This document shows positions 1 to 32,000 of a stretch of DNA of 32,000 nt, in pieces. Under the pieces are notes generated by a model, which saw only the letters and a list, made by a program, of their open reading frames with translations, did not search any database and was not told the origin of the DNA. A program made the position numbers and the translations under genes. Where the stretch lies: positions 3,086,669 to 3,118,668 of the forward strand of contig NZ_CP026372.1 of NCBI RefSeq assembly GCF_002953135.1. Direction: 5' to 3'. This DNA comes from Sphingobium sp. SCG-1. GTDB lineage: Bacteria; Pseudomonadota; Alphaproteobacteria; Sphingomonadales; Sphingomonadaceae. Each line of letters begins with the position of its first letter. Positions within the stretch are counted from its first letter, which is position 1.

Positions 1-225
1 CACGAGATATTCGACGATCGCGCCGGTCTCGGCCACGATCTGCCCGTCGTCATCGATGACAGGAGACTTGCCCAGCGGATGGACGGCCTTCAATTCGGGA
101 GGCGCGAGCATAGTCTTCGGGTTCCGTTGATAGCGGACCACGCTGTAGGGCAAGGAGAGTTCTTCGAGCAGCCAGAGAATCCGTTGCGAACGGCTATTCT
201 CAAGGTGATGGACGATGATGGTCAT
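1..225 (-). CDS. glutathione S-transferase family protein, N-terminal 75 codons (gene continues past the left edge)
   Basis: Own translation of the reverse strand from ATG (225-223): MTIIVHHLENSRSQRILWLLEELSLPYSVVRYQRNPKTMLAPPELKAVHPLGKSPVIDDDGQIVAETGAIVEYLV. This is the GST N-terminal thioredoxin-like pattern (SRSQRILWLLEEL, HPLGKSPV, ETGAIVEYL). It is absent from the ORF track because it is open at the window edge. Confidence 0.8.
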   Translation of the reverse strand, partial: MTIIVHHLENSRSQRILWLLEELSLPYSVVRYQRNPKTMLAPPELKAVHPLGKSPVIDDDGQIVAETGAIVEYLV

Positions 226-363
226 GGGCGCTCCTTGTGCCGCGGAGGCTAACAGAGTTTGCAACGTGTCAAAGCGATTTCCCGCCGCTCTCACATAGCG
301 ATTGCCTCGCCACCCACTACCGGAGCGGGACCGAGGCCCGACCTACGCCAAAGCGCACTCGAT

Positions 364-399
364 GCCGAAACTGAAGCCGAAACTAAAGCCGACGCTGAC
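364..399. repeat. imperfect 12-bp tandem repeat, 3 units (gccgaaactgaa / gccgaaactaaa / gccgacgctgac)
   Basis: Read directly in the recA-GST intergenic region. No convincing ORF covers it. Confidence 0.6.
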
Positions 400-432
400 G
401 CCTCACCAAACGATCTCACGCCCCATAATGAT

Positions 433-466
433 AAAGGCCCGCGGCGTTCTCACGCTGCGGGCCTTT
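433..466 (-). terminator. candidate rho-independent terminator of recA
   Basis: Inverted repeat aaaggcccgc(ggcg)...(cgct)gcgggccttt, about 14 bp of pairing with loop ttctca. On the minus strand it is followed by TTTATCATTAT. It lies 72 nt downstream of the recA stop. Confidence 0.55.
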
Positions 467-538
467 CGGATCATGAAACGGCAAGCAGGAGCCTCCACGC
501 CAAGATGCCGGGTTGTACGTGCCCGGCGGCTCTCGCGT

Positions 539-1639
539 TTAGGCTTCCCCGTCTTCCGCTTCGTCGGGTTCGGGACCGGTCATCATGCCTTCCGCAACCT
601 TCTCGGTCTTGGTGCGAATGGCTTTCTCGATCTTATCGGTGATCTCGGGATTTTCCTTGAGGAACGTCTTGGAATTCTCGCGGCCCTGCCCGATGCGGAT
701 CGAGTCATAGGAGAACCATGCGCCGGATTTCTCGACGATCCCGGCCTTCACACCGAGGTCGAGGATTTCACCGATCTTGGAAATGCCTTCGCCATACATG
801 ATGTCGAATTCGACTTGCTTGAACGGCGGCGCGACCTTGTTCTTCACGACCTTCACGCGGGTCGCGTTGCCGACAATATCGTCGCGATCCTTGATCTGGC
901 CCGTGCGGCGAATGTCAAGGCGGACGGACGCATAGAATTTCAGCGCATTGCCGCCCGTCGTGGTTTCCGGATTGCCGTACATCACGCCAATCTTCATGCG
1001 CAGCTGATTGATGAAGATCACCATGCAGCGCGAACGACTGATCGAACCCGTCAGCTTGCGCAGCGATTGCGACATCAGACGCGCCTGCAGGCCCACATGG
1101 CTGTCGCCCATTTCGCCTTCGATTTCCGCACGCGGCACCAGCGCGGCCACCGAGTCCACCACCAGAACGTCGATGGCATTGGAACGCACCAGCGTGTCCA
1201 CGATCTCCAGCGCCTGCTCACCCGTATCAGGTTGCGACACGATCAGTTCGTCGATGTTGACGCCCAGTTTCTTCGCATAGACCGGATCGAGCGCATGTTC
1301 CGCGTCCACGAACGCCGCTGTGCCGCCGCCCCTCTGCGCTTCGGCGATGACATGTAGCGCCAGCGTCGTCTTGCCCGAACTTTCCGGTCCATAGACTTCG
1401 ATCACGCGACCGCGCGGCAGTCCACCCACACCCAATGCAATATCAAGGCCAAGGCTGCCCGTCGAAATCGCCTCGACCTGCATCGTCTCCTTGGAACCCA
1501 GCCGCATGGCCGATCCCTTGCCGAACGCGCGGTCGATCTGCGCCAGTGCGGCATCCAGCGCCTTCTGCCGGTCCTGTCCAGTCTTATCCATAGTCCCCGT
1601 CTTCTTGTCGGAATCAATCAGTTTCAGCATTGCTGTCAT
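539..1639 (-). CDS. recA: recombinase RecA
   Basis: ORF 539..1696 trimmed to the ATG at 1639 ([49 protein letters not shown]...), with AGGAG 8 nt upstream. Walker [10 protein letters not shown] and a canonical RecA core are present throughout. The internal MDKTG (1591) is an alternative start. Confidence 0.97.
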
Positions 1640-1735
1640 CACATGGTCTCCTGTCAAGCAATCCGGACACAATGCCGAACCGAGAGGAGCGCCCAAGCGG
1701 GCGCTTGGGCATCATGTATCGCATTTGTTCTCAGT

Positions 1736-1750
1736 GAACAAGAGGGGAAC
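1736..1750 (-). promoter_or_regulatory. alphaproteobacterial LexA (SOS) box, GTTC-N7-GTTC on the recA strand
   Basis: Plus strand reads GAAC aagaggg GAAC (1736-1739 and 1747-1750), i.e. GTTCccctcttGTTC on the recA strand, 97-111 nt upstream of the recA ATG. This matches the direct-repeat SOS operator known for Rhodobacter/Rhizobium-type LexA. Confidence 0.6.
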
Positions 1751-1760
1751 AGAATAAACT

Positions 1761-2144
1761 TCAGGCCGAGGCGCGGCCGGTATTCAGTCCACTCGCCAGC
1801 ACCTTGTCCAGTGCCCGCTCCACTGCCCCGATCGTGAAGGGTTTCGCCAACGTCGGCCGATCCTCAAAGGTCGTAGGCACATCGTCGGAACTACCGCCAG
1901 TGGCGAACAGGAACGGCGTCCCCTGGTTCGCAAGCGCTTCGGCGACCGGCCAGGACTTCTCCCCTTGGAGATTGCAGTCGACGATGGCCGCATCGAAGCC
2001 ACCCTGATCCACCAGCGCGCAGGCTTCGGATACCGTCGCCGCCACGCCGTGCACGCCATAGCCCAGCGTTTCGAGAAAATCCTCCAGCATCATGCCGATC
2101 ATGGCTTCGTCTTCAACCACCAGAATGGATTTAGTTGCCGTCAT
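1761..2144 (-). CDS. single-domain response regulator (receiver only), SdrG-like 'FAT GUY' family
   Basis: 127 aa: ILVVEDEAMIGMML...AAIVDCNL...PFLFATGG...LAKPF. The acidic pocket DE, phospho-acceptor D (IVDCNL) and the PFxFATG[G/Y] motif (PFLFATGG, codons at 1893-1916) are present. ATG start verified. Confidence 0.9.
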   Translation of the reverse strand: MTATKSILVVEDEAMIGMMLEDFLETLGYGVHGVAATVSEACALVDQGGFDAAIVDCNLQGEKSWPVAEALANQGTPFLFATGGSSDDVPTTFEDRPTLAKPFTIGAVERALDKVLASGLNTGRASA

Positions 2145-2228
2145 GATCGTCCGCGATTCCCGAAATACCGAAATCTGTGTTTCGGTGGCGAAAGGAGGAC
2201 TGTCGCTAACCTATGATGCGCGGCTTGC

Positions 2229-4712
2229 CTAGTGCCTTTCCCCTTGATCTGAAGCAATGCCATCAGGCGCTTTATCACCGCCATCGGGAGCCATCGGGGC
2301 GTATGCGATCAAGGTATCCCGCGCAGATTCAGCAAGTTGACTTACAGAAAACGGCTTGGGCAGGAAATTGACGTTCGGAATGTCGATGGACTTGCGCAGT
2401 TGCTCCTCGGCATAGCCCGACATGAAAAGCACCGGCAAAGTGGGATGCGCCTGCCGCGCCTGCGCCACCATGGTCGGCCCGTCCATATTGGGCATGACCA
2501 CGTCGGAAATGAGCAGGTCGATATGTCCGCCCGAGGCGTATGTGGATTCGAGCATCTCCAGCCCCTGCTCGCCATCCGAAGCGGCCAGCACCGTATAGCC
2601 CTGCCGCGCCAGCGCACGTTCGGCCACGGTGCGCACCATGTCCTCGTCCTCGACCAGCAGGATGGTCCCGGTGCCCCACACTTCACTGCGCTTGTCCGGG
2701 AGGCGCGGCTTCTCCGGTTCCGCAGGTTTGCCCACCGAGGCATAGACCGGAAGGTAGATGACGAAGCTTGCGCCCTGCCCCGGTTCTGACTCGGCGAAGA
2801 TAAAGCCGCCCGACTGCTTCACGATGCCATACACGGTCGAGAGGCCAAGGCCGGTGCCCTTGCCCACTTCCTTAGTGGTAAAGAACGGCTCGAAGATCTT
2901 GGCCAGAAGGTCCGGCGGAATGCCCGTACCCATGTCGGACACACGCAGGGCGGTGTAATCACCGACGGGCAGCACTTCATGCCGCATCTCGCGGACTTTG
3001 GCAGCGGGAACGGCATAGGTCTGAATGTTGAGCGTACCGCCATCGGGCATCGCATCGCGCGCATTGACGGCGAGATTGATGATGACCTGTTCCAATTGCC
3101 CCGGATCGGCGCGCACCGCGCCCAGGTTACGGCCATGGCTGACCATCAGCTTCACATTCTCGCCCAGCAGGCGGTTGAGCAAGTTGGAGACATCCGCGAC
3201 GATATCGGGCAATTGCAGAACCTGCGGCCGCAGCGTCTGCTGGCGGGAGAACGCGAGCAACTGCCGCGTCAGGCCCGCCGCGCGATTGCTGTTCGACTTG
3301 ATCTGCTGAATGTCGTCATAATCGCTGTCGCCCGGCGTGTGCCGCATCAGCATCAGGTCACAATGGCCGATAATGGCGGTTAATATGTTATTGAAATCAT
3401 GGGCGACGCCTCCCGCAAGCTGACCGATAGCCTGCATCTTCGTGGCTTGCGCGACTTGCCGCTTCAGCTTGCTTTCCTCGCTGTTGTCCTTGAGGCTGAG
3501 CAGCACTGCCGCTTCGCCAAGGCCGCGCACGCCCGCCAGGCTGAGCGCCACCGGCTCATCGGGCTGCACGCGCATCCGCACCGCGATATCGCCCGACATC
3601 TGCGGGCCGACAGCAAAGCGGCGCACGGAATCGGCCACCGCCGCCTGATCTTCACGGATGACGAGATCGCCGGGATAGGTAGGCTTCTCGCCCGCCTTCA
3701 GGCCGACCGCGCGGGAGAATGCATTGTTCAGGAACAGCACGCGCCCGTCCCGGTCCGCCATGGCAAGGCCGAAGGGCAGCAGCGACAGCAGCGTCTCGAT
3801 ATAGGAGAGCGCCGAGGTGCCATCCATGCTGCCGCCCTGCTCGTCGAGCATCAGGATCAGCATCGGCCCTTCCGCCGTGCCGCGCTTCATCGGCACCTGT
3901 AACAGGCGGATCGGCAGCGCGCTGCCTTCCTCACGCGCGAAGAACACGCGCCCCTTCTCATCGATGCGCAGATAGCTCGCAAAGTCGCGGCCGGTGATAT
4001 TGGCGTCGATCCTTCCCGACGCACGGAGCAAGAAGGCGCCATTCGCGGCCCGTATTCGCCCCTCGCCGCCGATCATCACCGCCATGATGCCCGCCTCGGT
4101 AAGCTGACGCCCCGCCTCGCCCGTCAGCATCCGATTGAAATCGTCGATGATGCTCACTTGTCGCACAGGCGTGAAGCGCCAGAGAAGATAGTCCTCCGAA
4201 CGCCCCGTGCGCGTCACGTCAGCGTCCAGCCGCATTGCGCCGCGACCTATTCCCGCAGCCCTGCCCTCACCATCGGACCATGCCGCGCGCCCCGCCGCGG
4301 CCAACCGCTCCGCCTCCGATGTCTCAAGCGGCAGGTCGGGCGGCGTCGGGAAACCGGGAAACCATTCCCCATACAGATCGCTGGCGCAGACCAGCCGCCC
4401 GGAACGATCGGTTACGGCGATGGCCATGCTGGACGCATCGGCAGCGGCGCGCGCCACGGTCCAGTCGGGAACGGCATCCAGATCGACGGCTTCGTTAGGG
4501 AACAATCGCGTGAACCATGCGCCTAACGCCGCCACCGCGATCAGCGCCGCCGCGAATCCGCCCGCCAGCGCAGGTTGGCCCACGACGAAGTAAATGAGTC
4601 CCGCGCAGGCAAGCGCTGCAACTCCCAGCATCGGCAAAAGCCCGCGCAACGGCCGTGGCGCCGCCATCGCAAGCATCTCGTTCTTTTGCGATATAGTGCC
4701 CTGTGCCGCCAT
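2229..4712 (-). CDS. cckA: hybrid sensor histidine kinase/response regulator, CckA-like (2 TM, PAS-like repeats, HisKA, HATPase, REC)
   Basis: H-box GGVAHDFNNILTAIIGHCDLML; ATPase boxes NLAVNARDAM, DMGTGIPP, GKGTGLGLSTVYGIV; C-terminal receiver ILLVEDEDMV...DLLISDVVMPNMDGPT...FMSGYAEE...FLPKPFS. Two N-terminal hydrophobic helices are present. The track start at 4733 is TTG; I prefer the ATG at 4712, which has GGGAGA upstream. The cckA assignment rests on architecture and receiver motifs only. Confidence 0.8.
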   Translation of the reverse strand: MAAQGTISQKNEMLAMAAPRPLRGLLPMLGVAALACAGLIYFVVGQPALAGGFAAALIAVAALGAWFTRLFPNEAVDLDAVPDWTVARAAADASSMAIAVTDRSGRLVCASDLYGEWFPGFPTPPDLPLETSEAERLAAAGRAAWSDGEGRAAGIGRGAMRLDADVTRTGRSEDYLLWRFTPVRQVSIIDDFNRMLTGEAGRQLTEAGIMAVMIGGEGRIRAANGAFLLRASGRIDANITGRDFASYLRIDEKGRVFFAREEGSALPIRLLQVPMKRGTAEGPMLILMLDEQGGSMDGTSALSYIETLLSLLPFGLAMADRDGRVLFLNNAFSRAVGLKAGEKPTYPGDLVIREDQAAVADSVRRFAVGPQMSGDIAVRMRVQPDEPVALSLAGVRGLGEAAVLLSLKDNSEESKLKRQVAQATKMQAIGQLAGGVAHDFNNILTAIIGHCDLMLMRHTPGDSDYDDIQQIKSNSNRAAGLTRQLLAFSRQQTLRPQVLQLPDIVADVSNLLNRLLGENVKLMVSHGRNLGAVRADPGQLEQVIINLAVNARDAMPDGGTLNIQTYAVPAAKVREMRHEVLPVGDYTALRVSDMGTGIPPDLLAKIFEPFFTTKEVGKGTGLGLSTVYGIVKQSGGFIFAESEPGQGASFVIYLPVYASVGKPAEPEKPRLPDKRSEVWGTGTILLVEDEDMVRTVAERALARQGYTVLAASDGEQGLEMLESTYASGGHIDLLISDVVMPNMDGPTMVAQARQAHPTLPVLFMSGYAEEQLRKSIDIPNVNFLPKPFSVSQLAESARDTLIAYAPMAPDGGDKAPDGIASDQGERH

Positions 4713-4757
4713 AAGGTGGCGCTCTCCCGTCAACCTGAGCGTGTCAGGCAGCGCGGG

Positions 4758-5348
4758 TCAGACGGCTGCCGTTTCTTCCATAGAACCGGATTTGCCGCAC
4801 TTGCCAATCCTCAATTTGCGCGCATGCCATTTCCGGCTCATGCGGATACGCCAGAAACCCACCGCGATGAGGTAGCCCACCGCCGCCGACACCACGGAGA
4901 TAACCGCCAGCCCGAACAGCATGGCGGGCGCCGCTTCGGAGAACAGCCATGCCATCCACTGCTGGACGCCGGCATGATTGTGCACCAGCGCCATGAAGCC
5001 CGACGCATCGGCGGTCCGCCCCAGCATGAAATTGCCGACATAGACCGACGCCCACAGGATGAATGGTGTCGTCGCGGGATTGCTGAGGAACGTCATCGCC
5101 GCCGCCACCGGAATATTGGCCCGCACCGGCAGCGCCAGCAAGGCCGCCCCCGCGATCTGGATACCGGGGATCAGCAGGAAAATGCCCACGAGCAGCCCCA
5201 GCGCCACGCCGCGCGGCACCGACCGTCGCGTAAAGCGCCACAACGATGGCTCCAGTACGCGATGCGCCACGGGCGCGATGAAGCGGTTATGCTCCATCGA
5301 CTCGCGGGTCGGGGCATTGGCATGCCACCATCGCGTCAGGCGGCTCAT
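4758..5348 (-). CDS. DUF2062-family membrane protein
   Basis: 196 aa with pattern ...PSLWRFTRRSVPRGVALGLLVGIFLLIPGIQIAGAALLALPVRANIPVAAAMTFLSNPATTPFILW.... Its ATG at 5348 directly abuts the smpB stop at 5349. Confidence 0.75.
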   Translation of the reverse strand: MSRLTRWWHANAPTRESMEHNRFIAPVAHRVLEPSLWRFTRRSVPRGVALGLLVGIFLLIPGIQIAGAALLALPVRANIPVAAAMTFLSNPATTPFILWASVYVGNFMLGRTADASGFMALVHNHAGVQQWMAWLFSEAAPAMLFGLAVISVVSAAVGYLIAVGFWRIRMSRKWHARKLRIGKCGKSGSMEETAAV

Positions 5349-5831
5349 CTAGCCGCGATCCTTCATGATGCGCGCCGCGTCCCGCTTCCAGTCGCGATCC
5401 TTGATGACCTCGCGCTTGTCGTGCAGCTTCTTGCCCTTGGCGATCGCCAGTTCGACCTTGGCCCGGCCTTTGCTGTTGAAATAGACCATCAGCGGCACGA
5501 TCGTCATGCCCTGCCGCTCGACCGCGCTGTGCATCTTGTTGATCTCGCGCTCATGCAGCAGCAGCTTGCGCGGGCGCTTGGGTTCGTGGTTCTCGCGGTT
5601 GCCATGGCTATATTCGGGGATGTTGCTGTTCACCAGGAAGACCTGGCTCCCCTTCACCTCGGCATAGCTTTCGGCGATCGATCCCTCGCCGCCTCGCAAG
5701 GCTTTCACTTCGGTGCCCTGCAAGGCGATGCCCGCTTCGAACACGTCCTCGATGAAATACTCGAAGCGCGCGCGCCGGTTCTCGGCGACGATCTTCTTCT
5801 TGTCGAACGTTTCGGGACGGGGGCGGGCCAT
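5349..5831 (-). CDS. smpB: SsrA-binding protein SmpB
   Basis: 160 aa: ...[32 protein letters not shown]...[11 protein letters not shown]...[33 protein letters not shown]. Canonical SmpB sequence. Confidence 0.95.
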
Positions 5832-5890
5832 GATTTCCTAAATTAACAAACGTGACGTCATGCCACCGCGATATGGGTATAGACGAACCG

Positions 5891-6769
5891 TCAGACCAGT
5901 CCCGCAATCTCCAGCGCCCGGTCGACGGCCGTGCGGCTGGCGTCCGAAGGCCATGTGATCGGCAGGCGCAGATTCGTCGGCATGTCGGGCCGAAGACGCG
6001 ACAGGGCATATTTGACTGGCCCAGGTGAAGAATCGCTGAACAGCGCGTCGTGCAGGGGATAGAGCCGATCCTGCAACGCCAGCGCCGCCGTCCAGTCGCC
6101 GCTGGTGCAGGCCGCCTGGAAGTCGGCGCACAGCTTCGGGGCGACGTTCGCCGTCACCGATATGCAGCCTACCCCGCCCATCGCGTTGAATCCCAGCGCC
6201 GTTTCGTCATTGCCGGACAACTGGCAGAAGTCGGTCCCGCAGGCGAGGCGCTGTGCGGTGACACGGCCCAGATTTCCGGTGGCGTCCTTTATGCCGACGA
6301 TCGACTGGAACTCTTCGGCCAGCCGGAACAGCACCGGCACGCCGATGTCGGTGATCGTCCGGCTCGGCACGTTGTACAGGATGATCGGCAAGTCGCAGTG
6401 CTGCGCCAGATAGGCGAAATGCTGATAGACGCCTTCCTGATTGGGCTTGTTGTAATAAGGCGCGACGACCAGCGCCGCGTTTGCCCCTGCCGCCTGCGCC
6501 GCATACATGTGCTCCAGCGCGATCTTCGTGTCGTTCGATCCGCATCCGGCGATCACGGGCACCCGCCCCGCCGCCTGATCGACGCAGATGGCGACGACGC
6601 GATTATGCTCCTCGACCGTCATCGTGGCGCTTTCGCCCGTGGTGCCGCAGGGCACCAGTCCGGCGCTTCCCTCGTCGATCTGCCAGTCGACGAATGCGCG
6701 GAAGGCGTCTTCGTCCAACGCTCCGTCGCGGAAAGACGTCACCAGAGCCGGTATGGACCCGGAGAACAT
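5891..6769 (-). CDS. dapA: 4-hydroxy-tetrahydrodipicolinate synthase
   Basis: 292 aa: MFSGSIPALVTSFRDGALDEDAFRAFVDWQIDEGSAGLVPCGTTGESATMT...VPVIAGCGSNDT...APYYNKP...ILYNVPSRT...GIKDATG. Canonical DapA motifs. Confidence 0.95.
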   Translation of the reverse strand: MFSGSIPALVTSFRDGALDEDAFRAFVDWQIDEGSAGLVPCGTTGESATMTVEEHNRVVAICVDQAAGRVPVIAGCGSNDTKIALEHMYAAQAAGANAALVVAPYYNKPNQEGVYQHFAYLAQHCDLPIILYNVPSRTITDIGVPVLFRLAEEFQSIVGIKDATGNLGRVTAQRLACGTDFCQLSGNDETALGFNAMGGVGCISVTANVAPKLCADFQAACTSGDWTAALALQDRLYPLHDALFSDSSPGPVKYALSRLRPDMPTNLRLPITWPSDASRTAVDRALEIAGLV

Positions 6770-6867
6770 GCAAAATCTCCTTCAAAACGCCGGATTTTCC
6801 GGGCATAGTACGAAATGCACCCGCGCAGGCACGGTATTCAGCGCCTGATAAGGAACCTGCCCCCATA

Positions 6868-8961
6868 ATGTCCAGCATGGTCACGTCAACGCCCCAGGTC
6901 CGCAATCGCTTCTTCCGGACCGCTCTCATTGTCCTTCTGTCGTCCACCGCCGCAGCCAGCGCGCAAACCGAAGCACCGACGCAGCTCCTGCCGCCGTCGA
7001 TGCAGCAGCCCGCGTCTGCGCAGCCCGCCATGGTGCAGCCGATCCCCGGATCGAGCGGCTGGGATGCCGCGCGCGCACAAGTCGGCGTGTCGCAGGATAC
7101 GCAGATCGTCGGCGCGATCAACGAATGGCGGCGCCTGCAACAGAGCGACGGCCTCGGCTTCTCCTCCTACGCCAGCTTCATCACGACCTATCCTGATTGG
7201 CCGGGCGAGGACCGGATGCGGCGGCTGGCGGAAACGTCGATCAACCCCAATGCCTACGAACCCAATCAGGTCGTGGCCTTCTTCGCCCGCTTCCCCGCCC
7301 GGACCGCCGTGGGTCACGCCCGCAATGCCGTCGCGCTTTCGGCCATCGGCCGCATGGCGGAAGCGAAGGTCGCGGCGAAAACCGCATGGACGACGGGCGC
7401 GCTTTCTCCGCAGGACGAAGCGCAATTGATGTCGCTGTTCGGCAGCAATTTCTCGACCGCCGATTACGACAAGCGTGCCGACGTACTGCTCTTCGCCCGC
7501 GCCAATGCCGGGGCGGAGCGCATCCTCGCCTACACCTCGCCTGCCCGCCGCCCGGTTTTCGCCGCGCGGATAGCGCTCCAGCGCAAGGCGCCTGACGCCA
7601 TGGCGCAGATGCAGGCCGCCGAGGCCTATGGCGCCAGCGATCCGGGCTTCCTCAACGACAAGGCCACATGGTTGCGCGACAGCGGCAACAGCATCGCGGC
7701 GCGCACATTACTTTCGCAGCGCCAGACGCTTTCGACCCCGCCCGGCGACCCGGAAAAGTGGTACGAAACGCTGCTTACCAACGCCCGCGCGGCGGCGAAC
7801 GACAGCCAGTGGAGCTACGCATGGGGCATCGCCAGCAAGGTCGATGACGCGTACCCCGCTGGGATAGCCGTCCGCGACCGCAGCATCGGCGAGCGTGACG
7901 ATTACACGAGCCTCACTTGGCTTGCAGGCACCACCGCCTTCTACAATCTCGGCCGCCCGCGCGACGCGATCGGCATGTTCCAGCGCTACGCCACCGCAGC
8001 CCGCTCCCCGCAGACGATCTCCAAAGGCTTCTACTGGGCAGGCCGCGCCGCCCTCGCCAGCGGCGATCCTGCCGGAGCCAACGCCTTCTTCCAGCAAGCC
8101 GCCGCCTACCCCGATCAGTTCTACGGCCAGTTGTCCCTGGAACGGCTCGGCCGCCCCGTACCCGCGCCAGCACCCGCCGTGATGACCGCCGTCACCGAAG
8201 CGGATCGCGCCGCCTTCGCCAGCCGCAGCGTCGTGCGCGCCGCGCGAGCACTGGGGAAAATGGGCTATTGGGAAGACCAGAGCAAATTCGTCCGCGCCAT
8301 AGCCGCCAGCGCCGACGATCAGCAGAGCCATCTCCTCTCCGCCGAACTCGCCCTCACATTGGGCCGTCCTGACCTGGGCGTCATGGTTGGACGTCGTGCT
8401 GTATCGGACGGCCTGTCCGGCTATGGCCGCGCCAGCTTCCCCAGCGTGCCCGTCCCATCCGGCCATCAATCCAACTGGACGATGATCCACGCCATTGCGC
8501 GTCAGGAGAGCCAGTTCGACCGCGCCGCCGTCAGCCACGCGGGCGCACGCGGCCTCATGCAACTCATGCCCGGCACCGCGCGCGAGACAGCGGGCAAGAT
8601 CGGCCTTGGCTACAACATGTCCGCCCTCACCACCGATCCCAGCTATAATATTCAGCTTGGCAGCACCTACTTCCAGAAGATGCTCGATTATTATGGCGGC
8701 AGCTATCCCCTCGCCGTCGCCGCCTACAACGCTGGTCCCGGCAACGTGAACAAATGGATTCGCGCCAACGGCGACCCCCGCATGGGCGGATCGGACATGC
8801 TCCGCTGGATCGAGATGATCCCGATTTACGAAACGCGCAGCTACGTCCAGCGCGTGCTGGAAAACGCCGTCGTCTATGACGCGATCAATCCCTCGCAGGC
8901 CCGGTTCAAGGGGACCACCGCGCCGCTCAGCCGCTATCTGGGCAAGAACACGCCCGGATAG
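6868..8961 (+). CDS. soluble lytic murein transglycosylase (Slt family), exported
   Basis: ORF 6481..8961 trimmed to the ATG at 6868 (MSSMVTSTPQVRNRFFRTALIVLLSSTAAASAQ, a signal peptide). It has a long helical superhelix-type N-terminal region. The C-terminal SLT catalytic domain reads IARQESQFDRAAVSHAGARGLMQLMPGTA...AYNAGPGNV. Confidence 0.9.
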   Translation: MSSMVTSTPQVRNRFFRTALIVLLSSTAAASAQTEAPTQLLPPSMQQPASAQPAMVQPIPGSSGWDAARAQVGVSQDTQIVGAINEWRRLQQSDGLGFSSYASFITTYPDWPGEDRMRRLAETSINPNAYEPNQVVAFFARFPARTAVGHARNAVALSAIGRMAEAKVAAKTAWTTGALSPQDEAQLMSLFGSNFSTADYDKRADVLLFARANAGAERILAYTSPARRPVFAARIALQRKAPDAMAQMQAAEAYGASDPGFLNDKATWLRDSGNSIAARTLLSQRQTLSTPPGDPEKWYETLLTNARAAANDSQWSYAWGIASKVDDAYPAGIAVRDRSIGERDDYTSLTWLAGTTAFYNLGRPRDAIGMFQRYATAARSPQTISKGFYWAGRAALASGDPAGANAFFQQAAAYPDQFYGQLSLERLGRPVPAPAPAVMTAVTEADRAAFASRSVVRAARALGKMGYWEDQSKFVRAIAASADDQQSHLLSAELALTLGRPDLGVMVGRRAVSDGLSGYGRASFPSVPVPSGHQSNWTMIHAIARQESQFDRAAVSHAGARGLMQLMPGTARETAGKIGLGYNMSALTTDPSYNIQLGSTYFQKMLDYYGGSYPLAVAAYNAGPGNVNKWIRANGDPRMGGSDMLRWIEMIPIYETRSYVQRVLENAVVYDAINPSQARFKGTTAPLSRYLGKNTPG

Positions 8962-8970
8962 CGCCAAACC

Positions 8971-9020
8971 CCGTTCGCCCTGAGCGAAGTCGAAGGGCAA
9001 AGCTGAGCGAAGACGAAGCC
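8971..9020. repeat. REP-like intergenic element with internal direct repeat ctgagcgaag(t/a)cgaag x2
   Basis: ccgttcgccctgagcgaagtcgaagggcaaagctgagcgaagacgaagcc, with units at 8980-8995 and 9003-9018 and a small gccct/agggc inverted repeat. It resembles the 'FALSEVEG / PFDFAQGER'-type dispersed intergenic repeats I recall from alphaproteobacterial genomes. Only one copy is in this window. Confidence 0.3.
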
Positions 9021-9080
9021 ATTTCTCGTCCGCTCGGCAAAGCACCTCGATTTCGCAGAACCTGAACGGTACAAGCACCA

Positions 9081-9566
9081 ATGACGCCCCATCCCAACTA
9101 CATCACGCCGCAAGGCTACGCCGCCCTGCGCGCCGAATACGACCAGCTTCTCGGCGTCGAACGCCCCCGCATCGTCGAAGTCGTAAGCTGGGCGGCGGGC
9201 AACGGCGACCGCTCCGAAAACGGCGACTATCTCTACGGCCGCAAGCGCATGCGGGAGATCGACGGACAACTGCGCCGCTTGTCCAAGAAGATGAAGGACG
9301 CCAAGGTCATCGATCCGTCGCAACAGCCCGACAAGAGCCGCGTCTATTTCGGCGCGACCGTCACGATCGCCGACGAAGACGACAACCACCGCACCGTTAC
9401 CATCATCGGCAATGACGAAACCGACACCGATCAGGGCCGCATCGGCTGGGGCGCACCCCTCGCCCGCGCGCTCCGCTCCGCCGCCGTCGGCGACGTCCGC
9501 AAGGTCATGCTCCCCGCTGGCGAGAAGGAATATGAAGTCCTGGCGATCAGCTACCCCGAAGCTTAA
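9081..9566 (+). CDS. greB: transcription elongation factor GreB
   Basis: 161 aa: YITPQGYAALRAEYDQLLGVERPRIVEVVSWAAGNGDRSENGDYLYGRKRMREIDGQLRRL...FGATVTI...IIGNDETD...I(G)W.APLARAL. The GreB-type pattern (WAA..GDRSENGDY) fits better than GreA. Confidence 0.88.
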   Translation: MTPHPNYITPQGYAALRAEYDQLLGVERPRIVEVVSWAAGNGDRSENGDYLYGRKRMREIDGQLRRLSKKMKDAKVIDPSQQPDKSRVYFGATVTIADEDDNHRTVTIIGNDETDTDQGRIGWGAPLARALRSAAVGDVRKVMLPAGEKEYEVLAISYPEA

Positions 9567-10354
9567 CTCATCTTCTTGGGCTTATACCCAAACGCTTGCC
9601 TGGCGAGCGCCACCACAGCCGGATCGACCTCGGGCATATCCATCGGCACCAGCTTCTCCAGCGTATCCGCGACATAGGTCAGCGCCGCGATCCTCCCGGC
9701 CTTGCGGCTGTTATTGTCGACTACCTTCCACGGCGCATGCTCGGTATCAGTCTTCTTGAACATGTCGTGCATGGCCGCGAGATACTCCGCCCGCTTGTTC
9801 CGGTTGCGGTAATCGTCCTCGCCCGTCTTCCATCGCTTCCACGGCGTATCCAGCCGCTCGGCAAGCTGCTTGTCCTGCGTTTCCTGCGTGATGTGGATGA
9901 ACAGCTTGACGATGTTCGTGCCCGAATTGACCTGCTGCGCCTCGAAATCGTTGATCTCGCCAAAGGACCGCTTCCACTCCGCCTTGCTGCAGAAACCCTC
10001 GACTCGCTCGACCAGCACGCGGCCGTACCAACTGCGGTCGAAGATCGCGATGTTGCGGCTGGCGGGGAGCCGGTTCCAGAAGTGCCACAGATAATGGTGG
10101 TCGCGCTCTTCCTCGGTCGGTGCGGAGATCGGCCAGACGTGGAAGTATCGCGGGTCCCACTCCGCCGCCATCCGCTGGATGATGCCGCCCTTACCCGCCG
10201 CGTCCCATCCCTCGAACAGAATGACGCTCCGCTTGCCGTGGACGATATGCGCCACCTGCACCTTGGCCAAGCGCTCCTGAAGCGCGGCAAGTTCGGTTTC
10301 ATAGTCGCCCGTGAACTTGGCGCCGGTCTCATAGTCGTCGAGCTTTATGGTCAT
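9563..10354 (-). CDS. polyphosphate kinase 2 (PPK2) family protein
   Basis: 263 aa with Walker A FEGWDAAGKGG and a PPK2 core (...IFDRSWYGRVLVERVEGF...W...RY..I..FE...). ATG verified at 10354. Confidence 0.9.
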   Translation of the reverse strand: MTIKLDDYETGAKFTGDYETELAALQERLAKVQVAHIVHGKRSVILFEGWDAAGKGGIIQRMAAEWDPRYFHVWPISAPTEEERDHHYLWHFWNRLPASRNIAIFDRSWYGRVLVERVEGFCSKAEWKRSFGEINDFEAQQVNSGTNIVKLFIHITQETQDKQLAERLDTPWKRWKTGEDDYRNRNKRAEYLAAMHDMFKKTDTEHAPWKVVDNNSRKAGRIAALTYVADTLEKLVPMDMPEVDPAVVALARQAFGYKPKKMS

Positions 10355-10424
10355 GACGAGAGCCTACATCATTCGCCGCCCCGCGAGTAGGGCATCATCC
10401 ATACAGTGAAGGTGAGGCTCGATT

Positions 10425-10625
10425 TCAGCCGTCGATCGCCTTGCGCACCCGGTCGCGGACGGCGGTGATGCGCGCGGCGGCTTCCGAAAAGGTGATGACA
10501 TCCGCCCGGTTGCCGTTGGCCCGTGCGTCCTTCGCCGAGTCATTATATCCCTCAAGGTCCGTCTCAAGCGCGTCGACCAGGATTTCGGCTTCGTCTTCGG
10601 TAAAGGTCAGGGTGATGTTCTTCAT
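10425..10625 (-). CDS. small acidic hypothetical protein (66 aa)
   Basis: ATG at 10625 preceded by AGGAG at 9-nt spacing. MKNITLTFTEDEAEILVDALETDLEGYNDSAKDARANGNRADVITFSEAAARITAVRDRVRKAIDG. Helical and non-repetitive, and co-directional between phoD and PPK2. Confidence 0.55.
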   Translation of the reverse strand: MKNITLTFTEDEAEILVDALETDLEGYNDSAKDARANGNRADVITFSEAAARITAVRDRVRKAIDG

Positions 10626-10725
10626 GGGATCGGTCTCCTTTGCAGGGGCACTTATGACGCCGACTTAACAAGCGCAACCCGAATGCGGTTTCGTTGAAGA
10701 CCGGTTTTTACCGTCAACTTCACGC

Positions 10726-12291
10726 TCAGCTTGCGATGTTGAGCGCGGGTCGCCCGTGCTCCACGGTGATCGTCGCCGCGGTAGAGATCGGCGCGCCGGG
10801 CTGGGTTATCATCGGCACCGTCCGGCACTGCGTCTGCCAATCGGCGGGCGTCACGTCGCACATCAAATAGCCGCGCCGGTCGCCCGAATATTTGAGGAAC
10901 GGATTGCGCGCCTTCACTCGCTCCGCCCCCGCTCGCTTGTCCGCGCCATCGCCGCCGGAGGTGATCGACGTCGCGACGAACTCCACTGCAACAGCATCAC
11001 CCTCCCCCTTCCCGCGCCGCAATTCCCCCGCGAAATTCTGATGCTCGTCCCCGGTCAGCACCACCACATTGCCTAGCCCCGCAAACCGCGAGAGCAACCG
11101 TTCGCGCGGAGCATCATAGCCGCCCCAGCTATCCATGTTGCGCGTCTCCACCGGTTGCTCCCCCAACCGCCGGTCGAGCGGCATCATCATCACCTGTTGC
11201 GCGATGGCGTTCCACCGCCCCGCCTTCTGCCGCAGGTTCCCGTCCAGCCACGCCTCCTGCGCCGCGCCCAGCACCTGCGCCTTTACGTCCCCCACCCCCG
11301 CGCAGACGGCCACAAACCCGTCCCCGCACGGCTGGTCGCTGCGGAACTGCCGCGTGTCCAGGAAATGCAGGTCGAGCAGATTGCCGTACAGCGCCCGCCG
11401 ATACACCTGCATGCCGCTAGCGCCCGGAAACGCCGATTTGCGCAGCGGCATATGTTCGTAAAACGCCTGAAACGCCGCCGCCCGGCGCAGCGCGAACACC
11501 TCGGGCGGCACCTTGTACTTGCTGTCGAGGCCGACCCAGTTGTCCTCCACCTCATGATCGTCCGGCGTCACGAACCACGCGGCGGCGGCATGCGCGTCCT
11601 GCAAATCGGTGTCGAGCTTCGTCTGCGTGTAGCGGCGGCGATAATCGTCCAACGTGAAGGTCGCTTGCCCCCAATGCCGACGCACGAAATGACGCTCGCT
11701 GCCGTCATAGTCGTACTTCATCCCATTGCCGCGATCTTCGTAAATATAATCGCCATAGTGGAACACGAACGCCGCGTCCTCGTCCGCCAGATGCCGGAAG
11801 GCCGTATAATAGCCCTCCTGATAATGCTGGCAGCCCGCCACCGCAAAGCGCACCCGGTCGACCGCCGCGCCCGGCAGAGGCAGCGTCATCGCCTGGCCCC
11901 GCATCGATTTCTCCGCGCCCACCCGAAAGCGATACCAGTATGGCCGCGCGGGTTTCAGGCCCGCCACTTCGACATGGACGCTGTGCGCCAGTTCGGGTCG
12001 CGCCAGTTCCGTGCCCTTCGCCACGATATCGCGCATCGCCATGTCGGAGGCGACTTCCCAGTCCACCGCGACCGGCGCCATCGGCATGCCGCCATGCGCG
12101 TCCATCGGATCGGGGCACAGCCGCGTCCAGATCACGAAGCCATCCGCCACCGGATCGCCCGCCGCCACGCCCAGCGAAAAGGGATCGGCCACAAACAACT
12201 GCTGCGCGCGCAGGATAGCCGGCGCCGCCAGCAGCCCCGACCCTGCGGCCAGCGTTCCCAGAAGCGATCGGCGCGTAAAGCGATGAGTCAT
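10726..12291 (-). CDS. phoD: alkaline phosphatase D (PhoD) family, Tat-exported
   Basis: 521 aa with twin-arginine signal MTHRFTRRSLLGTLAAGSGLLAAPAILRA. PhoD-like metallophosphatase motifs are present: FVFHYGDYIYE, TPDDHEVEDNW, VVLTGDEHQN. Confidence 0.9.
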   Translation of the reverse strand: MTHRFTRRSLLGTLAAGSGLLAAPAILRAQQLFVADPFSLGVAAGDPVADGFVIWTRLCPDPMDAHGGMPMAPVAVDWEVASDMAMRDIVAKGTELARPELAHSVHVEVAGLKPARPYWYRFRVGAEKSMRGQAMTLPLPGAAVDRVRFAVAGCQHYQEGYYTAFRHLADEDAAFVFHYGDYIYEDRGNGMKYDYDGSERHFVRRHWGQATFTLDDYRRRYTQTKLDTDLQDAHAAAAWFVTPDDHEVEDNWVGLDSKYKVPPEVFALRRAAAFQAFYEHMPLRKSAFPGASGMQVYRRALYGNLLDLHFLDTRQFRSDQPCGDGFVAVCAGVGDVKAQVLGAAQEAWLDGNLRQKAGRWNAIAQQVMMMPLDRRLGEQPVETRNMDSWGGYDAPRERLLSRFAGLGNVVVLTGDEHQNFAGELRRGKGEGDAVAVEFVATSITSGGDGADKRAGAERVKARNPFLKYSGDRRGYLMCDVTPADWQTQCRTVPMITQPGAPISTAATITVEHGRPALNIAS

Positions 12292-12496
12292 GGTCCGTCC
12301 CGACAGGCGATCAAAGCACGCCCCCCAACCCCCTAGCGCGCCTTTACGACACTATGGCGAAAGGGTGCGGGGTGTCGAGGGGGGACGACTGGCCGGGAGC
12401 GGACCGGCAGGCTCCATTTTTATGTGAGAGGAACGGTCGCTCAACTAACCAAAGCTCCTCATGCTCGAGGCAATTGCCGCCTATTCTAAGTCCTAG

Positions 12497-13090
12497 TCAT
12501 GACATCAGGCGAAACCATGAGCGGACTGCCAAATTAAGGCGGTCTTGCTCAAGCTCGTCGGTAGGATTGCAGTGTGCGATAGGCCCACGAAGCAGGTTTA
12601 GCTGATTCGAGACGTTACTGACAGCAGACTTGGAATTAAAGACGGGTTCGAACAACTCCCAATTGTCCGTTATGATCTGCGATAGCTCGCCAAAGGTAGT
12701 ATAATCTATCAGATCGTCCGATCGCGGCGTAATGCCGCTGTCGACCTCCTTCCTATGACGAGGCGAGACTTGATCACGGATGCGTTTCTCGTCGACGCGA
12801 TCGCTTTGCCACCAGTCCGCTCCTTCCGCCTCGAACATGATGTCCGACACAAGGCGCCTGATAGAGTTTTCAAGACAATAGAAGATCTCGTAAAATTCTG
12901 ACATGCGAGATGCTTCTGAGCGAAGCGCGGCTTCGAACTGTTCGTACTCGGCGGCCTTTCGGCCTTTCGCACGGCGCGGCTCCCATCCTAAATCCACCCC
13001 GAACGCTTGCTCGATCCGCGACATGTCCGAGGCGATCTGAAGACCGCTCATCCCAAACGCGCGAATCAGACCGTCAGGACGACTAGGCAT
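12497..13090 (-). CDS. Swt1-like HEPN domain protein (predicted RNase, R-x4-H)
   Basis: 197 aa: ...EFYEIFYCLENSIRRLVSDIMFEAEGADWWQSDRV...IDYTTFGELSQIITDNWELFEPVF...VSNQLNLLRGPIAHCNP.... The R168-GPIA-H173 dyad is encoded at 12572-12589 (codons checked on the sequence). The ATG at 13090 overlaps the upstream gene's stop. GC is about 43-48 % in hand-counted 60-nt lines. Confidence 0.8.
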   Translation of the reverse strand: MPSRPDGLIRAFGMSGLQIASDMSRIEQAFGVDLGWEPRRAKGRKAAEYEQFEAALRSEASRMSEFYEIFYCLENSIRRLVSDIMFEAEGADWWQSDRVDEKRIRDQVSPRHRKEVDSGITPRSDDLIDYTTFGELSQIITDNWELFEPVFNSKSAVSNVSNQLNLLRGPIAHCNPTDELEQDRLNLAVRSWFRLMS

Positions 13091-13721
13091 CGGAGGGTCT
13101 CAACAGGTGCTCCTTCAGGCTCTTGAAGATCGCATTGAATACCTCCGGGTCCGAGGTCGCCGGAAGATTCAAGTTTATTGTATAACCGAGGTTCAACCCG
13201 AACGACTGTGGTGAGATTGGAGTCTCGGCAGAAGGCTGCGTGGGCTTGTCATAGACTGGTATTGGCGCTGGCCCTGAAGGTGCCGGTTCGATTAACGGCG
13301 AGAAGTTCGCGAAGGTCTTCAGGTGCTTGATGCAAGCGCAGACCATCTTGACGGGACCCGCGTCGTGCGCTTGACCTGTTTCTTCCGTCACCAGACCTAA
13401 AAGAGCGTCGTCTGAGAGTTCGTGCATGAACTCGTTGCGAAGATACAAAGGTGCGTAGGCGATGCGAATTGACGCAGCGACCGCCGCTCCGGACTGAGCG
13501 GGATTTCGAAATTTCTTGTATATCTCACTGGGCGAGCCGTCCGCACTCGTAAATCCGATTTTCTTTAGGAACGAGGTCATCTGGTCGCCAGATCCTCCAG
13601 GAACCTTCAAGATCGTTTTCACAAAATCCTGGCTTACTTTTTCCGGCACTGCGGCTTGCTTGATCCCGATCAGCGCGCGGTCAATGTTGCCAGGGGAGGT
13701 TACGTAGGGAAGGGTTGCCAT
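13083..13721 (-). CDS. DUF5343-type protein (unknown function), upstream partner of the HEPN gene
   Basis: 212 aa: MATLPYVTSPGNIDRALIGIKQAAVPEKVSQDFVKTILKVPGGSGDQMTSFLKKIGFTSADGSPSEIYKKFRN.... This matches my recollection of the DUF5343 N-terminal pattern. A Pro/Ser-rich linker follows, then the conserved-looking tail LNLGYTINLNLPATSDPEVFNAIFKSLKEHLL. ATG verified at 13721. Confidence 0.72.
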   Translation of the reverse strand: MATLPYVTSPGNIDRALIGIKQAAVPEKVSQDFVKTILKVPGGSGDQMTSFLKKIGFTSADGSPSEIYKKFRNPAQSGAAVAASIRIAYAPLYLRNEFMHELSDDALLGLVTEETGQAHDAGPVKMVCACIKHLKTFANFSPLIEPAPSGPAPIPVYDKPTQPSAETPISPQSFGLNLGYTINLNLPATSDPEVFNAIFKSLKEHLLRPSDA

Positions 13722-14388
13722 CTAAAGTCCAAATTATTGTTCATGAGCAGCAACGACAAAACGTACAAGGATTGCAAGAAAATTGTTTCGGTCCGAACAC
13801 GATGCGAGCGCTTGGCCGCCTTTTACTCGGTATCTGGCGCAGCGCTTCTCAAGCGAAGGACAGCTTACGAGACCGCGACGGCACGTGGTGATCGGTCGGC
13901 AACGGCCCAAATCCTCCTGTCCTACACCCCACCCCCTGCGCTACACCCTCGCGCGTGTCTCAGGCTGAAAGCCCTGCACGCAGTCCGCGCCAAGTCCCTT
14001 GTCGATGCTGCCGCACCAATGCGGCCGGATCGCACAGCCAGATGGTTCCCGGCTGCACCTGTGCATTGGCGAATTCATGCCCCAAGGCATTGCGGGCCGC
14101 AGCGCCCCTTGAAGCGCTGCGACACTATCCTTGGGCGGGGACGCTCTGGCTGGCCTCAAGACTATGGGAAACAAGGGAGCGCGCGGCATGGAAAATTCGG
14201 TTTCGTTTCACGCGCCCCACGCTGCCACGCAATGCGCAGGACAGCGCTGCATGACGCTCGCGGGCGCGCGGACCCTCTCCGCCGCAAGGGCCGCCGGGGA
14301 GCCACTGGGGGTGACGTAGCGTGACTTTCGTGACCTTCCAGACATAATCGGGCCTCCGGGCCGGGCGCCCGCCGCGCCGCGATCCGCC

Positions 14389-15576
14389 TTATCGCTGCTT
14401 CGCCGTCCGCTTGCCCGACGCCGCCCTGACTGCCCCAGCCCTGCCCGGCGCAGCCTTCCGCTTCGGCCTGGCCATCACCGACGCCACTACATTCTTCCGC
14501 AATTCCGCATCCGCCAGATATTGCGCATTCTCCAGGCGGATCGCGGCGGCGGCTTCATCGTAGAGGAAGGGCAGGATGCAATAGCGTGATCCCCGCGTGA
14601 CCGGCGTCGCCTCGTGCAGCAGGGAGCAGGAGAAAACCACCGCCCCGCCGGTCGGCGGGCGATAGGTCCGCATCCCGAACTCGGGGAAGCGCAGGTCGCC
14701 GCCGTCATAGTCCCCGGCGTTGAGGTTGATCGACACGGCAAAGCGGCGATGCGCGGTGCCCAGCGTCGTATTGTCCTTGTGCGGGCGGAAGTAGCCGCCG
14801 CTGTCCGCATCGTACCGCGCGATCAGATAACGCTCCATCCGCGTCACCTGAAACTGGAACGCGCGCTGGATCTGCGGCACCAGCCGCCGCATGATCCGCG
14901 CCTGCAACGCGTTGCGCAACGCGTCGTCCTCGATCAGGCAGTCGCTGCGCCGCTTGTGGCTGTGGTCGACGACCATGATCGTGTTGCCGCTCGCCGGGTC
15001 GGTCTTCATATAGCCGCTGTCCTGCGGCCCGCTCGCCTCGCAATAGGCGATATAATCGCGGCACAGCTCCGGCTCCAGCAGGTTGGGGATCTGGAGCACG
15101 GGGGCCGCGCTCTGCATGTCCTGCGCGGGATTAGCCAGGGGGGCGAGTTCCGCGCAGAGCCGGGCATGGTGCGTCGCCGGGTCTTCGATGGGCAGGACGG
15201 CCAGCACGCGAAGCGCCGGATCGAGTATCCAGCTCGTGAGCGACAACCGCTGCCCGTCTTCCCCAAGGCACCCGAACGTCCGGGCCAGCGCGCCATCATG
15301 GTCCCAGAATATGCGGATGCCGGGATAGCGATCGACAAGGCGCTTGTCCGCCTCGTCCTGCGGATCGCTGGAGACCAGGAAGATGCTGGCGAAGCTGTCG
15401 TCGAACGGCCCCGCCGCGCTGTAAAGCTGTTGCAGGAAAGCGTCGACGCCCGGCACGCGCGAACTGGCGATGAAGCTGACGACGACGTACCGCCCCGCGA
15501 CGCTATCGAACGCATAGCGCGGATTGCCGATGCCGCGGGCATAGAGAGTGGGAACGGGATCGCCGGGTGCAAACAT
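14389..15576 (-). CDS. fusion protein: Cys-less peroxiredoxin/redoxin-like N-domain + 2OG-Fe(II) oxygenase (prolyl-hydroxylase-like) C-domain + basic tail
   Basis: ORF 14389..15681 (GTG) trimmed to the ATG at 15576 (MFAPGDPVPTLYARG...). The N-domain (GRYVVVSFIASSRVPG...IFLVSSDPQDE...IFWDHDGALARTFG) is AhpC/TSA-like without the peroxidatic Cys. The C-domain has RPHKDNT (H-x-D), SLLHEATPV (distal His) and TRGSRY (2OG Arg). The tail is ARPKRKAAPGRAGAVRAASGKRTAKQR. Confidence 0.82.
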   Translation of the reverse strand: MFAPGDPVPTLYARGIGNPRYAFDSVAGRYVVVSFIASSRVPGVDAFLQQLYSAAGPFDDSFASIFLVSSDPQDEADKRLVDRYPGIRIFWDHDGALARTFGCLGEDGQRLSLTSWILDPALRVLAVLPIEDPATHHARLCAELAPLANPAQDMQSAAPVLQIPNLLEPELCRDYIAYCEASGPQDSGYMKTDPASGNTIMVVDHSHKRRSDCLIEDDALRNALQARIMRRLVPQIQRAFQFQVTRMERYLIARYDADSGGYFRPHKDNTTLGTAHRRFAVSINLNAGDYDGGDLRFPEFGMRTYRPPTGGAVVFSCSLLHEATPVTRGSRYCILPFLYDEAAAAIRLENAQYLADAELRKNVVASVMARPKRKAAPGRAGAVRAASGKRTAKQR

Positions 15577-15737
15577 GGCCCACTCTATCGCTGACTCGTG
15601 TTTAATAACAGGTTGCGGCGTCTGTCGCCGAGCAACGCCACAGACATATTTTCTTACAATCGCGCGGAGGTTGCGCAACACCAGCTTCCTATTTCCTGAC
15701 AGTCGCCGCGCCGCGCGGCTTTGTTCAGGAGACGATT

Positions 15738-15992
15738 ATGTCTATTCGCTTGCCCCTTCTTTGCGCCATCGCCATCGCGGCAGTCCCGGTCTCCGTATCG
15801 GCAAAAGGCCCCGCCGATACCCGCATCCGCCCCGCCGTCACCGAAGCGCAGAAGAACCCTTCCGCCGAGCGCCACTCGCGGACAATCAAGTGCCACCATG
15901 AGTCGAGCAAAGCGACGACCTGCCACGGATATAACCACATGGCGGAACAGCGCCGTCTGGCCGCAGCGGGACAACTCGCCTCCAGCCGGTGA
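15738..15992 (+). CDS. small secreted hypothetical protein (84 aa, signal peptide)
   Basis: ATG at 15738 with AGGAG at 15727-15731 (6-nt spacer). MSIRLPLLCAIAIAAVPVSVSAKG... is a signal peptide. The mature part contains KCHHESSKATTCHGYNH. Confidence 0.5.
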   Translation: MSIRLPLLCAIAIAAVPVSVSAKGPADTRIRPAVTEAQKNPSAERHSRTIKCHHESSKATTCHGYNHMAEQRRLAAAGQLASSR

Positions 15993-16139
15993 TGCCGCTC
16001 GAATGGAGAGCCGCCGCTGAACGCGGTCGGCTCCCCGTCCCGAAGATTGTTATAATGTTGTGACTTGACGAAAGGATCGAAAAGCAGGAACCCGTTGGTA
16101 TCAGGCGCATCCGCGCTCATCCATTCCGAGGATACCTCC

Positions 16140-18806
16140 ATGGCTCTGCATTCCCTTCTGCGCTCGCTGTGCATGACAGCCGCGCCGCTCGCCCTTTCCG
16201 TCAGCGCGTCCGCCCAGACTGCTCCCGCCCCCACGCCATCAAGCGGCCCCGCCGCCAATGTGACGACGCAACTGCCTCGCGGAATCGTGCCGACGCACTA
16301 CGCGATCACGGTCACGCCAGACGCCTCCAACCTGAAATTCGCGGGCAAGGTCGCCATCGACGTAACGCTGTCCAGTCCGAGCAATAACATCACGCTCAAC
16401 GCGGCGGACCTCACAATCGGCAACGTCTCCATCGCGGCCGCCGGCGGCAAAGCGATCAACGGCACCGCGGCAATCAATGCCGATGCGCAAACCGCGACGC
16501 TGAAGTTCGCGAAAGCACTAACGCCCGGTCAATATGTGCTGTCGATCGATTATACCGGCATCATCAATACGCAGGCGAACGGCCTGTTCGCCCTCGATTA
16601 CACCGACAACGCGGGCAAGGCGAAGCGCGCCCTGTTCACGCAGTTCGAAGCGCCCGACGCACGCCGCTTCGTACCAAGCTGGGATGAGCCGAGCTACAAG
16701 GCGACCTTCGACCTGACCGCAATCGTGCCCTCCGATCAACTCGCGGTCGGCAATATGCCGGTGAAGGCGCGCAAGGATTTGGGCAAGGGTCTGACGCAGG
16801 TGACGTTCGGCACTTCGCCGAAGATGTCATCCTATCTGCTGTTCTTCGGCCTCGGCGAACTGGACCGCGCCACCAAGATGGCCGGCGCGACCGAGATCGG
16901 CGTGATCACTGGCAAGGGCAACACCGGAAAGGCGCAACTGGCGCTGGATGGCGCGGCCGAGATCCTGCCCTATTATAACGACTATTTCGGCACGCCCTTC
17001 CCACTGCCGAAGCTGGATAACGTGGCTGGGCCGGGGCAGAGCCAGTTCTTCTCTGCGATGGAGAATTGGGGCGCGATCTTCACTTTCGAACGCGCGCTGC
17101 TGGTAGATCCCAAATTCACGTCCGAAGCGACGACACGCCGCATCTACGAAACCGTCGCGCATGAAATGGCGCATCAGTGGTTCGGCGATCTGGTGACGAT
17201 GGCGTGGTGGGACGACCTTTGGCTGAACGAGGGCTTCGCAAGCTGGATGGCGACGAAAGTGACCGACAAGTTGAAGCCGCAATGGGAGATGCTGCTCAAT
17301 CGCGTCGGCAACAAGGAAAGCGCGATGAGCCTCGACGCATTCACCACGACGCATCCCGTCGTGCAGAAGATCACGACGGTGGATCAGGTCAATCAGGCAT
17401 TCGACTCCATCACCTACGAAAAGGGAGAGGCGGTCATCTCTATGCTGGAGGCTTTTGCGGGTGAGGATGTGTGGCGCACGGGCATCCGAGATTACATGAA
17501 GGCTCACGCCTATGGGAACACGCAGACCGACGATCTCTGGCGCGCCGTCGAAGGCGCAGGCGCGAAGGGGCTGGTTGCCATTGCGCACGACTTCACCACG
17601 CAGCCGGGCATTCCGCTGGTGAAGGTAGAGAACGCACAATGCAAAGGCGGCTCAACCACACTCACGCTGAGCCAAAGCGAGTATAGCCGCGACGCCAAGG
17701 GCAAGACGCCGCTCCGCTGGAACGTCCCGGTTGGCGCGCAGACCATTGGTGGCGCGAAGCAAAGCCTGATCCTGAACGGCACCGGCACGATCACTTTGCC
17801 CGGCTGCGGCGCTTACGTCATCAACGCCGGACAATCGGGCTACTACCGCTCGCTTTACCCGGCGACGAATGTGCAGGCGCTGACAAAGGGGTTCACGACG
17901 CTTCCCGCAATCGATCAGCTCGGCTTGATGGCCGACAATTGGGCACTGGCGATCGGCAACTATCAACCTATCAGCCTTCCGCTGGACATGATCGCGGCGG
18001 TGCCGAGCAATGCCAGTCCTGCGGTGCTGTCGGCCGTGCCTGGATATTGGGAGGCCACCTACGAGATGGCCGAGGGCCAGGCCGATTTGCAGGGCAAGCT
18101 ATCAGCCTTCGCGTCGGCACGCCTGACGCCAGTCCTGACCAGCATCGGCTACGATGCGAAGGCTGGCGAGAACGCCCAGATCCCGTTGCTCCGCCAGAAC
18201 CTTGTGGAAACGCTTGGTGCCGTCGGCGACAAGGCCGTGGTCGCGGAGGCCAACCGGCGCTTTGCCGCGCTGGCGACTAACCCCGATGCGCTGAACGGAC
18301 CCCTGAAGAATGTATGGCTGCGGATCATCGCCGCCAACGCGGATCAGGCGACTTGGGACCAGCTGCGCAAGATGGCCAACAGCGCGCCGACCGATCTGGA
18401 GAAGAGCCAACTCTTCGCGCAATTAGGTTATGCCAAAGACCCGAAGCTGGGGCAGCAAGCCCTGGACTTGGCACTGACCGATGAGCCGGGCAAAACAACG
18501 AGCGCGGCGATCATCGCTGCGGTCGGCACCGCTCACGACATGTTAGCAGTCGATTATGTGTTGGCGCATCGCGAGCAGTACAACGCGCTTATTGACGTGT
18601 CGGCACGATCGCAGGCCCTTGCCCGGTTGGGTGGCGGTTCCGCCGATCCGGCGATGGCGGCCAAGCTGGACGCGTTCGCAACGCAATATCTGACGCCAGA
18701 ATCGCGCAAGGTCGTGGATCGCGCAATTGCCGCAATCAAGGCGCGGAGCGAAACGCGTGCCCGCGTTGCGCCAGAACTGGCGACATGGTTGGCAAAGCGG
18801 AAGTGA
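16140..18806 (+). CDS. pepN: M1-family aminopeptidase N, exported
   Basis: ORF 16065..18806 trimmed to the ATG at 16140 (MALHSLLRSLCMTAAPLALSVSASAQ, a signal peptide; GAGGA upstream). GAMEN motif SAMENWG. Zinc site VAHEMAHQWFGDLVTMAWWDDLWLNEGFASW (HExxH-18-E). Confidence 0.92.
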   Translation: MALHSLLRSLCMTAAPLALSVSASAQTAPAPTPSSGPAANVTTQLPRGIVPTHYAITVTPDASNLKFAGKVAIDVTLSSPSNNITLNAADLTIGNVSIAAAGGKAINGTAAINADAQTATLKFAKALTPGQYVLSIDYTGIINTQANGLFALDYTDNAGKAKRALFTQFEAPDARRFVPSWDEPSYKATFDLTAIVPSDQLAVGNMPVKARKDLGKGLTQVTFGTSPKMSSYLLFFGLGELDRATKMAGATEIGVITGKGNTGKAQLALDGAAEILPYYNDYFGTPFPLPKLDNVAGPGQSQFFSAMENWGAIFTFERALLVDPKFTSEATTRRIYETVAHEMAHQWFGDLVTMAWWDDLWLNEGFASWMATKVTDKLKPQWEMLLNRVGNKESAMSLDAFTTTHPVVQKITTVDQVNQAFDSITYEKGEAVISMLEAFAGEDVWRTGIRDYMKAHAYGNTQTDDLWRAVEGAGAKGLVAIAHDFTTQPGIPLVKVENAQCKGGSTTLTLSQSEYSRDAKGKTPLRWNVPVGAQTIGGAKQSLILNGTGTITLPGCGAYVINAGQSGYYRSLYPATNVQALTKGFTTLPAIDQLGLMADNWALAIGNYQPISLPLDMIAAVPSNASPAVLSAVPGYWEATYEMAEGQADLQGKLSAFASARLTPVLTSIGYDAKAGENAQIPLLRQNLVETLGAVGDKAVVAEANRRFAALATNPDALNGPLKNVWLRIIAANADQATWDQLRKMANSAPTDLEKSQLFAQLGYAKDPKLGQQALDLALTDEPGKTTSAAIIAAVGTAHDMLAVDYVLAHREQYNALIDVSARSQALARLGGGSADPAMAAKLDAFATQYLTPESRKVVDRAIAAIKARSETRARVAPELATWLAKRK

Positions 18807-18835
18807 TGCGCACAACTTTGTGATGCCGGAAAGGA

Positions 18836-18866
18836 GTGCGGTGGCAGCGCTGCCGCACCCTTTTCC
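18836..18866 (+). terminator. candidate terminator after pepN
   Basis: gtgcgg(tgg)ca gcgc tg ccgcac followed by ccctttt. This is a 6+2 bp GC-rich stem with a 3-nt bulge and only a 4-T run, 30 nt after the stop. Confidence 0.35.
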
Positions 18867-19012
18867 CCGCCTCTCAGAGGTGGCCAAAATGCCGGGGCGA
18901 CTTTTGCAGGCATTGCTGCTATGGTCCTCAAGTCGCGCGCCAATGTTCAACGGGAATGCCGCGGTGGGAGAATGCAAAGTATCTCCGCCTGCCTGCCACG
19001 AAGGACATACTC

Positions 19013-19234
19013 ATGAGCCGCGCCATCAACCTTTCCGCCGATACCGACACCGTCACGACCTTATGCGGCAAACACGACATCCGCATTTCGAGCATCGAGC
19101 CGCTGGAGTCGGGCGGCACGCGCGTAGTCTTGTTGACGGCGGATGGCGCTGACGATGTGCGTCGCCGGATGAAGAACCAGGTTCTCGAAGGCCCGGTAGT
19201 GCGCTCGGGACTCTACATGGCGCGGCGTCGCTGA
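19013..19234 (+). CDS. small hypothetical protein (73 aa)
   Basis: The internal ATG at 19013 of ORF 18836..19234 is preceded by AAGGA. MSRAINLSADTDTVTTLCGKHDIRISSIEPLESGGTRVVLLTADGADDVRRRMKNQVLEGPVVRSGLYMARRR. The upstream part of the ORF is Cys/Arg/Trp-rich junk. Confidence 0.5.
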   Translation: MSRAINLSADTDTVTTLCGKHDIRISSIEPLESGGTRVVLLTADGADDVRRRMKNQVLEGPVVRSGLYMARRR

Positions 19235-19594
19235 CTGCCACGTCCGTCACCTGCGTCAGGCGGCTGACCGAATAAAGGCGACACGTGCGACGAACCGTGC
19301 TATTCGTCTTTCATCGTATGGAAACTGCCCGCAAGCCTTCATACGGCCGAGAGACCCGAACGCGCTCCCGCTTGCCCGTCAAGAGGAGCGTCTTCCTGGA
19401 AGACCTCAAGCGCTTTTCTCACTTTTTCGATTTTGCCGTTGGCGCGCCGAGATTGTCGCGCGGTTGATGGCCAACTCTTTCGACGCGTCGGCCGGAGCCG
19501 GACGACGCGCTGTCATATTCGACTTTCCGGCACCATATCGACCCGCGCCATCGCATTGGCAAAGCGCGGGTATGACTACCCAAAGGAACTACCT

Positions 19595-19801
19595 ATGCCT
19601 ATCGGCACCGTAAAATTCTTCAACGCAGACAAGGGCTATGGCTTCATTGCTCCCGAAGACGGCGGCAATGACGCTTTCGTGCACATCACTGCGGTTGAAG
19701 CAGCCGGCATGCACACGCTGACCCAGAACCAGCGCGTGTCCTATGAACTGGAGCCCGACAAGCGCGGCAAGACCGCAGCGGTCAATCTCCAGGCAGCCTA
19801 A
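19595..19801 (+). CDS. cold-shock protein, CspA family
   Basis: 68 aa: MPIGTVKFFNADKGYGFIAPEDGGNDAFVHITAVEAAGMHTLTQNQRVSYELEPDKRGKTAAVNLQAA. RNP1 (KGYGFI) and RNP2 (DAFVH) are present. AAGGA lies upstream of the ATG at 19595. Confidence 0.95.
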   Translation: MPIGTVKFFNADKGYGFIAPEDGGNDAFVHITAVEAAGMHTLTQNQRVSYELEPDKRGKTAAVNLQAA

Positions 19802-19815
19802 AAGCTGACGGATAC

Positions 19816-19860
19816 GGCGGCGGGATGTGTGGCAGAGATGCCCCGCCCGCCGCCGCTTCC
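19816..19860 (+). terminator. candidate terminator after csp
   Basis: ggcggcggg (19816-19824) pairs with cccgccgcc (19846-19854), with an inner ggca/tgcc stem. The trailing U-tract is weak (gcttcc). Confidence 0.3.
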
Positions 19861-19926
19861 ATGGTGGCGCGGATCGTCGCCCTATTTCCCTCTTTGGCCC
19901 CAATCTCCAGATAGAGGACATTCATC

Positions 19927-20124
19927 ATGAGCCATTCCGACTTCTGCCGCCAGCAAGCCGCCAAGGCGCAGGCTGATGCAGATGCCACCCAATTGCACAA
20001 TGTGCGCGACCGCTGTCTCCGCTCGATGGCTGCTTGGACCGACATGGCGGACCGCGCCGAACGCGTGGCTGCTGAACGTGAGGTTCGCGAAGCAGCGTCT
20101 GCGGCAGCACGTATATTATCGTAG
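19927..20124 (+). CDS. small helical hypothetical protein (65 aa)
   Basis: MSHSDFCRQQAAKAQADADATQLHNVRDRCLRSMAAWTDMADRAERVAAEREVREAASAAARILS. ATG verified. It resembles small conserved alphaproteobacterial proteins (..NVRDRC...AW..MA.RAER..). Confidence 0.5.
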   Translation: MSHSDFCRQQAAKAQADADATQLHNVRDRCLRSMAAWTDMADRAERVAAEREVREAASAAARILS

Positions 20125-20291
20125 AGTCGGCGAAACGTAACTCCTGTACGGTAAGCCGTTAAGACTCCTTCGTTCTGACGTGATATACCTATGTGGTTCC
20201 GTAAAAACATACGGATAAAAAGAGCGCTATAAAATGCGTCGCCGTTCCCACGCTGGAATATCGGTTCCATAGGAGAGGGAGTGATATCGTC

Positions 20292-20453
20292 ATGGACGTG
20301 AATTATCTTTTACACAGACAACAGGTCTCGCTCGTTCAGGCGGAACGGGCGAAATCGCCGGAGGGTCGGGCCGCTCACCTCGGACTGGCTCGGGCCTATC
20401 GTGAACGCGTAGAGGCCTATCGAATAGGTAACCGCGAGGCCGCCATTCATTAG
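20292..20453 (+). CDS. small hypothetical protein (53 aa), below the ORF-track size cut-off
   Basis: Own translation: MDVNYLLHRQQVSLVQAERAKSPEGRAAHLGLARAYRERVEAYRIGNREAAIH*. The ATG at 20292 is preceded by GGAGAGGGAG. The N-terminal (M)DxNYLxHRQQVSL pattern is one I recall from small alphaproteobacterial proteins. Confidence 0.5.
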   Translation: MDVNYLLHRQQVSLVQAERAKSPEGRAAHLGLARAYRERVEAYRIGNREAAIH

Positions 20454-20520
20454 GCCACACAATTCAGACGGGCGCCGCTGTAAAACTGTCATTCATGTTG
20501 ATGATGCCATCTTCATTGGC

Positions 20521-20847
20521 ATGATGTCTCGTCCCCTACCCCTCCGCGTTCTCATCCTTACATCACTTACGGTGATAGCAGCGTGCACAACGCCGCAGAA
20601 CCGCGTGGAAGCTGGTCTAATCAAGGCTGGCCTTTCACCGCGAATGGCAGGTTGTATGGCGCCCCGCATGACAGATCGGCTGAGCATTGGACAACTCCGC
20701 AAGCTGCAATCGCTTTCTCATGTGGCGCGTCGAGGACCGGGCAAGATGAGGGTAGATGAATTGTTGGATGATGTTCGCGCCCTGGACGACCCTGAGATCG
20801 TTGGCGTTACGAGCAAAGCTGCGTTGGTGTGTGCGCTCGACATCTAA
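20521..20847 (+). CDS. putative lipoprotein (108 aa)
   Basis: MMSRPLPLRVLILTSLTVIAAC... is a signal peptide with lipobox I-A-A-C. Confidence 0.6.
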   Translation: MMSRPLPLRVLILTSLTVIAACTTPQNRVEAGLIKAGLSPRMAGCMAPRMTDRLSIGQLRKLQSLSHVARRGPGKMRVDELLDDVRALDDPEIVGVTSKAALVCALDI

Positions 20848-20852
20848 GCAGC

Positions 20853-20887
20853 GACTTTGCAACTTTGCAAAGTGCTCTTGCAAAGTG
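20853..20887. promoter_or_regulatory. nested TTGCAA-centred repeats, including the perfect 12-bp palindrome ACTTTGCAAAGT; candidate operator upstream of sucC
   Basis: gACTTTGCAA CTTTGCAAAGTG CTCTTGCAAAGTG. CTTTGCAA occurs at 20855-20862 and 20863-20870. TTGCAAAGTG occurs at 20865-20874 and 20878-20887. The palindrome is at 20862-20873. The array starts 6 nt after the lipoprotein stop and lies about 80-110 nt upstream of the sucC ATG. Confidence 0.3.
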
Positions 20888-20964
20888 ATGCTTTCCTTAC
20901 TGTCCGGGCTGTGGTTTAGGGCTACCAAGCTTTAATTCTCACTTCGGACAGAGGCGGCTTTTCT

Positions 20965-22164
20965 ATGAACATCCATGAGTATCAGGCCAAAGAACTGCTG
21001 GCAAAATTCGGCGCTCCGGTCCCCGCAGGCTATGCGGCGCTGACCGTCGAAGAAGCCGTTGAAGCGGCGGGCAAGCTCCCCGGACCGCTTTATGTTGTAA
21101 AGGCGCAGATCCATGCGGGTGGTCGCGGCAAGGGCAAGTTCAAGGAACTCGGCCCCGACGCAAAGGGCGGCGTACGTCTCGCCAAGACGCTGGATGATGT
21201 GAAGGCCGCAGCGACCGACATGCTGGGCAACACGCTCGTGACGATTCAGACCGGTCCCGCAGGCAAGCAAGTCAACCGCCTGTACATCACTGATGGCGCG
21301 GATATCGCGAAGGAATATTACCTTGCGCTGCTGGTCGATCGTGCAACTGGCCGAGTGGCGTTCGTTGTGTCGACCGAAGGTGGAATGGACATCGAAGAAG
21401 TCGCGCATTCGACGCCCGAAAAAATCCACAGCTTCGCCGTCGATCCTGCATCCGGTTTTCAGCCCCATCATGGCCGCAGCGTCGCGAAGGCGCTGAACCT
21501 GACGGGCGATCTTGCCAAGCAGGCGGCCAAGGTAGCGGAATCATTATATGCGGCATTCCTCGGCACCGATGCCGAGCAGATCGAAATCAATCCGCTGGCG
21601 CAAACCGCTGATGACAAGCTGCTGGTGCTCGATGCCAAGGTCGGCTTCGACGGCAACGCACTGTTCCGCCACAAGGACTTGATGGAACTGCGCGACGAAA
21701 CCGAGGAAGATCCCGCCGAACTCGAAGCGTCGAAGTACGACCTTGCCTACATCAAGCTGGATGGTGACATCGGCTGCATGGTGAACGGCGCAGGCCTCGC
21801 CATGGCGACGATGGATATCATCAAGCTGAACGGCATGTTCCCCGCGAACTTCCTCGACGTCGGCGGCGGCGCTTCGAAGGAGAAGGTGACGGCGGCGTTC
21901 AAGATCATCCTGTCCGATCCGGCTGTGAAGGGCATTCTCGTCAACATCTTCGGTGGCATCATGCGCTGTGACATCATCGCGGATGGCATTGTGGCGGCGG
22001 CGAAGGAAGTGAACCTGTCCGTGCCGCTCGTCGTGCGCCTGGAGGGCACGAACGTGCAGCAGGGTAAGGACATTCTGGCCGCATCCGGACTCGCCATCGT
22101 ATCCGCGGATGATCTGGGCGATGCAGCAAAGAAGATCGTGGCGCAGGTTAAGCAGGCCGCCTGA
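20965..22164 (+). CDS. sucC: succinate--CoA ligase (ADP-forming) beta subunit
   Basis: 399 aa: [35 protein letters not shown]...[17 protein letters not shown]...GGVRLAKT.... Canonical SucC over the full length. Confidence 0.97.
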
Positions 22165-22178
22165 GACATTGACGTTAC

Positions 22179-22222
22179 GGCGAGGCGATGAATCAATTCG
22201 CCTTGCCGTACTCTCTTGCTTT
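22179..22222 (+). terminator. candidate terminator after sucC
   Basis: ggcgaggcga (22179-22188) pairs with ttcgccttgcc (22197-22207). This is a 10-bp stem with one G-U and a 9-nt loop, followed by the pyrimidine/T-rich gtactctcttgctttg. Confidence 0.4.
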
Positions 22223-22289
22223 GATGAGGCAAAAAGACCATCTGCACGCCATAACTCCCCAGGCAGAGGCATAGCTGGAGGCTCGATCG

Positions 22290-23039
22290 ATGAAGATATT
22301 GGTGCCCGTGAAGCGGGTAATTGATTATAATGTGAAGCCGCGTGTGAAGGCGGATGGGACGGGTGTCGATTTGGCGAACGTCAAGATGTCGATGAACCCG
22401 TTCGACGAGATCGCTGTGGAAGAAGCAATCCGCCTGCGGGAAAAAGGCGCGGCAACTGAGATCGTCGCGATTTCCATCGGCGTTGCCAAGGCCCAGGAAA
22501 CCTTGCGGACCGCGCTTGCCATGGGCGCGGACCGTGCAATCCTGATCCAAACCGACGATGAAGTAGAGCCGCTGGGCGTTGCCAAGCTGCTCGCCAAAGT
22601 TGTCGAGGAAGAACAGCCTGGCCTTATCATCCTGGGCAAGCAGGCAATCGACGACGACAGCAATCAGACCGGGCAGATGCTGGCTGCACTCCTCGGCCGT
22701 CCGCAGGGCACCTTTGCCTCCAAGGTCGGGGTCGAAGGCGATAGCGTCAGCGTGACGCGCGAAGTCGATGGTGGTCTGGAGACGGTGAAGTTGTCACTTC
22801 CCGCGATTGTCACGACCGACCTGCGCCTCAACGAGCCGCGCTATGCCTCGCTACCCAACATCATGAAGGCGAAATCCAAGCCGCTCGCGCAGAAGACGCC
22901 TGCGGACTATGGCGTGGACATAACGCCGCGCCTTGAAACGTTGAAAGTCGTCGAGCCGCCCAAGCGCTCGGCCGGGATCAAGGTTGCCGATGTCGATGAA
23001 CTGGTGGCTAAACTCAAGGCGATGGGAGTGGCGGCATGA
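22290..23039 (+). CDS. etfB: electron transfer flavoprotein beta subunit
   Basis: 249 aa: [51 protein letters not shown].... GGAGG lies upstream. There is a 4-nt overlap with etfA. Confidence 0.95.
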
Positions 23040-23965
23040 AGACGCTCGTTTGGGTTGAACATGAAGCTGGCGCGCTGAAGGATGCGACGCTTGCGGTTGT
23101 CACTGCCGCATCCAAGCTGGGCGAAGTCCATCTGCTCGTCGCGGGCAAGGATGTTGGTGGCGTTGCCGAACAGGCTGCGAAGATCGCTGGTGTGGGCAAG
23201 GTCCATGTCGCCGATGATGCGAGCCTTGAGCATGGCTTGGCGGAGAACGTCGCCCCGTTGATCGTGGAGTTGATGGGCCATCATGACGCGTTCCTTGCGC
23301 CCGCCACCAGCCACGGCAAGAACATCGCGCCGCGCGTAGCTGCGCTGCTCGATGTGATGCAGATCAGCGACATTTTGTCGGTCGAGAGCGAGGATACGTT
23401 CACGCGTCCAACCTATGCCGGCAATGCCATCGCAACGGTGAAGTCAAAGGACGCGAAGAAGATCATCACCGTTCGCGGGACGGCCTTTGAGAAAGCTGCG
23501 ATCGAAGGCGGTAGCGGCACGATCGAGACCGTCGGCGGCGCAGCCGATGCGGGCACCTCGACATTCGTGGGTGCAGAGATCGCGAAGCTGGAACGCCCGG
23601 AACTGACCTCGGCCAAGATCATCGTGTCCGGTGGCCGTGCGCTGAAGGATGGTCCCACGTTTGAGAGCACCATCTACCCACTGGCGGACAAGCTGGGTGC
23701 GGCCGTTGGCGCCTCGCGTGCTGCGGTAGACGCGGGCTACGTTCCCAACGACTATCAGGTCGGCCAAACCGGCAAGATCGTTGCTCCCGAAGTCTATGTC
23801 GCCGTCGGCATTTCCGGCGCAATCCAGCACCTTGCGGGGATGAAGGACAGCAAGACCATCATCGCAATCAACAAGGACGAAGATGCGCCGATTTTCCAGG
23901 TCGCGGACATTGGTCTGGTTGGTGATCTCTTCAAGATCGTACCGGAATTGACTGAGAAGCTGTAA
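23036..23965 (+). CDS. etfA: electron transfer flavoprotein alpha subunit
   Basis: 309 aa with the C-terminal FAD-binding pattern ...IIVSGGRAL...[76 protein letters not shown]. Confidence 0.95.
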
Positions 23966-23986
23966 CGCTCTCGTAAGTTTCCAGAG

Positions 23987-24017
23987 AAAAGCCCCGGCAG
24001 CGATGCCGGGGCTTTTT
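23987..24017. terminator. bidirectional rho-independent terminator between etfA (+) and nhaA (-)
   Basis: aaaa GCCCCGGCA gcga TGCCGGGGC ttttt. This is a perfect 9-bp GC stem with a 4-nt loop, an A-run on one side and a T-run on the other. Confidence 0.8.
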
Positions 24018-24031
24018 GCTATATGCCCATT

Positions 24032-25297
24032 TCAGCAGCGGGCGACATCGCCATCGGTTTCGATTTCGCTATCCTGCTCTGCCTCCTCTCGGGCATGATC
24101 GGGATGTAGCGGCGCAAAGCGTAACACGGCGAATCCGGTCAAAGCCGATAATATAGATCCCATCAGGATGCCGATTTTCGCCTCCTCGACTTGCAGAGGC
24201 GCGTCCGGAAAAGCGAGGCTGCCGATGAACAGGCTCATCGTGAAACCGATGCCGCAAAGCAGCGCGACGCCGTAAATCTGTAGCCAAGTCGCCCCACGCG
24301 GCTTGGTGCCAAAGCCCAATTTCACGGCGAACATTACACTGAAGTAGATGCCTGTTTGCTTGCCCAGAAACAGCCCCGCCGCAATGCCCAGCGGTAAAGG
24401 CGCGAAGATCTGGGAAATGCCGATGTCCGTAAGCGAGACTCCCGCATTCACAAACCCGAACAAAGGTACGACGACATAGGCGCTCAATGGGTGCAGCGCA
24501 TGTTCCAGACGGTGAAGTGGACTGTCAATCGCGTCTGGCGCACCCGGCGTGGCGCGGATCGGGATCATGAATGCGGCCAGCACCCCAGCGATCGTTGCAT
24601 GTACGCCGGACAAGAGCACCGCATACCAGAGCGCGGCGAAGCATAGCAGGTAGATCGGCAATGCCTTAACACCCGTCCGGTTCAGTATAAACATTACGGC
24701 CAATACGGCTGCGGCCGCTATCAAGGCGATCACGTTGATGCCCTGCGTGTACGCAATCGCGATGATGGCAACCGCGCCCATATCGTCGACGATTGCCACC
24801 GTCATCAGAAACAGTTTGAGTGACGTCGGTGCGCGGCTCCCCAAAAGCGCGAGCACACCGATAGCAAAAGCTATGTCGGTGGCAGCAGGAATGGCCCAGC
24901 CATTGAACAGATCCGCATTCCCTTCAGCAGCCACCAGGTAAATGATTGCAGGTACGGCCATTCCCGCCGCCGCCGCAATCATCGGCAGACTTCGCGCGCT
25001 CCAGGTGGCAAGGCGTCCATCAAGGAACTCACGCTTAATCTCCAATCCCACCAGAAGGAAGAACAGCGCCATTAACCCGTCATTGACCCACAAATGTGTA
25101 GTCATCGGCCCAAGCTTCGAAGACAGCGTGGGACCGATCTCGGCGTGAATGAAATGCTGATACAGATGCGCCGCTGATTCGGATGCATTGGCAGCAATCA
25201 TCGCCATTGCCGCAGCCAGAATCAAAAGCACACCGCCGCCCGCCTCACTGGTCAAAAAGGCCCGGAGAGCCGACTTGTGGCTAAGGCTTTGCTCCAT
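24032..25297 (-). CDS. nhaA: Na+/H+ antiporter NhaA
   Basis: 421 aa, polytopic: ...LLVGLEIKREFLDGRL...AIPAATDIAFAIGVL...LFLMTVAIVDDMGAVAIIA.... The NhaA DD motif is present. Confidence 0.95.
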   Translation of the reverse strand: MEQSLSHKSALRAFLTSEAGGGVLLILAAAMAMIAANASESAAHLYQHFIHAEIGPTLSSKLGPMTTHLWVNDGLMALFFLLVGLEIKREFLDGRLATWSARSLPMIAAAAGMAVPAIIYLVAAEGNADLFNGWAIPAATDIAFAIGVLALLGSRAPTSLKLFLMTVAIVDDMGAVAIIAIAYTQGINVIALIAAAAVLAVMFILNRTGVKALPIYLLCFAALWYAVLLSGVHATIAGVLAAFMIPIRATPGAPDAIDSPLHRLEHALHPLSAYVVVPLFGFVNAGVSLTDIGISQIFAPLPLGIAAGLFLGKQTGIYFSVMFAVKLGFGTKPRGATWLQIYGVALLCGIGFTMSLFIGSLAFPDAPLQVEEAKIGILMGSILSALTGFAVLRFAPLHPDHAREEAEQDSEIETDGDVARC

Positions 25298-25401
25298 ATT
25301 GGATTTTCCTTTTGAGGACAGGGTGACCGGACGCGTACAGGCAAGTGCAGGGGCCGGTCAAATTCGCGTGAGCCTGAATATCGCTTGCAATTGCATCCAT
25401 T

Positions 25402-26835
25402 ATGGATCGTATGCCCTCATTGGGGGGCCATTTCATCGACTTAACGCATGCCTTGCTTGCGATCGCTACGCGCGCTCAGCATGAAGTGATGCTGTTCGCC
25501 GCCATCGGATTGACGATTGGTGGCCTGGACGAACTGGCGATCGACATCGCATATATCGTGCGATCGATTTGGCGACGGTTAGCCGTGTATAGCCGACATG
25601 ACGTCATGACGACGGCCACTCTGCCGCTGCCGCAACGGCCCGGACGCATGGCTGTGTTCGTTCCAGCCTGGCATGAAGCCGACGTGATTGGCGCGATGTT
25701 GTGGACAGCACTGCAAAAATGGGGCGAGGGAACCTATCGGATCTTCGTCGGCACGTATCCGAACGACAGCGAGACCATGGCGCAGGTTGCTGCGTTGGCG
25801 AAACATGATCCTAGAATAGTCATTATCGTAAATACCCGCGACGGACCGACGACCAAAGCAGATTGCCTCAATGTGCTCTGGGCGGCCATGCTTCGGGAGG
25901 AAGTTGCGGAAGGGGCCGACTTCAAAGCCATCGTGTTGCACGATGCCGAAGATGTCGTGCATCCTGACGAACTACGGCTTCTGGACCGCATGATCGACCG
26001 CTTTGATCTGGTGCAGATTCCGGTGGTTCCGCTGCGCAGTCAGCAATCACAATGGGTCTCCGGTCATTATGGCGACGAATTCGCGGAATCACACGGCAAA
26101 TATCTGGTGGTGCGGGAAGCCCTGGGCGCGGCGGTGCCTTCCGCTGGCGTCGGCTGCGCGATACGTCGGGATGCACTTGCGGCGTTGGCAGAGCACCAGG
26201 GCAGCCGTCCTTTCGATGCGCAATCGCTGACAGAAGATTATGAACTTGGACTGCGCCTCAGTGAGCGCGGTTGCAGGGGCGTGTTCGTGCGCATGAACGA
26301 TGCGAAGGGCCAACCAGTGTGCAGCCGGGGTCATTTCCCCGAGACGCTGACGGACGCCGTACGGCAAAAGGCGCGATGGACGGTGGGCATCTCTCTATCG
26401 GGCTGGGATCGGCTTGGCTGGTACGGGGGGCCAGTCGAGCGGTGGATGCGGCTGCGGGATCGCGCTGCCGCGCTGTCGGCACTGGTCCTCTTTGCTGCGT
26501 ATCTCGGCGGTGTCGGCTGGGCCGCAATCTGGTTGATCCAGCTATGGGGCGGTCCGTCGGCTGCTCCAGTGCCGCCGCTACTCGCCAGATTGCTGGCGTT
26601 CACGTCCTTGCTGATGGCTTGGCGGCTGGCCGTGCGTGCGTGGTTCGTCGGGCGCGCCTATGGATGGCGGCAGGCCCTGCTCTCTATCCCGCGCACACTC
26701 GTAGCCAATCTTATCGCCATCTTGGCCGCGCGGCGGGCATTGGGCGCCTATATTCGGCTGCTCCGCGGTGCTCCCCTGATTTGGGACAAGACCCGCCATA
26801 GATTTCCAGACGCCGCGCCGGGCGAAGCACATTGA
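25402..26835 (+). CDS. membrane-embedded family-2 glycosyltransferase, NfrB-like putative polysaccharide synthase
   Basis: 477 aa. The N-terminal TM reads ...GGLDELAIDIAYIVR, followed by VFVPAWHEADVIG, FVGTYPNDSET, VLHDAEDVVHPDEL (DxD-like) and the processive-GT2 Q-x-x-R-W motif (QKARW). There are three C-terminal TM helices. It resembles the GT part of E. coli NfrB and has no C-terminal cytoplasmic (MshEN-type) domain. Confidence 0.82.
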   Translation: MDRMPSLGGHFIDLTHALLAIATRAQHEVMLFAAIGLTIGGLDELAIDIAYIVRSIWRRLAVYSRHDVMTTATLPLPQRPGRMAVFVPAWHEADVIGAMLWTALQKWGEGTYRIFVGTYPNDSETMAQVAALAKHDPRIVIIVNTRDGPTTKADCLNVLWAAMLREEVAEGADFKAIVLHDAEDVVHPDELRLLDRMIDRFDLVQIPVVPLRSQQSQWVSGHYGDEFAESHGKYLVVREALGAAVPSAGVGCAIRRDALAALAEHQGSRPFDAQSLTEDYELGLRLSERGCRGVFVRMNDAKGQPVCSRGHFPETLTDAVRQKARWTVGISLSGWDRLGWYGGPVERWMRLRDRAAALSALVLFAAYLGGVGWAAIWLIQLWGGPSAAPVPPLLARLLAFTSLLMAWRLAVRAWFVGRAYGWRQALLSIPRTLVANLIAILAARRALGAYIRLLRGAPLIWDKTRHRFPDAAPGEAH

Positions 26836-27869
26836 TCGGCGCGCACGCCAAAGGGAGACCGCTCCGGTTCCTTCTTGTCGTGCTGCTTTGCTGGACCGCC
26901 GGACGTGTCGCCATCTCACAGGATTGGTCGGCGCAATCGCTTCTTGTAGGCGGCCCCGCAAAAGACCGCAAACTGGGCAGCGTCGTGGACGCCATGCCTA
27001 TGTTAGTGGCATCTTTAATCAGGAGAGAGGCCCGCCCGCCCGCGACAATATGGCCGTTTCAAAAGCATTCTTCCGCTACGCGCTTCCCTAATACTCAGGC
27101 ACTTTCAGTTGCTGGATCGTCAGCGGTCCAATTCACCGGCGTGGCAAATGGCAAGCGTGATAAAGATGTTCCCTCGCTCGAACGATCGTCATTATCAAGC
27201 GCTCCCCTGATGCCCGAATGGCCGTCAACTGGTCGCTGGTCACTCAGCACATGGATCTTCTGGCGAGGTTCAGGCACGGGAAACAGCCTTGCATCGGTGG
27301 GCCAACTCGGCGGATCGCAAGCAGGTGCGCGGCTGGCGTTCCAGCTCTTTCCCGATGCACCCGAGCGGCTGGCGGTTTATGCGCGCATGACCTCCGCCAT
27401 GAAGCGTCCCCACGCGCCGGAAGCAGCCATTGGAATATCCATTCAGCCCGCCGTCCAAGTGCCGGTGCGTGTTGCCGTCGAGCGGCGCATTGCGTTGGAT
27501 CATGACGCCCGCAACGCGATGGCGGTCATGGCCGTGGGGGGCTTCGGGCCAGTCCTTGTCACGAACCGCTTCACGTTGGAAGGATATGGACAAGCGGGTG
27601 TCGTTGGCATCCGTAGCCGTGACGCATTCGCCGATGGGAAGCTGAGCCTCCAGCACCCCCTGTCCGTCTCTCTCCCCATCACTGCTGGCATCAGCGTTTC
27701 AGGTGGCGCGCAGCCGCAAGTTGCACGGCTTGATATCGGCCCACAAGTGGAGGCGCGGTTCAGGATCGGAGCGCAACGCGCACGCCTTTCCGCCGAATGG
27801 CGGCAGCGGGTCGCGGGCAACGCACGGCCAGGATCAGGGCCAGCCATCACTCTGGCTGCGGATTTTTGA
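26832..27869 (+). CDS. hypothetical protein: N-terminal hydrophobic anchor or signal + C-terminal predicted beta-barrel ending in Phe
   Basis: 345 aa. The TTG start overlaps the GT2 stop (aTTGA) and is uncertain. The hydrophobic segment is LRFLLVVLLCWTAGRVAI. From about residue 135 there are alternating amphipathic strands (RWSLSTWIFWRG, GARLAFQLF, LAVYARMTSA, AAIGISIQP, VRVAVERRIAL, FTLEGYGQAGVVG, KLSLQHPL, RLDIGPQVEARFRIG, RLSAEWRQRVAG). The C-terminal ...AITLAADF is typical of an OMP terminus. Confidence 0.55.
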   Translation: MIGAHAKGRPLRFLLVVLLCWTAGRVAISQDWSAQSLLVGGPAKDRKLGSVVDAMPMLVASLIRREARPPATIWPFQKHSSATRFPNTQALSVAGSSAVQFTGVANGKRDKDVPSLERSSLSSAPLMPEWPSTGRWSLSTWIFWRGSGTGNSLASVGQLGGSQAGARLAFQLFPDAPERLAVYARMTSAMKRPHAPEAAIGISIQPAVQVPVRVAVERRIALDHDARNAMAVMAVGGFGPVLVTNRFTLEGYGQAGVVGIRSRDAFADGKLSLQHPLSVSLPITAGISVSGGAQPQVARLDIGPQVEARFRIGAQRARLSAEWRQRVAGNARPGSGPAITLAADF

Positions 27870-27925
27870 AGGCACGCCTCTAGCGCCTTTATGTCGCCGC
27901 GCTTTAGGGCTAGGCGGGAAGCCCG

Positions 27926-28840
27926 ATGGACATCTATCTGCCCATAGCCAATCTGTCCGTGAACGCGCTGGTGATTATCGGCCTTGGCGGAGTGGTCGGC
28001 CTGTTGTCAGGCATGTTCGGCGTAGGCGGCGGGTTTTTGACGACGCCACTGCTGATCTTCTACGGCATACCTCCCACAGTCGCGGCCGCCTCCGCTGCGA
28101 CGCAGGTGACGGGCGCAAGTGTATCGGGAGTCTTTACGCATCTAGCGCGCAAGACAGTGGACGTGCAGATGGGCGCGGTCCTGGTCGTCGGCGGTATCGT
28201 CGGCGCGCTGATCGGTGCGGTGCTGTTCCGGTTGCTGCAACAGGTCGGGCAGATCGATACAGTGATCGCGATCCTTTACGTCCTGATGCTGGGTTCCATC
28301 GGATCATTGATGGCGCGCGAATCCATCCAGTCGCTGATCGCGCTACGAAAGGGGGCAAGCCTGCCCGCCCGGAAGCGGCGGCATCATCCACTGGTCGCGG
28401 CATTGCCGATGCGCTGGCGCTTCTATCGATCCGGGCTTTACATCTCGCCGCTCGCGCCGCTGTTGCTTGGCGTGGCGACCGGCATATTGACGATGTTATT
28501 GGGCGTCGGCGGCGGTTTCATCATGGTGCCCGCGATGCTTTATCTGCTGGGCATGACCACGCAGGTCGTTGTGGGCACGTCGCTGTTCCAAATCCTGTTC
28601 GTCACAATGGTGACGACCATGGTACACAGCCTCACGACAAAGGCCGTCGACCTCGTGCTGGCGCTGCTGCTGCTGATCGGCAGCGTCGTTGGAGCGCAGG
28701 TGGGTACGCGCATTTCCATGGCGGCGCGCCCGGAATATCTGCGCATCATTTTGTCCGCCATCGTCCTTGCGATCGCGATCCGGATGGCGTTGGGGCTTGG
28801 CTGGCGGCCGGACGAAATCTTCACGGTGCAGCTGAAATGA
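27926..28840 (+). CDS. TauE/SafE (DUF81) family anion exporter-like membrane protein
   Basis: 304 aa: ...GLLSGMFGVGGGFLTTPLLIFYGIP... and a second repeat ...TMLLGVGGGFIMVPAMLYLLGM.... This is the typical two-repeat TauE signature. Confidence 0.88.
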   Translation: MDIYLPIANLSVNALVIIGLGGVVGLLSGMFGVGGGFLTTPLLIFYGIPPTVAAASAATQVTGASVSGVFTHLARKTVDVQMGAVLVVGGIVGALIGAVLFRLLQQVGQIDTVIAILYVLMLGSIGSLMARESIQSLIALRKGASLPARKRRHHPLVAALPMRWRFYRSGLYISPLAPLLLGVATGILTMLLGVGGGFIMVPAMLYLLGMTTQVVVGTSLFQILFVTMVTTMVHSLTTKAVDLVLALLLLIGSVVGAQVGTRISMAARPEYLRIILSAIVLAIAIRMALGLGWRPDEIFTVQLK

Positions 28841-29601
28841 CGAAGCCTGCGCGCCTCGCTCTGTGGCTCCTGCTGCCGCTGATGCTTGGCGGAGCGAAGG
28901 CGCCGATGCTGGTGCCGGACGTGTCGCAGCGCGAAGTGGAAATACAGTACAGCTTTACCGGCGCCGAACTGCTGCTGTTCGGTGCGATCGTATATCCGGA
29001 CGGGCGCGCGCCGGATACGACCGCCGACATTGTCGTGGTGTTGAAAGGTCCGGATCAGTCGATCACGATGCGTGAGAAACAGAAGGTTGCAGGCGTCTGG
29101 GTCAATGCCGACAGCGCCCGCTTCCGGTCTGCGCCAAGCTTTTACGCGATGGCATCCTCGCGACCGATTGCCAGGATCGTCGATGATCGCACCGCCGCCA
29201 TTTTCGAGATGGGGTTGGACAAGCTCCAGCTATCCCCCGCCTCGCTCAACAACAGTGCGGAACTGGACCGGTTTCAGGCCGGACTCGTGGACCTGCGCCG
29301 CCGCACCGGGTTGTTCGTGGAGCGACCCGGCACAGTCGAGATCACCGACGGCGTGCTGTATCGCGCGCGCCTGCCGCTGCCTGCGCGCGTGATCGTGGGC
29401 GACTATACCGCTGAGACGTTCCTGGTGCAGAACGGCCGCGTCGTCGCTGCCGCCACCCGCGATGTCGTTGTCCGCAAATCCGGGTTCGAGCGCTTCATTG
29501 CACAAGCGGCGGAGAACTGGTCGTTCCTCTACGGCCTGGTCGCAATCGCCATGGCAGTGGGGATGGGCTGGGCCGCAGGGGCCATTGCACGGCGAGTCTG
29601 A
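28837..29601 (+). CDS. TIGR02186 / Alph_Pro_TM family putative transmembrane protein
   Basis: The last 254 codons of ORF 27703..29601, from the ATG at 28837 (ATGA overlap with the tauE-like stop). MTKPARLALWLLLPLMLGGA is a signal, followed by ...EIQYSFTGAELLLFGAI...VVLKGP....REK.KVAGVWVN... and a C-terminal TM (FLYGLVAIAMAVGMGWAAGAI). The pairing with a DUF81 gene is the arrangement I recall for this alphaproteobacteria-restricted family. Confidence 0.78.
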   Translation: MTKPARLALWLLLPLMLGGAKAPMLVPDVSQREVEIQYSFTGAELLLFGAIVYPDGRAPDTTADIVVVLKGPDQSITMREKQKVAGVWVNADSARFRSAPSFYAMASSRPIARIVDDRTAAIFEMGLDKLQLSPASLNNSAELDRFQAGLVDLRRRTGLFVERPGTVEITDGVLYRARLPLPARVIVGDYTAETFLVQNGRVVAAATRDVVVRKSGFERFIAQAAENWSFLYGLVAIAMAVGMGWAAGAIARRV

Positions 29602-29690
29602 TGTTACGCTAAGGGAATGTTTACCGGTACTGCTTACCTCGAAAACTGCCGCATTTCGTGAAATGTGCGCGACGAGATTTGAGGGGCGGT

Positions 29691-31352
29691 ATGAACAGCA
29701 TCACAGGCGCAGGTCCATTTGAACAGGCCATGCAGCAGGCCGGCGCATCCGCAGCGGGCCCGTCCATGGGGCTGGTGTTCCAGATCGCAGGGTCCAGTTC
29801 GCAACTGCTGCTGGAAACCGCCTGCCTTGCCGAATACAGCCACGATCCCGATCCTTCCATCGCCATGGCCGGACAGGTCGGCAGTCAGGTCAAGATGCGG
29901 GTGGGAAGCAGTTGGCTGGTCGCCAATGTCCGCTCCATGGTTCTCGATCGCCATGACCCCAGCAAGATCATCGCCGACATCGATTTCCTGGGCGAGGGCG
30001 CAGAAGAGCGGCTGACAGGCAAGATTTATGGCTTCCGTCGCGGCGTCACTCGCTATCCGACGCCCGGCACCGATGTCTATCCCGTCTCCAGTACGGAGAT
30101 GAACCAGATCTATGCCGCCGACGAGCGCCCCAATGTGCAGATTGGCATGGTGTATCCTACCAAGACCACACGCGCTGCGCTGTATGTCGACTCAATGCTG
30201 GGCAAACATTTCGCGCTGCTCGGTTCCACCGGCACCGGCAAGTCCACCAGCGCTTCGCTGATCCTGCACCGCATCTGCGATCTCGCGCCGCAGGGGCATA
30301 TCGTCATGGTCGATCCACATGGCGAATATTCCGCCGCGTTCCGCACCAATGGCGCGATCTTCGACGTCAACAACCTTGCCCTGCCCTATTGGTTGATGAA
30401 CTTTGAGGAACATTGCGAAGTGTTCGTCACGTCGGAGGGATCGGACCGGACGCTGGACAGCGATATTCTGGCCAAGTGCCTGCTGGCGGCGCGCAGTAAG
30501 AACAGACTGGCGGAGACGACTGGACGGCTGACGGTGGATTCGCCGATCCCCTATCTGCTGTCCGACCTCACCAACATCCTGCAGAACGAAATGGGGAAGC
30601 TGGACAAAGGCACCAATTCGCTGCCCTATATGCGGCTGAAGACCAAGATCGACGAGATCAAGGGCGATCCGCGTTACAGCTTCATGTTCTCCGGCATGTT
30701 GGTCGCGGATACGATGCAGGACTTCCTTGCCAAAATCTTCCGCCTGCCCTCCGAAGGCAAGCCGATCTCGATCATCGACGTGTCCGCAATGCCGTCCGAC
30801 ATCGTGTCGGTTGTGGTATCCGTGCTGGCGCGCCTAGTATTCGATTACGCCATATGGGCGCGCAACGAGCCGCAACGACCGATCCTGCTCGTCTGCGAAG
30901 AAGCGCATCGCTACATCCCTAGCAGCACGATCGGCAGCGGTCAGGCAGTCCGCAAGATACTGGAGCGGATCGCCAAAGAAGGCCGCAAATACGGCGTTTC
31001 GCTGGGCCTGATAACACAGCGGCCTTCCGACTTGGCTGAAGGCGTGCTCTCCCAGTGCGGCACCATAATCGCCATGCGCCTTAACAACGACCGCGATCAG
31101 GCGTTCGTGAAAGCGGCAATGCCCGAAGGCGCGCGTGGGTTCCTCGATTCCATTCCGGCGCTCCGCAACCGTGAGTGCATCATCTGCGGCGAAGGTGTGG
31201 CGGTACCGATCCGGGTGGCGCTCGACGAATTGGAAGAACATCGCCGGCCCGCTTCGAGCGATCCGAGTTTCATTACGCAATGGCGGGAAACCGGGGGCGA
31301 GCAGGAGATACTGGAACGCACCGTCACCCGCTGGCGTAATCAGGGGCGGTAA
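29691..31352 (+). CDS. HerA-like (DUF87/COG0433, FtsK-HerA superfamily) ATPase
   Basis: ORF 29658 (GTG) trimmed to the ATG at 29691 (GAGGGG upstream). It has an N-terminal HAS-barrel-like region, Walker A LLGSTGTGKST, Walker B ILLVCEEAHRYIP and GLITQRPSDL....IIAMRLNN, typical of HerA-type ATPases. Confidence 0.88.
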   Translation: MNSITGAGPFEQAMQQAGASAAGPSMGLVFQIAGSSSQLLLETACLAEYSHDPDPSIAMAGQVGSQVKMRVGSSWLVANVRSMVLDRHDPSKIIADIDFLGEGAEERLTGKIYGFRRGVTRYPTPGTDVYPVSSTEMNQIYAADERPNVQIGMVYPTKTTRAALYVDSMLGKHFALLGSTGTGKSTSASLILHRICDLAPQGHIVMVDPHGEYSAAFRTNGAIFDVNNLALPYWLMNFEEHCEVFVTSEGSDRTLDSDILAKCLLAARSKNRLAETTGRLTVDSPIPYLLSDLTNILQNEMGKLDKGTNSLPYMRLKTKIDEIKGDPRYSFMFSGMLVADTMQDFLAKIFRLPSEGKPISIIDVSAMPSDIVSVVVSVLARLVFDYAIWARNEPQRPILLVCEEAHRYIPSSTIGSGQAVRKILERIAKEGRKYGVSLGLITQRPSDLAEGVLSQCGTIIAMRLNNDRDQAFVKAAMPEGARGFLDSIPALRNRECIICGEGVAVPIRVALDELEEHRRPASSDPSFITQWRETGGEQEILERTVTRWRNQGR

Positions 31353-31357
31353 AGCAA

Positions 31358-32000
31358 CTAACCCGTCGGCGCCATCCGGCCAGTTGGCTCCGTGGCGGCA
31401 TTGGTTTGTTCCCGGCATTCCTCCTCGTCCGGCGGCACCATCAACTTGGTGTTGCGCCAGCCGCCGTGCAGATAAAAGGCGCCCGCAAGCGCGAGGGATG
31501 TCAGTGATCCAACTGGAAAGCTCAGCCAGATCGCATCCGCACCCAGAGCGGGATAAGCGAGATGATAAAAGCCCAGCCGCATAGGGTACAGAGCAAGGAT
31601 CAGGATAAGCAGCGGCGCGAACACCACGCCATTGGACCGCATCGTTCCGAACAGCACCATCGTCAGGCCGAACAGCATGAAACTCCAGCTTGCAAGGAAC
31701 TGCATATGGCGCGCCACATCGATCGCAGCGCTGTTGCTGCCCAGAAACAGCGCGAGGACCGGTCGGTCGAAAGCCAGCATCAGTCCAATTAGCGAACCAG
31801 TCATCACGACATTGAACAGCATACCACGCCACGTAATGCCGTTTACACGATCCCAACGGCCTGCGCCGATATTCTGTGCGGCCATGGCGCTGACGGCCGC
31901 GCCGATCGCCATGGCGGGCATCTGAAGGTAGGTCCAAAGTTGTTGCGCGGCTCCGTATGCCGCCGAGGTCATTAGACCTTCCCGATTGACGAGGCCGATC
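31358..32000 (-). CDS. MATE family efflux transporter, C-terminal part (gene continues past the right edge)
   Basis: The reading frame is open to the window edge (...IGLVNREGLMTSAAYGAAQQLWTYLQMPAMAIGAAVSAMAAQNIGAGRWDRV...). The hydrophobic polytopic pattern is typical of NorM/MATE C-terminal halves. Its stop lies 5 nt from the HerA-like stop. Confidence 0.85.
   Translation of the reverse strand, partial: IGLVNREGLMTSAAYGAAQQLWTYLQMPAMAIGAAVSAMAAQNIGAGRWDRVNGITWRGMLFNVVMTGSLIGLMLAFDRPVLALFLGSNSAAIDVARHMQFLASWSFMLFGLTMVLFGTMRSNGVVFAPLLILILALYPMRLGFYHLAYPALGADAIWLSFPVGSLTSLALAGAFYLHGGWRNTKLMVPPDEEECREQTNAATEPTGRMAPTG

Follow-up and report, generated by a model that had tools for sequence, protein, structure and literature searches.

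HEPN domains do the cutting in Cas13, in Csm6 and RNase L, and in a large number of abortive-infection toxins, and the point of interest in each of these RNases is how it stays silent and is then released. The same question is raised by a compact, 1.2-kb module in Sphingobium sp. SCG-1, in which a gene for a DUF5343 protein (A) runs directly into a gene for a HEPN protein (B). We analysed the pair within a 32,000-nucleotide stretch of the chromosome, called the window below. The initial annotation had described two minus-strand open reading frames here, encoding proteins of 212 and 197 amino acids, and both are present as described, as are the peptides quoted from them. The A protein is 100% identical to C1T17_14085 of Sphingobium sp. 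SCG-1. The two genes and their junction lie as follows:

13083..13721, minus strand: gene A, a 212-aa DUF5343 protein (PDC-M34A), assigned from the open reading frame and its matches to PF17278 and PDLC04589
12497..13090, minus strand: gene B, a 197-aa Swt1-clade HEPN protein (PDC-M34B), the predicted RNase effector
13083..13090, minus strand: ATGCCTAG, the stop/start overlap, with the ATG of B at 13090-13088 and the TAG of A at 13085-13083

The assignment of B to the Swt1-like HEPN proteins was borne out by Pfam, in which B matches HEPN_Swt1 (PF18731) over residues 69-196 with 35.1 bits against a gathering cutoff of 27.5 (E = 1.8e-8). The same profile is matched by all 74 diverse B orthologues (best E = 5.9e-16), of which 14 additionally match HEPN_SAV2148 and 12 show a weak match to Abi_2. 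The protein divides into the following parts:

12887..13090, minus strand: B residues 1-68, an N-terminal extension beyond the Pfam HEPN model, with an FGMsG strand and a helix at residues 16-30
12503..12886, minus strand: B residues 69-196, the HEPN domain, from the Pfam alignment and the AF2 model
12572..12589, minus strand: R168-G-P-I-A-H173, the R-x4-H catalytic motif of HEPN RNases, invariant

The AF2 model of B is all-helical, with helices at residues 44-89, 101-117, 133-147, 154-172, and 179-196 and pLDDT values of 87-95 over the core (residues 71-160). Searching this model against the PDB with Foldseek gave no match with E below 1 and did not retrieve solved HEPN structures, and a profile search of the PDB with B returned Csm6 (4rgp) alone, as a marginal match (E = 0.019). 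In the orthologue alignment, residues E74, R78, W93, R123, S124, N165, R168, and H173 of the HEPN domain are invariant. The R-x4-H dyad is thus intact, as first noted, with R168 and H173 unchanged in the 74 orthologues from many phyla, and judged by these residues B would act as an endoribonuclease. The N-terminal extension carries conserved positions of its own: F12 is invariant, G13 and M14 are at least 90% conserved, and the AF2 model places a short strand at about residues 11-14, followed by the helix at residues 16-30.

The partner protein likewise matches the family proposed for it. Pfam recognises DUF5343 (PF17278) in residues 5-141 of A, covering profile positions 1-136 of 140 (E = 9.3e-33), and in profile searches the domain is matched by all 40 aligned A homologues. 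The Pfam matches of A and B both lie well outside what chance would give. Three segments can be distinguished in A:

13299..13709, minus strand: A residues 5-141, the DUF5343 globular domain, from the Pfam match and the AF2 model
13200..13292, minus strand: A residues 144-174, a variable Pro/Ser-rich linker, predicted to be disordered from the AF2 model and alignments
13101..13199, minus strand: A residues 175-207, a conserved C-terminal strand-helix motif, GLNLGYTINLNLPATSDPEVFNAIFKSLKEHLL, the proposed B-binding tail

AF2 models residues 1-143 with pLDDT above 90 as a globular domain that is all-alpha save for one small beta-hairpin at residues 58-64. In this model, the first ~65 residues, arranged as helix-helix-helix-hairpin, look like a winged helix. 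Neither the PDB nor BFVD yielded a Foldseek match to the A model with E below about 1, and a sequence-profile search of the PDB with A found no relative. Among the 40 A homologues, no HTH or other DNA-binding profile was matched consistently, the isolated weak wHTH matches being confined to 1 of 40 members each; NCBIfam holds no model for A or for B. Downstream of the globular domain, pLDDT falls below 50 (residues 144-178), and the linker varies in length and has zero conserved columns in alignments of 28 and 40 homologues.

The C-terminal tail is near-invariant, with the consensus YTINLNLPATsD..VFNAIFKSL. Across homologues down to 27% overall identity, Y180, I182, N183, L186, P187, V194, I198, F199, L202, L206, and L207 either never vary or show at least 90% conservation, and AF2 models the tail as an extended segment followed by a helix at residues 192-206 (block-mean pLDDT of ~73-86 over residues 181-210). 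This three-part organisation of A, consisting of a folded domain, a disordered linker, and a near-invariant strand-helix tail, is newly described here. Reading from the architecture, our guess is that the tail (residues 175-207) binds and neutralises B. We also considered tail-less DUF5343 proteins as a separate architecture and rejected them, since almost all of them proved to be metagenome calls with truncations or frameshifts; DUF5343 proteins that appear longer are products of mis-called starts. In one metagenome-assembled genome, the tail is replaced by a Ser/Thr kinase joined to the DUF5343 domain (P0297, at locus L187), a fusion that represents a single cluster from one organism.

DUF5343 and HEPN genes are near-obligate neighbours in both directions. 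On the A side, we sampled 80 species-level genomes from Alpha-, Beta-, Gamma-, and Deltaproteobacteria as well as Acidobacteriota, Verrucomicrobiota, Nitrospirota, Planctomycetota, Actinomycetota, Spirochaetes, and Chloroflexota, and A was directly followed by B on the same strand at all 78 loci with room downstream. Starting from B, a full-length A lay upstream in 54 of 60 testable metagenome contigs. The divergence of A from the window copy is correlated with that of B (r = 0.83), which indicates that the two genes travel together. Missing profile matches and failed co-conservation, which the initial annotation had named as computational grounds for abandoning the idea, were both looked for and not seen. 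The proposed translational coupling is supported as well, as the stop/start overlap is conserved across phyla and measures 1-17 nt in 76 of 85 related loci. It is 8 nt long in 47 loci, as in the window, 11 nt in 11, and 14 nt in 10; a further 7 loci overlap by 17, 4, or 1 nt. Intact genes are occasionally found beside damaged ones. B is truncated or frameshifted next to an intact A at 4 of the 78 genome loci and at 2 metagenome loci, and A is frameshifted or missing beside an apparently intact B at 5 of 60 metagenome loci, about the same rate; these cases may reflect real tolerance of the loss, and several may be assembly errors. The decay of A and B is therefore not asymmetric, contrary to what strict addiction predicts.

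Two weak candidate signals lie outside the coding sequences:

13731..13759, minus strand: TTGTCG-N17-TAATTT, the candidate promoter of the initial annotation, present but a weak match
12457..12470, minus strand: a terminator-like hairpin with a T-rich tail, 27 nt past the B stop, weak

The promoter, which had been taken to yield an almost leaderless transcript, agrees with the consensus at only 7 of 12 positions and went unreported by our scan, whose threshold was at least 9 of 12; the closest relatives have not kept its −10 element. In most relatives, A is preceded by a GGAG-type ribosome-binding site, and these copies hence are not leaderless. The terminator consensus scan returned 1 site against 2.3 expected in shuffled sequence, which is not above chance. 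Upstream of A, we found no conserved operator-like repeat or palindrome. A search for an RNA partner gave no Rfam match even at E ≤ 1, no tandem array, and no meaningful direct repeats.

How, then, did the pair come to lie at this place? The description of a low-GC insert between housekeeping genes holds in both of its parts. A and B have a GC content of 0.54 and a GC3 of 0.61-0.64, against 0.66 and 0.82 in both flanking genes, so that the base composition of the cassette is foreign. The surroundings encode a PhoD phosphatase, PPK2, GreA/B, a 2OG-oxygenase/AhpC fusion, and an M1 aminopeptidase, and the pair stands alone, with phoD on one side and the oxygenase gene on the other. DNA similarity to relatives stops within about 20 nt of the two coding sequences. 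Together with the GC3 contrast and neighbours that vary between lineages, these borders indicate that the cassette moves as a unit, and the module is most likely a horizontally acquired, self-contained, two-gene element. Around the insert we found no tRNAs, and direct or inverted repeats in its flanks did not exceed chance; none of the flanking genes checked encodes an integrase.

Beyond the window, relatives of A number at least 574 hits among 185,579 species genomes and span about ten phyla in a patchy pattern, with neighbours that differ from lineage to lineage. The pair was not found with B as the query among 72,556 plasmid records. The plasmid matches to B are distant 484-aa Swt1 HEPNs beside a tyrosine recombinase, which represent a different architecture; their alignments start at B residue 60 or later, and the N-terminal extension is without an aligned counterpart. 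Searching 50,697 phage records with A returned nothing, and only 8 of 2.9 million viral contigs carry A. Residence in defence islands, which had been suggested as a check, was not borne out: the 147 immediate neighbours at 76 loci are mostly assorted housekeeping genes, with only 2 GajA/AbiL-like ATPases and 2 integrases among them. Individual copies do have other toxin–antitoxin (TA) or defence genes adjoining them, such as PIN/PhdYeFM in L001, TIR and PIN in L187, and BrnT/BrnA together with a type I HsdR in Raskinella strains.

The initial annotation had presented the pair as an uncharacterised module; however, it is already catalogued as the PADLOC candidate PDC-M34. A matches PDLC04589 over residues 3-206 (model positions 4-207 of 208; E = 5.3e-35) and B matches PDLC04592 over residues 10-195 (model positions 7-189 of 192; E = 7.4e-36), and the layout agrees too, the genes being adjacent on one strand in the order A>>B. 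The architecture is identical, and the window pair is an instance of that family. PDC-M34 is listed in Table S8 as FAM_01148>>FAM_01657 and is 1 of 145 candidates obtained by "guilt-by-embedding" in PADLOC-DB v2, chosen because copies occur inside BREX, DISARM, or type I R-M loci (Payne et al, bioRxiv 10.1101/2024.01.29.577857). The family stands as a bioinformatic candidate with no proposed mechanism, and the window copy, unlike those copies, is not embedded in BREX, DISARM, or R-M. In the literature searched, we found no paper that treats a DUF5343 and Swt1 HEPN pair. Since it is already listed, the pair is a solid lead rather than a new kind of system; it may have an anti-phage role.

Comparison with characterised systems places the pair near several of them. 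As in type II TA systems, the partner gene lies upstream and is coupled, A combines a folded N-terminal domain with a disordered linker and a conserved terminal peptide, and the cassette is a small mobile unit found at scattered chromosomal sites, in some cases beside other TA pairs. It differs from them in that A is larger than the putative toxin B, no recognised DNA-binding fold was detected in A, no operator was found, and the pair was absent from the plasmid records searched. With the HEPN-MNT systems (HepT/MntA, type VII TA), it shares a small stand-alone R-x4-H HEPN protein, a two-gene operon, and a cognate partner. The absence of an MNT partner, already remarked on in the initial annotation, is nevertheless clear, as A matches DUF5343 only and its AF2 fold is helical apart from one beta-hairpin. 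We therefore rejected a HEPN-MNT identity; because A is not a minimal nucleotidyltransferase, neutralisation by AMPylation is not expected.

AbiF has been linked to a small RNA partner, and AbiD/AbiF (Abi_2 in Pfam) belong to the same Abi2/Swt1 HEPN clade as B. They are single larger proteins, whereas the B of the window has a protein partner, no upstream repeat array, and no Rfam match. A type III TA or AbiF-like RNA antitoxin was accordingly rejected, as neither a tandem array nor an Rfam match lies beside B. A precedent for a protein partner is offered by RnlA-RnlB and LsoA-LsoB, systems linked to anti-phage activity whose HEPN RNase toxin is neutralised when a dedicated protein binds it directly. 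The RnlA and LsoA toxins are three-domain proteins of about 350 aa with the antitoxin gene downstream, and no sequence similarity between these systems and the window pair was detected.

We give about an even chance to the reading in which the pair is a mobile conflict module whose RNase effector, B, is restrained by the tethered tail of A, following TA or abortive-infection logic. A would be the dedicated protein partner of the HEPN endoribonuclease B and would be translated first, the stop/start overlap coupling the translation of B to that of A. The tethered peptide would bind B, possibly by pairing with its conserved N-terminal strand-helix, and keep the RNase off, and the DUF5343 domain would serve as the regulatory or sensing part. 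If A were depleted, degraded, or diverted, for example by phage infection or stress, B would cleave cellular and/or invader RNA, and this cleavage would lead to growth arrest in the manner of a type II TA or abortive-infection system.

The features that suggest restraint (partner-first order, tight coupling, disordered linker, and conserved terminal peptide) make up the classic layout of a type II antitoxin, and they speak against the idea that A is instead an activator or sensor-adaptor, which we regard as somewhat unlikely. B alone would then be inert, for example because it is monomeric; DUF5343 would recognise some sign of an invader, for instance a nucleic acid or phage protein, and the tail would assemble or license the HEPN dimer, making the pair a two-component effector rather than a TA system. 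Activation, rather than de-repression, is indeed the rule for many HEPN RNases, including Csm6, RNase L, and Cas13, which favours this idea. The symmetric decay points the same way: B is intact with A frameshifted or absent in L111, L151, L160, and L169, which is unexpected if B is constitutively toxic, although these A-less copies lie on short contigs from metagenomes, a setting in which frameshifts occur often, and an IS element interrupts one of the copies. The folded domain of A, at about 140 aa, is large and highly conserved and exceeds the needs of a simple neutralising peptide, and the kinase fusion hints at a modular input domain that drives different outputs, although its confinement to a single cluster in one organism weakens this argument.

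The genomic surroundings bear on whether the module serves defence at all. Overwhelmingly housekeeping neighbours at the 76 loci with no recurrent defence family, the solitary window copy, and the TA pairs adjoining L001 and the Raskinella copies would all fit a plain chromosomal TA system with a selfish or stress-response role and no part in phage defence, its PDC label stemming from occasional chance embedding in R-M or BREX. A single embedded instance is enough for PDC candidacy, although many validated defence systems are also mostly "solo" (10.1101/2024.01.29.577857). Absence from the searched plasmid records argues against a plasmid-addiction role, and the Abi2/Swt1 HEPN clade takes in the abortive-infection proteins AbiD/F and has been described as embedded in R-M operons (PMC3710099); we consider a plain TA system quite unlikely. 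[quoted passage not shown] Such a role, however, fits poorly with patchy spread over many phyla, lineage-varying neighbours, foreign base composition, and similarity that ends at the coding-sequence borders, and the invariant catalytic residues argue against a dead B; a housekeeping pair or an inactive remnant is very improbable.

Returning to restraint of B by the tail of A, a bolder form of it, which we think unlikely, takes DUF5343 to be an unseen fold that acts as a modular sensor. The tail of A and the N-terminal strand-helix of B would together form a "split mini-domain" latch that a phage cue releases, and the same DUF5343 sensor could be connected to different effectors, the Ser/Thr kinase fusion in L187 being an example. 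If true, this would amount to a new mechanism of neutralisation and sensing among HEPN toxins, and a DUF that hundreds of species carry would gain a function. Should the pair prove to be an ordinary TA system, the gain would be modest, namely a further family of HEPN toxins and, with it, a new antitoxin. The pair is widespread and compact, and no structural relative was found for its partner domain; characterising it would give DUF5343 a role and perhaps uncover a new way of gating a HEPN nuclease.

Two minus-strand genes of the window, here called A and B, form a genuine two-gene HEPN module that is well conserved and belongs to the catalogued candidate family PDC-M34. Both open reading frames lie exactly where the initial annotation had placed them, and the overlap of stop and start and the R-x4-H motif that it had described are likewise present:

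13721 to 13083, minus strand: gene A (DUF5343), ORF of 212 aa
13090 to 12497, minus strand: gene B (Swt1-like HEPN), ORF of 197 aa
13090-13088 (ATG of B) and 13085-13083 (TAG of A), minus strand: stop/start overlap ATGCCTAG, with the start of B inside the last codons of A
12589-12572, minus strand: RGPIAH motif of B, R168 to H173

Pfam DUF5343 matches residues 5-141 of A (E 9.3e-33), which is 100% identical to the annotated protein C1T17_14085 of Sphingobium sp. SCG-1, and HEPN_Swt1 matches residues 69-196 of B (E 1.8e-8; 35.1 bits against a curated cutoff of 27.5 bits), in agreement with the domains initially proposed. The module is not unrecognised, as had been supposed, since PADLOC-DB v2 assigns A to PDC-M34A (5.3e-35) and B to PDC-M34B (7.4e-36), both nearly over their full length. 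This family is one of 145 "phage defence candidates" curated from gene cassettes that lie inside BREX, DISARM or type I R-M loci; the authors state outright that these systems are untested and regard one embedded instance as enough to warrant investigation (Payne et al., bioRxiv 10.1101/2024.01.29.577857). Because a single instance sufficed, the defence label is thin. We found no mention of DUF5343, PDC-M34 or HEPN_Swt1 in the literature searched. In the 2013 survey of HEPN proteins, the Swt1-like members from bacteria are grouped with AbiD/F in the Abi2/Swt1 clade, and no DUF5343-type partner is described for them (PMC3710099).

Pairing of A and B is near-obligate in both directions and across phyla. 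Scanning one genome per species gave at least 574 A relatives; the best 80 loci, which we analyzed, represent Alpha-, Beta-, Gamma- and Deltaproteobacteria as well as Acidobacteriota, Verrucomicrobiota, Nitrospirota, Planctomycetota, Gemmatimonadota, Actinomycetota, Spirochaetes, Chloroflexota and others. Within these 80, a B homologue directly follows A on the same strand at all 78 loci with downstream sequence, and is truncated or frameshifted at four (L031, L036, L043 and L063). Searching from B in metagenome contigs, we found a full-length A upstream in 54 of 60 testable loci; these counts bear out the expected co-conservation. Three further loci carry a frameshifted A with an intact B, one has both genes frameshifted, and two lack A: in contig L115 (1-1264) an IS5-like transposase ORF replaces A and abuts a B missing its first ~13 codons, and in contig L169 (450-1996) an unrelated 264-aa ORF on the opposite strand precedes an intact B.

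The stop/start overlap is also conserved, being kept in most of 85 loci. It measures 8 nt in 47 of them, 11 nt in 11, 14 nt in 10, and 17, 4 or 1 nt in seven more; six loci have a gap of at most 17 nt, one has an outlying 64-nt overlap, and two large gaps (L036 and L063) reflect damaged B genes. Identities of A and B to the window copies are correlated among relatives (r = 0.83), and their DNA similarity to the window extends no more than ~20 nt beyond the pair of coding sequences. Upstream of A, the suggested promoter TTGTCG-N17-TAATTT exists as a sequence, but it matches only 7 of 12 consensus positions, is unreported by a promoter scan and has a -10 element that lacks conservation. In most relatives a GGAG-type ribosome-binding site precedes A by 6-10 nt, and the window has GGA at -11 to -9; the proposal of an "almost leaderless" transcript is therefore unsupported.

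Profile and motif evidence argues strongly that B is a HEPN protein. HEPN_Swt1 matches all 74 diverse B orthologues, of which 14 also match HEPN_SAV2148 and 12 Abi_2. The predicted catalytic motif is intact and strongly conserved, and E74, R78, W93, R123, S124, N165, R168 and H173 are invariant in the core. A 68-residue N-terminal extension, with a conserved FGMsG strand and one helix, lies outside the Pfam model. Foldseek with the B model did not retrieve solved HEPN structures, and the only sequence hint in the PDB is Csm6 (E 0.019).

Protein A consists of a folded domain, a flexible tether and a conserved terminal peptide. In the predicted structure, residues 1-143 form a confident helical domain with one small hairpin (pLDDT above 90), the first ~65 residues of which resemble a winged helix; winged-helix profile matches in the family are isolated (1 of 40 members each). 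The model has no significant structural neighbour in PDB or BFVD, and A has no sequence relative in PDB. Residues 144-178 are predicted to be disordered and vary in sequence and length among homologues. Conservation within A is highest at residues 175-207, GLNLGYTINLNLPATSDPEVFNAIFKSLKEHLL, down to 27% overall identity; in the model these residues form an amphipathic strand that leads into a helix. A variant occurs in contig L187 (MAG GCA_028289345.1, JANQQL010000047.1), where the 457-aa protein P0297 (5001-6374) carries DUF5343 at residues 4-153 and, where the tail would normally be, a Ser/Thr protein kinase domain. Also encoded on this contig are a canonical pair (1220-2391), an IS110 transposase and a TIR-domain protein (8282-9688). 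Among 120 matches listed, DUF5343 and kinase occur together only in the P0297 cluster; related ~460-aa kinases have other N-terminal regions.

The genes around the pair are ordinary: PhoD phosphatase, PPK2 and GreA/B on one side, and a 2OG-oxygenase/AhpC fusion and an M1 aminopeptidase on the other. The pair itself has a foreign base composition (GC 0.54 and GC3 0.61-0.64, versus 0.66 and 0.82 in both neighbours) within a low-GC stretch from ~12400 to 13800, consistent with the insert between housekeeping genes noted initially. We found no tRNA near the insert and no flanking repeats above chance, and none of the neighbouring genes checked encodes an integrase. The upstream neighbour (14389-15681, minus strand, 430 aa) joins an AhpC/TSA-like (thioredoxin-fold) N-terminal region to a C-terminal 2OG-Fe(II) oxygenase domain, an unusual combination. 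The 667-bp gap between it and A (13722-14388) has no convincing ORF, Rfam match or repeats; the half adjoining A (13722-13960) has a GC of 0.56, and the other is host-like (0.675). A second low-GC stretch (19782-20964; GC 0.53-0.55 over 20001-21000) could represent a further small insert of foreign origin, or else a regulatory region. It holds a minus-strand ORF of 162 aa without a Pfam match (19782-20270), followed by ~690 bp without an ORF of at least 110 aa before sucC (20965).

Elsewhere, the anticipated defence-island setting is not seen: the 147 immediate neighbours at 76 loci are mostly assorted metabolic or housekeeping genes, with no recurrent family and only two GajA/AbiL-type ATPases and two integrases. 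PIN/PhdYeFM genes adjoin the pair in L001, TIR and PIN genes in L187, and BrnT/BrnA with a strain-variable type I HsdR in Candidatus Raskinella. The pair has no copy among 72,556 plasmids (searched with B), and A was not found in 50,697 phage records and is rare among viral contigs (8 of 2.9 million). From this survey and scarcity, we conclude that the module is a chromosomal, horizontally moving two-gene cassette, mostly "solo".

Two side observations concern related loci. In Candidatus Raskinella chloraquaticus and related contigs (L089-L096), the pair lies ~1.4 kb downstream of the BrnT/BrnA toxin-antitoxin pair and its downstream side differs among strains, with type I restriction HsdR, a YgjP/SprT-like protein and an HTH_3 protein in L090; the region looks like a small variable TA/defence islet. 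Two Sphingomonadales plasmids (L185:2445-5023 and L186:2436-5017) encode a different, ~484-aa Swt1-HEPN architecture with a C-terminal HEPN, followed by a tyrosine recombinase gene after a 4-nt overlap, or a 5-nt gap in L186. A Tn3 transposase adjoins in one case. The arrangement looks like an uncharacterised HEPN-recombinase pair on mobile elements.

A is a dedicated partner of B, made first and translationally coupled to it. We give roughly even chances to the reading that A restrains B through its terminal peptide, following type II TA or abortive-infection logic. The peptide would bind B and keep it inactive, perhaps by pairing with B's own N-terminal strand-helix; if A were lost, degraded or diverted, the predicted RNase would be released and growth arrest would follow. 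The main rival, in which A is a sensor that activates B, is a lesser but real possibility, favoured by three observations: A and B decay about equally often, the DUF5343 domain is large and well conserved, and one DUF5343-kinase fusion exists. The non-defence neighbourhoods would suit a plain TA module without a defence role, which we consider rather improbable. A housekeeping function is very unlikely, because the distribution of the pair is patchy and its composition foreign.

Newly described here are the division of A into three parts ending in a near-invariant tail, the conservation of the coupling, the near-obligate pairing across phyla, and the chromosomal context, which is mostly solo. 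The pair will not surprise a specialist and is a good, cheap experimental target.
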